Positions 1 to 64,000 are shown, counted from the first letter of the stretch. The stretch is DNA of 64,000 nucleotides from Prevotella sp. (GCA_031285625.1 JAITVV010000071.1:32001-96000), one strand, 5' to 3'. Translations and numbers: made by a program. The notes: generated by a model from the letters alone, not told the origin.

Positions 1-1
1 A

Positions 2-124
2 TTTCCTGTTGATGATCTTGTATTAATGTTCGTAAACAGGCTCTCCGACTACTTTTTCTTACTGGCCCGAAAGGAATGTAATAAGAAAGGAAAAGAAATA
101 TTTTGGAATCAGGCTTTGATATAA
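2..124 (+). CDS. 3' end of PduO-type cob(I)alamin adenosyltransferase (partial, runs off window start)
   Basis: Frame 2 reads FPVDDLVLMFVNRLSDYFFLLARKECNKKGKEIFWNQALI*; NRLSDxxFxxAR is the PduO-family signature. Confidence 0.8.
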   Translation, partial: FPVDDLVLMFVNRLSDYFFLLARKECNKKGKEIFWNQALI

Positions 125-187
125 GAAATAATGTTATATTTTTGCGAAAAATATAACCAAACTGACAAATAAATAAACGAAAATATT

Positions 188-409
188 ATGTACTGGACTT
201 TAGAATTAGCATCAAAATTAGAAGATGCACCATGGCCTGCAACAAAAGAAGAGTTGATTGACTATGCCCAACGTTCGGGTGCACCTCTTGAAGTTATAGA
301 AAACTTACAGGAGATAGAGGATGAAGATGAGATTTTCGATACTATCGAAGACATCTGGCCTGACTATCCTAGTAAAGAAGATTTCTTCTTCAACGAGGAC
401 GAGTATTAG
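188..409 (+). CDS. DUF2795 family small acidic protein; integration target of the island
   Basis: MYWTLELASKLEDAPWPATK...FFFNEDEY, a highly conserved Bacteroidetes protein. Confidence 0.9.
   Translation: MYWTLELASKLEDAPWPATKEELIDYAQRSGAPLEVIENLQEIEDEDEIFDTIEDIWPDYPSKEDFFFNEDEY
386..407 (+). repeat. attL core direct repeat TTCTTCAACGAGGACGAGTATT
   Basis: 21/22 identical to 10413-10434. Confidence 0.92.
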
Positions 410-453
410 AGGTAAAAAATTGTAAAATGCTTTAAAATAAAGCGTATATACAG

Positions 454-492
454 GAGATTAGGGTAACAAATAATTACTTTAATCTCTTTTTT
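454..492 (+). terminator. Element-supplied intrinsic terminator for the DUF2795 gene
   Basis: GAGATTAGGGTAA...TTACTTTAATCTC stem (two G.U pairs) followed by T6; near-copy of the hairpin at 10477-10516. Confidence 0.7.
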
Positions 493-567
493 ATGCCTTT
501 TTTTACTATATTTGTTACCCTAAACGCAACCCTATAAAGGGTAATATTCCTAAAAAAATACATAGTA

Positions 568-1908
568 ATGGGTAGAAAGAAAGCTGACAGACCAACAGGA
601 AAGTTTAAACTTCGTACAGACCAAAGCAAAGACGATGGTAAATATACCTTATATTTAGAATATAGTCTGAATAGAAAATTTGCAAAAACTACCACAGAAT
701 ATAAATTTAAGCCTTCAGAATGGGATGATAAGAATCAAAAAGTAAAAGGAACTGTTCCAAACTATAATCGTATCAATGCTCAATTATCCAAGCTTAAAAA
801 TGGCATTGATGCAGCTATTATTGATTATCTTGATAGAACAAAGGGTAACACAAAGAGAAGGTTAACTATTGACATCTTACGAAGTATTGTCCAGCGAAAA
901 CCAATTACGACATTAGGCAAAGTAGAAAACAACGAATTTTTCGCTATGGCTAATAAAATTCAAGAAGATGAATATTCACATGGAAAAAATTCTTATAGCC
1001 TTTATAAGAATAAGCTAAATCAGATAGATATATTCAAAAAGTTTGTTTCTAAAAAGATAGGTGAGCAATTTATTAATTGTGATGACATTGATATTGACCT
1101 GATAAATGATTATATTAAATGGCGTATAGATAGGGGAAATAAACCTGTTACTATTAATAAAGCTCTCGTCCCAATCAATCAAACTCTAAAAATAGCAAGT
1201 ATTAAAGGCTTTGCTAATGCAGAGATGGCATATTTAATATCAAAATCGTATCTACCTATCAAGACTAAATTGAAAGATGAAGAAGACGAGGAAGATGATG
1301 TAAGATATTTAACAGAGGACCAGATAAAATCGTTATTAGAATTATATCCAAAATTGCATATTAGAACAAAAGATTATATAGATATGTTTCTTTTTGTAAT
1401 TCATACAGGATTACGAGTTTCTGATATAATAACTTTGCGATGGATAAATATTGATATTGAGAAAAAAGAACTGAATAAGATACTATATAAGGGAGACATT
1501 AAACTATCGACACCCCTAACAGCACCAGCTATAAAGATTTTAAATAAATGGAAAGAACGCAATCTAAATGATGTTTTTGTTTTTGACATCCTGCCTTCTG
1601 ATTTTAATTTACAAGACGTTCCATTACTTGACAAAATGCGTATCAATAAAAATCGTTCAATTCTTACATCATTAAATGAAGTCGGTAATAAATTGGAGTT
1701 GGCTTTCAAAATGGGTATGCACGTAGGTAGGCATACATTTGCAGTTTTAGCCTTAAACAGAGAAGTAAACTTGCATATTTTAAGTCAGTTATTGGGACAT
1801 TCAAGTATATTAGTTACAGAAAAAGTGTATGCTAAATTCTTGCCTAAAACAATAAAAGAAGAAGTTGAAACCAAACTCGATTTCAACTTCCTTCCTGATG
1901 GATATTAA
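568..1908 (+). CDS. Site-specific tyrosine integrase (arm-binding + SAM-like + catalytic domains)
   Basis: Catalytic motifs HTGLRVSD, HVGRHTFA, LLGHSS..TEKVYA; Bacteroidetes-type arm-binding N-terminus (EWDDKNQKVK). Confidence 0.95.
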   Translation: MGRKKADRPTGKFKLRTDQSKDDGKYTLYLEYSLNRKFAKTTTEYKFKPSEWDDKNQKVKGTVPNYNRINAQLSKLKNGIDAAIIDYLDRTKGNTKRRLTIDILRSIVQRKPITTLGKVENNEFFAMANKIQEDEYSHGKNSYSLYKNKLNQIDIFKKFVSKKIGEQFINCDDIDIDLINDYIKWRIDRGNKPVTINKALVPINQTLKIASIKGFANAEMAYLISKSYLPIKTKLKDEEDEEDDVRYLTEDQIKSLLELYPKLHIRTKDYIDMFLFVIHTGLRVSDIITLRWINIDIEKKELNKILYKGDIKLSTPLTAPAIKILNKWKERNLNDVFVFDILPSDFNLQDVPLLDKMRINKNRSILTSLNEVGNKLELAFKMGMHVGRHTFAVLALNREVNLHILSQLLGHSSILVTEKVYAKFLPKTIKEEVETKLDFNFLPDGY

Positions 1909-1921
1909 CCAACATATTATT

Positions 1922-2221
1922 TCAGTCATAAGCATAAGCTTCTAAACGATTCTTTTGATAAAAGTACATTATATCCTCATAACTGTATAAAAATTTATCA
2001 CCAACCTGAGTATAGGGTAAATAACCCTCGTCACGATACTTCTTTATCCAATTTTGACCGACCCCTAAAAGTTCGGGAAGGTCTTTATTGGTGTAAAAAG
2101 GTTTTACAATATTATTTTTAGTGTGTTCGATTAGAGTAGAACATAGGTTCTTTAAATCTTTTATCTCTTGTTTCAATTCGTTTAGTTCATCGCTATGAAC
2201 TGCAATCAAAGTGCTCATCAT
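1922..2221 (-). CDS. Excisionase-like helix-turn-helix protein
   Basis: YTNKDLPELLGVGQNWIKKYRDEGYLPYTQVGDKFLYS resembles HTH_17/Xis of Bacteroidetes elements; ATG at 2221 preferred to TTG at 2236. Confidence 0.85.
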   Translation of the reverse strand: MMSTLIAVHSDELNELKQEIKDLKNLCSTLIEHTKNNIVKPFYTNKDLPELLGVGQNWIKKYRDEGYLPYTQVGDKFLYSYEDIMYFYQKNRLEAYAYD

Positions 2222-2312
2222 TCTGAATTTTAGCAACTTTATTTTTCATGGAATTTCACAATCCCAAGCTATACTTAAAATCATTGTACTTCTATTATTG
2301 AAGTAACCAAAA

Positions 2313-2344
2313 CAAATATACCTTTTTTATTTTTGAAAAACAAA
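2313..2344 (-). promoter_or_regulatory. Bacteroidetes housekeeping promoter for the xis-like gene
   Basis: Minus strand TTTG (2344-2341), 20-nt spacer, TATATTTG (2320-2313). Confidence 0.6.
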
Positions 2345-2583
2345 AGAGATTTTAACAAAATTTGAAATGGCATATTTATGGCATCCTTAAATCTATTGAA
2401 CTACTTTATCCCCATTGACCCATCCCTCATATATAAGGGGATTATGTTGTGAATGAATAAATTCTCAAAAAAATTATGTTTAAGAAGGTCATCTATATTG
2501 AACTTTCAAAAATATTGTAATATTTATTTATATAGACTTTGATAGCTCTATGATATGTATAATAATTTAATAAAAATTAAAGT

Positions 2584-2769
2584 ATGAATAAGAGAATTTA
2601 CAGAGAAGCGGATGAGATGACTAAGTACAAAATGAGTTTAAGCAAATCTAATTCATTAAATCCTAACTATGGGAAACCAAGAGATGAGGAAACTAAACAA
2701 AAGATTTCGGATAGTATGAAAAAGTATTGGTCAGAAGTCCCATTTAAAAATGACTTAAATAAAAAATGA
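2584..2769 (+). CDS. Stand-alone NUMOD3 DNA-binding motif protein
   Basis: NPNYGKPRDEETKQKISDSMK matches NUMOD3; followed by hairpin GATGTTGCCG...CGGCAACATC and T-rich tract. Confidence 0.75.
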   Translation: MNKRIYREADEMTKYKMSLSKSNSLNPNYGKPRDEETKQKISDSMKKYWSEVPFKNDLNKK

Positions 2770-2976
2770 AATTTTAGAATTGGATGTTGCCGGATACGGC
2801 AACATCTTTATTTTATATGAATAATATTTTTCATTAACTATTGATTATTTATTTTCAAATTCTATTTTTTATAAAGAAGTTTCATTCTCTCTATCAAGAA
2901 GGGAAATATGTAGCCTGTGGACTACACCACTAATTAGTAAAGTTCACTTGAAGAATAAGAAGTTTAATATTAAAAA

Positions 2977-3996
2977 ATGAATAGTTATGAAAATAAACAT
3001 TTAAAATTTGATACAGTAAAAATTAGAACAAATAAAGAATATTTAAAAGATACATTTATTAAATTCAATCCAAAATATAAATCAAATGGAGAAATAATAA
3101 ATAAATATTATAATTCAAAAGATGATGATAGACTTATTCCCTATAATTTATATATTGGAATTAGTGATAAATCATTAACATTAGAATTTTCATCTAAGAT
3201 ATTATTAGATGATTATCCGAAGCTTATAACAAAAGATACATTCAAACAATGTTTAGAGAATATCAACCAACTTGATATTTGCGCCCTCAATGCTGATTCT
3301 ATTGCAAATGATTGTTATTTTACGAAAGTTCATGTTACCAATGATATAAAATATCCATTCACTGATAATGTATTAGATAGCCTTAATTCAAATGTCAATG
3401 ATTATAGACGTTACCAATGGGAACATTATCGAAAAGACGGCATACGCTTTAAAAAGGATGTAAAATCAATATCCTGCAAAGAGAGTATTGTTATGTACAA
3501 TAAAGAAAAGGAAATTATAAACAATGTAGATTTTCTTTCAATTCTCAGCAAGCCGAATGAAGTAATTGATTATTTTGATGGGGTCACACGTTTTGAAATG
3601 GAGTTGGATAAACCAAAGAAAATATGTGAAGCTCTGAATATTGATACCACCCATATAAGTAAAGTGTTCAATTCAAAGGAAAACCCCTTACTTGTTCAGT
3701 TTAATAAAATTTTTGGAGTAGGAGAGATTAAAAACAGACAATACATTGCTAACTATGAAACCTACGCTATGGATGCTATAATTGAGAAACACAACGGTGA
3801 CATCAAGAAGATAGAACAGGAAATGAAAGACCTGCATGTTTACAGTTCTAATTCTCGTAATGGCTTATCGGAAAGAATGAAGAAGATTAAAGCTCTTATA
3901 GAACAACGAAACGAGAGATTGTATAATTCCAGAGGAATATTGACAGAAATTAGAGAAAAATTAGGCGAAAAAGCACCTATTCCAGCTCAACTATGA
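2977..3996 (+). CDS. Putative rolling-circle replication initiator (phage/plasmid gene II/X, Rep_trans-like)
   Basis: N-terminal FDTVKI, VHVTND, MYNKEKE and RFEMEL resemble the D..D..YxK..RxE pattern of this superfamily. Confidence 0.6.
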   Translation: MNSYENKHLKFDTVKIRTNKEYLKDTFIKFNPKYKSNGEIINKYYNSKDDDRLIPYNLYIGISDKSLTLEFSSKILLDDYPKLITKDTFKQCLENINQLDICALNADSIANDCYFTKVHVTNDIKYPFTDNVLDSLNSNVNDYRRYQWEHYRKDGIRFKKDVKSISCKESIVMYNKEKEIINNVDFLSILSKPNEVIDYFDGVTRFEMELDKPKKICEALNIDTTHISKVFNSKENPLLVQFNKIFGVGEIKNRQYIANYETYAMDAIIEKHNGDIKKIEQEMKDLHVYSSNSRNGLSERMKKIKALIEQRNERLYNSRGILTEIREKLGEKAPIPAQL

Positions 3997-4092
3997 CACG
4001 CTCAGACTATCATTTTTAGCTTTGAAACCTACTGTTTACGTTGATTTTGGTGTGTGTCGCTTGTAATAGATTATCATGCATGTTTATAAAAG

Positions 4093-4129
4093 AAATAATG
4101 AGGTAGAAAAAAAATCTACCTCATTATTT
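4093..4129. terminator. Bidirectional terminator between rep and the lipoprotein gene
   Basis: Perfect 15-bp stem AAATAATGAGGTAGA / TCTACCTCATTATTT between convergent genes. Confidence 0.8.
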
Positions 4130-4145
4130 TCTTTATATTTTTATA

Positions 4146-5084
4146 TTATTGTTTATTCCTATCTATTTTATTTAAAATAAACTTTCTGCCTATATTTGTT
4201 TGGTTTGAGCCAGTACCTCTATCATAATAATCATATACCATCTCAATTTTATTTGTTGTCATAGATATTATTTTATAATGGGCTGTAATTTCATCATATG
4301 TAATTTTATTAGATAATTTAAAATAAAATCCATTATTAGTAAAACTTACACTTATACTATGAAATGATATATCAAATTTATCATCGTAATGACTTATCAT
4401 TGAATTATCTATGTATGTTGTGTTAAATCTTAAATAAAATGGATTACTTTCATATTCTTGAAAATTTATAGACCCTTCAAAAAAACCATCTTGTTTACAT
4501 TCCCAAAAAATAGGTCCTTTATCATTAGGGATATGTAATATTTTCGCAATATTTTCCTTATTTATTTGAACAATTTCGGGCACTTCTATTTCGGGAGTTT
4601 CAGGTAGTGTAATTTCACCTTTATACTCGTATTCGTTTTTAAAGTTAAGTGTAAGTGCATTCAGGTTATCATTGTACATATTTTTAATCTTCGCATCATC
4701 AGTAAATGATTCACTTTTGACAATAGTATTGTTATTCAATAGATTAAAAGTAACCTTTGTAGCATATTTGATATAAGTGTAATATACATCGTTAATAGGT
4801 ATTGTTGTACCCTCATCTATATTTGCTTCAATGACGACTTGTACATTATCATTGAACAGCAAGTTAAGATAGGTTGTAACAAAAGTGCTTTTTAGTTGTG
4901 ATTTAGCAATGATAGCCGATTCAACTTTAAGGTCTTTGTTGTTGAAGTTTACGCCATTGTTTGAGATTGCGCCAGTTGTTGTAGGTACAATCGGGTTTGG
5001 GTCAGTATCGTTGTTGTCATCGCTACTACAAGAATAGAATAAGGTCGTTGCCATCAGACACAATGTGAATAATAGTTTTTTCAT
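4146..5084 (-). CDS. Lipoprotein of unknown function (element cargo)
   Basis: Signal peptide II MKKLLFTLCLMATTLFYSC followed by SSDDNND acidic export-type signal. Confidence 0.8.
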   Translation of the reverse strand: MKKLLFTLCLMATTLFYSCSSDDNNDTDPNPIVPTTTGAISNNGVNFNNKDLKVESAIIAKSQLKSTFVTTYLNLLFNDNVQVVIEANIDEGTTIPINDVYYTYIKYATKVTFNLLNNNTIVKSESFTDDAKIKNMYNDNLNALTLNFKNEYEYKGEITLPETPEIEVPEIVQINKENIAKILHIPNDKGPIFWECKQDGFFEGSINFQEYESNPFYLRFNTTYIDNSMISHYDDKFDISFHSISVSFTNNGFYFKLSNKITYDEITAHYKIISMTTNKIEMVYDYYDRGTGSNQTNIGRKFILNKIDRNKQ

Positions 5085-5275
5085 TCTCTGACCTCCTCTC
5101 TAATTGCGTCTTTTACACTTTTTTCAAGTGTTTCTAAATCGTAGTTAGAATCTACAATAGAACCATTCTTTACAACTTGATATAAGTTTTCACACTTATA
5201 GATGTCTGCAAATTTTTCTTTTTTGATAAAAAAAGTTTTTACCAAAATACCAGAGAATACATTTTTGTTCATCAT
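5081..5275 (-). CDS. Small hypothetical protein, ATGA-coupled to the lipoprotein gene
   Basis: 64-aa ORF whose stop overlaps the lipoprotein start by 4 nt. Confidence 0.55.
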   Translation of the reverse strand: MMNKNVFSGILVKTFFIKKEKFADIYKCENLYQVVKNGSIVDSNYDLETLEKSVKDAIREEVRE

Positions 5276-5421
5276 GAAATACGTTCAATTTTGCTCATCA
5301 GCTCCAAATGTGCAGTTTTGTAAATAGAAAACGTGGAGACTGCTAACTTACTCGCCTCGAGGTCTTGGTCACCCTGCAACAGAATAAGTCGCAGCTCCAC
5401 GTCTATAAAATATAAAGACAT
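5272..5421 (-). CDS. Putative 49-aa leader ORF embedded in the structured RNA
   Basis: MSLYFIDVELRLILLQGDQDLEASKLAVSTFSIYKTAHLELMSKIERIS*; stop overlaps the next ATG (ATGA). Confidence 0.4.
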   Translation of the reverse strand: MSLYFIDVELRLILLQGDQDLEASKLAVSTFSIYKTAHLELMSKIERIS

Positions 5422-5479
5422 GGAGCGATTGACTTACTACCCTGTTGCATGAAAGTTACCAAGTTTCGAGTGCGGGTAA
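5331..5479 (-). ncRNA. Structured leader RNA with two mutually exclusive folds
   Basis: Long imperfect hairpin 5348-5404/5416-5479; alternative pairing of 5331-5350 with 5385-5402; promoter-like TTTG-20nt-AATCTTTG at 5585-5554. Confidence 0.55.
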
Positions 5480-5646
5480 TATTAAACGCTTTCGTTTTTT
5501 TTAATAAGTCCTTCTATCAAACCATCTCTATGGTATTTGATTGAATTATGATACAAAGATTGATATTTTATTTAAGCCCTGCAAATTATTTCGAATAAGA
5601 TAAATATAATATTCTTTAGTCCAGATAGTTAATTGTTATTATTTAT

Positions 5647-5682
5647 TACACATTTATTAAATTGATGTTCAATAAATGTGTA
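5647..5682. promoter_or_regulatory. 12-bp inverted repeat upstream of the resolvase (candidate res/operator site)
   Basis: TACACATTTATT-12nt-AATAAATGTGTA just upstream of TATATTTG promoter box at 5701-5708. Confidence 0.45.
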
Positions 5683-5730
5683 TTTAATGAAAATAATAGT
5701 TATATTTGTTAAGTATTAAACTTTTAACCA

Positions 5731-6411
5731 ATGGAAGCTAAAAAATATACTTGTTATTATAGAGTGTCTACAAAAAAACAAGGCAAATCAGGATTAGGTC
5801 TTGATGCACAAGAAACAATCTGTAAAAACTACGTAGATGGTCAGAAAGGTATAATCATAAATTCTTTCGTTGAAGTTGAAAGTGGTAAAAATGATAACAG
5901 GGAAAAACTGCATACTGCTATTGCTGAATGTAAGCAAACTAACAGTACTCTGTTAATTGCCAAACTTGATAGGTTATCGAGAAGTGTTGAATTTATTTTT
6001 AGTTTGAAAAATTCAGGTATTAATTTTACTTGTGTTGACCTACCTGAACTCAATACCATGACCTTGGGTATCTTTGCAACCTTTGCACAGAGCGAAAGAG
6101 AGCGTATAAGTGAGAGAATCACAAATGCACTCGCTGAAAAGAAAAAAAAGGGTATTAAACTTGGTAAACCTGAAAACTTACTGAACAACTTTGATAAAGC
6201 ATACAGTAATAGTTTAGCTACTCGACAAGGCAATGCAGTAAACAATGAGAACAACAAAAAAGCAGGTCTTTTGATTGTGTCTTTGCGTGATGGTGGTAAA
6301 ACATGGAATGAGATAACCCAAACTTTAAATGATAATGGTTTTAAAACTCGCAGGGGTGGTGTGTTTGGTATAACTCAGGTGGTGAGGCTGTTCAATAGAT
6401 ATTACTCATAA
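5731..6411 (+). CDS. Serine recombinase (resolvase/invertase family) with C-terminal recombinase-type HTH
   Basis: YYRVSTKKQ catalytic Ser motif, ESGK, AKLDRLSR, ERERISERI. Confidence 0.93.
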   Translation: MEAKKYTCYYRVSTKKQGKSGLGLDAQETICKNYVDGQKGIIINSFVEVESGKNDNREKLHTAIAECKQTNSTLLIAKLDRLSRSVEFIFSLKNSGINFTCVDLPELNTMTLGIFATFAQSERERISERITNALAEKKKKGIKLGKPENLLNNFDKAYSNSLATRQGNAVNNENNKKAGLLIVSLRDGGKTWNEITQTLNDNGFKTRRGGVFGITQVVRLFNRYYS

Positions 6412-6520
6412 ATTATTGACATATAAAACATTAAGTTTTATCAGATTGTTTATCTATAAGAGAAAAAGAAGCAGATAATCGCATGATTATTGATTAATAA
6501 TTGTATTTTTGCTAAGGAAT

Positions 6521-9500
6521 ATGAAACAAAATGTGTCGCTAAACAAGTTTCTGATTCAGTTAGGATTAGAAAAGGTGGTCTTCTTTAAGGACGAAGAAGG
6601 AGTATACTCCTCTGTTCTACACTTTGACATACAGAATAAACTCAAACTAATCAGTCCTGACGCAATCTATATATTCAATAATCAACCTTTAATTTTATTT
6701 TTCGATTTAACTGATAATACAGACGATAAACGAGAGGATGATATTCACAAAAAAGTATGGTCTTTTGATAATTCTCCGATAGCTTTTATTATAAAAAGTA
6801 ATGAAATAAAAGTATACAATGCACTGAATTATATAAAGAACGAGAATCGCTTAGAAACGATTAACTTAACAAGTGATGAAATCATTAATAAATTCTCTTT
6901 TTGGAATTTACAAAGCAGCAATGTTTGGAATTGGTTTCAAGAAAAATATATTGAAACCATACAAAAAAAGGAAACTAAAAAACGTGTAAACGAAAGGCTT
7001 TTTCAGAATATCAGAGATGTGAGAAATGCTTTGATAGATAAGAACAATGACCCTGAGGGAAGTATTCCAAACTCTCTTATTCTTAGATTGATATTTATAA
7101 GATACTTAATAGATAGAAATATTGAAATTGGTTCAGAGTTTATTGATGGGTGTGATACTTATTCAAGAAGATTAAGTTTCAGTAAACTATTACAAGACCC
7201 TGACAAGCTATCTCGGTTATTTGTAAAATTAAATGATAGATTTAACGGTGTTCTATTCAAAGGTGTTGATATAAAGCTAACTACTACACAAGCTGAAAGT
7301 CTATCTGATATCTTCAATGGTGAAGTACCAAAGAAAAACTCATTATTTTATGGCAGTGATTTCTATTTTGAGATATTTGATTTTTCTATAATTCCTGTTG
7401 AAGTAATTTCAGGAATATATGAATCTTTGATTGACCCTGAAACAAGAAATCTACAATCAGCAGTATATACCCCATCTTTTTTAGTTGAATATATTTTAAA
7501 TGATACTATTGATGTTTTCCTAAATGAGAACAATACATCGGAGTGTAAAATATTCGAAGTTGCTGTTGGCTCAGGAATTTTCCTTGTTCAGTCTTTGAGA
7601 AGAATGATAGAAAAGGAAATTGAATTAAAAGGAAATTTAGACAAAGAAGCTTTTAGTGAACGTATTAGAGACATAGCAAAACAAAATTTATACGGTGTTG
7701 ACATCAATAAGGAAGCATTAAAAGTAACATGTTTTTCAATATATATTGCTCTATTAGATTATCAAGAACCTAAAAATATCTATAAATATAAATTTCCTAA
7801 TCTATTGGGAGAAAACTTATTTGAAGCTAATTTTTTTGACACAAAGAATGAGTTTAATCAAGTAATAAATAATGCAAGACCCCAATATATATTGGGTAAT
7901 CCACCTTGGAAAAGTAATAAAGATGATTACCATATAGAATGGTTAAAGTCTAATAAAAAGACTGTTGGAAGATTTGAAATTGCACAATCCTTTCTTCTGA
8001 GGACAAAAGATTTTATGAATCTCGATACCAAAGTTGCATTAATTATTACGAGTACCATTTTCTATAATGTGTCTAAAACAACAAGAGCATTCAAGAATGA
8101 ATTTTTATCAACATACTGTATTAGTAAATTCTTTGACTTGTCCCCTGTCAGACGATTAATATTTGAAGAAAAAGATAGTCCTGCAAGCGTTGTATATTAT
8201 AAATTATCTGAGAATAATGATTACATTAATAATGTAATAGACCATCAATCTGTTAAAATCAACTATTTTCTTAAACACTTTAAAATGTTGGTCATTGAAA
8301 AGTATGACAAAAAAAAGATTTTCCAACGATATTTTATTGAATATGATTGGATGTTTAAAGTTGCTTTATATGGTAATACCTTAGATTTTGTAACCATTAA
8401 TAAAATAGTCGAAAATAAATCAAAAATTAATGATTACATTGATAATAAAACAATATTTAGTGGTGATGGTATCCTAAAAGGAACACCCAAGCCAACCCCT
8501 TTCTCTTTTCTTATTAATTTACCTATTATAGAAAACGAAGAGGTTAAGTCGTATTATACGAATGTCAATATTGAAAAAACAATGACATTAGATGATACAT
8601 ATTTGGAAAGTGGACGAAAATTAGAATTATTTAAGGGAGAACACATATATTTAAAAAGTCAGACTTTAAATGAATCTGATATTGTAGTTTCCTATAATAA
8701 TCAAACCGCCGTTAATCGACATGATGTGATTACGATAACGTCTGAAAATGAAATTGACAAACTGAAAGAAATTTACGCTTTGCTAATCTCAGATATTCAT
8801 ACCTATTATCAATTCCTAACATCTTCTGCATGGGGAGTTTCAACAAGACCTGCAATAAGATTAAAAGAATATAAAAACTTCCCTTGTGTCACATTAAGCA
8901 CACAACATCAGCAAAAGTTAACATCACTAATAAATGATTTTTTTGAAAATTTCATACTCTACTATAGCGATGAGATAAGGTCTGAAACTCTTCCTGTAAA
9001 TAAGAATATATTAAAGAACATAAATAAACTTATTAATGAATTATACAGGATAAATGAAGCTGAAAAGGACTTGATTAATTATGTTCTAAATGTATCGAGA
9101 TATCAATTTCAAGAAAGTAAGCAAGATTTAATAATAGATTTTACACATACGAATAAGAACGATTATAGAAACAAAGAAACTGTCTTAAAGCAGTATGCAG
9201 AAGTGTTCCTACGAGAGATTGAAGACATATATGATAATGAATATATACAAGCAGAAATATATTCATTACATCATTTTGTTGCGGTAAACTTTGTATTTCA
9301 TTCAGACCCGATTAAGGAGAGAATAATATATCAAAAGAATGCAAATATTATTGAATCATTAGAAAAATTGGGAAATCTAAGTATCTCTCAGATTGCAAGT
9401 GTAACTGACCCTACAAAGAACCTATTTATACAAAAAGATATAAAAGGTTTTGAAGATAATTCATTTTATATAATCAAACCTAATGAATATAAATGTTGGC

Positions 9501-9592
9501 ATCGTGCTATGGCATGGTATGATGTTGCTGAGTTTAAAGCGAAGATTGAAGAAGCTGAGTTAGAATATCTAAACAGTAATGAAGATGAGTGA
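6521..9592 (+). CDS. Large N6-adenine DNA methyltransferase with TRD (Eco57I/Type IIG-like architecture)
   Basis: VYTP, motif I variant FEVAVGSGIFL, YGVDIN, motif IV GNPPW; ATG 6521 preferred because the TTG at 6509 lies within a TATTTTTG promoter box. Confidence 0.9.
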   Translation: MKQNVSLNKFLIQLGLEKVVFFKDEEGVYSSVLHFDIQNKLKLISPDAIYIFNNQPLILFFDLTDNTDDKREDDIHKKVWSFDNSPIAFIIKSNEIKVYNALNYIKNENRLETINLTSDEIINKFSFWNLQSSNVWNWFQEKYIETIQKKETKKRVNERLFQNIRDVRNALIDKNNDPEGSIPNSLILRLIFIRYLIDRNIEIGSEFIDGCDTYSRRLSFSKLLQDPDKLSRLFVKLNDRFNGVLFKGVDIKLTTTQAESLSDIFNGEVPKKNSLFYGSDFYFEIFDFSIIPVEVISGIYESLIDPETRNLQSAVYTPSFLVEYILNDTIDVFLNENNTSECKIFEVAVGSGIFLVQSLRRMIEKEIELKGNLDKEAFSERIRDIAKQNLYGVDINKEALKVTCFSIYIALLDYQEPKNIYKYKFPNLLGENLFEANFFDTKNEFNQVINNARPQYILGNPPWKSNKDDYHIEWLKSNKKTVGRFEIAQSFLLRTKDFMNLDTKVALIITSTIFYNVSKTTRAFKNEFLSTYCISKFFDLSPVRRLIFEEKDSPASVVYYKLSENNDYINNVIDHQSVKINYFLKHFKMLVIEKYDKKKIFQRYFIEYDWMFKVALYGNTLDFVTINKIVENKSKINDYIDNKTIFSGDGILKGTPKPTPFSFLINLPIIENEEVKSYYTNVNIEKTMTLDDTYLESGRKLELFKGEHIYLKSQTLNESDIVVSYNNQTAVNRHDVITITSENEIDKLKEIYALLISDIHTYYQFLTSSAWGVSTRPAIRLKEYKNFPCVTLSTQHQQKLTSLINDFFENFILYYSDEIRSETLPVNKNILKNINKLINELYRINEAEKDLINYVLNVSRYQFQESKQDLIIDFTHTNKNDYRNKETVLKQYAEVFLREIEDIYDNEYIQAEIYSLHHFVAVNFVFHSDPIKERIIYQKNANIIESLEKLGNLSISQIASVTDPTKNLFIQKDIKGFEDNSFYIIKPNEYKCWHRAMAWYDVAEFKAKIEEAELEYLNSNEDE

Positions 9593-10310
9593 AGCTTCAA
9601 ACTTTATTTCTAAGCGTAAACAGCCTCTTTCTCTTAGGCAAAAGAATATCCAAAACATACTTTGGTATATGTTAGAATGTTATAGCATAATCCTAAATGA
9701 AGGAAAAACATACTCATTATCAGATATAAAAAAAAGTAACGTAAAACCTGAAAATTATCTCAGAAATAAATTAGTTGATGAATATTTAAGAAAATATACT
9801 CATCTTTTCAAAGAGAAATTTAAGACTGAATATATATTTTTTGATAAAGACACAGAGGAAACATATATTGATGAAAAAGGTAGTGAATCTACTGATAAAA
9901 TCGACATTTATATAAGAAATAAAGCTTTACAAGATTATTGGTCAAATAAGCCAAATGTTTACTATGCAGTGGAATGTAAAAGAATAAAGGAGTTGTCGGA
10001 TACTCAGAAATACATAAATGAAGATACTGTTGGCAAGTTCATAGAAAGAAAGCATACTGAATTTAGACAACCTATTGAAGGACAGCTAGCTTTTATTGAA
10101 AATTCAGATATAAGTCCGCTTAATATAGTAGATGACATAAATAAAAAACTTTGTAAGAACACCAATACAGAATCTCTTTTATCATCAATCGAAGTGCATG
10201 AAATGCAAAAATGTTGTTTTATATCTAAACATAATCGCAGTTTTAATATCAAAAGTAAGTTTAGTATCTATCATTTACTATTAGATTATTCAGATATTGT
10301 GATAAATTGA
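9579..10310 (+). CDS. Putative PD-(D/E)xK nuclease coupled to the methyltransferase
   Basis: DKIDIYI...YYAVECKRI motif; 14-nt overlap with MTase gene. Confidence 0.65.
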   Translation: MKMSEASNFISKRKQPLSLRQKNIQNILWYMLECYSIILNEGKTYSLSDIKKSNVKPENYLRNKLVDEYLRKYTHLFKEKFKTEYIFFDKDTEETYIDEKGSESTDKIDIYIRNKALQDYWSNKPNVYYAVECKRIKELSDTQKYINEDTVGKFIERKHTEFRQPIEGQLAFIENSDISPLNIVDDINKKLCKNTNTESLLSSIEVHEMQKCCFISKHNRSFNIKSKFSIYHLLLDYSDIVIN

Positions 10311-10412
10311 GGGACGTAAAGTAAGCATTTTCAAAATGTTATAAGTTTCACTAAAATATACCCTTAAAATAATTAATATATTTATAATAAGCAAATTAAT
10401 TGTTAAAATAAA

Positions 10413-10436
10413 TTCTTCAACGAGGATGAGTATTGA
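10413..10436 (+). repeat. attR core = displaced original 3' end of DUF2795 gene (FFNEDEY-TGA)
   Basis: TTC TTC AAC GAG GAT GAG TAT TGA. Confidence 0.92.
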
Positions 10437-10470
10437 TATTAGAAGTTTGTAACAGGCTAAAAATTAGTAT

Positions 10471-10516
10471 AAAAAAGAGATTAGGGTAATTAATAAATTA
10501 CCCTAATCTCTTTTTT
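10471..10516. terminator. Bidirectional host terminator (DUF2795 / uvrA)
   Basis: A6-GAGATTAGGGTAATT...AATTACCCTAATCTC-T6 perfect stem. Confidence 0.9.
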
Positions 10517-10523
10517 CAATTCC

Positions 10524-13310
10524 TCAAAGCTTCTCCTTCAAAAAACGTCCGGTATATGATTTCTCACATTTAGCTATTTGCTCGGGAGTACCTTCACAAA
10601 CCACATAGCCACCTTCTTTTCCTCCCTCAGGGCCTATATCTATAATATGATCGGCACATTTGATCACATCCATATTATGCTCTATGATTACAATAGTATG
10701 CCCTCTCTTAATCAATGAATCAAAAGCCTTTAATAATGTTTTTATATCATGGAAGTGTAAGCCGGTAGTAGGCTCATCAAAAATAAACAATGTTGGCTCA
10801 GGTTTTTCATCTACAAGATGGAAAGCCAGTTTTACACGCTGATTCTCTCCTCCTGACAAAGATGATGAAGACTGTCCCAGTTTTACATATCCAAGTCCGA
10901 CATCTTGCAATGGCTTCAAACGTTTCACTATCTTCTTTTCAGTACTGCCCTTTCCTTCTTCAAAGAACTCTATAGCCTGGTCGATAGTCATATCCAAAAC
11001 ATCATAGATACTTGCTCCCCGATATTGTACATCCAGTATATCCTGCTTGAAACGCTTGCCTTTGCAGACCTCGCATTCGAGCAATACATCTGCCATAAAC
11101 TGCATCTCAACGAGTATCTTTCCTTCTCCGGCGCACTCTTCACAGCGTCCGCCTTCTACATTGAATGAAAAATAAGCAGGAGTAAAATGCATCTGCTTAG
11201 CTAAAGGTTGCTCGGCAAATAATTTGCGAATCTCATCATAAGCCTTTATATAAGTAACAGGATTTGACCGCGATGACCGTCCTATTGGATTCTGGTCAAC
11301 CATTTCTATTTCTTTGATCAGGTTGAGATCTCCTGCAATACTATTGTATTGCACAATCTGATCACCTTTCCCTTTGTAATGACGTTCCAGGGCAGTATAG
11401 AATACATCAGTAACAAGAGATGACTTACCTGACCCACTTACTCCCGTAACAACAGTCATCACATTAAGCGGGAACTTTACATCAATATTTTTCAGGTTAT
11501 TCTGTCTTGCTCCTTTTACTTCAATGTAATTATTCCATTTACGGCGAACTTTCGGAATATCTATTTTTTCTTCTCCATTCAGATAACGGACAGTATAACT
11601 TTCTGTATGTTTTTGAAGACCCTTGATATCTCCCTGATAAACGACTTCCCCACCCAGACGTCCGGCTTTAGGACCGATATCGATTATATAATCGGCGGCA
11701 AGGATAATCTCTTCATCATGTTCTACCACAATCACTGTGTTCCCTATCGACTTCAGTTCCTGTAGTACATTGATTAACAAATCCGTATCGCGCGAATGAA
11801 GCCCGATACTGGGTTCATCTAGAATATATAAAGATCCTACAAGGCTGCTACCCAGAGACGTCGCCAGATTGATACGCTGGCTTTCACCTCCCGAAAGAGA
11901 GTTTGACAAACGATTAAGTGTAAGATAACCCAACCCTACGTTTACCAGATACTGTATACGTACATTTATATCAGTCAACAGGCGTTTGGCTATTGCAGCA
12001 TCCGTTTCGTTTAATTCAAGTTTCTGAAAAAATTCCTTCAACTCAGATATTGGCATCAGTACAAGATCTGCAATGGTACTACCCCCTACCCTAACATATA
12101 ATGCCTGCGGTTTCAGGCGGGAACCTTTACAAGCAGGACAGGTAGTTTTACCGCGATAGCGGGCCAACATTACCCTGTACTGTATTTTATACTGATTCTC
12201 TTCTACCATCCTGAAGAAATCATCTATACTATGCAAGCCTCTGGCTCCATGCCACAACAGATCTCTTTCTTTATCCGATAACTCAAAATAAGGACGATGA
12301 ACAGGAAAATCATATTTACCAGCTGCATGAATAAAATCACGCTTCCATTCGCTCATCTTTTCACCCTTCCAGCACACGACAGCATCCTCATATACCGAAA
12401 GGCTTTTGTTAGGAACAACCAAGTCTTCATCGATTCCCATTACACGTCCAAATCCTTCACAAACAGGACAAGCGCCTACAGGGCTATTAAAGCTGAACAT
12501 AAGATCGGAAGGTTCTTCGAATTGTATACCATCTGCTTCAAAATGTCGTGAAAAATCAAAAGACTCAATTTTATCACCTATATAAAAACGTACAAAACAA
12601 TCTCCCTCTCCTTCAAAGAATGCGGTTTCTATCGACTCCGAAAAGCGACTTATATTGGCGGCATCCTTATCACATGTAAGACGGTCAATCAAAAGGAGCA
12701 TCTCGTCCGGTTTATGCTTTTCTTTAGAAGCAAGAACATCCTCTATCCTTTCAAATTTTCCGAGAATTTCTACACGGGAGAAACCTTCTTTGGAAAGGAT
12801 TTCCAATTGTTCTTCGAGTGTACGGTCGTCCCGGAGAATTATCTTTGTTAGTATTGCCAAACGTGTTTCCTCAGGATAAGAGAGCATTTTCTCAACAATA
12901 TCACTGACCTGATGCTTTTTAACAATCTGACCTGAAACTGGAGAGATAGTTTTACCCACACGGGCAAATAACAGCCGCAAGTATTCGTATATCTCAGTGG
13001 ATGTACCTACGGTAGATCGCGGATTACGCGCACTTACTCGTTGCTCGATCGCAATTGCAGGAGGTATCCCTTTTATATAATCACTTTCGGGTTTGTTCAT
13101 TCTTCCAAGGAACTGACGCGCATAGGAAGACAAGCTCTCCACATAACGGCGCTGACCTTCGGCATATAATGTGTCAAATGCTAAAGAAGACTTTCCCGAA
13201 CCCGATAAACCTGCTATAACAACAAATTTATTGCGAGGTATTTCTACGTCAATATTTTTCAGGTTATTAACCCGTGCTCCCTTTATAAATATATTTTTTT
13301 CCTCTGACAT
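10524..13310 (-). CDS. uvrA: Excinuclease ABC subunit A
   Basis: Two ABC ATPase modules ([17 protein letters not shown]; GVSGSGKSS) and CxxC zinc fingers. Confidence 0.97.
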
Positions 13311-13570
13311 ATCTTTTTCAAAAAATGGCTACAAAAATACGAAAAAATAAGTGTATTCTTATACTCATTACAAACTTTGACATTCAAGATAAATACTCTT
13401 TACTTTTTAGCTATCAGAATTATAAATCCAGGCAGTCAGGTTCATCAATACAACTGGCTTAGTATATGATTGAAGTTCTCGAAATAAGTTATGAACAACG
13501 ATCCTTTTTGTAATTTGCATACAGCTTCTATTTGCTTTATCTTTGTATCTCACAAAAAAATTAACACGAA

Positions 13571-13900
13571 ATGGAAGAAACTCCAAATTGTCCTGTATGT
13601 AGCATGGAAAATACATACTTTGATGGTACTGCATTTATTTGTCCTGACTGTTTTCATGAATGGACAGACCATGCAACTGATGAAACTGAGGATACAACAC
13701 CTAAAGATAGTAATGGGGCAGAGCTTTTTGACGGTGATGCTGTTACAGTAATTAAAGACCTGAAAGTAAAAGGGTCATCTATGGTTATCAAGCGTGGTAC
13801 AAAAGTAAGAAGTATTCGTTTGACTGAGGAACCTACAGAAGTAGACTGCAAAATAGACGGTTCAAGTATTGTACTGAAAACCTGTTTTTTAAAGAAATAA
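13571..13900 (+). CDS. yjdM: PhnA/YjdM zinc-ribbon protein
   Basis: CPVC..ENTY..CPDCFHEW, DSNGAELFDGDAVTVIKDLKVKG. Confidence 0.9.
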   Translation: MEETPNCPVCSMENTYFDGTAFICPDCFHEWTDHATDETEDTTPKDSNGAELFDGDAVTVIKDLKVKGSSMVIKRGTKVRSIRLTEEPTEVDCKIDGSSIVLKTCFLKK

Positions 13901-13909
13901 TTATTTTAT

Positions 13910-14401
13910 ATGTTTATAGATAAATGGTGGGGAAATTATATTGGGGGTTCTGACGATTCTTTTTTATTGTTAGACTATTTCGGCACCAGGAATTCTACAG
14001 TTTTCAATTTAAATGATATTTTACAAGAAACAGGGCTTAGTGATTTATTGATAAGTGGAGGGTTGGAAAACGGCGATCTTTCTTTTCAGGTGAAGGAAGG
14101 ATATGTTCCACACTTCGATATGACGATAGATGTATTGATCGATTTATCCGCAATAGTTATAGAATGTTTACATAATCAGCGTGTTGCAATTAAGGATTTA
14201 GATAATTCATCTAACTATTCAAATACAATATCAATTTCTGCAAAACCAGAGGATCTGATGTTACTAACTAACGGTTTGGATAACTTTATCAAGAATCCTA
14301 AATCATATGAGCTATCTGATATGATGGATGAAGAAAGCCTTTCAGAACTGCTTGCAGATTGTAATGAAGTCTGCGAATCTCTCAGAAAATATATTTTATA
14401 A
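13910..14401 (+). CDS. Imm68-like putative immunity protein
   Basis: N-terminal MFIDKWWGNYIGGSDDS signature; acidic protein. Confidence 0.7.
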   Translation: MFIDKWWGNYIGGSDDSFLLLDYFGTRNSTVFNLNDILQETGLSDLLISGGLENGDLSFQVKEGYVPHFDMTIDVLIDLSAIVIECLHNQRVAIKDLDNSSNYSNTISISAKPEDLMLLTNGLDNFIKNPKSYELSDMMDEESLSELLADCNEVCESLRKYIL

Positions 14402-14416
14402 TGCTGGTATAAAAAG

Positions 14417-15241
14417 ATGCAATACGAATTATTCACACAGTATAAATACAAGTTCTTCAGCCTGGGTAGTGGTAGCAGTGGAAATTGTTATTATCTGGGG
14501 ACTAATGAATACGGTATTCTTATTGATGCCGGTATAGGTATTCGTGCTATTCAGAAGGCATTAAGGGAATATGGTGTGTCTTTCAGCAAAATAATGGCCA
14601 TACTTATTACACACGATCATGCTGACCACATAAAAACTGTTGGTTGTTTAGGTGATAAGTTTAATATTCCAGTGTATACAACAGAGACAGTTCATCAGGG
14701 TATACACAGAAACAGGGCTGTTCGGGCCAGTTTAATTAATTCAAGAAGAATTATAGAAAAAGACATTCCCTTTTCTATTAAAGATTTCGAAATAACAGCT
14801 TTCGAAGTCCCTCACGACAGTATTGATAATGTTGGTTACCGGATCCGGTTTGAAGGTCAAACTTTTGTGCTGGTTACTGATGTCGGTCGTATTACTGACA
14901 AAATAAGAAAATATGCCAGTGAAGCTAATCATTTGGTTATAGAAGCCAATTATGATGAATATATGTTGCAGACAGGCAAATATCCGTATTACTTGAAACA
15001 GCGTATAGTTAATGGAATGGGACATTTGAGCAACCGCTTATCTGCAGAATTTATAGTAAGTATATACAATAAGAACTTACAGAATATATGGCTTTGTCAT
15101 CTCAGTCAGGATAATAATCATCCTGAAATTGCATTTAAAACTGTGGAAAAGGCATTATTTACGAATGGAATAAAAGTGGGTATAAATGTAAGGCTTGAAA
15201 CATTGAGCCGCTATAAAGTATCGGGATTGAGAGAGTTCTGA
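14417..15241 (+). CDS. MBL-fold metallo-hydrolase (YycJ/WalJ-like)
   Basis: LGSGSSGN, THDHADH, VPHD, EANYD, GHLSN, HLSQDNN. Confidence 0.92.
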   Translation: MQYELFTQYKYKFFSLGSGSSGNCYYLGTNEYGILIDAGIGIRAIQKALREYGVSFSKIMAILITHDHADHIKTVGCLGDKFNIPVYTTETVHQGIHRNRAVRASLINSRRIIEKDIPFSIKDFEITAFEVPHDSIDNVGYRIRFEGQTFVLVTDVGRITDKIRKYASEANHLVIEANYDEYMLQTGKYPYYLKQRIVNGMGHLSNRLSAEFIVSIYNKNLQNIWLCHLSQDNNHPEIAFKTVEKALFTNGIKVGINVRLETLSRYKVSGLREF

Positions 15242-15311
15242 ATAAATATTATTCTTATATCAGAATATTTTATATTTTTACTGTATCGATAACTTACAAT
15301 AAACTAATACT

Positions 15312-15668
15312 ATGAATACCTCTTCTCGAAAATGGTTTAACCGCATTTTTAAAGGAGCATCGCTGGCTACAGTGGCAATGGCTTTCCAGGCATGTTATGG
15401 CGCCCCCCGTGATTTTGGTATGGATCAATATATTGATGGGGTTGTATTAAGTGCTGAAGGTGAGCCTTTGCAGGGTGTACTTGTATCTATAGACGATACA
15501 ATACAGCATACTCAAACCGATGCAGAAGGAAAATTTCAATTTTATATTTCCCGCAAAGATGAGTATAAACTATCTTTCTCGGATGATAAAGGAAATAATC
15601 TGAATAAAGATACTACTCTTACAGACCGGCGTGGAGGAATTTATTTAACTATAAATGTAGAAAAATAA
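15312..15668 (+). CDS. Radical SAM-associated lipoprotein with carboxypeptidase-regulatory-like domain
   Basis: Lipobox FQAC followed by YGAP; GVVLSAEGEPLQGVLV..TDAEGKF; abuts rSAM gene. Confidence 0.75.
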   Translation: MNTSSRKWFNRIFKGASLATVAMAFQACYGAPRDFGMDQYIDGVVLSAEGEPLQGVLVSIDDTIQHTQTDAEGKFQFYISRKDEYKLSFSDDKGNNLNKDTTLTDRRGGIYLTINVEK

Positions 15669-16724
15669 ATGTTCTTGGATCGTTTTAAACAATCATTACA
15701 TATAAAGGCAAAAGAGATTGAACACAAGCAACACAATCTCTTTTATCTTTTCTGGGAGTGTACACAGCGCTGTAATCTCTCATGTCTGCACTGTGGTAGT
15801 GATTGCGTATCCGATTCGAAATATAAGGATATGCCAAAAGAGGATTTCTTTAAGGTACTCGATGGTATCAATGAGTATCCCCATGATCATATTACTGTAA
15901 TTGTTACAGGAGGGGAACCTCTGGTAAGGAAAGACCTAGAAGAATGTGGTTTTGAAATACGCAGGCGGGGATTTCGATGGGGAATTGTTACCAATGGATA
16001 TGCTTATACTAAAGAGCGTCATATTTCGCTTCTAAATGCAGGAATGGGTTCTATCACTCTCAGTTTTGATGGGTTGAGTGATACACACAACTGGTTGCGA
16101 AACAATCCTAAAAGCTTCGAAAGGACAGTGAATGCACTTCAACTTATATCTGCCTCTGAACGCTTAACATCGGATGTAGTAACGTGTGTAAACAAGCAGA
16201 ATATTTCTCAGCTCGAAGAAATCTATCAATTGATTCAGCTAAACGGAGGCAAAGCTTGGCGCTTGTTTACCATTACACCTATTGGCAGAGCAAAGAACAA
16301 CGAAGATATGCTGCTCAGTGCGGATGAGTTTACATATCTGATGGAGTTTATCAAGGTGAAAAGAAAATCCGGAGGGATGAATATAAAGTTTAGCTGTGAA
16401 GGATATGTCGGCCGATACGAAGGTGAAGTACGGGAAGGTTATTTCTTTTGCAGGGCAGGTGTTAATGTGGCCTCTGTCTTAATCGATGGGAGTATAGGCG
16501 CTTGTCCGAATATAAACCGCAGCTTTACGCAGGGCAATATCTATAGAGATAACTTTATGGATGTATGGAACAATCGTTATGAACTATATAGAAATCGTAA
16601 CTGGACCAAAACAGGGCAATGCGCTTCATGCAAAGAATATAAGTACTGCAATGGAAATGGTATGCACTACTGGACTGAAAACAAAGACAATGTATTAACC
16701 TGCCATTATAATCTGATAAAATAA
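15669..16724 (+). CDS. Radical SAM/SPASM protein (TIGR04133-like rSAM/lipoprotein system)
   Basis: CNLSCLHC, TGGEPL, SPASM cysteines CRAG..GACP..CASC..YCNGNG..C. Confidence 0.88.
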   Translation: MFLDRFKQSLHIKAKEIEHKQHNLFYLFWECTQRCNLSCLHCGSDCVSDSKYKDMPKEDFFKVLDGINEYPHDHITVIVTGGEPLVRKDLEECGFEIRRRGFRWGIVTNGYAYTKERHISLLNAGMGSITLSFDGLSDTHNWLRNNPKSFERTVNALQLISASERLTSDVVTCVNKQNISQLEEIYQLIQLNGGKAWRLFTITPIGRAKNNEDMLLSADEFTYLMEFIKVKRKSGGMNIKFSCEGYVGRYEGEVREGYFFCRAGVNVASVLIDGSIGACPNINRSFTQGNIYRDNFMDVWNNRYELYRNRNWTKTGQCASCKEYKYCNGNGMHYWTENKDNVLTCHYNLIK

Positions 16725-16801
16725 TTGTTGTGAAACAATTTGATATTTAGTTTTGTTTATTTAGTCATAGAGAGTATTGATAAACTTAAAGAAGTACCAT
16801 T

Positions 16802-16969
16802 ATGACTGATAAAGATAAGAAAGAGCATAACTCTATGCTGGATAACAGACTGGGTACACCCATGAAAAAAGCCGAAGGATTGAGCAGTGATATGAAAAAA
16901 GCCGAATCGGAACATTTACATGCTTTTCGTGATGACGTAAATATCAATGATAAAGAAGATAAGCTATAG
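16802..16969 (+). CDS. Small hydrophilic hypothetical protein (55 aa), absent from ORF track
   Basis: MTDKDKKEHNSMLDNRLGTPMKKAEGLSSDMKKAESEHLHAFRDDVNINDKEDKL*, immediately followed by a terminator. Confidence 0.55.
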   Translation: MTDKDKKEHNSMLDNRLGTPMKKAEGLSSDMKKAESEHLHAFRDDVNINDKEDKL

Positions 16970-17009
16970 AATAATGGTGCTATTTAGACTTCTAAATAGC
17001 ACCATTATT
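16970..17009. terminator. Bidirectional terminator
   Basis: AATAATGGTGCTATTTAGA / TCTAAATAGCACCATTATT perfect inverted repeat. Confidence 0.85.
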
Positions 17010-17035
17010 AAAATATGACTTCATTAATTAATGCT

Positions 17036-18838
17036 CTATTTAGCAGCTAGCTGAATAAGCTTCAAACGAGCTTCGAGCAGCTTTTCAGGTTCTCTGACAA
17101 ATTGAGTTCCACTGCTAACTATTTCAGCACAAATAGTCTGTGTCTGAGCTAAATTCTTTTTTGCGGCCAATGCCAGTATTTCATAATCTTCGAAACTATC
17201 ACGTACAGAGGTAGATCGCGGCCCTTCATAAACAGAATGATTTTCTTTGTCCGGATATACCAACCAGCCATCCCCAGCTGCTCCTTCGCAGTACATGTCT
17301 GCAAATGGTTGGTTTGGATTTTTAGCCTGGCCGTATAGATTCCATGCCCAATGTAGATACCCTGTTATTTTTCGCTGCCACAGATACCAACCTATCACAC
17401 GCGAACTTAGTAAAGGATAATCGGCAATACGTGTCATAAAATCGTCCATCTGCGGATTGACGCATGTGTAAGTCCAGAGCTCCTGATTGGGTCTTTCTCC
17501 AATGGCATCGTAGCCCGAACGGTCTTCTTCATAATAATTTATTTGTGGACAGAAAATACTCAGGTCATCAGCAAACCAATCTTTTTGCCTGCTGCCTGCA
17601 TCTACAGTCCTCACCATAGGCATTTCCCGCAATATCCGGTTGTACATTTCGTTAATGGCTACATGTTGTACTGTTACCATCGGTTCATCTTGTACATGTT
17701 GTATCCACATTTTTTCCCAACCTTTTGCTTTCAGGTGATTATACAGCAGGGGTATAAATTGGTCAAAGTATGATTGTGCTTCAGGTGAATCAACGGCAAC
17801 CCGCGCAAACTTTGCTTTCCCATTTTCTCCCTTGTGTATAATTTTTGCAACCAGTGAGGTATTATAAGGATCTTCAGAACCATTCCAGTTCATCTCATAC
17901 CAATGCTCACCTTCCAGATTCTTTATAGAACCATTATCTATGAAAGCCTGGATATATCGATCGAAGCTTTTGAATGTAAAGTTCATTTTACCATCCGAAT
18001 TGAAGGTAGCATCAGATAAAAGCAAACCTAATGGTACCATAATGGTATTTTGTCGCTCTTTCTTCATCACCTTTGCAAAGTTGGACATAAGAGTAAAGAA
18101 ATTATTATCCAATTGATTAACTGACCAGCAAACATTATAAGTTTCATTTACTTCGCCTGACCACCAGTGAAAAGGAGTAATCCAGTTAGTATAAGAGAAT
18201 TGAGAATCCTTAGGATCTGGTAATACAACATCATGTACAGTTATTGTAATGGGAATCTTTCCCAATTCATTTTCTCCAGATGACAGAACTGCAGTAGTGT
18301 TATATGTCCCAGCTGGAGTTGAAGATGTACTTGTGGCCTCAATAGCGATACCATAACTTCTGTTTTGATCCACATTTCCGATTGCATTTATAGTATAATA
18401 TTCAGGAAAATAAGCTGGTGAATCTCTCCGTTTATAGGTAGATTTTATACCGGCATGCTCTCCTGTAAAACCATACGATGATTTTGAATTAAGGACAAGA
18501 CTGATTGGCATTGCTTTAATCTTTGGCGCATCAGATTCAGCGAAAGGTTCAATCTCAATCTTTACATCACTTAATTTTTCAGGAGAACGTAAAGCTATTT
18601 GCATAGACTCACTTTCGTTTCTCACCATTTCTATTTGCAACTGTTTTGCTGATTGTTCAGAAGGTTTTAGGTCATGAAAAATATCAATAAGTGAATTTTC
18701 GACCCATAAATCAACATTTTCCACTTCACCTGATCCGTTTCCATTACTATTTCCAGCGTCATTTTCCTTATCACTACAGTTGATGAATGATAAAATCGTA
18801 AAAAGAATTAAAAATCCCATTTTGTTCATGTTATCCAT
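17036..18838 (-). CDS. Lipoprotein glycoside hydrolase, GH123-like / DUF4091 domain
   Basis: Lipobox FINC; RNESESMQIA, HVQDEP catalytic DE pair, WTYTC, GYLHWAWN, GDGWLVYP, RDSFEDYE. Confidence 0.75.
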   Translation of the reverse strand: MDNMNKMGFLILFTILSFINCSDKENDAGNSNGNGSGEVENVDLWVENSLIDIFHDLKPSEQSAKQLQIEMVRNESESMQIALRSPEKLSDVKIEIEPFAESDAPKIKAMPISLVLNSKSSYGFTGEHAGIKSTYKRRDSPAYFPEYYTINAIGNVDQNRSYGIAIEATSTSSTPAGTYNTTAVLSSGENELGKIPITITVHDVVLPDPKDSQFSYTNWITPFHWWSGEVNETYNVCWSVNQLDNNFFTLMSNFAKVMKKERQNTIMVPLGLLLSDATFNSDGKMNFTFKSFDRYIQAFIDNGSIKNLEGEHWYEMNWNGSEDPYNTSLVAKIIHKGENGKAKFARVAVDSPEAQSYFDQFIPLLYNHLKAKGWEKMWIQHVQDEPMVTVQHVAINEMYNRILREMPMVRTVDAGSRQKDWFADDLSIFCPQINYYEEDRSGYDAIGERPNQELWTYTCVNPQMDDFMTRIADYPLLSSRVIGWYLWQRKITGYLHWAWNLYGQAKNPNQPFADMYCEGAAGDGWLVYPDKENHSVYEGPRSTSVRDSFEDYEILALAAKKNLAQTQTICAEIVSSGTQFVREPEKLLEARLKLIQLAAK

Positions 18839-19244
18839 TATAAAAATATTTAAGAGGTTAGTATCCAGAATTCATATAGAATAGCAGTCCTGCCATTCTT
18901 GCCAGGATAAAATGTTTATATGCCAGATAAAGCATATCTGATTTTCATCAGTTCCGTTCCTACAATTGAGTATTACTTGATATTGAGTCTAGGGCATTTA
19001 CAAGCTATCAATAATCATAGAATCTTCCTCCAAATTCATTATAAATAATGAACCTAGAATAGTAGGTGGGGTTTTAACAATAGAGGTTAAAGGTAATAGA
19101 TTGACAGTCAGTCCTGTCATGCGTTTTTCTGTATTTTCTCAAATAATCTTGTTACGAATCTACATATTTTTTTTCAATCTACCAATATATCTGCCTCTTT
19201 TTCAATTGATATGACAGATAATGCAACAAGTTTCGCAATTATTC

Positions 19245-20891
19245 CTATCTGTTTTTCTGAATAACACCTATTTTCATAACCATATTTTCAAACTCATCAC
19301 GAGAAACAGCAGCTTTGTTTCGTGCCTTAGTACGGTAATTATATATTGTGCTTAAGGAATACCTCAAAAATCCTGCAATTTTCACACTATCGGTGATCCC
19401 CAGACGTATAAGGGCAAAAATACGCAATTCGGTATTTAATAGTTCTCCTTGTTTGGGTAAGACTTGTTCTTCGCTTATTAGTAGAGAATTAAAGTCTTCA
19501 ACAAAAGTAGGATAAAGACTCAAGAAGATATTATCGAATTTTTTATAAAGTTCTTCCAGCTCATTATCTACCATTGTAGTCGATTTCAACATTTTGAAGA
19601 GTTCATCTAATTGGTTGTTTGCAGCTTTCTTATTCAGTGCCTTTCTGTAATCTTCCAGCTTAGTAATATAAGCAGAGCATAAATCAAAGAAGTGGGCAAT
19701 ATATTCTTCCTTAATATGATTTGATTCAGATAACTCTGAGTTTACTTTATATAATTGGTTGTTTGTATTGCTTATTCCTTCATTTAAGTCTGTCAGCTTT
19801 ACATTTGTACGATAGAGTTCTTTCCGAATTTTAGAAACTCTCTTCATTTGCTTATATACATAGATAACTGCAACAATAAGAAACAGGGATAATATACTGA
19901 TTAGTATAAGATACAATTTCAATTCGCTTTTTTGTTTAGCTTCTTTTGCCTGATAAGTTGTATTAATAATTGAATAGAATTCTGATATTTCAATTGTTCT
20001 GAACCGCACATTACAAAAAACAGCATCTTCGATAGCTGATTTTGTAAATCTATAAGCTTGATCGATATCTCCGCTTTCATAATAAGTCAAAGCAAGACTT
20101 TGCATCGATGCATTATCTTTTATCGCATTTTTAATATCAGTAATTGCCGAAAGAGCATAATATTTTTTCTGCGATATAGAATCATGCTTATTTTTATACA
20201 CATTTCCTAAAAGGTAAGTAACCAATGCATAATCCGGATCATCTTGGGGTATCTTATTTAGTAAGGTTAAAAGGCGATTTCCTGCAATCTCCAGCTGTCC
20301 TTGATAGAGTATCTTTTCAGCATAGGTAATCTGGTACTTAATAGAATTGGGATCTAATGTGGTTAATAAAGAATCCCGGTAAGCCTCGTTTAACTGAAAA
20401 TATGTATGACGATTGTTACTTTGAGCATAATGTCCGTAAAACTGGCTATAAGTTTCAAAATATAATGGAAGGAGTTCTTTTGATAAAGATTTTCTATCAA
20501 TCTGATTTAATATTTCCTTTGATTCAATATACATTCCGGTGGCAGAATAGAGTAAACATAGGTTGAGATTTGTTTCATCTCTAAGATTTATATCACCTAT
20601 ATCTTTAGCTATTTTTTTATTCTTTTCCATATAATAGATTGCTGAATCTATTATATATTTCCTGTATTCTTTGGCTAATTTTGAATTGATTTCGTATTCT
20701 TGATTTTTGGGTAAGTTTTGAGTGTGCAGGAGTTGTTGCAGACTGTTTATCTTCTGCTCCTTTTTTTCCACATAGAATTCTTTATTATTTATTTCCTTAT
20801 TCAACCAGACAAATAATGTATCCTGATCGTCCTTCCCGAAAGAAAGCAAAGGCATAAAGCATATAAGTAAGGCAAGTGTGATTCTTTTCAT
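19245..20891 (-). CDS. SusR-like transmembrane transcriptional regulator (DUF6377)
   Basis: Periplasmic TPR region, TM helix, KEEYIAHFFDLCSAYI, ELRIFALIRLGITDS..IAGFLRYS..TIYNYR. Confidence 0.88.
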   Translation of the reverse strand: MKRITLALLICFMPLLSFGKDDQDTLFVWLNKEINNKEFYVEKKEQKINSLQQLLHTQNLPKNQEYEINSKLAKEYRKYIIDSAIYYMEKNKKIAKDIGDINLRDETNLNLCLLYSATGMYIESKEILNQIDRKSLSKELLPLYFETYSQFYGHYAQSNNRHTYFQLNEAYRDSLLTTLDPNSIKYQITYAEKILYQGQLEIAGNRLLTLLNKIPQDDPDYALVTYLLGNVYKNKHDSISQKKYYALSAITDIKNAIKDNASMQSLALTYYESGDIDQAYRFTKSAIEDAVFCNVRFRTIEISEFYSIINTTYQAKEAKQKSELKLYLILISILSLFLIVAVIYVYKQMKRVSKIRKELYRTNVKLTDLNEGISNTNNQLYKVNSELSESNHIKEEYIAHFFDLCSAYITKLEDYRKALNKKAANNQLDELFKMLKSTTMVDNELEELYKKFDNIFLSLYPTFVEDFNSLLISEEQVLPKQGELLNTELRIFALIRLGITDSVKIAGFLRYSLSTIYNYRTKARNKAAVSRDEFENMVMKIGVIQKNR

Positions 20892-21147
20892 ATAAAACCG
20901 GGTATGATAGCCTCAAAGTTAATGAAAAAATAGTTTCCTCATTCCAAATTTATTAAGTACTATCCGGAGTGGAGTGCAGGTGAGGAAATTTCTGCACTAA
21001 TCTGAAGGCAGGCGAATATATTGCATAGCATATAAAAGATATAATATAGCAGAAAATCAGTATCTTTATATACGAAATATTAAACACTATGATGACTTTT
21101 AATAACTCTTTATTTCCATTAACCTGAATTCAACCATAAATCCTAAT

Positions 21148-22938
21148 ATGCATACTTCGATTAAGAAAGACCTCGAAAAAGCAGCTGTTTTCTTCAAAAG
21201 GAAGAAATATGATGTAGTAATCAGTTATTGCGACAATATTTTAAGACTTGATAAAGATAATGAAGAAGCAACAAAACTAAAACTCGATTCATTAGTCGGA
21301 ATAGTCAGGTATTATTTGAAGAAAAAGGATTATGCTACTGCAATGCATTTTTCATATGTCGGTTTAGAAATTGATAAGTTATATCCTCCATTAGTACATG
21401 CTTTTCTCGATTGTTGCTTTAGGGGAGGTTTTGCCATTGGTTCCGACTATAAAAAAGAAATCCTTGACACTGAATTTAATTATATACCACTAATTGAGTA
21501 TAAAGCTGCGCTTCTTGATATATCTGAAGGTACAGTAGAAGCATTAAAATATTTAGAAAACGAAACTGCTAAAAATCCGGATATTTCCAATTTATATTTT
21601 GTAAAAGGATTCAGCTTATTCAAACAAAATAAATTTGAAGAAGCTATGATTGAATTTGACAAATCTATAGAATTAGCTGACGAAGAAATATTTAGACTGC
21701 ACCTTTATAAAGCTTTATCTTTAGCCAATATAGGGAAACATGAAGAGGCAGCAGAGATTATGAGAAATATTAAAACGAATATAACCGATATAATTGATCA
21801 AACCTTCTTTATCGAGCATTATAAACAAAGACTACCTGTTATTTATGAATTAATATACGGAGATGAACAATCTGAATTTAATCGTATAGTAACACAACAT
21901 GGAATTAAGAGGGATCTTAATAATCCGGAATATAAATATTATGCAAAGTATTTCGTAAAGAAGCATATTTATTCGACTAATAAAAAACATCTGAAAGACA
22001 AATTAATATTTCTATTACTGAAATTCAAGTTATTCAGGAATAGCATCCATAATTTTTTCTTGAAAAAAGAGAAACAAAACAAATTTACGATTAAAGCCTT
22101 TTGTCCGAATATAAAAAAACATCAACGTAAAATATTTAAGGTTGCTATGGCATTTATATTCTCTCTATTGCTTTACTGTTTCTTAGTTCTTTATCTGATA
22201 ATAACATTCTTTGTATTACAAGAGGTTTTGAGTAGATTCCTGCCGTCCTACACCAGAGGAGGAAATATTGATTTATTGGTATTATATCTTTCGGTAACAG
22301 TATTTACCATTATAATCAGCTCAAGATCGATACTTCCTGCAATCAAAGATGGTTTTAATGAAGGGTACATTAAAAAATATTTAAAGAAATCCAAAACGAA
22401 TAAGATTCAACAAAAAAGTATCAGATATTACATGAACCTTCTGCCGAGTAACATATTAAGGTTTTATACAAATCATTATAAGGTCGCTCATTTTTACAAT
22501 AAAATTCCAAAAAATCCAGTTATCGCCGGAAAAATAGAAAAGTACAGAATAAGTAGAATCAGAAGAAACACTAATTTTTTCAGATACTTAAAATACTTAT
22601 TTTATAAGCTAAGTCTTAAACTGACTATTATAAAACAAAAGGATTTTTCTTTTGAAAAGGCCCAAAAGTTCACTGTATATTTTATCTATTTTACTTATTT
22701 CTCTTTGATTTTAATAACATATATATTTAAGTACGGACAATTCGAATTTATCCACAGGTATTTTGAAACTAAGGGAATCGATATTGCATTCGTAGATGAT
22801 GCGATAAATACTATAATATTTTCCCTGATTACTTTTATGGCATTTGAAAATATCCGCTCAACCCGAAATGATTTAGATACCAGCCGGAAACCTGCAGCGG
22901 TTTATCCGGATGGAACAGATGCTATAACAAAAAAGTAG
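21148..22938 (+). CDS. TPR-containing multi-pass membrane protein
   Basis: N-terminal TPR-like helices and about four hydrophobic segments; AT-rich. Confidence 0.65.
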   Translation: MHTSIKKDLEKAAVFFKRKKYDVVISYCDNILRLDKDNEEATKLKLDSLVGIVRYYLKKKDYATAMHFSYVGLEIDKLYPPLVHAFLDCCFRGGFAIGSDYKKEILDTEFNYIPLIEYKAALLDISEGTVEALKYLENETAKNPDISNLYFVKGFSLFKQNKFEEAMIEFDKSIELADEEIFRLHLYKALSLANIGKHEEAAEIMRNIKTNITDIIDQTFFIEHYKQRLPVIYELIYGDEQSEFNRIVTQHGIKRDLNNPEYKYYAKYFVKKHIYSTNKKHLKDKLIFLLLKFKLFRNSIHNFFLKKEKQNKFTIKAFCPNIKKHQRKIFKVAMAFIFSLLLYCFLVLYLIITFFVLQEVLSRFLPSYTRGGNIDLLVLYLSVTVFTIIISSRSILPAIKDGFNEGYIKKYLKKSKTNKIQQKSIRYYMNLLPSNILRFYTNHYKVAHFYNKIPKNPVIAGKIEKYRISRIRRNTNFFRYLKYLFYKLSLKLTIIKQKDFSFEKAQKFTVYFIYFTYFSLILITYIFKYGQFEFIHRYFETKGIDIAFVDDAINTIIFSLITFMAFENIRSTRNDLDTSRKPAAVYPDGTDAITKK

Positions 22939-23000
22939 AACTTGCCCGAAAAGAATGTAACAAAAAAGGTCACCAAATTGGTGGCCTTTCCTTTTCCTAG

Positions 23001-23073
23001 TGATCCCGCTGGGGCTCGAACCCAGGACCCCATCATTAAAAGTGATGTGCTCTACCTGCTGAGCTACGGAATC
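23001..23073 (-). tRNA. tRNA-Lys (TTT)
   Basis: GATTCCG-TA-GCTC..GAGC-A-CATCA CT TTT AA TGATG..CTGGG TTCGAGC CCCAG-CGGGATC-A cloverleaf. Confidence 0.97.
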
Positions 23074-23248
23074 TCCTTATTGCTTTATTAAAGCGAGTGC
23101 AAAGGTAGTTGAAAATATTTATTTACCAAATAATTGGCTGTGAAATTTATCCAGAATGATTTTTTTTTCTGTTTCTATTTTAATTTTGTATATTTATTAT
23201 TTTGTATATTAATCAATTACACAACATTGGAGGTAATGAAAAAAATAT

Positions 23249-24667
23249 TCAATACTGAATGTTTCTAAAAAGGGTTCTTGCTTCTCGTGCTTTATTCAAA
23301 TATGTGATTAAAACATTTCTATCAAATAATTCCGGATTCTGGGGTACATAGATAAGCTGAAATAAAGACATTAACTCTTTATCAGTAAACTGGTCTAATA
23401 TATCATTAAATTGATCTTTATCATCTATTTCGAAATAGAGCAAAGCCAAGCGTTCTTTTATTGCCAGATTATTTGGATCGAGCTCCAAAAGCTTTTCTGT
23501 ATAATAGGCAGCTTTTTCATAATTTTCTTCTTTTATATTTATAATAGCCAACCTATCTATTAAATGAAAATTATCGTCATTTTGTAAGTAAATATTTAGA
23601 TAGTGGACCTTAGCCTCCTCATAATGTCCTTGCTTAAATGCAATTTCTCCGGCGATCATATTCAAATCCAAAAAATCCGGATACTTAACCAAGCCGTCCT
23701 GCACTATGTCGTACGCAGCATTATAATCTCCTTTTTGAATGTATATGTATGCCCGCTTTGATAGCAGCTCTGCAGTTTCAATATACGCAGCCTCATATTT
23801 AGACAAACATTGAAGAGCCTCATCGTACATTTCCAATGATTGGTAACATTCTGCGAGCAAGAAATAAATTGATATATCCTCCGGATCGGACAGAAGGAGT
23901 TCATTGAAAATTTCAATAGCTTCCTCTACACGCTCAGCCAAAGACATACAGTGTGCTCTTAATTTTAACACGTTACTATCCGAATCATTAATGGTAAGCG
24001 CGAAATCAAAGGCATCTATTGCTTTCTCAAATTCTTCATTAAGAGAAAAAAGCTTACCTAAATTAACCCATGCCTCATATGTGTACGGTTCTACGTCTAG
24101 TATTTTGTTAGTAGTGGTAATCGCAAAGTCAAAGTTACCCAGCATTTCATATGCGTACGCCAAATCTGATAATACATCTATATTTTCAGGATTGTATTTC
24201 AGACTTTCCTGAAAGTAGATAACAGCTTCTTTGAAGTAATCAGCCTCTACATACAGAAAACCTAGTTCCATAAATATATTTTCAGGATCTTCGTCTTCTT
24301 CCTTGTTAAGCAGCTCTTTTGTTAATTCATATGCTTTTGAGTAGTTATCTAATTGAAGATAACATTCTATCTTAAGAAGAAATAAATCGAAATCATATTC
24401 CAATGATAATTTCTCTAATATCCTTAAGGCAAAAGAGTATTCTCCGTCATAAACAGCAAATTTAGCCTTTTTAATCACCAACGAGTTATTCCCCGGATGG
24501 ATGGATAATCCGGTGTCAACTATTTCTCTGGCAATATCTATCTCATCTTGTGAATCATAATATTCAGCAAGATCTCCAAATTCATCCGCATCAAAATAGA
24601 TATTCTTACCAGACTCCACCGCCTGCTCATATCTTTTTATTAGCTCTAATATATCTTTTTCCGCCAT
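23249..24667 (-). CDS. Tetratricopeptide repeat protein
   Basis: Multiple TPRs; N-terminal YFDADEFGDLAEYY typical of a conserved Bacteroidetes TPR family. Confidence 0.88.
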   Translation of the reverse strand: MAEKDILELIKRYEQAVESGKNIYFDADEFGDLAEYYDSQDEIDIAREIVDTGLSIHPGNNSLVIKKAKFAVYDGEYSFALRILEKLSLEYDFDLFLLKIECYLQLDNYSKAYELTKELLNKEEDEDPENIFMELGFLYVEADYFKEAVIYFQESLKYNPENIDVLSDLAYAYEMLGNFDFAITTTNKILDVEPYTYEAWVNLGKLFSLNEEFEKAIDAFDFALTINDSDSNVLKLRAHCMSLAERVEEAIEIFNELLLSDPEDISIYFLLAECYQSLEMYDEALQCLSKYEAAYIETAELLSKRAYIYIQKGDYNAAYDIVQDGLVKYPDFLDLNMIAGEIAFKQGHYEEAKVHYLNIYLQNDDNFHLIDRLAIINIKEENYEKAAYYTEKLLELDPNNLAIKERLALLYFEIDDKDQFNDILDQFTDKELMSLFQLIYVPQNPELFDRNVLITYLNKAREARTLFRNIQY

Positions 24668-24767
24668 CTTATCTATTTCATAAAGGGCTACAAAGGTAAT
24701 ACTTTTTTAAGGTGTTTTACTTTGGTTTTATGAATCTATTCGTCTCAAAAGTAGATATCAAACAAAT

Positions 24768-24797
24768 AAAAGGCTACCCATTGATGGGTAGCCTTTT
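24768..24797. terminator. Intrinsic terminator
   Basis: AAAAGGCTACCCA-TTGA-TGGGTAGCCTTTT. Confidence 0.8.
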
Positions 24798-24815
24798 AAA
24801 TAATAGACCGGGATA

Positions 24816-25292
24816 CTATTTTGTTATTTTGCTGAAAGTGTCTATTAACATTGCTTTAGTAATTTCTTTTTCATCGATTTCCAGTTGCTTGGCAATTGCT
24901 GCTTTGACATCTGTCGAACTACTAATCACTTTTTCTTTATAAAGAAGTGTTTCCGAATCTTTATCTGTAGTAAGAGTTAGCTTGTCATCTTTAAGTTTAT
25001 AAGTTCCTTCTGTTTCAACGCTTGATTTTTTAGCTTGGAATGTTCCATCTAACTTAAAAACATAAGTATTGTTGACATTATCTGTCATTTCCTCTATTGC
25101 CTTAACTACCTCATCCTTAATGTCAGGATTTGTAACTTCTACCTCAGCCGCCGTTTTTGAGTGTTTCCATGTGCCCAAAAGTTCAACATTTCCATTTCCG
25201 CCTTTATCATCATCGTCATCACTACAAGATGTAACACCAAGGCCTAAAATAAAGGCGCACAGAGATAATCCTAGAATTTTTCTAAGTTTCAT
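24816..25292 (-). CDS. Lipocalin-like lipoprotein
   Basis: Lipobox VTSC-SDDDDDK; LLGTWK; FKLDGTF; GTYKL. Confidence 0.75.
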   Translation of the reverse strand: MKLRKILGLSLCAFILGLGVTSCSDDDDDKGGNGNVELLGTWKHSKTAAEVEVTNPDIKDEVVKAIEEMTDNVNNTYVFKLDGTFQAKKSSVETEGTYKLKDDKLTLTTDKDSETLLYKEKVISSSTDVKAAIAKQLEIDEKEITKAMLIDTFSKITK

Positions 25293-25468
25293 AATTAATT
25301 TTTCTTTTTTAATTAACTAACAAATGTTTTTACAGTGATATCACTTTATAAAGAAACTTTCGATCGGTTTCTAAGAGTAAGATGTAAAGACTCGTTATTA
25401 TGTTGCATCAACAAATCTTTATAAAATATAAAAAAAATGGAGGTGCTTTATATCAAGAAGTTAGACAC

Positions 25469-26068
25469 CTATTGAGAGCTATCTTTTTTTCTCATCAGTT
25501 CGTCCCTTAATAAAGAAGCAAGTTCATAATCTTCGCCATCAATAGCATCTTTTAGCAAAGTTTCAAGCTCATCTTTATTAAGCAGAGAATAGTCGAGGGC
25601 GAGATTGTCTTTTTCATCTTCATGCAAATTTTCCGGAGTTACATTTTCATCAAATACAACAGCCTGACTTTGCATGATAAATTCTGAAGTAAAAATAGGA
25701 GCCTTGGTTCTCAAAGCTATAGCTATGGCATCAGATGTTCGAGATTCTATCTCTACAGTCTTATTAGCTTGACGAAAAACCATTCTGGAAAAGAAAACTC
25801 CATTCTCGTATTTGTAAATATTTATTTCGAGCAATGATATCGACAATTGAGACAGCAGTGACTGGAATAGATCATGAGTCAATGGCCTTGGAGGGATAGA
25901 GCCCTGAAGTTTAAAGGCAATAGACTGCGCTTCCGGTGTACCAACTATGATCATAAGACGGCGTAATCCATCCTCCTCAGCCAAGACTAAACCATACGTG
26001 CCCGACTGAGTTTGATTGAATGAGAATCCTAAAACCGATAGTCTTATCTTATCTTCCATACATGTCAA
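25469..26068 (-). CDS. Bifunctional nuclease family (DUF151) with C-terminal UVR motif
   Basis: RPLTHDLF, SRTSDAIAIALR, EDYELASLLRDEL. Confidence 0.9.
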   Translation of the reverse strand: MTCMEDKIRLSVLGFSFNQTQSGTYGLVLAEEDGLRRLMIIVGTPEAQSIAFKLQGSIPPRPLTHDLFQSLLSQLSISLLEINIYKYENGVFFSRMVFRQANKTVEIESRTSDAIAIALRTKAPIFTSEFIMQSQAVVFDENVTPENLHEDEKDNLALDYSLLNKDELETLLKDAIDGEDYELASLLRDELMRKKDSSQ

Positions 26069-26240
26069 AAGTAGATATTTATTTTTTATATTTATAAGAA
26101 CAGCTCTTGTTTTAAAACATTTTATCTTAACTTAAGATTGCTAAATTTTATTTTTTTCTTGTTTTTTCTGCGTAAATATTAAAAATTGTTTTATTTTGCA
26201 ATAGATTTTAATTAGTGAAAGAAAATCGCGATACAAACAA

Positions 26241-28106
26241 GTGCAAAATACAAATTTACACATTGACAAAAGGAGAACCTTCTTGTTCTTTTTTCTAATA
26301 TTTTTTACAATTACTATTTCTGCTGGCGGTGGGGATAGTATATATGTTAAGCAGTATAATAAAGTAAGATATTATCATTCTGATTCCATCTTTCAAAAAT
26401 ATGCTCAATCCGGATTTTTGTCTGTAATAGATGAAATGTACGATTATTATGAAGACATTGTCGAATACCTGCCAACTGACAGACAATTTCAGGAAGTAGC
26501 CAAAATAAGACAAATAGCCAAACAATATAACTCAACCGAACTGGACACTGAGGCTGACTTTATGCATGCTTATGTTTTGCCCGTAAAATCCGATAAAGAT
26601 ATTGCCTATAAAGTTTCCCGGATGGAGTCGGTTGTCAATAATGCTGTCAGGCAAGGTAACGTGATAATAAAGTTGAGGGCGATGGAAGCTATATTCGAAA
26701 TCCATTGGAAACATTCTCAATATGCCAAAGCTTTTAGCCAAGCCTATCTGATAGATAATGAACTGCAAAATGTAAGTGAATCCGAATATCCGGGAAAAGG
26801 AAATGCATACTTCCATATAGGTCAAGCCTTTAGTTTTTTCCATGATTATGACAAGGCAATGCCTTATTTACGTAAGGCCTTAAATCCTCCCAAATATTAC
26901 TTTGACAGGTCAGACCTTTTAGCTAGAAATGCTATTGGTGAATATTACAATTCAGTAGGATTAATAGATTCAGCAGAATATTACTTCCGTTCAGCATACT
27001 TCAGCTCACACAATGTTAAAGCAAAACCCATTCTGGATGCTATTTCCCTCAGTAATATCGGTCAATCATTGTTGAATAAGAAGGATTATAACAATGCTAT
27101 TTCATATCTCCGCGCAGGCTTGAACCGTATTTTGATGGATAATGATTATGAATTTGCTTCGGATGTCACATTAGGACTAGCTAAATGTTATTTGGCGAAG
27201 AATGATTTCAAGAAAGCCAAGAGTTTAATAGATTCCACAAGAATGTTCATCGACAGAAGTGATCATGTAGATTTATATCAATCTTTATATCCTTTGATGT
27301 GTGATTATTATTCAAAAACAGCTAATACTCAGCTTTCTGCTGCATATTTTGATTCTACCCTGATGATCACCAAACTATACGCAGATAAATATAATAGTTT
27401 GCATATCTTAAAGGCCGAACAAGATCTGTATGAATCGAAAGCAAAGGCAAAAGACGAAGAGATACGACTGAAAGAAGAGAATTTTAAGTCTAAAATATTT
27501 TATGGCGTTGCAATTCTCCTGATTATAACCATAGGTTTGCTTTTTCTTATTGTGTTATACCATAAAAACAGGATAGCATACAGAGCTCTTGTCTTAAAAA
27601 ATCAGGATTGGGCACGAGATACATCTTATGATACATACGAAGCTCCGGAGGTAATTGAACCTGAACCTGCTGCGGTTGACACAGTGGAAGATACTGTAGA
27701 AATAGTAGAAGAGGAGAAAGAAGATGAGCCAACTAAAGAGGATATTGCTTTGATGAAACAAGTACATGAGTTGGTTACAAAAGATAAAATATATAAGGAT
27801 ATGGAGTTAACACTTGATGCTTTAGCCAAAAGAATGAGTGTTAACCGAAATTATTTATCCAAGGCAATAAACAAAACGACAAATAAAAACTTCAACACAT
27901 ATATAAATGAATATAGAGTGAAAGAAGCTATAAAAATCTTATCCTCCAAGAAGGCCGACCTAATGTCAATTGATGCTATCGCTTTTGATGCCGGATTTAA
28001 TAACAGAACCTCCTTCTATCAATCTTTCAAAAAAATAACAGGGCTATCACCTTCTGATTTCAGGGATAATAAACCCGCCGAAAAAGAGTCTGTAAAATTT
28101 AGATAG
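26241..28106 (+). CDS. TPR-sensor/AraC-family transmembrane regulator
   Basis: TPRs, TM helix, C-terminal NFNTYINEYRV...AGFNNRTSFYQSFKKITGLSPSDFR. Confidence 0.9.
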   Translation: MQNTNLHIDKRRTFLFFFLIFFTITISAGGGDSIYVKQYNKVRYYHSDSIFQKYAQSGFLSVIDEMYDYYEDIVEYLPTDRQFQEVAKIRQIAKQYNSTELDTEADFMHAYVLPVKSDKDIAYKVSRMESVVNNAVRQGNVIIKLRAMEAIFEIHWKHSQYAKAFSQAYLIDNELQNVSESEYPGKGNAYFHIGQAFSFFHDYDKAMPYLRKALNPPKYYFDRSDLLARNAIGEYYNSVGLIDSAEYYFRSAYFSSHNVKAKPILDAISLSNIGQSLLNKKDYNNAISYLRAGLNRILMDNDYEFASDVTLGLAKCYLAKNDFKKAKSLIDSTRMFIDRSDHVDLYQSLYPLMCDYYSKTANTQLSAAYFDSTLMITKLYADKYNSLHILKAEQDLYESKAKAKDEEIRLKEENFKSKIFYGVAILLIITIGLLFLIVLYHKNRIAYRALVLKNQDWARDTSYDTYEAPEVIEPEPAAVDTVEDTVEIVEEEKEDEPTKEDIALMKQVHELVTKDKIYKDMELTLDALAKRMSVNRNYLSKAINKTTNKNFNTYINEYRVKEAIKILSSKKADLMSIDAIAFDAGFNNRTSFYQSFKKITGLSPSDFRDNKPAEKESVKFR

Positions 28107-28327
28107 TCCTATATTCTGAGAAAATGGAATCTGTAATGATATTTCCATTCTGTTTTTCTCAAATCATAAGAAACTCATTGATAGAATAATACAAAACTTG
28201 TAGTTAGGATTTATAAAAATTAACCGGGATTTTAGGATTAAACTATATTTTTGTTAAGTCATCGGAAATATTGACAGTGGATGTTTTATATTCCCAACCT
28301 TACACACTTTACAGAACAAGCAAACTT

Positions 28328-28362
28328 AAAAAGGAGCAAATCGGTGAGATTCGCTCCTTTTT
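28328..28362. terminator. Bidirectional terminator
   Basis: AAAAAGGAGC-AAATC..GATTC-GCTCCTTTTT. Confidence 0.75.
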
Positions 28363-28384
28363 GATTATAGAAAAATGTAAATTG

Positions 28385-29248
28385 TTAATTTGTTCTCCAG
28401 ACAATATAAGATGTATTCAAAGGTACTTCAGGCTGCTCAACCCCAAACTCTGTTTTGTTATGTTCCTTGTCATAATACCACCCAAAGGCTGTGTTTGTTC
28501 CCACTAAATAGATAGCATCACTTACACCTATATCAATAAGTGCTTGTGAAAAGTCATGAAATGATTCGGCACTACGGCTTTCAACCATTACAACCTTACT
28601 GGATCTCACAGCCAGAGCCCGGCGTATCGATTTATTCTTGGGATTGTTTTCTATAAGCTCACCTTCGCTAACAAGAGGATATTGTCTGAAGAAATAACCT
28701 TTTGAATCAATTGCTTTTTTTAAGAGCGGCGTATTGTCTTTAACTCCAATAGTGATATCGCCATCTATAATGGCGCAAAATCCCGTTTTTGCAATACCTC
28801 TGGACAATTGTTGCCCTGCCAGTACAAAGTCTCCCACAATCTCAAGATTATCGCCTCTGATATCCGCTGCCTGCGTGATAAAGATGATTGTGGAGTCAGA
28901 TTTATCCGGCTGGCCTACCGATAATGTCATTTCCGCATCGTGAGGTAGATAGACAAATAAAGGTACATCGTTAACCGTCTCCTCCAAAACTTCTACATAA
29001 CCTTTTATTGTATCATTTTTTATGGGGCTGGGGATCGTTTTTTCTATAGTTTGATGTGTAACCGGTTCAAAATAGTAATCGGGTTCTTGTTTTTGTAAAG
29101 AGAATATCAAGACAAGTATGATTGCTATTACGGCAATACAGACACCGATTATCACCCATATTTTACCAGAATTAGGTTTTTTCTCTCCACCTTCCTTCGA
29201 ACCAAGAAAGTAGACATCATTTTCAGCTTTTATATCTTTCTTGCTCAT
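28385..29248 (-). CDS. Membrane-anchored protein with phosphodiester-glycosidase (NAGPA)-like domain
   Basis: N-terminal TM; FFRQYPLV..G, RRALA, GVSDAIYLVG pattern. Confidence 0.5.
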   Translation of the reverse strand: MSKKDIKAENDVYFLGSKEGGEKKPNSGKIWVIIGVCIAVIAIILVLIFSLQKQEPDYYFEPVTHQTIEKTIPSPIKNDTIKGYVEVLEETVNDVPLFVYLPHDAEMTLSVGQPDKSDSTIIFITQAADIRGDNLEIVGDFVLAGQQLSRGIAKTGFCAIIDGDITIGVKDNTPLLKKAIDSKGYFFRQYPLVSEGELIENNPKNKSIRRALAVRSSKVVMVESRSAESFHDFSQALIDIGVSDAIYLVGTNTAFGWYYDKEHNKTEFGVEQPEVPLNTSYIVWRTN

Positions 29249-29631
29249 ATCTCTACCCTCCTGTTCTTTAAACTATCTTCTAATACATTCTTTAGCGCTC
29301 TCAAAGCTTCTTTTGAAGCTGAGAGTACAAACTTATGAGGAAAACTACTGTCTGATAAAATAATCTGCTGCTTGGATACATTCACATAATAGATATACTT
29401 AGCATTAATTATCAGACTTTTTCCTAGTCGGATAAATGTTTGGGCATCCATACCCAACTGTTGCTCTATCACTCTCTCAAAGGTACCCAGATTGAATGTA
29501 AACAGATGCTCATCTTTATTGATAAGTACCATGGTAGAATAGTTCCCATCAGAAGAGATGTACACTATCCTGTCAGGCGAGACTCTTACCAGATCATTAC
29601 TGTTTGTTAAAACCAGATATCTTACCATCAT
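29245..29631 (-). CDS. LytTR DNA-binding domain protein
   Basis: IVYISSDGNYS, FIRLGKSLIIN. Confidence 0.88.
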   Translation of the reverse strand: MMVRYLVLTNSNDLVRVSPDRIVYISSDGNYSTMVLINKDEHLFTFNLGTFERVIEQQLGMDAQTFIRLGKSLIINAKYIYYVNVSKQQIILSDSSFPHKFVLSASKEALRALKNVLEDSLKNRRVEI

Positions 29632-29724
29632 AATCTTTTTATCAATACAAAAATAGGCTATTCTTTGTATTTCCGGTTATTTCCATCAAGTATATGTATA
29701 AAATACTATGTTTATTGTATGAAA

Positions 29725-30111
29725 TTATCTGCCTGAGATGAGAAGGGTCAGAATAAGTATTAGATAATCTTTCAGCACAATTCTTAAAATTTTGATTGTC
29801 TTTGTTATATGATATTCCACAGCTTTTACACTGAGGTCATACAATTCGGCAATCTCCTTGTTGGATTTATCACCAAACCGGCTCAACATAAATATATCCT
29901 TAGTCTGTGGAGGGAGATTATCAAGTGTTTTAACCAGTAAGGACTGTATTTCACTAGAGAATAATTGTTGAGGTTCACAAGCCTCGAGAGTAGATATTCT
30001 TATATTCATATCCGCTTCGTACAGTGATTTGATATTATCAAAAGCCCGGACTTTAACGGCTTCATGCTTCAGATGATCCAATGCTTTATTCTTAAGAATG
30101 CTTATGAGTAA
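29725..30111 (-). pseudogene. 5'-truncated ECF sigma-70 factor
   Basis: Frame reads LLISILKNKALDHLKH...LPPQTKDIFMLSRFGDKSNKEIAELYDLSVKAVEYHI (region 4); in-frame stop at 30120-30118; most of region 2 missing. Confidence 0.8.
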
Positions 30112-32836
30112 GACCGCCTATGATATCAAGACCTGTACGGCCACCGCCAACATCTACAACTGTATTTTTCACATATGATGCATTTCCGCCTATATTGAAA
30201 TTTACTTTACCAATATTAAATTTATAAGATGCTTCCAACTCTATACCTTCATTCTTTACAGATCCGGCATTTGCATTCATTCCGTAAAATCCTGTATATT
30301 CCGGCAGAGGAACATATAGTAACATATCCTTGGTCTTTTTGTGGAAATAATCTGCCGTGAATGTCAAAGCGCTTTTAAAGAATCGTAGATCAAGACCTAT
30401 ATCTGTTTGTTCTGAAGTTTCCCATTTCAGGTCGCTGTTTACATATCCTGAGGTTTTACCTCCTGTAAGCACCTTGCCGTCAACAACAGCATTGTATCCC
30501 ATCGACATCATACTGGTATACCCAAAAGCTCCGATAGCCTCATTACCATTTTGTCCCCAGCCGAAACGGATTTTTCCAAAATCGAGCCAGTTTGAAGTTC
30601 CTTTCATAAAATCTTCGCGTGTAAATGCCCAGCCGACAGATACTGAAGGGAAAGTTGCATACTTATAGTTAGGTCCGAAATTTGAGGATCCATCACGTCT
30701 GATTACGGCCTCTAACAGATATTTTTCGTCATAGTTATAGTTTACACGACCGAATACAGAAGCCAGTTTGTGATCGCTACCGCCACCACTTACACGTTCG
30801 AGGCTACGGTCTCCAGTAGCGATATCTATATATACTTTGTTAGGATCAACAACTAACAGATCGTAGTCTGTACCAGAAATATTTGAAAAAGTATATGACG
30901 ACATAGTTGTACCTCCCAACAAACCCAGGTTGTGCAACCCAAAGGATTTGTTGTAAGAAACAATATTTTCCCATTGCCAGAAGAATGATTCTGTTTTTTC
31001 GTCCTCTACACGCGAAATAGTGTTCTTATCTGTTGTATTCAGGTCATATACAGGAATTGCATTCTTGATAGAATTGAATCCCCAGTCGAACCCAGCTGTC
31101 GTTTTATATTTTAATCCGGGAAGAACGGCAATATCGAGATTAAAGTTTGCACTGAATACCTGCGGAACTCTCTTTTGATTATTATTTACCTGTAATGCTG
31201 CAAATGTATTGTTCACATCATTCATGTCTATAATATTATATGCTCTTCCGTTAGGAGCTTTTATGTAATTAGGATAAGTTACTGCATATCGTTCAAGTTC
31301 TTTCGGATCATCCTGATATATGCTCTCTGTAGGAGGTAACATATTCATAGAGGAAATAATACCTCCGGCTTCAGTATTGTTTATAGTATTACCTGTTCTT
31401 GTAGTTCTTGAATAACTGGTAATTGCTCCTAATACAATGTTGTTTAACCAGGTTCTCTCTTTAGTATCAACAAGTGTATTTGAATAGTTAAGGCGTCCGT
31501 TGAACCTTTCATAATCAGCATAGCCCTTTGCCATAATACCGCTTTGTTTTACATAACCCAGCGAAACATAATAAGTACTGTTGTCACCACCTCCGCTAAG
31601 AGACATCTTGTGATTTACAACCGGAGCATTCTTGTATGTCAGTTCTTTCTGCCAATCTGTATTAATTGACGATGGAGTTTCAAAATATGGTTTCTTTCCT
31701 GAGTTCGCAGCCATCTCATTCATCATCATCTGATATTGCTGGCTATTCATCAAGTCTACCTTTCTCTCAGGATTTTGTATACCATATGTGAATTCATAAT
31801 TTAATGTCGTCTTAGACATTTTTTTCCCACCTTTTGTAGATATCAGCACCACACCATTCGCACCACGTGAACCATAGATAGCCGCAGAAGCAGCATCTTT
31901 TAATATTTCGATGGATTCGATATCCGATGGGTTCAGATGATTTATCCCGTTGTATGATGGCATACCATCGATAATATAAAGTGGATCAGAGTTGTTTACT
32001 GTACCTGTCCCACGGATACGTATTTTGGAATCGGCACCAGGTTGTCCCGACTGGGAAGTGATTTGCACTCCGGATACTTTACCCTTCAATGCATTCTGCA
32101 CATTGGTAGGATTTCCTAAGTTAAGGTCATCGCCTTCCACTTTACTGATCGCAGATGATAGTACACTTTTCTTTTGAATACCATAACCAACTGCTACAAC
32201 TTCGGTCAGCATATTGGCTGATCCTTTCATAACTACATTAATAACATTCTCATTTCCGGCATCAATGGTTCTGGTATCGTAACCAATATACGAAACTTCG
32301 ATTATAGTCCCGTTCTTCAGAGCCAGGGAGTATTTACCATCAAAGTCGGTCATGACTCCATTTGTAGTCCCTTTTTCTACAACAGTTGCCCCTATTAGAG
32401 GTTCTCCCATTTCATCGGTTACTGTTCCCGTAATTTTTCTTTCATTTTGTTGAGGTTGCTGTATCTTATCTCCTTTCATCAGCATAATATTATTGCCGGT
32501 CATGGCATAAATAATATCTGTATTACTGAAGATATTGGTTAAAACATTTGCAACTGACTGTTCTTTTGCTTTAACAGATACTTTTTGATTCAGGTTAACT
32601 TCGTTCTTGTTATATACAAACAGGTAGTCTGTTTGTTTTTCTATTTCATTCATAATTTCCCTGATAGTCCCGTTTTGTTTATGCAGACTAACTTTGGCAA
32701 TTTGAGAATGTGCTTCCTCTGCAAAGATGGCAGTTGTGAAAATAAATAAAAAGAGAAAACTGATTTTCATAATTCGTAATCCTCGTTTTAAGTGTGTTTG
32801 GAAGTAATAAGATTTCGGATACAAATATTTTTTCAT
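30092..32836 (-). pseudogene. susC: 3'-truncated SusC/RagA TonB-dependent transducer (STN domain)
   Basis: STN, plug (LKDAASAAIYGSRGANGV) and LKWETS motifs present, but the ORF ends GGLTHKHS without the final barrel strands or terminal Phe. Confidence 0.85.
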
Positions 32837-32847
32837 ATTTTTGTATA

Positions 32848-32940
32848 ACTAAGGTTAGTACTAAGATTATTTAAACTCTAGTCTGGTATAGATCTTCTGC
32901 CCGGAAAATGTTGGAGCATTTTCCGGGCATTTCTTTTTAT
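32848..32940 (+). ncRNA. Candidate cis-antisense sRNA to the susC leader
   Basis: Plus-strand TATTTTTG box at 32836-32843 and hairpin TGCCCGGAAAATG/CATTTTCCGGGCA + T-run at 32898-32940. Confidence 0.5.
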
Positions 32941-32994
32941 TTTTTAGTTTATCATAGGCAAAAAATATTTTTAAGGTTGTTATTCGTTCTGCAA

Positions 32995-33957
32995 TTATAA
33001 AATAGTAATGGTGTTTGTAGAATCATCCCGTGTATATTTGAACTTATGCTTCAGTTGTAATACTTTCAACACTTGTTCGACACCATCTTTTGTTCTGAAT
33101 TTTCCTGAATATCTGTGCGTAATTATAGATTTGTTTTGTAAGTCTATCTTAATGTCGAAATATAATTCCAGTTTTTTCATTATTTCCTGTACAGTCTCAT
33201 TATCAAAGTAGATAATGCCTTCTTTCCATAATAAATAATTCTGATCGGTAAGGGCAGCTGTCTTTAATTCACCTCCTTCGGCATATGCAATATTATTTGG
33301 TGAGAGTAGGCAGGAAGACTGTTGATCATGCGATTTCACTTCTACCGAACCTTTTATTAATGAAGTCTCGAATAGTTCAGAGCCCCTATAAGCCATCACA
33401 TTGAATTCGGTACCCAGAACCTTTACGTTATATTTCTCTGTCTTTACAGTAAAAGGTCTTTTTTCATCTTTCTCTACATCGAAATAACCTTCTCCATCCA
33501 GATAAACTTCTCTGTGATCCTGATCAAATTTTTCAGGGAAAATCAATTTAGTTTTAGCGTTTAGCCAAACTTTTGTGCCATCAGCTAATGTGATTTCGGC
33601 CCTTTGCCCCGGTGGAACAAATATTGTGTTTTTTACGGCTTCTGTTTTTATGGCTCCAGGGGCATCGAAGAATTTAATAAAAATGTAACTCCCTAATATA
33701 GCAATGACAAATATTGCTGCATATTTAGAAAAAGATATAAGCTGCTTTCTGATATTCTTTCTTTCTTCTTTTGGTTCAGAAAGGACATTACCATTCTCTT
33801 CATATTCGTTCCAAAGAAGTGCATCATATATTTTATGAAGAGTTTTATACTCATTCATATTCTCAGGCGATTCTTCGATCCAGGAAATCACTGTATCGCG
33901 TTCGTCATCTGTCAGATAATCTCCTTTTATATATTTCTTCAAAAGCTCTTCGTTCAT
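32995..33957 (-). CDS. FecR-family anti-sigma factor
   Basis: ITLADGTKVWLNA, VYLDGEGYFDV, VLGTEFNV, WKEG; upstream of STN-SusC. Confidence 0.93.
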   Translation of the reverse strand: MNEELLKKYIKGDYLTDDERDTVISWIEESPENMNEYKTLHKIYDALLWNEYEENGNVLSEPKEERKNIRKQLISFSKYAAIFVIAILGSYIFIKFFDAPGAIKTEAVKNTIFVPPGQRAEITLADGTKVWLNAKTKLIFPEKFDQDHREVYLDGEGYFDVEKDEKRPFTVKTEKYNVKVLGTEFNVMAYRGSELFETSLIKGSVEVKSHDQQSSCLLSPNNIAYAEGGELKTAALTDQNYLLWKEGIIYFDNETVQEIMKKLELYFDIKIDLQNKSIITHRYSGKFRTKDGVEQVLKVLQLKHKFKYTRDDSTNTITIL

Positions 33958-34068
33958 CGTTTTATTTTTAGCCTTACATTATATAAAACGATTCAGAAAG
34001 AAATAACCCTAAATAAAAAATGAATTTATTCAGGGTTATTTCTTTTCTAGTAGGTCCAAAAGGAAATC

Positions 34069-36291
34069 TTATTTCAATTTGAATCCTATTTTGGATTTTA
34101 TATCTGTTGCAGAAACTCCGATTAGCGCTTCGAAGTCACCACTTTCGGCTACCCAGTCATGTTTCTTATCATCAAAGAAGCTTAATGCAGTCTTATCAAT
34201 AGTAAAAGTAACTGTTTTTTCTTCTCCCGGTTTCAGGTTTACTTTTTCAAAACCTTTGAGTTCTTTTACAGGACGAGGAAGTGATGATTTGAGATCGCTG
34301 ATATATAACTGTACTACTTCAGCACCTTCGCGATTTCCTGTATTCTTCACACTCACATAAAAAGAGATTTTGCCATCGGCTGTCATTTCTTTATTATCAG
34401 CTGATGCTTTTCCATACTCAAAAGTAGTATAGCTAAGACCATGTCCGAATGGGAATAATGGTTTAATTTTCTCTTTGTCTATCCAGCGGTATCCTACAAA
34501 GATACTTTCATGATATGTCGCTTCTTTGTTCAGTCCCGGATAATCACCCAGCTTATGAGCGCCATTATCATCTAATTTTACAGGGAATGTAAATGGCAAC
34601 TTGCCTGATGGATTTGCATCTCCTGCAAGGATGGAAGCTAATGCTGTACCTGACTCAGTACCATTATACCATGATTGAACTATGGCAGGTACGTCATTTA
34701 TCCAAGGCATTGCTATCGCATTACCGGAGATATTGACTACGATAAGATTCTTATTCGCTTTCGCCAGTTCTGCTATTACATTGTCCTGTCCATAAGAAAG
34801 ATTTAATGCTTTACGGTCGTTCCCTTCACTATCCTGACCATCACTTTTGTTCAGTCCTCCTATAAATATCACAACATCGGCATCCTTAGCAAGCTTAGTA
34901 GCTTCGCCAATCAGTTCAGCAGCCGAACGAGAATCATGGAGATCTCTTTTCAATTTTACTCCGTTATACTCACTGGTAGGATCACCTACATAACCACGGG
35001 CATAGGTTATTTCAGCTTGTGTGCCCATACGTTTCATTATTCCGTCTAACGGAGCTATTTCATATTTTGCTTTCAGGGAAGAACTACCGCCACCCACAGT
35101 CATCGGCTTAATCGCATTTTCACCAACGACCAGGATCTTTTTTGTCTTATTCAGGTCGATTGGTAAAACATTGTTATTGTTCTTCAAAAGAACAATACCT
35201 CCTTCGGCAATCTTACGTCCTGCCGCAGCATGTTCAGGAGTTCCAAATGAGCCCCAAGGACGTTTTGTATTCATTGTAGTGCGAAATGCCAGACGTAATA
35301 TATTACGAACTTTTTTATCCACTTCTTCTACTTTTACTTCGCCTGAATACAGAAGCTTCAGAAAAGGATTAGCCAGATAGTAGTTGTCATAGGCATTACT
35401 TGCGCCTTCGCTCAGTCCGTCTGTCCAAGAGCCAAATTCCATATCAAGACCGTTATAGATAGCCTGCTTTGTGTTATTAACACCGCCCCAATCGGAAACA
35501 ACCACACCATCAAATCCCCATTCTCCACGAAGAATGTCATTCAACAGGTACTGATTATGGCATGCCCATTCCCCTTTATATCTGTTGTACGCACCCATAA
35601 TTGCCCAGGCTTTACCCTCCTGTACGGCAGCTTTGAATGCAGGCAGATAAATTTCGTATAGAGTACGGTCATCAACATTTACATTCACGGTATGGCGGTC
35701 AATTTCCTGATTATTCAATGCATAATGTTTTACACAAGCAGCAACCCCATTGGCCTGTACTCCCTGAATATAAGGAACCACCATCTTGGAAGCCAGAAAC
35801 GGATCTTCACCCATGTATTCAAAATTACGACCATTAAGAGGTGTACGATAAATATTTACACCGGGTCCTAGCAAAATATTCTTGTTGCGGTAACGAGCTT
35901 CTTCGCCGATACTTTTTCCATAAAGAGCAGATAAGTCTTTATCCCAGGTTGCAGCAAGGCATGTAAGTGCCGGAAATGCTATACATGAATCATTCGTCCA
36001 TCCTGCCTGATCCCATTCATCCCACAAAACTTCGGGACGTATACCATGAGGCCCGTCCGTAGCCCAGTTTTCAGGAATACCCAAACGGGGAACACCCGCC
36101 GAACTGAATTTGGATTGAGCATGACACATGGCTACCTTCTCTTCCAGTGTCATTCTGGAAAGGGCATCTTCTACCCGTTGTTCTATAGGCTTTGATTCAT
36201 CTAAGTAGATAGGTAAGTTGTTTTGTCCTACCATATTTACACTTATGGTACCCATAAGGATACACAACAGTGTTATTACTGGTTTCAGCAT
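34069..36291 (-). CDS. GH3 beta-glucosidase
   Basis: DGPHG, GRNFEYMGEDP, VKHYALN, VVSDWGG, PSGKLPFTFP, FGHGLSYT, Fn3 C-terminus. Confidence 0.95.
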   Translation of the reverse strand: MLKPVITLLCILMGTISVNMVGQNNLPIYLDESKPIEQRVEDALSRMTLEEKVAMCHAQSKFSSAGVPRLGIPENWATDGPHGIRPEVLWDEWDQAGWTNDSCIAFPALTCLAATWDKDLSALYGKSIGEEARYRNKNILLGPGVNIYRTPLNGRNFEYMGEDPFLASKMVVPYIQGVQANGVAACVKHYALNNQEIDRHTVNVNVDDRTLYEIYLPAFKAAVQEGKAWAIMGAYNRYKGEWACHNQYLLNDILRGEWGFDGVVVSDWGGVNNTKQAIYNGLDMEFGSWTDGLSEGASNAYDNYYLANPFLKLLYSGEVKVEEVDKKVRNILRLAFRTTMNTKRPWGSFGTPEHAAAGRKIAEGGIVLLKNNNNVLPIDLNKTKKILVVGENAIKPMTVGGGSSSLKAKYEIAPLDGIMKRMGTQAEITYARGYVGDPTSEYNGVKLKRDLHDSRSAAELIGEATKLAKDADVVIFIGGLNKSDGQDSEGNDRKALNLSYGQDNVIAELAKANKNLIVVNISGNAIAMPWINDVPAIVQSWYNGTESGTALASILAGDANPSGKLPFTFPVKLDDNGAHKLGDYPGLNKEATYHESIFVGYRWIDKEKIKPLFPFGHGLSYTTFEYGKASADNKEMTADGKISFYVSVKNTGNREGAEVVQLYISDLKSSLPRPVKELKGFEKVNLKPGEEKTVTFTIDKTALSFFDDKKHDWVAESGDFEALIGVSATDIKSKIGFKLK

Positions 36292-36360
36292 AATTGATAA
36301 ATTGATAAGTTAGTATTCTAGTCTTCCGGGATGATTCGGACACAAATATACTCTTTATTA

Positions 36361-37815
36361 TTATTTCCAAATACAGGAAATAACAGATTTTGATGGAACA
36401 TTGTATGTGAACGAGTTATTACCCTGTTGTATTGTTACATTTCTATCCATCGACATATCATTTTGTAACACAATAGAATATGTATTATCCGGATTCTCGA
36501 AAGCAGAATAATATATACCTTCTGTAGTATTACCCTCCGACTTGATACGATGACTTCCCGGCTTAATTACTTTAGACAAATGTGCCATTGCATAATAGTG
36601 GCTGTTTTTATCCATGGTAGCATAGTCATTCGAATCTATTGTGATGCATCCTAAACAGATATTACAGCCACCCGGACGATCCGGACCGTGTTTGTCATCA
36701 AGCATATAGTTCCACATAATAACTGCTTTGTTATAATTATTGATAGTACCTATACAAACCTCACGCATATTCCACATCATATCTACAGCAAAAGAATATC
36801 CTTCACCCCACAGGCCAATAGACATTTCAGTAAAGTATAGGTTTTTGTCGGGACGGGTATTGTGAATTATAAGCAATTCTTCTTTCTCACCTCCATAAGC
36901 ATGATAAGCAGCCCCATCAATATATTTTGCAGCATCTGCGTCTTCATATATTCTTAGTGGATATTGTTGTTGATCGAGATTCTCTTCTTTATCCTCATCA
37001 TAATTGTAATTGTGGTCGTATACAACAATCTTAGTTTTTATACCCGCTTTTTCGAATGCCGGGCCTAATGCCTGTTTTACGAAGTCGCGCTGTTCCTGCC
37101 AGGTCATATATAAAGACATGGAGTTACCTCTGTTCAATGGTTCATTCTGTATTGTGATGGCATCTATGTAAAAGCCTTCTGCCTCCATTGCCTGAAGGTA
37201 TTTTACAAAATATGTAGCATAATCTTGATAATATTTTGGATTTAGCTGCCCGCTAGTCCATGAATCGAAAGGTTTCAAATCTTTCAAATTATTCACTTTC
37301 ATCCATTTAGGGCAAGACCATGGAGAAGCCATTATTTTAACTTCAGGATTAATCGCCTTTATTTCTTTTAATATAGGGAAAAGATCACGCTTATCATCTT
37401 CGTGCATCGTAAAGTTTTCTATTCCCGGTTTATCACAATATGTATATTCGTCTAAAGAGAAATCGGAAGCTCCTATTGAGATACGGATATAACTATAACC
37501 AAAGCCCTCTTTTGGATCAAAGGTTTCTTTCAAGATAGCCGTCCGGTTTTCCGGTGTCATCTTTAGCAGATTATAACAGCTGGAACCTGTAATAGCAGCG
37601 CCAAACCCATCCATTTCCTGATATTTTTCTTCGGGATATAGAGTGATAGTATTATCTGTGGTTTGTGTTTCGGATTTTGCCTTTAATACGACAGAATCTT
37701 TTTGCATTGTTTTTGTCTTATCGGCTGTAGTCGTGTACACATCTACAAAAGCCTGCTTCTGGGTACAAGAAAACAGGATAAAACAAGATAATGCCGTGTA
37801 AATAATTTTTTTCAT
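36361..37815 (-). CDS. GH30 glycoside hydrolase (GH30_3 endo-beta-1,6-glucanase-like), lipoprotein
   Basis: GFGAAITGS, IGASDFS, ASPWS, QNEP acid/base, FTE nucleophile. Confidence 0.9.
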   Translation of the reverse strand: MKKIIYTALSCFILFSCTQKQAFVDVYTTTADKTKTMQKDSVVLKAKSETQTTDNTITLYPEEKYQEMDGFGAAITGSSCYNLLKMTPENRTAILKETFDPKEGFGYSYIRISIGASDFSLDEYTYCDKPGIENFTMHEDDKRDLFPILKEIKAINPEVKIMASPWSCPKWMKVNNLKDLKPFDSWTSGQLNPKYYQDYATYFVKYLQAMEAEGFYIDAITIQNEPLNRGNSMSLYMTWQEQRDFVKQALGPAFEKAGIKTKIVVYDHNYNYDEDKEENLDQQQYPLRIYEDADAAKYIDGAAYHAYGGEKEELLIIHNTRPDKNLYFTEMSIGLWGEGYSFAVDMMWNMREVCIGTINNYNKAVIMWNYMLDDKHGPDRPGGCNICLGCITIDSNDYATMDKNSHYYAMAHLSKVIKPGSHRIKSEGNTTEGIYYSAFENPDNTYSIVLQNDMSMDRNVTIQQGNNSFTYNVPSKSVISCIWK

Positions 37816-37892
37816 GAGAATTTATGTTCAAGTTTTTCAAAAAGGAGCCTGCACTCAAAATTAACCATATTACAGGCTCCACCAAACAATCT

Positions 37893-39341
37893 TTATTTCA
37901 AAATAAATGATGCTACAGCAGAATTAGGCACATTATAAACAAATCGTTTACTTGTTGCCTGATCTTTTACTGTAAGATTAATATTGTTACCCGATTCGTT
38001 TACTACAATAAGTCCTTTTGTTCCGTCAGGATTTAGGAAAGCAGTAGCAGTAGCTCCATCAGGGAATACTCCTGCAAATGAAGTGCTAATCATTTTAGCC
38101 CCGCTGCGGCATACTTTTCCAAAATGGCTTAACATATAATATTCCAATTCTTTTTTGTATTCATCACCATCGATGGTGACAATACCTCTACAGTCTTCAC
38201 AGAATACACCACCCGGTGTCACCGGACCGTGTTGTGAGTTAAGGGCAACATTAAACATCATGTAATTACTAGAACCATTCTGGATACATGGCACTAAGAA
38301 ATCTGTCATATAATAAAACATAGTTTCCATCTCTGTTCCTGTATTCCAACCACCACCAGATAATTCCGTCTCATAAATACTTTTATCAGGAAACGCCGCT
38401 TTCACCGCATTTATTGCTGATGGATTCCCTGCATATCCGTGAAATGCTGTTCCATTAATATACTGATTAGCTGTAGCATCGCTCAGAACATTTATTGCAT
38501 AATCATAAATATCAAAGTTATGGTCTAAGATAAGTATCTTAGTTGTAATTCCTACAGCTTTAAATTTAGGGCCAAGATATTTACCTATTATCTCCGCTTG
38601 TTCCTGCCATGACATTTTCATTGAAGGGTGGACTCCCGACTCAAAATCGGCTTCGTTTTGTAACGTGATGGCATCAATGGTAATACCTTCCGCTTTCATA
38701 GCCTGAACATATTTTACAAAGTATGTAGCATAATCATCATAAACCTCAGGTCCTTTAAGGGTTCCATTATTCAATTTGCCCGAACTCTTCATCCATGCCG
38801 GAGGAGACCATGGGCTGGCAATCAATTTTATATTAGGGTTGATTGCAAGGATTTCTTTTAAAACAGGAAGTAAATCACGCTTGTCTATTTCCGGTATAGC
38901 AAAGTTTTCTATTCCAGCCTTATCACAATAAGTATACAGATCCATAGAGAAATCCGACGCCCCGATACACAGGCGTAAACTTTCCAGTCCTGCTCCTTCT
39001 CTCGGATCAAATAATTCTTTCAAAACATTTGCCCGAGCTTCAGCACCCATTTGTTTTAACAAATATGCGGAAGAGCCTGTAAGACCGCCGCCAAACCCGT
39101 CGATAGTCTGATATTTTACAGTAGGATCAATGCGAACGACTACATCTGTGATATCATTAGAGTATTCCAAAGGGAGCTCTTTCATCATATATACTTTCGA
39201 CTGTGTAGTCAGCCACATTCTCACTTCGTTGTTCTCTGTTGAACCTTGTTGGTCTTCATCCGCAAAACCCGAGTCAGTGTTATAATCAACACATGAAGTC
39301 GCAAGAATCAGAGATAATATAGGGATTAAATATTTTTTCAT
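37893..39341 (-). CDS. GH30 glycoside hydrolase, second paralog, lipoprotein
   Basis: GFGGGLTGS, IGASDFS, ASPWSPPAWMK, QNEA, YETE. Confidence 0.9.
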   Translation of the reverse strand: MKKYLIPILSLILATSCVDYNTDSGFADEDQQGSTENNEVRMWLTTQSKVYMMKELPLEYSNDITDVVVRIDPTVKYQTIDGFGGGLTGSSAYLLKQMGAEARANVLKELFDPREGAGLESLRLCIGASDFSMDLYTYCDKAGIENFAIPEIDKRDLLPVLKEILAINPNIKLIASPWSPPAWMKSSGKLNNGTLKGPEVYDDYATYFVKYVQAMKAEGITIDAITLQNEADFESGVHPSMKMSWQEQAEIIGKYLGPKFKAVGITTKILILDHNFDIYDYAINVLSDATANQYINGTAFHGYAGNPSAINAVKAAFPDKSIYETELSGGGWNTGTEMETMFYYMTDFLVPCIQNGSSNYMMFNVALNSQHGPVTPGGVFCEDCRGIVTIDGDEYKKELEYYMLSHFGKVCRSGAKMISTSFAGVFPDGATATAFLNPDGTKGLIVVNESGNNINLTVKDQATSKRFVYNVPNSAVASFILK

Positions 39342-39413
39342 ATTTATTTTTCTTTGGTTTCGCCCTGTCTCTGTGATAGAAACAGAGCGAAAGTTTTACT
39401 TGTGTTTAATTAT

Positions 39414-40781
39414 TTAAGGTAATGTTACACTTTCGGCAGTTACTACCTTAGTTGCCAGATTAATCGTTATCTTATAGTTTCCGGATACAGCTCCATCAGC
39501 AGCATACCAGTTACCATCATCTTTACCCAAGTCAGTATCTTTAGCTATGAGGGAAGGCATTGTATAATCAGATGATTTCTTTTCATTTGCCCAATCCCTG
39601 TTTTCAAATGGTTTGAAGTTTGCTTTTGTAGCATCAAAGTATACCACTGCCTGATAAATATCGGTTGTCACCTTACGGAATACAATAGCTTGCAATGGCG
39701 CGTTGAAATCCCAAGTTGTGTGAGCTTCTTCTTTTACTTTAGATGGATATCCCAGACCTTCTCCGGCAGCAAGCAGTACATTCGGATATGCCCTGTCGGC
39801 AGGATCTACAATTACTACTTTGCGGGTTTCGCTATAATATAAATCGTAACTTCCGGCATCTCCTATGAATTTAACCGTCTCATCAGAGGTGCGTTCAAAG
39901 TAGTTGAGATCATATACAATATCGGTAGAAGTAAGTTCGTCAAACAGGTTTACATCCTGATTTTTCTCGAAAGAACGGGATAATTTCTTAAATGCTTCAC
40001 CGCTGGCTGTTACATCGCCAAAGTTGTCCAAAACAAGATCATTCGGATTAAGCTTATCTCCGGCAAAGGCTGTTGCAAACATATAATTATCGAATGTGAT
40101 ACCTGTAATATAATCGACAGTAGTACTTGTAGTGGTGATATAGTCTCCTGTCTCATCAACCAGTTGAATTGCTCCGGCTTTGAGCCCCCATACATGTCCT
40201 GTGAAATCAATTTGATTGTCAGCAGTTAGTTTCTCAGCGATTCTGTAGCGAAGGCTGTTAGACTTGATCATTACTTCTGGTGATTCATATTTATCTGATT
40301 TTGTTGCCTGAGGGGTTAATGTGAATACTTCCCCATTATCAAGAACCATATACAACTTATTATAGTAAGTTCTCTTTCCTTTCAGCCCGGCTATGCTTCC
40401 GGCAGTTTCATCCCCTTCCACATTGATGAGGGTTAACAATACTTCTATAGTTGCATCTTCGGGCAATTCACTTGTATATGCCACCTTGAATTTAGATGAA
40501 ACTTCTGCACTGTTGCCGGAAGTCCGGATTGATTGCTGTGCAATAAGTACATCGTTTACAATCATTTTCATTTCTAAGGAAGACAGAGGAGTTGTAGGAT
40601 CAGATACCTTTGCTGTGATGACAACTGAATCTCCATATGCAAAGATCGAAGGATTGATCGTAGCCGATTCTATTACCGGTGTCGAATGCGGAAAAGTTGT
40701 CCGGGTATCTTCTTCCTCACACGATGTGAATAGAAGGCATGCACATAATCCGCATATGATGGTTTTATATATAGATTTCAT
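39414..40781 (-). CDS. Surface glycan-binding lipoprotein (SusE/F-positioned)
   Basis: Lipobox FTSC-EEED; directly downstream of SusD; beta-rich domains ending GNYKITINL. Confidence 0.75.
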   Translation of the reverse strand: MKSIYKTIICGLCACLLFTSCEEEDTRTTFPHSTPVIESATINPSIFAYGDSVVITAKVSDPTTPLSSLEMKMIVNDVLIAQQSIRTSGNSAEVSSKFKVAYTSELPEDATIEVLLTLINVEGDETAGSIAGLKGKRTYYNKLYMVLDNGEVFTLTPQATKSDKYESPEVMIKSNSLRYRIAEKLTADNQIDFTGHVWGLKAGAIQLVDETGDYITTTSTTVDYITGITFDNYMFATAFAGDKLNPNDLVLDNFGDVTASGEAFKKLSRSFEKNQDVNLFDELTSTDIVYDLNYFERTSDETVKFIGDAGSYDLYYSETRKVVIVDPADRAYPNVLLAAGEGLGYPSKVKEEAHTTWDFNAPLQAIVFRKVTTDIYQAVVYFDATKANFKPFENRDWANEKKSSDYTMPSLIAKDTDLGKDDGNWYAADGAVSGNYKITINLATKVVTAESVTLP

Positions 40782-40801
40782 ATATTTTTCAATATTTAAG
40801 A

Positions 40802-42322
40802 TTAATAACCAGGATTTTGTTCAAGATTTACATTCAAGTCCAATTCACTCTGAGGTATCGGCCAAATCAATTTATTTTCATTCAATCTGGCTGCATATTC
40901 GTTCTGATGATCGGTACAAGCTCTCATAACCTGAATAAATCTGCCTCTGCGTTTAAGATCCATCCATCTCTTGCCTTCGAATGCAAACTCAAAACGGTTT
41001 TCATTCTCAATAGCCAGACGCATGTTATCTTTGGTTGATGCGGTTGTATTTGGCAGTTTTACACGGGTTCTTACTTTATTCATCTGATTTTTGGCTTCTG
41101 CAATATTGCCTAGTTCATTTTCAGCTTCTGCTAATAATAAGATAGCTTCAGGCAAACGGAACAAAACTATATTTCCTGCTTCCTGTGATCTTAGTTTGTA
41201 GCAATACGGATATTTATTAGATGGCCAGAATTTATCAGTCCATTTACCAGTAACATCTCCAAACGTAATAGATGCATCGCGGCGGACAATATCCCCGGCA
41301 GATGTAAATGCCTTATATAAGTCTTGACTTGGAGTATTGAATTTCTTCCAGTCGATACCATAAAACATTTGTGCACCCCAGTTTCCCAGTGTAGACCAGC
41401 TATTATAATCAACTTCGAATATAGACTCTTTGCAATGTTCGTTTACAAGATTTACACTAGGAAGGACACCATTCGCTGGTGTTTCTGATACTGCAAACAG
41501 GTCATCATAATTATCCATCATGCCATAACGGCTATCATCCACAACAGCTTTAGCGTATTGCTTTACTTTGTTCCAGTCTGTTCCTTCAAATCCGTCTTTA
41601 GTAGCATATACCTGAGCCTGGATCAGATGTACAAGCGCTTTTGTAATTTTGAATTTATCTGTAGAGTAATCCATTACATTTGCCTCAGCATATTCAAGGT
41701 CACTTACGATCTGAGCATAAATATTTTCTACAGTCTCCTTAGTCGGATATAGTAAAGGATATATTTCATCAATGTTTTCCAGACTGATCTCCGGAACATA
41801 TTGTGTAATTAAAGGAACACTTCCATATATTCTTACCAGATTGAAATAGCATATTGCCCTCATAAAATGAGCATCACCTGTTATTTCCGCTCTGCGTTTT
41901 TCTGTTAATGCTGCATCTGTAATTTTAGGTGCCCATTCAATAATTGTATTTGCTTTGGATATATGAGAATAGAGATATCCCCAATCACGTTTTACTCCAC
42001 CATTAGAAGCTGATATCCTCAATTCATCTATTTGAGTTGTCTGGTCTTTATTTTCTCCTGCATACGCATTGTCAGCCTGTGCATCGTTCATAATGTACCA
42101 GTCTAATTGCCAGAATTCATTTGCAAAATCCCCGTAAGCTCCTGTTAATAATTGCTCCATCTGAGTAGCAGTAGTATATTCGGTTGCATTGTCTTTATCT
42201 CCTGACCCCCAGTTCTCATTGGTAAGTTCAGAATCAGGTGATTCGTCAAGGAAACTGCTGCATGACACTAATGCCATACATGCTATAGTTCCGCAAAGGA
42301 TATTTTTTATATTGTATTTCAT
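40802..42322 (-). CDS. susD: SusD/RagB nutrient-uptake lipoprotein
   Basis: Lipobox LVSC; FMRAICYFNLVRIYGSVP, FRLPEAILLLAEA, EFAFEGKRWMDLKR, QNPGY end. Confidence 0.95.
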   Translation of the reverse strand: MKYNIKNILCGTIACMALVSCSSFLDESPDSELTNENWGSGDKDNATEYTTATQMEQLLTGAYGDFANEFWQLDWYIMNDAQADNAYAGENKDQTTQIDELRISASNGGVKRDWGYLYSHISKANTIIEWAPKITDAALTEKRRAEITGDAHFMRAICYFNLVRIYGSVPLITQYVPEISLENIDEIYPLLYPTKETVENIYAQIVSDLEYAEANVMDYSTDKFKITKALVHLIQAQVYATKDGFEGTDWNKVKQYAKAVVDDSRYGMMDNYDDLFAVSETPANGVLPSVNLVNEHCKESIFEVDYNSWSTLGNWGAQMFYGIDWKKFNTPSQDLYKAFTSAGDIVRRDASITFGDVTGKWTDKFWPSNKYPYCYKLRSQEAGNIVLFRLPEAILLLAEAENELGNIAEAKNQMNKVRTRVKLPNTTASTKDNMRLAIENENRFEFAFEGKRWMDLKRRGRFIQVMRACTDHQNEYAARLNENKLIWPIPQSELDLNVNLEQNPGY

Positions 42323-42334
42323 TGTATTCAGTTT

Positions 42335-45319
42335 TTAGAATGTTAGATTAAGACCAAAAATAAATGTGCGCGATTGCGGGTAAGTTCCATAGTCGATACC
42401 AAGCTGAGCTGCATTATTACTGTTGGTCCAGCTTAGTTCTGGGTCATAACCTCTGTATTTTGTCAATGTAAACAGATTATTTACAGTTCCATATACATTT
42501 AGTTTGGAAAGACCTAATGGTTTCAATACTTTTTGACCGAAAGCATAAGATAATGTTAAAGATTTAAGGCGGATGAATGAGCCATCTTCGATAAATCTTG
42601 TAGAGTTCAAGGAATTGCTAAGAACACCTGATCTTGGTACATCAGTAATCATTCCCGGGCGTACCCATCTGTCAAGAACTGTTGTTGTCTGGTTCTTAGA
42701 ATCGAACATACCTTCCGAGTCAATTCTGGAAGCATTGAATATATCATTACCATAAGAACCATTAAAGAATGCACTCAGTGTAAAATTCCTATAAGAGAAG
42801 TTATGCGTAAATCCGAAAGTAAAATCCGGTTGTGCATCACCTATCACGGTTCTGTCTCCTGAGTCGATTACACCATCTTCAGATACACCGCCAACTCCAT
42901 TACCATTCAAGTCTTTATAGATTACATTACCTGTCTCAGGATTAATTCCTTCAGCCACATACCCGTAGAATGAACCTAATGGAAGCCCTTCTTTTATTAT
43001 AATCACATCATCTCCATTGCTTTCTATATTAGCTACAGTAAACTGAGGAGTAAGACCTAATTTGGTAAGCTTATTTTTATTAAATGACATATTTAGTGTT
43101 GCATCCCATTTAAATCCACCAGTAAGGATTTGTCCGTTTACGTTGAATTCGAAGCCTTTATTTACCATTTCGCCGTCATTACGCATTGGTAATGTTGCAC
43201 CAGATGAAGCCGGTGTAGTTATATATAATAACAGGTCTGTAGTTTTTTTATAATAGGCATCAAACTCGGCTGTTAATCGTGAGTTGAATAGTGATAAATC
43301 CAATCCAGCGTTGTATTGGGTTGTAATTTCCCATTTCAGGTCGCGATTCCCCAATCTACCGGGTGTTACAGCCGGTCCTTGTCCTGTGGTTTCCTGTTTA
43401 TTGATATTATATTTATCATAAAAATCATAATCTCCGATACCATTCTGATTACCGTTTCGTCCCCAACCGACTCTTAGCTTGGCATCATCTACAACTGTTG
43501 TTAACGGTTCAAAGAATTTTTCACTTGAGAAACGCCATCCTGCCGATAAAGACGGGAAATATGCCCATTTATGATAAAGTTTGGAAGATCCGTCAGCACG
43601 GAAATTGGCAGTAAATAGATAGCGGCTCTCATAATCATATTGTACTCTGGCAAGGTATGACATCAAGGAGTTACCCTCTTTCTTGGTAGTGGCACTGTTA
43701 ACCTTATTAGCCATATTCAACGTCATTGTTTTATAAGTTGTACCTTTCACGAAGTCTTCAACAGACATATATGAATTATTATGTCTATAGCGTTGCAGAG
43801 TAACACCTCCTAAAGCACTGAAATTATGTTTATCATCAAATTTCTTGCTGTAAGATAAAATGTTCTCACTTTGCCATGTCAGGTAACCATCATCAGCATG
43901 TTCACCACGCCCGTTTGCCTGACGTCCGTATTGAGTTTTTACTGGGTCGATAAATTTATCCCATGTGTGAGAAGTATAATCTACTGAAAATCTAGGCTTG
44001 AAATGTAATCCTTCCAGAATAGTAAAATCCAGTTCCAGATTACCCATGAAACGATATTCCTGATTTTTATCATATGTATTTGCCTGTGCATACGGGTTTT
44101 CCCAAGAAGACTGAAACGGATTAGTCGAATATTGCCCCGGGTTATCAGCATCCCATATTGGCATAAAAGGAGGTGTGTTTATAATAGACATAATAACACC
44201 ACCACGACCTGCATTCTGATTATCAGTAGCATCCATACGCGAATTACGTGCAAAGCTGAGATTTGAGTTTATCTTGAACCAAGACTTGATTTCAGTAGAA
44301 ATGTTAGATCTGAAAGAATATCTGTCATAGTCTGCAGGAGATATAATTCCCTCTTCTTTTTGATAGCCTCCCGATAAATAATAGCTTGTTTTGTCTGTAC
44401 TTCCCGAAAGTGAGATCTGATAGTTTTGTTGAACTCCTGTTCCGTACATCTCTTTAGCCCAGTTGGTATAATTATGGTTTGTGCCATCTACGCTTATTCC
44501 GATTTCATTCATCAAATCATAGTATTGCTTTGTATTCAACGTTTTGATTTGTTTTGTTACATTCGAAAAACCTGCATACATTGACACATCAACCTGAGTT
44601 CTTCCCTTAGCTCCTTTTTTGGTCGTGATAAGGACAACACCGTTTGCTGCACGGCTACCATATATAGCTGCAGACGATGCATCTTTCAATATCTGCATAC
44701 TTTCTATATCGTTTGGCGATAAGTTGGTGATGTCATTAGTAATGATACCATCCACAACATAAATAGGATCATTCCCGGCATTCAGTGAAGTCGCTCCACG
44801 TACACGCACCTGAATACCTACCCCCGGTTTTCCTGAAGGTTGTACAACCTGTACTCCGGCTGCTTTACCTTGCAATGCCTGTTGTGCCGAAATAATTGGC
44901 CTGTCGGCCCATTCATCGGCAGAAACGCTTGCTACGGATGTGGTAAGGTCAGCTTTACGCTGCGTACCATATCCGATAACAATGACTTCTTCCAGTTGTT
45001 TTGATGATTCTTTTAGTTGTACATTTATAGGTCCTGACTTTGCCTGCATTTCAACAGTTTCGAAGCCCATATATGAAAATACCAGAGTTGAATTTTCGGG
45101 TACATTATTTAAGGAATAGGCTCCATCTATATCTGTCATAGTCGCATTAGTAGTTCCTTTTTGAGTCACTGACACTCCAATCAGAGTTTCGCCAGTAGCC
45201 GCATCCGTTACTGTTCCTGTCACCCGTATACTATTCTGTGCGAAGGTGATTCCCGGAAGCAGTAAAGCAATAACAAGACAAATCTTGTATAAGAATTGTT
45301 TACAATTGTTACATTTCAT
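42335..45319 (-). CDS. susC: SusC/RagA TonB-dependent transporter
   Basis: LKDASSAAIYGSRAANGV, LKWEIT, intact C-terminus YPQSRTFIFGLNLTF. Confidence 0.96.
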   Translation of the reverse strand: MKCNNCKQFLYKICLVIALLLPGITFAQNSIRVTGTVTDAATGETLIGVSVTQKGTTNATMTDIDGAYSLNNVPENSTLVFSYMGFETVEMQAKSGPINVQLKESSKQLEEVIVIGYGTQRKADLTTSVASVSADEWADRPIISAQQALQGKAAGVQVVQPSGKPGVGIQVRVRGATSLNAGNDPIYVVDGIITNDITNLSPNDIESMQILKDASSAAIYGSRAANGVVLITTKKGAKGRTQVDVSMYAGFSNVTKQIKTLNTKQYYDLMNEIGISVDGTNHNYTNWAKEMYGTGVQQNYQISLSGSTDKTSYYLSGGYQKEEGIISPADYDRYSFRSNISTEIKSWFKINSNLSFARNSRMDATDNQNAGRGGVIMSIINTPPFMPIWDADNPGQYSTNPFQSSWENPYAQANTYDKNQEYRFMGNLELDFTILEGLHFKPRFSVDYTSHTWDKFIDPVKTQYGRQANGRGEHADDGYLTWQSENILSYSKKFDDKHNFSALGGVTLQRYRHNNSYMSVEDFVKGTTYKTMTLNMANKVNSATTKKEGNSLMSYLARVQYDYESRYLFTANFRADGSSKLYHKWAYFPSLSAGWRFSSEKFFEPLTTVVDDAKLRVGWGRNGNQNGIGDYDFYDKYNINKQETTGQGPAVTPGRLGNRDLKWEITTQYNAGLDLSLFNSRLTAEFDAYYKKTTDLLLYITTPASSGATLPMRNDGEMVNKGFEFNVNGQILTGGFKWDATLNMSFNKNKLTKLGLTPQFTVANIESNGDDVIIIKEGLPLGSFYGYVAEGINPETGNVIYKDLNGNGVGGVSEDGVIDSGDRTVIGDAQPDFTFGFTHNFSYRNFTLSAFFNGSYGNDIFNASRIDSEGMFDSKNQTTTVLDRWVRPGMITDVPRSGVLSNSLNSTRFIEDGSFIRLKSLTLSYAFGQKVLKPLGLSKLNVYGTVNNLFTLTKYRGYDPELSWTNSNNAAQLGIDYGTYPQSRTFIFGLNLTF

Positions 45320-45685
45320 GATTCTTTAGGTTTAAAAAGTAATTTTGGTTAGTCGATTTATTGAATAATAATGTTGATAAAAGGTTAATTTGCTCACGTC
45401 ATATCATGGTATTTAAAATTTTGAAAAATTAAGTTTGGAAGTATTAATATTTCAAAATTATGGATATAAAGCATCACTGCTTTTTTTTGAGCTAAAAAAG
45501 TAGTGAGTCAGAAGCATTATATAACTAATTATTAAGTAAATAGATATTTTGTAACAGTGTCAAAAAGTAGTGATTTTCCATAAAGATTAATGCATATGAT
45601 GTCAGGCAACCGCAATTCTATGCATCAAAAAAACCGATGAATAAAATCCATCGGTTCCTATAATATTTTAAGAATCTATATAGAA

Positions 45686-46720
45686 TTACATAATTCCTTT
45701 CTCTCTCAACTTCAACTGCCATTTCCATGCAGAATCCATTGTATCCTCAATGTTTTCTTTTGCAGTCCAGCCTAAAACAGTATTGGCATGTTTAGGCTCA
45801 GCCCAGATTTTTTCAATATCACCTTCGCGGCGGCCTACTATCTTGTAGTTTAGTTTTGTACCCGAAACTTTTTCGAATACTCTTATAAGCTCAAGGACTG
45901 AAACACCGCGTCCTGTACCCAGGTTGAATACCTCTACCTTCTCAGGAGACTTGCTTTCCACCATACGGTCGATAGCCACCACATGAGCCTTGGCTAGGTC
46001 TACCACATTGATAAAGTCGCGGATACATGACCCGTCAGGTGTATCATAATCATCACCGAACACACTCAGTTGCTCACGCACACCCATAGCTGTCTGTGTA
46101 ATATATGGCACAAGGTTTTGAGGTACTCCGTTTGGCAACTCACCTATCTCTGCAGTAGGATGCGCACCTATCGGGTTGAAGTAGCGAAGAATGATACTCT
46201 TCACATCTGCTCCCGAACGAACTACATCTTTTATAATTTCTTCATTGATTTGTTTTGTATTACCATAAGGTGATTCGGCAGGTTTGATTGGTGCAGTCTC
46301 ATCAATCGGGTTTTTATCCGGCTCTCCGTAAACAGTACAGGATGAAGAGAATACAATATTCTTTACTCCAAACTGTGGCATCAAATCAAGCAGATTCATC
46401 AGTGAATTCAGGTTGTTTCTGTAATACAACAGCGGCTTTTGTACCGATTCGCCTACTGCTTTGCTTGCAGCAAAGTGGATAATTCCTTTAATATCAGGAT
46501 GAGCAGTAAACAGTTTTCTCAATCCTTCAAGGTCGTTACAATCCAGTTTTTCAAAGACAGGACGAATACCTGTAATACGCTCTATGCCATCGATAGAGTC
46601 GGCAGTAGAGTTAGACAGGTCGTCGATGATAACTACAGAATAGCCGGCATTCTGTAATTCTACTACTGTGTGGGAACCGATATATCCGGCACCACCCGTG
46701 ACAAGAATTTTACCTTTCAT
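45686..46720 (-). CDS. galE: UDP-glucose 4-epimerase
   Basis: TGGAGYIGSH, HFAASKAVGES, YGNTK, LRYFNPIGAH. Confidence 0.96.
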   Translation of the reverse strand: MKGKILVTGGAGYIGSHTVVELQNAGYSVVIIDDLSNSTADSIDGIERITGIRPVFEKLDCNDLEGLRKLFTAHPDIKGIIHFAASKAVGESVQKPLLYYRNNLNSLMNLLDLMPQFGVKNIVFSSSCTVYGEPDKNPIDETAPIKPAESPYGNTKQINEEIIKDVVRSGADVKSIILRYFNPIGAHPTAEIGELPNGVPQNLVPYITQTAMGVREQLSVFGDDYDTPDGSCIRDFINVVDLAKAHVVAIDRMVESKSPEKVEVFNLGTGRGVSVLELIRVFEKVSGTKLNYKIVGRREGDIEKIWAEPKHANTVLGWTAKENIEDTMDSAWKWQLKLREKGIM

Positions 46721-46760
46721 TTTTAGTGTTTTTAAATTGAGCTTTAAAGATACAAAATAT

Positions 46761-46795
46761 CAGTTAACAGTTAGCAGTCAACAGTTAACAATTTA
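46761..46795. repeat. Heptamer tandem repeat (CAGTTAA consensus, 5 imperfect units)
   Basis: CAGTTAA CAGTTAG CAGTCAA CAGTTAA CAATTTA. Confidence 0.6.
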
Positions 46796-46869
46796 GGGCA
46801 AACGCATGAAGAATACGCCCATACAGGCCTACCATAATTTTGATATGGATAACAATTTATATTCTGATA

Positions 46870-47934
46870 TTACACTACAGCTTTCTCCATCAATTTTATT
46901 GTCATACTCATAGTATCCAGTTCTGCCTCTATACCTATCGGAAATGTAAAGTTGTTGCTAATATGTCCGAAAGACAAACCATGTACTGCAGGAATATTTA
47001 ACGGCTTAATTCTATCTTCGATTACTTCTCTGAGTGTAAATGAGTTTGGAGCATTTGTCTTTTCTGATATGTCACAATCATTGTTTACACCAAATACAAT
47101 ACCTCTGGCTTTTGCCAGTTCACCGGAGGCTATAAGCTGTGTCAGCATCCTGTCTATCCGGTATGGTTCTTCGCCAACATCTTCTATCATTACTATTTTG
47201 TTCTTCAGGTTAATCTGATAAGGTGTACCCATCATAGCAGAAAATAATGTCAGATTACCACCAACGAGTTCTCCCCGTACTTTTCCAGGAGTAATTGTAT
47301 AGCGTTCATATATTTTCTCGTCAAAAGCTTTAAGTAAATCATCGGAAGAACTTTCGATTGTATATCTGTCTGTTGGGTACATCACCACATCCATAAATTG
47401 CTTCCTGCTATATTCACTATCGAATATCTTGGCCACCGGTCCGTGAAACGTTATCAACCCTGTCTTTCTGTATATGGTATTGATAAGGGCAGTATCGTCA
47501 CTGAATCCCATGATTACCTTTGGGTTTTTCTTGATTGCCTTATAGTCAATCATGTCCAATATCCGTGTACAGCCGTATCCTCCAGCTGCAAAAATAATTC
47601 CCTTTATTTCGGGATTCTTTATCATGTTGTTAAAGTCTTCAGCCCGTTCTTTATCGGTACCGCTAAAATAGCCATGCTTTCCGAGAATCTTATCAGAATA
47701 AAGAGGCTCGAAACCAAGGTGCTGTAAATTTTCGATAGATGACTGCAATGCATCTTCACTTAGTAAATAAGCTGGAGCCGTCATTCCTATTTTATCTCCC
47801 GGGCACAATCTGGCAGCTTTTGTGGTTCTTTTGTTTACTTCGTCTGCTGTGTTGTTCTTTGCTGTCATTATGGTAGGGATTAAAGAAGTGATTGATAATG
47901 CAATTCCAGTATGTAGAAAATTTCTTCTGTTCAT
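46870..47934 (-). CDS. LD-carboxypeptidase (peptidase S66) with Tat-like signal
   Basis: NRRNFL; GGYG, GFSD, GGNL, EDVGE, FGH triad motifs. Confidence 0.92.
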   Translation of the reverse strand: MNRRNFLHTGIALSITSLIPTIMTAKNNTADEVNKRTTKAARLCPGDKIGMTAPAYLLSEDALQSSIENLQHLGFEPLYSDKILGKHGYFSGTDKERAEDFNNMIKNPEIKGIIFAAGGYGCTRILDMIDYKAIKKNPKVIMGFSDDTALINTIYRKTGLITFHGPVAKIFDSEYSRKQFMDVVMYPTDRYTIESSSDDLLKAFDEKIYERYTITPGKVRGELVGGNLTLFSAMMGTPYQINLKNKIVMIEDVGEEPYRIDRMLTQLIASGELAKARGIVFGVNNDCDISEKTNAPNSFTLREVIEDRIKPLNIPAVHGLSFGHISNNFTFPIGIEAELDTMSMTIKLMEKAVV

Positions 47935-48131
47935 ATATAAATTTATATTTTATTATAGAGTTTTTTCCCGCTTTATTGTTCATCCCGAGATTTTGAAAAA
48001 GTGACAAAAGTGACACTTTCTCTCTGTTATTTCATGTTACTTTTTTATCAGGTTAAAATTAATAGTTACTATTAGATAAATTTCCTGCCGAAAGAAAATT
48101 ATCTCTTTCATAGCCAAAGCTAAGAAGGGTA

Positions 48132-48767
48132 TTACTTTTTTGAGAGTTTTTTCTTTTCTTCTTTCATATATACAGATAAAGCCTTGTAAAGATTCTTTTT
48201 CTCCAAATACTTCAAGGCTTTTGGATAATCGGCCACTAAGGATTTTAATGATTCTACAGTAACTGAAGTTAGATCATTATCTCTTACCTGAAAGTGTGTA
48301 ATATACTCTAATCCAGATTCTGGAAAAGCAGCATAAAATTTTACATACCCAACACTATCTGTCCTAAATAACCAATTGGAATCATTATTATAGGGAATTC
48401 CTGAAATATACCCTTGTTTTTGTTTAACAAAGATACTTTTAGTATTCTTAGGATAAATCACCTGTTTCCCATTTTTTCTATCAACTATAACAATGCTATC
48501 AAGAGGAGAGAAAAAAGAGACTTTCATTTTTTTATCAGATACAATAGTTTCACCCGTTAGAGATACAATACCAAACTTATATTTAGCACCTGTTTTCTTT
48601 ATTTGCTTATTCATGCTGATCTGCCACATCATGTTATTCATGAATCGTTGTTGATTCTGTAATTGTGTATTCATGCGGGATATCTGCATATGATGCTGCA
48701 TGGGATTCATCTGTGCCTTACATAATAATGTACAAAAGAGCAAAGTAAGTATGAGTATAGTTTTCAT
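48132..48767 (-). CDS. Secreted hypothetical protein
   Basis: Signal peptide followed by an M/Q/N-rich segment. Confidence 0.65.
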   Translation of the reverse strand: MKTILILTLLFCTLLCKAQMNPMQHHMQISRMNTQLQNQQRFMNNMMWQISMNKQIKKTGAKYKFGIVSLTGETIVSDKKMKVSFFSPLDSIVIVDRKNGKQVIYPKNTKSIFVKQKQGYISGIPYNNDSNWLFRTDSVGYVKFYAAFPESGLEYITHFQVRDNDLTSVTVESLKSLVADYPKALKYLEKKNLYKALSVYMKEEKKKLSKK

Positions 48768-48967
48768 GAATTATATAAAATTTGATGGATGCGGAGCATC
48801 TAACCTCTTGTAGTGTTTTTCAAACTAGATTACAATATCAGACAAATATAAATCTTAAATGAAAACTTGCAAAATTAATACCGATACAAATAAGAAATAT
48901 TTTTCCTATCCCGTAACATACCACTCATAACTCAAAAAAGTATATCTTTGTACCTTAATTTTTTTGT

Positions 48968-49228
48968 ATGAAACGACTTGCGTATTTGACTCTTACTCTA
49001 TTTATTTTCATCTTATTCGGTGCATGCTCTTCTCTTGAGGGAGATGCAAAAAAAGCAGCTGAACTAAATAAGAGATCTATGGATTATGCTAAAGACTCTG
49101 ACTTGCAAAAGGCAGAAGAATTGTATAAAGAATCGCAGGAAATAGTCGATGAATACAGGAAAACAGACGAATACGAAGAATTCCGGAAAGCATATAATAA
49201 ATATATGCTGGATGGAGCTGCAAACTAA
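48968..49228 (+). CDS. Small helical lipoprotein
   Basis: Lipobox FGAC. Confidence 0.7.
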   Translation: MKRLAYLTLTLFIFILFGACSSLEGDAKKAAELNKRSMDYAKDSDLQKAEELYKESQEIVDEYRKTDEYEEFRKAYNKYMLDGAAN

Positions 49229-49252
49229 AAAACTAATATATTCCTATACTAT

Positions 49253-50947
49253 ATGTCTGAGACTAACTTAAACCCGGAAGAACCTAAAAAGAGCCTCAAT
49301 TTTATAGAGGTTGCTGTTGAAAACGATCTAAAAGAAGGAAAGAATGATAGCCGGGTGCAAACCCGATTCCCACCTGAACCTAACGGATACTTGCACATTG
49401 GCCATGCAAAAGCGATCTGTATAGATTTTGGTATAGCTCAAAAATATGGAGGGGTCTGTAATCTTCGCTTCGACGATACTAATCCAGTAAAGGAAGAGGT
49501 AGAATATGTAGATTCCATAATGGAAGATATACAATGGCTGGGATATGACTGGGCTAATGTATACTATGCTTCAGATTACTTTCCTCAGTTATGGGATTTT
49601 GCAGTGCAACTCATCAAGGAAGGTAAAGCCTACATTGACGAGCAATCTGCTGAAGAAATAGCAAAACAAAAAGGTACACCTACCGAACCGGGAACAAACA
49701 GCCCTTATCGTAATCGTCCGATAGAGGAAAGTCTTGATCTTTTTAATAAGATGAATGAGGGAGTTTTTGAAGAGGGAAGTATGGTGCTTCGTGCTAAAAT
49801 AGATATGGCTGCAGCCAATATGCATTTTCGTGACCCTATTATATATCGTATTATTAAGCGTCCGCACCATCGTACAGGAAGTACATGGCAGGCATATCCC
49901 ATGTACGATTTTGCACATGGACAATGTGACTACTTCGAGGGAGTAACCCATTCGCTCTGTACATTGGAATTTGTGCCTCACCGTCCGCTTTACGACTGGT
50001 TTATCGACCAGTTGGCAACCAGCGACTATCGTCCGCATCAGTACGAGTTTAACAAACTACAATTTACCTATACACTATTGAGCAAACGCAATCTGCGTGC
50101 AATGGTAGAAGAAGGTATACTAGATGGCTGGGACGACCCACGTATGCCTACTATCAGCGGATTCCGCCGTAGAGGATATACTCCCGAATCTATCCATATA
50201 CTGATGGATAAAATTGGTTATACAAAATATGACGGAGTAAATGATATTGGTCTGTTCGAATACTCTATCCGCGAAGACCTGAATAAAAAAGCGACCCGGG
50301 TATCGGCTGTACTCAATCCGGTAAAACTGGTTATAACAAATTATCCTGAAGGCAAAACAGAGATAATGCCGGCTCAGAATAATCCCGAAGATGAGAATGC
50401 AGGAAGTCATGAAATATTATTTTCACGCGAACTCTATATTGAGCGTGACGATTTTATGGAAGATGCACCTAAAAAATATTTCCGTCTGACTCCGGGCAAT
50501 GAAGTACGCCTCAAAAACGCTTATATAGTAAAATGTACAGGCTGCAAGAAAGATGAAGCAGGTAACGTTATTGAAGTTTACGCCGAATACGATGAGATGA
50601 CCAAAAGCGGTATGCCTGACAGCGGCCGCAAGGTGAAGGGAACTATTCACTGGGTATCTGAGGAAGGATGCTTCGATGCGGAAGTACGATTGTACGACCG
50701 CTTGTTTATGGTAGAGAACCCTGCAGATGATGAGCGTGATTTCAGGGAATTGTTGAATCCGGACTCATTAAAGGTACTTAAAGGCTGCAAAATGGAGTCT
50801 TACCTGAACGATGCGAAAGAAGGAGACAAATTCCAGTTTCAGCGTACGGGGTATTTCTGTGTGGATAAAGATTCTACACCCGAAAATATGGTATTCAACC
50901 GTACTGTATCATTAAAAGATTCGTGGGCAAAAGCAAAAGATAGATAA
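49253..50947 (+). CDS. glnS: Glutamine--tRNA ligase
   Basis: TRFPPEPNGYLHIGHAK, LSKR, GWDDPRMPT, FQFQRTGYF. Confidence 0.97.
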   Translation: MSETNLNPEEPKKSLNFIEVAVENDLKEGKNDSRVQTRFPPEPNGYLHIGHAKAICIDFGIAQKYGGVCNLRFDDTNPVKEEVEYVDSIMEDIQWLGYDWANVYYASDYFPQLWDFAVQLIKEGKAYIDEQSAEEIAKQKGTPTEPGTNSPYRNRPIEESLDLFNKMNEGVFEEGSMVLRAKIDMAAANMHFRDPIIYRIIKRPHHRTGSTWQAYPMYDFAHGQCDYFEGVTHSLCTLEFVPHRPLYDWFIDQLATSDYRPHQYEFNKLQFTYTLLSKRNLRAMVEEGILDGWDDPRMPTISGFRRRGYTPESIHILMDKIGYTKYDGVNDIGLFEYSIREDLNKKATRVSAVLNPVKLVITNYPEGKTEIMPAQNNPEDENAGSHEILFSRELYIERDDFMEDAPKKYFRLTPGNEVRLKNAYIVKCTGCKKDEAGNVIEVYAEYDEMTKSGMPDSGRKVKGTIHWVSEEGCFDAEVRLYDRLFMVENPADDERDFRELLNPDSLKVLKGCKMESYLNDAKEGDKFQFQRTGYFCVDKDSTPENMVFNRTVSLKDSWAKAKDR

Positions 50948-51037
50948 ACTAATCACTTATATATATGAGATTTGCGTTCTTTACGTTAATAAAAACAAGC
51001 GTAAAGAACGCATTTTTAACTTAACAACTTTACAATT

Positions 51038-51748
51038 ATGAAGTACCTGACGACACTAGCTTTAGCAGTACTGGCATTTTTTGGCTGTAACAAAAAAACT
51101 GACTCATCCGGCGATAGCGAATGGATAAACAAAAAAAATCTGACTATGAATGAAATTATAGAACATGTTATGTCAGATATCGAAAAGGCCGAGTCGTTTA
51201 AATATACTTCTGCAAACAGCACTAATGTAAATTTTTATGGAGGACAGAAGACCAATACATTTCTGCTCGACAAAAAAGGAAATGCTTTTTCAAGCAGGAA
51301 CCGCGAACAAAATTTCCGGATAGACGGGAAAATGTATACCCGCAAAACAGGCCTCAAAGAAGAAGGGCTTGTAGCCACAGTAATATCAGATGTACTGGAT
51401 AAATCCATTCTGGACGAAACATACTTTGAAAGAAATATACCTTATGTGAAACAAAATGGGGTTGTAAATGTAAAAATGCTGAAAAAATGCCGTATAACGA
51501 CTTCTGTCTCAGGAAATACACTCACCATAAAAACTACAGACTTTGATAAAATAGATGCTAAAGACACCAACTTGCTGACAGATATAACAATTACATATAC
51601 CCCTAATAAAGAAGTTATCCACAAGGGCACATATCTAAAAGACGGCAAAACCATTATCACTACTTATTCTTTCTATATCAATCCCGATGAAGAAGTCAAG
51701 TTACCTAAGTTGATGAAGCTGGGAGAAATATTATCTCCTGTAGAATAA
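51038..51748 (+). CDS. Lipoprotein of unknown function
   Basis: Lipobox FFGC. Confidence 0.7.
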   Translation: MKYLTTLALAVLAFFGCNKKTDSSGDSEWINKKNLTMNEIIEHVMSDIEKAESFKYTSANSTNVNFYGGQKTNTFLLDKKGNAFSSRNREQNFRIDGKMYTRKTGLKEEGLVATVISDVLDKSILDETYFERNIPYVKQNGVVNVKMLKKCRITTSVSGNTLTIKTTDFDKIDAKDTNLLTDITITYTPNKEVIHKGTYLKDGKTIITTYSFYINPDEEVKLPKLMKLGEILSPVE

Positions 51749-51764
51749 GCAAATATTATAATAA

Positions 51765-54700
51765 CTACTTTTCGGTTTTTTCTTTTTCATCATTCTTCTT
51801 TCCTGTAAAGAAGTTCTTTACCTTCGAGAAGAATCCGGCTACTTTCTTGACAAAGTTTTGTTTTCCTTGTGATACTCCGACTGATTCAACTACAGCCGGT
51901 TGAAGAATTTGCCAAAAATAATTGAATGTAGAGTGATATGGATCACGATCAATAGTTATATGGGCTTCTCTTGGTTTCGATTTTTCATTATTCGGATTAT
52001 TACTTCTCACCATCATATTTGCCAGGCGTGATAAGAATTTATTCGGTTCTTCATTTTCCGCATCTTTTACGACCAATAGTTTCAAATCATTGTATAGGAA
52101 CTGCATATCGGCTGTAGCTCCTGTGCTTGAAGCCTCAGTCCTAAAATCAAAATTCTGCAACATACCACTTTTCAGTTCAGCCTTAGCGAGAGGAAGAAAG
52201 ATGTCATTCAGATTTTTCAGATCAAATTGCTTCATGTTAGCTTCCAGAACAAAACAGTCATAATCCGGACTGACCGGAATATCCCATCTGGCTGTAAATT
52301 TTCCTCCCATAAACTTCCCATCCGCATCTAGTCGTATAAATTGATCGGGATATGAAGCTATATTAGTTAGTCCGGTTAGTTTTCCATTCATATTGTCAAA
52401 ATAGATCTTCCCGGCAATCGTACCTTTCTTCGGTAATTCTTCATATAATACCGAAAAATTATATACATCAGCAGTATCTATATCTAACTTAACCGGGAGT
52501 TGTTGTATCTTCTCATATATCAAAGGCATTATATTATGCTGAATCTCTATCTGTTGATTTTTGAAATTCTGAAGAACCACATCTTTTACAATAAGATTCT
52601 TGGCCTTTACACTATTATCAGAAAAATATGCCGGAAAATCCAATCCCGAGAGAGCTATATCCCCCACAGTTACATCAAACCAATCTTTGTGTTTTGGATG
52701 CTTATATGCAAATTCAAGTTTTGGATAAGATGACTTCATTCTTATATCTGAGATTTCCGCTTTCTTTTTCTTCTTGTCAATATCTATACTCCCTATTCCC
52801 AAAGTATAGAATCCGTCCATGATAGGGAAATAAAGATCTTTTGTGTTGAAGCGAATATCCGCCATATCAAATTTCCGTTCATCAGTATTGAATGCTAAGC
52901 CATCAATATCCAGGTTTGTCTGGTTTACAGTCTGGTCTACTTTCTTACCATTCTGTGTATAATTGATATTGGCGTTTGTGATATTAAACTCTTTGATGTC
53001 TGCCTGATTTACAAAAGGCTTAATAACTTCATAGAAGTCTTTTGAAGAACCGGAACCTTTCTTAACTGAATCTCCGGGTATACCTTTCTTATCAATATCT
53101 AAGTAAGGTTCATTTATATTAATAGCAGCGAGGTCGAATAGTGATTTCCCATTCTGAACACTCCATTTTAACCCGGAAAAATCAAAGTTCTGCATACTGA
53201 AACGAACGCTTTCATCGGGTTGTTTCATATTGAGACGAGTATCTGAAATAGAAAATTTGCCAATGCCCACATTATCACCAAAGAATGATAAACTCATATT
53301 CTCAGATTGACTCTTATCTTTCTGGGGTGTCTCATTATTAGCATATTCGATCTGAGGAGATCGCAGAATGAACTCACCTATCTGGAATTGTTTATTTATT
53401 TTCCAGTTTATAGCCTTTAAACTTAATGTATCCAACCTTGCCTGTAAGCTAGTCTCTCTATCAACATACCCGGCATCTATGTTGGTAATATTTACATTAT
53501 TTACAAAAAGGCCTTTTACCAGTGATAATATATCCTTATCGGAAGAATTCCCTTTTTTGTTTTTTTCTGAATCTCTCACTTTTGTAATTTTTATTTGAGG
53601 CGATTCTATCGAGAAAGATTTAAATGCGACATTCTTATTTTTAATGTAAGTTTCATTATTGAATCCTGATATATTGATAAATGGAGAACTAAAATCTATA
53701 TAACTGTCAGGAGCTTTAGCCCAAGTCTCTGTTTGTGGTGTAAGCTTCAGGCCTGCCAGTGTTATTCTTCCGGAAAGAGTAGAAATATCAGCTTTTTTTA
53801 TCTGTAAACGATAGTCTTTACTGAGGATAAGATTATCAAAATTACGGAAAGACAGTCCAATATCATTATAAGTAAATAGGTAGGGCGAACTGCTTCGGGT
53901 CTGATCGTTGATTAAGAATTCAGAAGCATAGAAATTGAGGTTATGCACCTGATATGTATCATTATTATTTCTGTCGTGATAAATTATATTGGCATCCTTC
54001 AGGTTGATCTTTTTAACTGACAGAAAGTCGGAATAGGGCTTAAAATTATCCAAAAAATCCTCTGTGGATTCCAGATCTTGTTTTGCAGCGGTATTTTGTT
54101 TTTTATCAGCTATTTTAAAGTACTCTATATTAGCTGAGTCTACTTTTATTTGTTCTGCAGAGACTCCCATATTATAGTCCAGACCATCTACTCTGATCAA
54201 CTTTATGCTTCCCCGCACGTAATCCTTTTTTGTATTTGTGGACAGTGGTTTTATCTTGATATCAGACAAAGAAAAATCATGATCCATTGTATTCAAATAT
54301 AAGCGTCCAATGTTTATATCTGAGTTATTACTGTTTTGTAAGCCATTTATATTAGTACTGGTAATTGTAAAATTATCAACATACCAAAACTTCTTTTCCC
54401 GTTCGGATAAAGGATCTACTAAGAATTTATTGGCATGAAAATCAAATTGTTCGAGCGAGTAGGTATCTGTATATCCACCTTGTGTTATGGCATAGCTGAA
54501 TTTTGTTTTTTCTATTCCAACTTTATTGATCGCAATAGTATGTAAAATAGGAGATATAATACTATACAAAGACCATGTTTGAACTACAGAATCCTTCTTC
54601 TGGGTAGTAACTACAGAATCTGATTTTACACTGTAGTACTGAATATCTGTAGAGGATATATCAAAAGTGCGTGCATCCAGATAGTTTAATCCGTTATCTC

Positions 54701-55589
54701 TTTTAAATCCGATACCATTAACTGCTACGGATTGTATATTCGCTTTTAAGTATCCTCCCTGCTTGGTTGTCCTTCCCTCCCAATATTCATCTATCGGGTG
54801 AATACTTACACCTTCTATTTTTATGATAGAATCGATAGTACTTAATTGTATATTATTGGTGGTTAGTATTACCTGATCGCTATAAAGGAGTGATTGAGGT
54901 TTACTAGCTGAAAACTCGAAATTATCTGCATATAATAATTTACCCGATTCTGAAGAATTTTCGTCCAATCTAAAATTATATGCTTGAAAGTTAGCTTCCT
55001 GCAGGGCATAAATAACAGGTGAATCCTGATCTAATACCTTGTATGAAATATTGGCATTATTTAAGCTTATCCTATTTACCGTCAATAGATTTATATAAGG
55101 AGATACAGTTTGGTATAACGTTTTTAATTCATGGTTTGCATGCTCTTCTTTAAGGGTATCTGTGGAAAGAGTAGGTTCAAATATTTTTATATTGGGGGAA
55201 TTAATTTCGAAAAGGCTGAAATTTAATTTCTTATAATCTCTTTGCCAAGTAAGGTTTATCCCTTTAAAATGAATTCTTCCGATATGAATATCATAATATA
55301 TATTAGGGAGACTATCCCCTTCCTTCCACTGATGAAAGGTAACAGAATCAGGTACCAATTTAAGACCCTCTATTGCAAGTTCTCCGGAGAATAAACCAAT
55401 AGAAAGATGGTCAAATGAAAAACGGTAGAATCCGTCTGTAGCATTGTATACAACTTTACTAAGCTCTTTATTCAGTTTATCCTGAAGCCTGTATGTCATA
55501 TACCAGTTAATAAAAAAGCCACCTATTACAAGAATTGTTAATGTAATAAGTGAAATCTTTATTATTTTTCGTCCTCCTTTAGTCATCAA
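51765..55589 (-). CDS. Large membrane-anchored repetitive beta-strand protein (AsmA/DUF748-like)
   Basis: N-terminal TM anchor, repeated beta units, C-terminal RDPYHSTFNYFWQ..VGV. Confidence 0.6.
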   Translation of the reverse strand: MMTKGGRKIIKISLITLTILVIGGFFINWYMTYRLQDKLNKELSKVVYNATDGFYRFSFDHLSIGLFSGELAIEGLKLVPDSVTFHQWKEGDSLPNIYYDIHIGRIHFKGINLTWQRDYKKLNFSLFEINSPNIKIFEPTLSTDTLKEEHANHELKTLYQTVSPYINLLTVNRISLNNANISYKVLDQDSPVIYALQEANFQAYNFRLDENSSESGKLLYADNFEFSASKPQSLLYSDQVILTTNNIQLSTIDSIIKIEGVSIHPIDEYWEGRTTKQGGYLKANIQSVAVNGIGFKRDNGLNYLDARTFDISSTDIQYYSVKSDSVVTTQKKDSVVQTWSLYSIISPILHTIAINKVGIEKTKFSYAITQGGYTDTYSLEQFDFHANKFLVDPLSEREKKFWYVDNFTITSTNINGLQNSNNSDINIGRLYLNTMDHDFSLSDIKIKPLSTNTKKDYVRGSIKLIRVDGLDYNMGVSAEQIKVDSANIEYFKIADKKQNTAAKQDLESTEDFLDNFKPYSDFLSVKKINLKDANIIYHDRNNNDTYQVHNLNFYASEFLINDQTRSSSPYLFTYNDIGLSFRNFDNLILSKDYRLQIKKADISTLSGRITLAGLKLTPQTETWAKAPDSYIDFSSPFINISGFNNETYIKNKNVAFKSFSIESPQIKITKVRDSEKNKKGNSSDKDILSLVKGLFVNNVNITNIDAGYVDRETSLQARLDTLSLKAINWKINKQFQIGEFILRSPQIEYANNETPQKDKSQSENMSLSFFGDNVGIGKFSISDTRLNMKQPDESVRFSMQNFDFSGLKWSVQNGKSLFDLAAININEPYLDIDKKGIPGDSVKKGSGSSKDFYEVIKPFVNQADIKEFNITNANINYTQNGKKVDQTVNQTNLDIDGLAFNTDERKFDMADIRFNTKDLYFPIMDGFYTLGIGSIDIDKKKKKAEISDIRMKSSYPKLEFAYKHPKHKDWFDVTVGDIALSGLDFPAYFSDNSVKAKNLIVKDVVLQNFKNQQIEIQHNIMPLIYEKIQQLPVKLDIDTADVYNFSVLYEELPKKGTIAGKIYFDNMNGKLTGLTNIASYPDQFIRLDADGKFMGGKFTARWDIPVSPDYDCFVLEANMKQFDLKNLNDIFLPLAKAELKSGMLQNFDFRTEASSTGATADMQFLYNDLKLLVVKDAENEEPNKFLSRLANMMVRSNNPNNEKSKPREAHITIDRDPYHSTFNYFWQILQPAVVESVGVSQGKQNFVKKVAGFFSKVKNFFTGKKNDEKEKTEK

Positions 55590-55672
55590 ACAAAGTTAGT
55601 TTTGTTTCGTGCATTTATTTAGTTAACAAATTTTGAAACAATTTGTTTGCTTCTGACTATCAGACTAGAAGT

Positions 55673-56866
55673 TTATCCTAACGTTTCATCGATAATATCG
55701 GATGCAACTTCTTTTTTTGATTTCAGGGCGAAGTCTTTTCGCTCACCATTTTTATTCAGGATGGCTATCTTATTGGTATCGTACTTAAAACCCGCTCCGG
55801 CATCATTTAACGAATTAAGTACGATGAAATCGAGATTTTTCTTAACAATCTTTTTCAGAGCATTTGTCTCCTCATCATTTGTTTCCAATGCAAAACCGAT
55901 AAGGGTCTGATTTGCCCTTTTCATTTTGCCAAGTGAAGCTGCAATATCTTTATTGGGAACAAGGGAGATGGTAAAAAGGTCTTCCCCTCTTTTTACTTTT
56001 TCGGCATATTGTTCCGAAGGACGAAAATCTGCAACGGCAGCGCACAAAATTGCTGCATCCATCGAGGAAAACTCTTTAACGGAGGCATTATACATTTCCT
56101 CTGCAGACTCCACATCTATCCTTGTTATATTGGGATGATTAACTTTTAATGAGACAGGACCGGCAACAAGAGTTACTTCAGCTCCACGACGGGCACATTC
56201 TTCGGCGAGAGCAAACCCCATCTTTCCGGAAGAATAATTGCCGATAAAACGAACAGGATCTATTTTTTCATACGTAGGTCCCGCCGTTATCAGTATTTTT
56301 TTTTTTGATAAGGCTTCTCCCTTTGCAAAGAAATCTTCTACAATGGTCAGTATTTTTTCCGGTTCTTCCATGCGTCCTTTACCTATAAGGTGGCTTGCCA
56401 GTTCTCCGGCGGCCGGTTCAATTATAATATTCCCGTACAAGCGAAGTATTTCCAGATTGCGAACAGTAGCGGGATGAGCAAACATATCCAGGTCCATAGC
56501 CGGAGCTATCATAACAGGCGCTTTCATCGACATATATGTTGTGATGAGCATGTTGTCAGCCACACCATTTGCCATTTTCCCTAATGTAGAAGCGGTAGCC
56601 GGAGCTATCAGCATCAGATCAGCCCATTGTCCCAGATCTACATGGCTATGCCATGTTCCGTCATTCGCAGTGAAAAACTCACTCACTACAGGCTTTCCTG
56701 TCAGAGCAGATAAGGTAACAGGGGTAATAAACTCTTTCCCGGCAGGAGTAATAACAATCTGCACCTCTGCACCAGCCTTTATTAGCAGACGTGCAAGCGA
56801 TGCTGCTTTATAAGCAGCAATACTACCGGTGATACCTAGTACTATATGTTTATCTTTTAGTGTCAT
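55673..56866 (-). CDS. coaBC: Phosphopantothenoylcysteine decarboxylase / phosphopantothenate--cysteine ligase
   Basis: GITGSIAAYKA, APATA, PAM, ITAGPTYEKIDPVRFIGNYSSGKMG, GFALET. Confidence 0.97.
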   Translation of the reverse strand: MTLKDKHIVLGITGSIAAYKAASLARLLIKAGAEVQIVITPAGKEFITPVTLSALTGKPVVSEFFTANDGTWHSHVDLGQWADLMLIAPATASTLGKMANGVADNMLITTYMSMKAPVMIAPAMDLDMFAHPATVRNLEILRLYGNIIIEPAAGELASHLIGKGRMEEPEKILTIVEDFFAKGEALSKKKILITAGPTYEKIDPVRFIGNYSSGKMGFALAEECARRGAEVTLVAGPVSLKVNHPNITRIDVESAEEMYNASVKEFSSMDAAILCAAVADFRPSEQYAEKVKRGEDLFTISLVPNKDIAASLGKMKRANQTLIGFALETNDEETNALKKIVKKNLDFIVLNSLNDAGAGFKYDTNKIAILNKNGERKDFALKSKKEVASDIIDETLG

Positions 56867-57246
56867 AAGTTCATATTTTAAACAAAGATATATGCATCCT
56901 GTATCTAATCAAAACATATTTGGCATAAACAATATTAAATATTTACTTTAAGTAATTGACCAGATAAAAAAGCAATTGATATACAATTATTTATGCTGAA
57001 AAAGTAACAAAAGTAACACATTAAATGAACTTTTTTATTGTTACTTTTTACATTTCATTTTGTATTTATAGCTTCTATAAGACAAATTTAATTCTTATTT
57101 AACAAATAATGCCAATTATTTCAAAATGAAACAAAACTACTAACTTGATGTGTCAATTGCTATAAAATAGCCTATTTACGTTGCACATTGAAAATTTATT
57201 TATAAATTGCACACCTGAAATTTTAACATTACTATAAACTAATATC

Positions 57247-58707
57247 ATGTCAGAAAATTCTTCAAAAATCAAGTTTTACAGTGGAGAAGATATTCCATTG
57301 GAGTTACACAAAGTTCGTGTTGTTCAAAAATTACATTTAGTTCCTATCGAACGTCGTTTAGAAGCACTATATGAAGCAGGATTTAACACCTTCAGGCTCG
57401 ATACCAAAGATGTATTCCTGGATATGCTTACCGACAGCGGTACCAATGCATTAAGTGACCGGCAGATGGGGGCAATGATGATTGCAGATGATGCTTATGC
57501 AGGCTCACAAAGCTTTGTACGCTACCAAAAAGCCGTTGAAGAAGTTCTGGGTAAAAAATATTTGTTGCCTGTTCATCAAGGTCGTGCTGCAGAAAATATT
57601 ATATCCAATGCATATATCCGTAAAGGTAGCATTGTACCGATGAACTATCACTTTACTACTGCGATGGCACATATTACACAATATGGCGGTAAAATCGAAG
57701 AATTACTTTATGACGAAGCTTATGTGATAAATAGCAAGCACCCTTTCAAAGGGAATATGAATCTGGAAAAACTGGAAAAATGCATTAACAAACATGGTGC
57801 GGCAAACATTCCTTATATCCGGATGGAAGCCTCTACTAACCTGATAGGCGGACAACCCTTCTCTATCGAAAATTTTAGAGGGGTACGTGCTATTGCCGAT
57901 AAATACAAGATTCGCCTGGTATTGGATGCAAGTCTATTGGGTGAGAATGCATGGCTGGTTAAGCAGCGTGAAGAAGAATTTAAAGACAGCAGCATGGCCG
58001 AAATTATTTTAACAATGACTGGCCTGGCTGATTTAGTTTATTTCTCTGCCCGCAAACTAAGTTCGTCTCGTGGCGGAGGCATTTGTACAAATGATTATGC
58101 CATTATGAAAGAGCTGGAACCACTTGTGCCTCTTTTCGAAGGTTTCCTTACATATGGAGGTATGTCGGTTCGTGAAATTGAAGCTATAGCAGTTGGATTG
58201 TATGAAACACTCGACGAAGGGATGATTTGCCAAAGTCCCCAATTTATCGAATATCTGGTCAATTCTTTAGATAAGAAAGGTGTTCCTATGGTTACTCCGG
58301 CAGGAGTCTTGGGTGCACATGTAAATGCAATGGAAGTTTGTGCGCATATTCCGCAATCCGAATATCCTGCAGGTGCTTTAGCCGCCGCATTCTTCCTTAT
58401 TTCAGGTATTCGTGGAATGGAAAGAGGATCGGTTTCAAATCAGCGTGATGAATACGGAAATGAAACATATGCGGATATGGAGTTGCTTCGGTTGGCTGTT
58501 CCGCGCCGTGTATTTACACTGTCGCAAATTAAGTATGTAGAGGACCGTATGACATGGTTATACGATAACCGCAACCTGATAGGCGGGCTCAAGTTTGTAT
58601 ACGAACCACCTGTACTCCGTTTCTTTATGGGAGGATTGGAACCTATCAATGACTGGCCACAACAACTAATGGCCAAATTCAGGGAAGATTTTGGAGATAG
58701 TCTGTAA
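57247..58707 (+). CDS. Tryptophanase / tyrosine phenol-lyase family PLP-dependent beta-eliminating lyase
   Basis: DMLTDSGT, DDAYAGS, HQGRAAE, SARK (PLP Lys), EGFLTYGGM, RLAVPRRV. Confidence 0.9.
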   Translation: MSENSSKIKFYSGEDIPLELHKVRVVQKLHLVPIERRLEALYEAGFNTFRLDTKDVFLDMLTDSGTNALSDRQMGAMMIADDAYAGSQSFVRYQKAVEEVLGKKYLLPVHQGRAAENIISNAYIRKGSIVPMNYHFTTAMAHITQYGGKIEELLYDEAYVINSKHPFKGNMNLEKLEKCINKHGAANIPYIRMEASTNLIGGQPFSIENFRGVRAIADKYKIRLVLDASLLGENAWLVKQREEEFKDSSMAEIILTMTGLADLVYFSARKLSSSRGGGICTNDYAIMKELEPLVPLFEGFLTYGGMSVREIEAIAVGLYETLDEGMICQSPQFIEYLVNSLDKKGVPMVTPAGVLGAHVNAMEVCAHIPQSEYPAGALAAAFFLISGIRGMERGSVSNQRDEYGNETYADMELLRLAVPRRVFTLSQIKYVEDRMTWLYDNRNLIGGLKFVYEPPVLRFFMGGLEPINDWPQQLMAKFREDFGDSL

Positions 58708-58725
58708 TCAAGACTTTATAACTTG

Positions 58726-58873
58726 GAGGGTGTCAAAAGTAAAACTGCACTATCAAAGTGCGACCCTCTTTGTCATCCTGAGTGCAACGAAGGATCTCGA
58801 CCCTCCGGACATGAGATGTTTCACTTCGTTCAACATGACAAAAAGATAGCGAAAAATACTTTTGACACACCTC
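58726..58873. mobile_element. MITE-like element with terminal inverted repeats enclosing a REP-like palindrome
   Basis: GAGGGTGTCAAAAGTA / TACTTTTGACACACCTC ends; inner TGTCATCCTGAGTGCAACGAAGGATCTC...GAGATGTTTCACTTCGTTCAACATGACA. Confidence 0.7.
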
Positions 58874-58877
58874 TTTT

Positions 58878-60176
58878 TTATTTTAATAAGAACGTTTTGA
58901 ACTCTTCGAAAGCTTTACTCATGCTAAGGCTTTGTTTCTTACCTTTCATGAATGCTTCTAATTTTTCCGGTATAACTACTTTTTCTCCTATTATAGATTC
59001 TACGGTCTCCAAAAATTTTGCAGGATGAGCAGTCTCCAGGAATACACCTGTTTCATTTGCTTGCAGCTCATCTTCCAATGCTGAATAGCCACATGCACCA
59101 TGCGGATCGAGAAGGTAGCCTGTCTTTTTATATGTATCTTTCACCACTTTACGGATTGTATCATCATCGTACCATTTTCCTGAGATATCGCTCTTTATCT
59201 TATGCAACGATTTATCATAAAGATCTAATATTCGTACAAAATTGCTCGGATCACCCACATCCATTGCATTTGCTATTGTTTGAACAGATGGTCGCGGATT
59301 ATATTTTCCGGTTTGCAGGTATTCATAGAAAATATCATTGCTGTTATTGGCAGCAATAAATCGTTTTACCGGCAATCCCATTCGTTTGGCTATCAATCCT
59401 GCTGTTATATTACCAAAGTTGCCGCTAGGAACAGAGAAAACGACATTTTGTGCTTTTCCCTGCTTTAACAGTTGAGCATATGCATGGAAATAATAAAATG
59501 CCTGAGGCAGGAAACGGGCCACATTAATTGAATTAGCTGATGTCAGGTTCAGTTTTTTATTGAGCTCGTCATCCAGAAAGGCTGTTTTGACCAGAGCCTG
59601 ACAGTCGTCAAATGTTCCATCTATCTCTATTGCAGTAATGTTCTGTCCCAGTGTGGTAAACTGGCACTCTTGGATAGAGCTTACTTTTCCTTTCGGATAT
59701 AATACATATACATGGATACCTTCAACACCCAGAAAACCATTTGCAACTGCGCTACCTGTATCTCCCGACGTGGCTACCAGCACTTTTACATTTTTTTGGC
59801 CTTGTTTCTTAATGAAATATCCTAACAAGCGCGCCATAAAACGTCCGCCAACATCTTTGAATGCCAGAGTAGGACCATGAAACAATTCAAGGCTGTATAT
59901 ATTATCAGCAACATGCACAACAGGGGTATCGAAGCTTAATGTATCATATACAATTTGTTTCAGAACATCCGTTTCAATATCTTCACCAAAGAAAGCATCA
60001 GCCACGGTATATGCTATTTCCTGAAAACTCATATCACCAATATTCTCATAAAATGATTGTGGCAATGTTTTTATATGTTCAGGCATATAAAGGCCTCTGT
60101 CAGGTGCTAACCCTTTAACAACTGCTTCCTGCAGTTTCACATCGGCTGCTTGCTTATTTGTGCTGTAGTATTTCAT
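58878..60176 (-). CDS. thrC: Threonine synthase
   Basis: True start MKYYSTN at 60176; GLAPDRGLY, LFHGPTLAFKD, ATSGDTG, NSIN, PSGNFGN, TAHPAKF. Confidence 0.96.
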   Translation of the reverse strand: MKYYSTNKQAADVKLQEAVVKGLAPDRGLYMPEHIKTLPQSFYENIGDMSFQEIAYTVADAFFGEDIETDVLKQIVYDTLSFDTPVVHVADNIYSLELFHGPTLAFKDVGGRFMARLLGYFIKKQGQKNVKVLVATSGDTGSAVANGFLGVEGIHVYVLYPKGKVSSIQECQFTTLGQNITAIEIDGTFDDCQALVKTAFLDDELNKKLNLTSANSINVARFLPQAFYYFHAYAQLLKQGKAQNVVFSVPSGNFGNITAGLIAKRMGLPVKRFIAANNSNDIFYEYLQTGKYNPRPSVQTIANAMDVGDPSNFVRILDLYDKSLHKIKSDISGKWYDDDTIRKVVKDTYKKTGYLLDPHGACGYSALEDELQANETGVFLETAHPAKFLETVESIIGEKVVIPEKLEAFMKGKKQSLSMSKAFEEFKTFLLK

Positions 60177-60364
60177 ATACGAATAATTATTGGATGGCGA
60201 AAATAATAAAATGACAACAATAAACCAACAGAATAGATTTTTATTTAATATTATGGATAATAATAAATCAAATTGTTCCTGTTTTATTATTCTTCTTTTA
60301 CATGGAAGAAAAATCAAGTAAAAAGAGTTTAACAAATCAGTATATACTTGTTTTTATAAGCATC

Positions 60365-61312
60365 CTATAGCTTCCATCGAAAATACTTTTTTAAAACACG
60401 CTTTACATTATCAATGGACACAGTCAGTTTTTTAGGCTTCATAGATTTTCCTGCTATAATAAGTATTACAGCTAATAGTATCATTAATATACCTGTGGCC
60501 AGCCGCATTGTAAATAATTCACCAAAAACGGTAACTCCTATAATGACTGCAGTAAGTGGCTCCAATGCTCCCATAATGGCTGTCGGGGTAGATCCAATAA
60601 TATGTACAGCTTTCACCATCATTATCAGAGAGATAATAGTAGGAACCAGAGCCAGCATAATTGCCCACATCCACATAGAAGGGGTGGTAAGCATGTGTAG
60701 ATGGTTGGCCTCATTTGTAAATGAGTGGATAATGATTGTGGATACACAAAATAGTAATACATAGAATGTCAGTTTTACGGACGACATCATCAGTGAGGAC
60801 TTATTTACTACAATAATATAAATAGCATAAGTGAATGATGATACCATTACTAATATTACACCCAATGTACTTAAAGTATTTCCCCCTTCGTTTTTGTATA
60901 GAAGCACAATTCCTCCTAATGCCAATAGGATGGACAGGACAGTGACAAGAGATATCTTCTCCTTAAAAAATACAGCCATAATAATGGCAACCATAACAGG
61001 ATACACAAATAAGATGGTTGAAGCTATTCCGGCATCCATATAATTGAAACTACTGAACAGGCTTAATGAGGAGACTCCGAACAGGATACCCAATGGACAT
61101 AATATCGAAATTTCTTTTTCTGAAACAGAGAAAGATTTCTTTTGTATGAGCATTAATCCTCCAAGAATTATCGCAGCAAGAGAAAAACGGTAAAATAATA
61201 CCGAATTGGCATTCATCCCTTCTTTATATAAGGATAATGCTCCAAGAGGATTTGTCCCATAGCTTATAGCCGCGACAACACCATATACTACACCCTTAAA
61301 CTTTGTATCCAT
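60365..61312 (-). CDS. EamA/DMT family transporter
   Basis: About 10 TM helices in two repeats; LFYRF, YPV, LEPL. Confidence 0.9.
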   Translation of the reverse strand: MDTKFKGVVYGVVAAISYGTNPLGALSLYKEGMNANSVLFYRFSLAAIILGGLMLIQKKSFSVSEKEISILCPLGILFGVSSLSLFSSFNYMDAGIASTILFVYPVMVAIIMAVFFKEKISLVTVLSILLALGGIVLLYKNEGGNTLSTLGVILVMVSSFTYAIYIIVVNKSSLMMSSVKLTFYVLLFCVSTIIIHSFTNEANHLHMLTTPSMWMWAIMLALVPTIISLIMMVKAVHIIGSTPTAIMGALEPLTAVIIGVTVFGELFTMRLATGILMILLAVILIIAGKSMKPKKLTVSIDNVKRVLKKYFRWKL

Positions 61313-61495
61313 CAGGAAATTTCAAAGTGCAAAAGTAAATAAATAATTAAGTAATAGTAGAGGCTCTCTTGTTTAAATATTTAATTTAGATATCAAATAT
61401 CTATGTTTTGAAGCAATATACCCCAATTTATAATTCTTTTCAATACTTTTGCATAGCAAATTTAAAAATGAACTATAAAACCAAACAAGTCAATC

Positions 61496-62851
61496 ATGAC
61501 CGAAATATTAAGAAAAAAATTAAGTGATTCGAAAGCTGCCCGATGGACAGTCCTGATAGTTATAGCTTTCACTATGTTCTGTGCCTATTTTTTGAATGAT
61601 GTGATGGCACCTTTAATGGAAAAATTAGGAGAAGAATTTGGATGGAACTCTCAAGACTTCGGTACATTCAACTTTTCATACGGGTGGATCAATGTATGCT
61701 TGTTTATGCTTATTTTCGGAGGTATGATTCTGGATAAGATCGGAGTACGTCTGACAGGTATCGGATCATGTATCTTTATGATTATCGGAGCTGCCATCCA
61801 ATATTATTCAGTAGGAGAATTCGTCGTTTTTGAAGGAACTATATTTGGTCTGAAGATGCAATTATTTGTGGCATGTATTGGTTTTGCTATTTTCGCTTTT
61901 GGACTTGAAATGGCAGGCATTACTGTTACGAAAACGATTGTCCGGTGGTTTAAGGGATATGAAATTGCATTGGCAATGGGCTTGCAGGTTGCCATTGCCC
62001 GCATGGGAATGGGACTTGCATATCTGATAACTCTTCCTTTAGCTAACAGATTAGGGCTTTCTACTCCTATTCTGGTCGGATTACTGGCACTTTGCATAGG
62101 ACTGATAGCTTATCTGGCTTTCTGTGTAATGGATAAAAAACTGGATGCTTCGATGGAAGGAGAAGAAGTTTCGGATGAGGATAAATTTAAATTCTCGGAT
62201 ATCCTGTATATTGTAAAGAATAAAGGTTTCTGGTTAATAACACTTCTTTGCCTGTTGTTTTACTCTGCCGTCTTTCCATTCATGAAATTTGCAGTTTCAT
62301 TTATGAAAAATAAATATCATATCGATGATGATTTTGCAGGGATTATCCCTTTCATGCTACCAGTAGGCGCGATCTTTCTTACCCCTTTGTTTGGTGGTAT
62401 TTATGATAAAAAAGGAAAAGGAGCGACAATTATGATTCTCGGGGCCGTCTTATTGATTGGCGTTCATTTCTTATTCTCCATACCTATGCTTGATCATTGG
62501 CTGATTGCGGCAATATTAATGATTATATTAGGTATTGCTTTTTCCCTTGTTCCATCGGCTATGTGGCCTTCTGTTCCTAAAATTATACCTGAAAATAAGC
62601 TGGGAACAGCATACGGACTTATTTTCTGGGTGCAAAACATAGGGTTAAGCGGAGTACCTCTCCTAATAGGTAATATCTTAAGTAAATATGTGATCGGCCA
62701 TACAGATAAGGGTGCTGAAATTTATAATTATACAGTCCCAATGATTGTATTTACATGTTTTGGAGTATTGTCACTTATTGTTGCTTTATTGCTGAAAAGA
62801 GAAGATAAGAAAAAAGGATATGGGCTCGAACAGCCAAATGTCAAAAGATAA
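61496..62851 (+). CDS. MFS transporter
   Basis: About 12 TM; GGMILDKIGVR motif A; WFKGYEIALAMG. Confidence 0.9.
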   Translation: MTEILRKKLSDSKAARWTVLIVIAFTMFCAYFLNDVMAPLMEKLGEEFGWNSQDFGTFNFSYGWINVCLFMLIFGGMILDKIGVRLTGIGSCIFMIIGAAIQYYSVGEFVVFEGTIFGLKMQLFVACIGFAIFAFGLEMAGITVTKTIVRWFKGYEIALAMGLQVAIARMGMGLAYLITLPLANRLGLSTPILVGLLALCIGLIAYLAFCVMDKKLDASMEGEEVSDEDKFKFSDILYIVKNKGFWLITLLCLLFYSAVFPFMKFAVSFMKNKYHIDDDFAGIIPFMLPVGAIFLTPLFGGIYDKKGKGATIMILGAVLLIGVHFLFSIPMLDHWLIAAILMIILGIAFSLVPSAMWPSVPKIIPENKLGTAYGLIFWVQNIGLSGVPLLIGNILSKYVIGHTDKGAEIYNYTVPMIVFTCFGVLSLIVALLLKREDKKKGYGLEQPNVKR

Positions 62852-63073
62852 AATCAGAATCCGGTTCCTAAAACAACCGGATTTTTTATAAATAATAATA
62901 CAGAATCAACACTTTAGTAATTGTAACTTTATTTATGCAATTTTCTCTATATAATACAGATAATTAGCATATTATATCTATAAAGGTTACATTTGAAAAA
63001 CAGCCTTAAAAGTGTTACTTTTGTTACCTTTGCAGCTTACAGGCTGATTATAAATAAAATAACAAAATCAGGA

Positions 63074-64000
63074 ATGGCATCAGAAATAAACACCGCTCCA
63101 AAAGGACACCCTAAAGGTATATATCTGCTTTTTGCAACTGAGATGTGGGAACGTTTCAGCTATTATGGTATGCGGGCATTATTCTCTTTGTATATGCTCA
63201 ACGCCTTATTGTTCGATAAGGCATATAGCGGACAAATATATGGAAGTTATACAGGGCTGGTTTATCTGACTCCACTGATTGGAGGCTATGTTGCAGACCG
63301 CTATTGGGGCAACAGGCGTTCGATAATAGCAGGTGCTTTGCTGATGGCAATCGGCCAGTTTCTTTTATTCCTTTCAGGTTGCTTTTTTGAAAATGTAGAT
63401 ACAGCTACAATGCTGATGTTTTTAGGGCTTGGATTCCTCATTTTTGGTAATGGCTTTTTCAAACCCAATATTTCATCGATGGTGGGACAATTGTATGTTC
63501 CGGGTGATAGCCGTAAAGACTCAGCATATACTATATTTTATATGGGAGTGAATACGGGTTCGTTTATAGCTCCTTTGATCTGTGGTTTCTTTGGTGATAC
63601 AGGGCATCCTGCCGATTTCCGGTGGGGATTTCTGGCGGCATGTATTGGTATGCTGCTTGGTATGGTAACATTCATCCTGTTCAAAGACAAATATCTGCTT
63701 ACACCATCGGGTGAAGCAATAGGTGTGACTCCCAACAGTAAAGATATTAACAAAATAAAAAAGGAAAATCCTGTTGAGGGTATATCTGAAAGTAATAAAA
63801 AATCAAGCCTTAGATTGATATTGATTTGGGGAGCAATCTGGATAATTTTATTCTATCTGCTCTATGCGGTACTGGATACAGATGTGATTGGCTCTATTAT
63901 TTTCTCATTAACGGTTGTTGCGCCCGGATATATTATCTCAGATCCATCATTAACTAAGATAGAGCGCTCACGTATCTGGGTGATCTATATTATAGCCTTT
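63074..64000 (+). CDS. POT/PTR di-/tripeptide transporter (partial, runs off window end)
   Basis: MASEINTAPKGHPKGIYLLFATEMWERFSYYGMR (ExxERFxYY), GNGFFKPNIS, FYMGVNTG. Confidence 0.93.
   Translation, partial: MASEINTAPKGHPKGIYLLFATEMWERFSYYGMRALFSLYMLNALLFDKAYSGQIYGSYTGLVYLTPLIGGYVADRYWGNRRSIIAGALLMAIGQFLLFLSGCFFENVDTATMLMFLGLGFLIFGNGFFKPNISSMVGQLYVPGDSRKDSAYTIFYMGVNTGSFIAPLICGFFGDTGHPADFRWGFLAACIGMLLGMVTFILFKDKYLLTPSGEAIGVTPNSKDINKIKKENPVEGISESNKKSSLRLILIWGAIWIILFYLLYAVLDTDVIGSIIFSLTVVAPGYIISDPSLTKIERSRIWVIYIIAF

Follow-up and report, generated by a model that had tools for sequence, protein, structure and literature searches.

Two overlapping genes carried on a mobile element of Prevotella sp. 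raise the question of whether a large, Type IIG-shaped methyltransferase and the small nuclease encoded directly behind it work as a single restriction enzyme. The genes lie in a window of 64,000 nucleotides (the whole stretch of DNA that was analyzed), and a preliminary description had presented them as a candidate unclassified defense system. The features that bear on this question are the following.

386..493, no strand: left direct repeat (att-like) of a ~10-kb island (find_repeats families D1, D3, D8)
568..1908, + strand: tyrosine integrase of the island, outside the restriction-modification (R-M) module (Pfam Phage_integrase 1.3e-19, Arm-DNA-bind_5, Phage_int_SAM_5)
5731..6411, + strand: serine recombinase (resolvase), outside the module and directly upstream of it (Pfam Resolvase 1.3e-24)
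6504..6511, + strand: possible (putative) Bacteroidota -7 promoter box, TATTTTTG, 9 nt before the ATG (pattern match)
6521..9592, + strand: large subunit of 1023 aa, an m6A methyltransferase-TRD protein of Type IIG shape (PADLOC, Pfam, AF2, folds)
6521..6925, + strand: alpha/beta domain at the N terminus (residues 1-135), which may act in coupling or as a pseudo-nuclease (conservation, Pfam, hhalign)
6926..7390, + strand: helical connector domain, residues ~136-290 (AF2 helices 134-266)
7391..8200, + strand: gamma-class N6-adenine methyltransferase domain, residues ~291-560 (Pfam, invariant motifs)
7568-7576, + strand: motif I GSG
7898-7909, + strand: NPPW
8201..9088, + strand: target-recognition region (TRD), residues ~561-856, most variable at 641-790 (structural alignment)
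9089..9589, + strand: additional, highly conserved C-terminal domain (residues ~857-1023) with a possible role in docking or regulation (beyond the fold alignments)
9579..10310, + strand: small subunit, 243 aa, predicted PD-(D/E)xK nuclease (invariant residues, AF2, folds)
9750-9752, 9903-9905 and 9972-9980, + strand: small-gene codons for E58, D109 and E132-C-K134
10413..10516, no strand: right copy of the island direct repeat (repeat search and pairwise alignment)

Both overlapping open reading frames, of 1023 and 243 aa, are present as first described. The large gene runs from an ATG at 6521 to a stop at 9590-9592, with an alternative TTG at 6509 that would give 1027 aa, and a database record (P0215) holds the identical 1023-aa protein. 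A second ATG of the small gene, at 9585, gives the 241-aa form that is on record (P0003); the two genes overlap by 14 nt, or by 8 nt counted from this ATG. The pair was also said to have its own promoter box. One TATTTTTG is indeed found, named on the basis of TAnnTTTG, which we take to be the consensus for the Bacteroidota -7 box, but this single site is not beyond chance, because the window contains 107 motifs of this type, a weak enrichment over the 85 ± 8 expected.

The two island repeats are imperfect, ~105 nt long and ~80% identical in a pairwise alignment, and their copies are spaced about 10,025 nt apart. The left copy takes in the last codons of an ORF at 188-409 together with a stem-loop. 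GC content is 0.25 to 0.34 within the island versus about 0.40 outside, and the step from about 0.27 up to about 0.40 falls just past the right repeat. Together with the integrase and the recombinase, these observations support the earlier view of the pair as cargo, here of a ~10-kb integrative island. As had also been stated, neither Pfam nor PADLOC found HsdR, HsdS, helicase, BREX, or DISARM genes among the island ORFs; Pfam likewise found no translocase or helicase domain in these ORFs and no second methyltransferase or S gene near the pair. Across 51 loci with the cassette, six neighboring genes that we checked were each present in 0 or 1, the tyrosine integrase matching in only one and the serine recombinase in none, so that the flanks are not conserved with the pair and the recurring unit consists of two abutting genes only.

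The preliminary description had proposed co-occurrence of the two genes as a check, and its outcome favors a functional unit. In 47 of the 51 loci found with the small protein, a large homologue ends at the start of the small gene; three of the other four are cut by contig ends and one is a partial match. We then sampled 401 Bacteroidota genomes, where the large-protein search returned 19 places in 18 genomes and the small-protein profile search returned 22 places in 19 genomes. All 22 small genes had a large homologue (about 970 to 1120 aa) abutting upstream, broken in one genome (G083) into ORFs of 616 and 362 aa, and 22 of 23 large places were followed by the small gene, the exception (L062) being a contig that ends 198 nt past the stop. 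Pairing persists down to 20-27% identity between the large proteins, and three Methanobacteriota loci also carry the pair. Among 16 tabulated loci the genes overlap by 1 to 59 nt or are separated by a gap of up to 4 nt. As a control, genuine MmeI_N enzymes occurred in 30 of 301 genomes, and the overlap of these with the 19 small-gene genomes was a single genome, G239, where the MmeI_N enzyme and the small gene are separate neighboring genes. These patterns of gene order support a strict, translationally coupled module. A point against joint function is that a search for longer proteins gave no match to a fused large-plus-small protein, all 127 cluster representatives being of ≤259 aa.

The large protein is matched end to end by the PADLOC family REase_MTase_IIG (PDLC03603; E 4e-127), with residues 47-1013 of P0001, the 1027-aa translation from the TTG start, aligned to positions 44-1009 of the 1016 in the profile. 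Its AF2 model (pLDDT 85, pTM 0.84) matches CamA (Z 26.0), BrxX (Z 24.7), MmeI (Z 23.1), DrdV (Z 22.7), and BpuSI (Z 19.0). Pfam reports Eco57I (4.8e-16) and MmeI_Mtase (4.8e-10), with the same E-values on P0001, and finds MmeI_Mtase in 35 of 35 family members and Eco57I in 30. As expected of a gamma-class methyltransferase of the Type IIG kind, motif I (xxGxG) and motif IV (NPPW) are both in place: G350, S351, G352, N460, P461, P462, and W463 are invariant in 35/35 sequences. The motif I of this protein, EVAVGSG (residues 346-352; GNPPW is at 459-463), had been called atypical; it is instead the family consensus and gives no sign of decay. There is only one TRD-like region, which aligns to the TRDs of CamA, M.BseCI, M.TaqI, and MmeI, and TaqI_C matches in 5 of 35 members. 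Mean pairwise identity is lower in this region (0.39) than in the methyltransferase (0.59) and C-terminal (0.57) domains. The extra C-terminal domain noted earlier is real, since structural alignments to MmeI, CamA, and BrxX stop at model residues 842-875. Its invariant residues include K986, K991, W993, H994, and D1001, a stretch that overlaps IIKPNEYKCWHRAMAWYD at residues 984-1001, and its nearest Pfam family in Atlas, as a lead only, is DUF7008 (0.87).

The N-terminal domain is where the expected Type IIG order breaks down: the gamma-class NPPW methyltransferase and the TRD are as described, but the "REase-like" character of this region is not supported. The PD motif indeed lacks an ExK, with SPDAIYIFNNQPLILFFD at residues 45-62 and no ExK downstream. 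The window protein has P-D47...D62-x-T64 and D83...E95-I-K97, and within a close clade (n = 39) P46-D47, D62, H76-K77, and D83 are mostly kept (D47, 36/39; D62, 31/39; D83, 36/39; E/D95, 36/39), with T, S, D, K, or N at position 64, where ExK would require K. Among 19 superfamily members, however, the D47, D62, and 64 positions vary freely and no D/E/K triad is conserved; members at 20-36% identity lack these residues and all keep the small partner. The domain has no Pfam match, no nuclease Pfam match was found in any of 35 members, and hhalign against genuine MmeI_N gave a probability of 0.7%. Pfam PF20464 (MmeI_N) finds nothing in G000, yet matches in 30 of 301 sampled genomes, and the D...ExK signature of genuine members (IDLFWKGT-LLVEHKS) is absent from the present family; MmeI_N is the nearest Atlas family (0.91), which is a lead only. 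From its sequence, we conclude that this domain is not a conserved nuclease. Given how widely the close clade retains D47, D83, and E/D95 (36/39 for each), large subunits of that clade may nonetheless have residual nuclease activity or an unconventional site.

The small protein, in turn, carries the intact-looking nuclease motif that had been reported for it, comprising DKIDI (D106, D109) and ECK (E132-K134). Across 186 homologues, D109, E132, K134, and Y145 are invariant and E58 is found in 182; E58, D109, E132, and K134 are also invariant among 22 diverse members. In the AF2 model (pLDDT 84), strand 103-114 contains D109, and the adjacent strand, 129-136, contains ExK. Restriction endonuclease folds dominate the VIA list (BglII, Z 7.1; OkrAI, 6.5; BstYI, 6.1; NgoMIV, 5.9; BamHI, 5.7), although these are middling matches, the best being Z 7.1, and the alignments to BglII, BamHI, BstYI, and OkrAI span 141 to 152 residues at about 10% identity. 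In its modeled fold, its similar size, and its D...ExK-type site, the protein resembles these four Type IIP enzymes. The best Foldseek hit is NucC (E 0.013), Pfam PDDEXK_9 matches 2 of the 22 diverse members (best E 5e-4), and no sequence-profile match to a solved structure was found. PADLOC-DB 2.0.0 has no family that matches the small protein (P0002), and the 22 diverse members produced two single matches only (E 0.017 to 0.018). Its residues and its modeled fold identify the small protein, as a prediction, as a PD-(D/E)xK nuclease.

How does the pair compare with systems already known? The large protein has the plan and fold of the single-chain Type IIG and IIL enzymes (MmeI, BpuSI, DrdV, and the Eco57I family), with a helical connector leading into an NPPW methyltransferase and a single TRD, and MmeI aligns over model residues 154-856. 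It differs from them in having no conserved N-terminal PD-ExK, in its conserved C-terminal domain of ~165 aa, and in its obligatory small nuclease gene, which genomes with genuine MmeI_N lack except for G239. With neither a triad in 19 superfamily members nor a nuclease Pfam match in 35/35, no endonuclease is found on the methyltransferase chain, as a single-polypeptide Type IIG enzyme would have, and the D-X8-E-X-K of MmeI_N that marks the MmeI family (Type IIL) is likewise missing. Alignments of the model to MmeI, BrxX, and Type I HsdM begin at residues 154-155. The match to BREX BrxX (model 155-875 against BrxX 1-937) extends from the first BrxX helix through the TRD, and the DUF7008 lead for the C-terminal domain is a further likeness to PglX/BrxX; BrxX, however, has no counterpart of the N-terminal alpha/beta domain, and a dedicated small nuclease is not part of BREX. 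Nor did we find brx or pgl genes nearby, the neighbors being an integrase, a resolvase, and unknown ORFs, and the NCBIfam PglX models score 35.1 and 16 bits, below their respective cut-offs, which are 400 and 900.

A closer parallel is provided by split systems. Two papers (Morgan 2009, PMC2731913; Blow 2016, PMC4752239) describe "Type IIG-like" systems, in which an MmeI-family methyltransferase-TRD protein lacks PD-ExK and the endonuclease is a distinct peptide that is invariably encoded next to it. The present pair shares this arrangement, having a methyltransferase-TRD protein without PD-ExK and an endonuclease in an invariably adjacent gene, and the 76 Type IIG-like systems in S3 Table of the latter paper may include members of the present family. 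The named examples are built differently: YeeA/DnmA-YeeB-YeeC and OspHL35III combine a methyltransferase with a helicase/translocase and a GIY-YIG nuclease, and AchA6III combines one with a PLD nuclease-translocase, whereas the present system has two genes, no ATPase or helicase, and a small PD-(D/E)xK protein in place of GIY-YIG or PLD. The pair can therefore hardly be called unclassified or undescribed: PDLC03603 covers its large protein, and the two-piece concept is already in print. What appears new, relative to the named examples, is a helicase-free pair with a PD-(D/E)xK nuclease.

We think that the pair probably forms a Type IIG-like R-M system of two subunits that works without ATP; to judge from sequence, the methylase-TRD chain would find the site and the small subunit would cut. 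The large subunit, built on the MmeI/BpuSI/PglX plan (N-terminal alpha/beta domain, helical connector, NPPW methyltransferase, single TRD) plus a C-terminal domain, would recognize the target and methylate host DNA; the small, BglII/BamHI-fold subunit would supply cleavage, without specificity of its own. On unmethylated sites the large subunit would recruit or license the small nuclease, probably via its N- and/or C-terminal domains. We also propose that the methylase-first order and the overlapping stop and start make synthesis of the nuclease depend on the protective subunit having been made first. Subunit binding, the identity of the subunit that sets the cleavage site, the position of the cut, and a role of the pair in defense are all points that we infer. 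That restriction would use the TRD of the large protein is suggested by the decoupling of TRD and nuclease sequences described below.

If the small protein were instead an independent, homodimeric Type IIP-like endonuclease and the large protein its separate cognate methyltransferase, with no complex between them, the locus would be an ordinary Type II pair. The folds nearest to the small protein fit this reading, since BglII, OkrAI, BstYI, BamHI, and NgoMIV are homodimeric, sequence-specific Type IIP enzymes. For the methyltransferase-TRD part, moreover, the best superpositions are with three monomeric Type II methyltransferases, CamA, M.BseCI, and M.TaqI, of which M.BseCI and M.TaqI have palindromic targets. 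Two proteins obliged to keep the same specificity are, however, hard to square with the independent divergence of TRD and nuclease. At loci L025 and L040 the large proteins are about 0.9 identical (TRD 0.91) and the small proteins only 0.36, whereas at L003 and L004 the TRDs are 0.38 and the small proteins 0.68 identical. The small family also keeps the noncatalytic Y145, S216, H218, and H232 across partners that are 20-27% identical, and about 290 N-terminal and 165 C-terminal residues of the large protein would be superfluous for a stand-alone methyltransferase. When overall divergence was controlled, divergence of the small protein co-varied positively with two parts of the large protein, residues 61-140 and residues 881-1020, and negatively with its methyltransferase and TRD. 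This also speaks against separate enzymes but, given the relatedness of the sequences, is no more than a lead. We therefore regard an ordinary Type II pair as unlikely. The independent divergence favors the core of the split R-M reading first proposed, namely, recognition by the methyltransferase-TRD subunit and a nuclease acting in trans; an origin by gene fission is not supported, because profile comparisons of the small nuclease with MmeI_N and with both terminal domains show no similarity.

Two further readings change the role of the small protein. BtsI and BsrDI pair a large recognition subunit with a small catalytic subunit that has no activity alone (PMC2909958), and by analogy the large protein could be an active single-chain Type IIG enzyme whose small partner is an accessory nuclease for the other strand. 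The end-to-end PADLOC match and the residues kept in the close clade fit this; should a seed member of PDLC03603, which by its name is a fused REase-MTase model, cut DNA with one chain alone, the small subunit would assist cleavage without being required for it. Compared by description, though, the BtsI large subunit carries an active nuclease site of its own but lacks a methyltransferase, unlike the present one. Those close-clade residues are lost at 20-36% identity while the small partner is retained, no ExK or MmeI_N similarity was found, and our reading of the AF2 secondary structure, which involves no measured distance, would place D83 and E95/K97 at opposite hairpin ends. We find this reading improbable. 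A role outside restriction seems very improbable: an orphan-like methyltransferase with a post-segregational toxin nuclease as an epigenetic or addiction module, a nuclease acting on methylated or altered DNA, or abortive infection. The module is mobile and self-contained, and the YeeA/DnmA operon, which encodes an MmeI homologue with separate partners, did not restrict plasmid transformation in B. subtilis (PMC7261158); methylase-first order, translational coupling, and a variable TRD, on the other hand, are the classic signature of R-M. Because ordinary R-M systems are themselves known to show addiction behavior, this reading overlaps with the two-subunit R-M reading that we favor.

The two-subunit R-M reading can be extended, plausibly but tentatively, to a distinct and widespread class of helicase-free two-subunit enzymes, with a catalytically dead N-terminal domain in the nuclease position, docking by a dedicated C-terminal domain, and a universal, nonspecific BglII-fold nuclease that is licensed by its partner. 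If this is true, nuclease subunits would be swappable between lineages, as large proteins 0.9 identical with small proteins at 0.36 would illustrate, and the TRD alone would set cleavage specificity, making the family a natural modular, re-targetable restriction platform. It would also mean that current defense-finding tools score a two-subunit platform as a single-gene Type IIG system, as PADLOC does here in labeling the large gene Type IIG and having no model for the small one.

The gene pair lies in a stretch with a GC content of 0.25 to 0.34, compared to about 0.40 from 10.5 kb onward. Two imperfect direct repeats bound this island, an integrative element of about 10 kb. The left repeat takes in the final codons of an ORF, as expected if the element inserts at a gene's 3' end.

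Features of the island and its right flank (window positions; strand where assigned)
188-409, ORF whose final codons fall within the left repeat
386-493 and 10413-10516, imperfect direct repeats of about 105 nt, roughly 80% identical
568-1908, tyrosine integrase, at the start of the low-GC stretch
2584-2769 (+), 2977-3996 (+), 4146-5084 (-) and 5081-5275 (-), remaining island ORFs, unassigned
5731-6411, serine recombinase, inside the low-GC stretch
6521 (ATG) to 9590-9592 (TGA), +, large gene, 1023 aa
9579-10310, +, small gene, 243 aa
10524-13310, -, UvrA-type ABC ATPase of 928 aa (Pfam UvrA_inter, UvrA_DNA-bind), convergent, beyond the right repeat
13910-16724, +, just past the island, an Imm68 immunity-protein homologue (1.4e-32), a metallo-beta-lactamase-fold protein and a radical SAM/SPASM enzyme in a row

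A TTG at 6509 offers the large gene an alternative upstream start (1027-aa translation, P0001), which is less likely because a record of the identical 1023-aa protein exists. The second ATG of the small gene, at 9585, gives a 241-aa form that is already on record; the two genes overlap by 14 nt, or by 8 nt if counted from this ATG. All sequence strings quoted in the preliminary description were found where it had placed them, and its statement that HsdS, HsdR, helicase, BREX and DISARM genes are absent agrees with our search, in which no such component was found among the island's ORFs. A sigma-70 promoter scan returned 41 sites against 32.5 +/- 7 expected, under a model that is not appropriate for Bacteroidota. 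When we looked for an empty site, some 200 kb separated the island's two flanks in one genome of the same genus (G127), where they also had opposite orientations, and in another genome (G299) they mapped to separate contigs.

Among the other island ORFs, one of 61 aa has weak PHROG matches to homing endonucleases (7e-5) and one of 339 aa has weak matches to a replication protein (0.0018) and to the PADLOC candidate PDC-M40C (0.0012). PADLOC "mad3", of the MADS system, matches only the C-terminal ABC half of the UvrA-type protein (E 1e-84). The match probably reflects a resemblance common to ABC ATPases, since a genome of the same genus conserves the gene at 75% nucleotide identity. In a Prevotella sp. 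MAG, the cassette is immediately preceded by a fragment (L005:2169-2807) that shares 88% identity with residues 1 to 213 of the integrase in the window, and that cassette may be carried by the same element family.

The preliminary description had treated the two genes as one system, and they are indeed distributed as a unit. At 47 of 51 loci encoding the small protein, a large homologue ends at the start of the small gene; at the other four, the contig ends in three cases and the match is partial in one. Each of the six neighbouring genes tested from the window accompanied the pair at no more than 1 of the 51 loci; because these neighbours do not travel with the pair, the module consists of two genes only. 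Three of the loci (L048 to L050) are in Methanobacteriota MAGs, with large and small proteins 32 to 34% and 28 to 31% identical to the window's, which points to transfer of the cassette across domains.

We then considered an even sample of 401 Bacteroidota genomes. A search with the large protein found 19 places in 18 genomes: the ten closest all had the small gene, and most of the nine distant ones (20 to 27% identical) adjoined an ORF of about 200 to 300 aa with the same motifs. A profile of the small protein found 22 places in 19 of these genomes, 18 of them coinciding with large-protein places; at the other four, a large homologue of 971 to 1055 aa lay directly upstream (large-protein profile, E 1e-60 to 7e-116). 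Combined, 22/22 small genes had a large partner and 22/23 large genes a small one, and the single exception runs to a contig edge. In 16 loci tabulated, the genes overlapped by 1 to 59 nt or were separated by up to 4 nt. As a negative control we used genomes with a genuine MmeI_N domain, the N-terminal nuclease domain of single-chain MmeI-type enzymes. Only one of these 30 genomes (G239) was among the 19 with the small gene; three (G119, G017 and G039) gave an explicit no-match result, and the others were not among the matches listed.

In G239 (C2:101303-108398) some 3 kb lie between the cassette and a canonical single-chain MmeI_N enzyme (957-aa frame); the two are separate neighbouring genes in what looks like a small defence island with both architectures. 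At another locus (L067, G083:C1:2189261-2192825) the large gene is in frames of 616 and 362 aa with the small gene still downstream, and is either a broken copy or a genuine three-part form.

The PADLOC profile REase_MTase_IIG (PDLC03603) spans the large protein, aligning P0001 residues 47-1013 with positions 44-1009 of 1016 (E 4e-127). Pfam recognised only the methyltransferase part across family members (MmeI_Mtase in 35/35, Eco57I in 30/35). An AlphaFold model built from a 35-sequence alignment (pLDDT 85, pTM 0.84) superposes from residue about 154 to about 856 on MmeI (Z 23.1), BrxX/PglX (Z 24.7), DrdV (Z 22.7) and Type ISP enzymes, and from residue 290 on the monomeric methyltransferases CamA (Z 26.0) and M.BseCI. 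The G350-S-G352 of motif I and the NPPW at 460-463 are invariant in the family, and the methyltransferase looks intact; motif I, described earlier as atypical, is the family consensus. Past all structural alignments, residues about 857-1023 form a highly conserved extra domain in which K986, K991, W993, H994 and D1001 are invariant. One family member, a metagenome protein of 1476 aa (P0296), has an N-terminal extension of about 450 aa resembling a Type I HsdS specificity subunit; this could be a true fusion, or the gene caller may have read through from an adjacent Type I system.

The N-terminal domain had been said to contain a PD motif without the ExK residues, and the predicted structure fits that account: P-D47 opens one strand and D62-L-T64 closes the next, the strand geometry of a PD...(D/E)xK site with its lysine missing. 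D47 persists in 36 and D62 in 31 of 39 close relatives, with T, S, D, K or N at position 64. Positions 47, 62, 83, 95 and 97 all vary freely among 19 members of the wider superfamily (20 to 69% identical). Pfam found no nuclease domain in the large protein. Genuine MmeI_N domains, present in 30 of the 301 genomes sampled, have the classic signature IDLFW...LVEHKS, and their profile gave no alignment to the large protein's N-terminal domain (hhalign probability 0.7%); a language-model look-up placed MmeI_N nearest to this domain (0.91), which serves as a lead only. We conclude from these comparisons that the domain occupies the nuclease place of Type IIG enzymes without a conserved catalytic site. 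We also considered D83-X11-E95-x-K97 as a conserved nuclease site and rejected it: K97 is present in only 24 of the 39 close members, all three positions are variable in distant members, and they lie at opposite ends of a predicted hairpin.

The small protein (P0002) itself had no significant match in Pfam, NCBIfam, PADLOC, PHROGs or PDB sequences. Its family consists of proteins of about 200 to 260 aa, every one annotated as hypothetical. Clustering at 90% identity gave 88 clusters; at 50% identity there were 127 representatives, the longest no more than 259 aa. E58, D109, E132, K134, Y145, S216 and H232 are invariant among 22 diverse members; of 213 homologues retrieved, 186 are near full length, and D109, E132, K134 and Y145 occur in all 186 and E58 in 182. 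In the predicted structure (pLDDT 84), D109 and E132-x-K134 sit on neighbouring strands. A structural search independent of Foldseek returned mostly restriction endonucleases and related nucleases with middling scores (BglII Z 7.1, OkrAI 6.5, Card1 6.1, BstYI 6.1, NgoMIV 5.9, BamHI 5.7); the best Foldseek match, NucC, was not significant (E 0.013). Pfam PDDEXK_9 matched 2 of the 22 members. With the motif, the structural neighbours and these Pfam matches point clearly to a PD-(D/E)xK nuclease.

By hhalign, the small protein has no similarity to MmeI_N or to the large protein's N- and C-terminal domains. It is therefore not a detached piece of a IIG enzyme, and we reject gene fission as the origin of the small gene. 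HVO_A0006 of Haloferax (PMC4389544), considered as a parallel, is a fragment of a IIG N-terminal nuclease and represents a different situation. A search for longer proteins found no fused forms, which is weak evidence, and tblastn found no match to the small protein in plasmid and phage collections.

Across 39 protein pairs, mean pairwise identity was 0.59 for the methyltransferase, 0.57 for the C-terminal domain, 0.51 for the N-terminal domain, 0.39 for the TRD core (641-790) and 0.40 for the small protein. The TRD and the small protein diverge separately. Between loci L025 and L040, the large proteins share about 0.9 identity (TRD 0.91) and the small proteins only 0.36; L031 and L041 share TRDs at 0.85 and small proteins at 0.36; and in L003 and L004 the TRDs are 0.38 and the small proteins 0.68 identical. 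For L025 against L040, L031 against L041, and L003/L004 against L042, large proteins 0.84 to 0.91 identical in most domains go with small proteins only 0.30 to 0.36 identical. This suggests that recombination at the gene junction has moved nuclease subunits from one lineage to another. With overall divergence removed, small-protein divergence correlates positively with large-protein residues 61-140 and 881-1020 and negatively with the methyltransferase and TRD (595 pairs from 35 sequences, four near-identical rows having been dropped), a lead rather than a test as the sequences are related. Such a pattern is expected if the nuclease lacks sequence specificity and touches the terminal domains. 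A complex prediction with the small protein and large-protein residues 1-150 and 856-1023 scored 0.21 against a mark of 0.32, which counts neither way on binding.

Starting from the observed genetics and motifs, we infer how the two proteins may bind, cut and serve in defence. The large subunit would bind its site through the single TRD and methylate an adenine of host DNA; at an unmodified site, it would recruit or activate the small PD-(D/E)xK subunit, which would cleave. Since no ATPase is involved, the cut would probably fall close to the site or a set distance away, as it does with MmeI-type enzymes. Free nuclease would be limited by translational coupling and by the methylase gene coming first.

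The fold neighbours of the small protein speak for a rival reading, an independently specific, BglII-like endonuclease that forms an ordinary Type II pair with the methylase. We consider this unlikely, given that the TRD and nuclease are decoupled and that the large protein retains its extra domains; the divergence pattern would be hard to fit to two proteins independently keeping the same recognition site. By analogy with BtsI, the large protein might instead be an active Type IIG enzyme and its partner a second-strand nuclease, a reading made quite improbable by the lack of any catalytic residue conserved across a superfamily that always keeps the partner. That the pair has a role other than restriction seems to us very improbable.

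What the preliminary description had observed is confirmed, and the split restriction system that it had proposed is largely supported by the comparative evidence; its novelty had been overstated. Morgan et al. 2009 (PMC2731913) describe a second set of MmeI homologues without PD-ExK, which always lie next to genes for a helicase and a GIY-YIG protein (YeeA/B/C). Blow et al. 2016 (PMC4752239) gave the name "Type IIG-like" to systems whose endonuclease is a peptide of its own, among them AchA6III, which has a PLD nuclease-translocase, and OspHL35III, which has a translocase and GIY-YIG. The principle of a separate nuclease is therefore already in print. Nye et al. 2020 (PMC7261158) found that the YeeA operon did not restrict plasmid transformation. 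Unlike YeeA/B/C, AchA6III and OspHL35III, the pair in the window consists of two genes without an ATPase, with a small PD-(D/E)xK subunit and an extra C-terminal domain. Our literature search found related split systems and no description of this exact architecture; S3 Table of Blow et al. and REBASE may list members.

The large protein has matches in at least 1492 protein clusters, and the module is present in about 5% of the sampled Bacteroidota genomes (20/401) as well as in some methanogens. The large genes carry the annotation "Eco57I methylase domain protein" or are tallied as single-gene Type IIG. If our reading is true, a sizeable family may be mis-described, its real cutting subunit being an unnamed hypothetical protein; defence-system censuses would have misjudged the gene content of these loci, and such "Type IIG" enzymes expressed alone would give methylation without cleavage. 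It would also supply a further connection, free of helicases, among Type I, Type IIG and BREX-type methylases, and a small generic nuclease directed by an exchangeable TRD-bearing methylase would offer a simple way to obtain new cleavage specificities. Confirmation would mean that a large family is re-annotated and a simple modular restriction enzyme gained.
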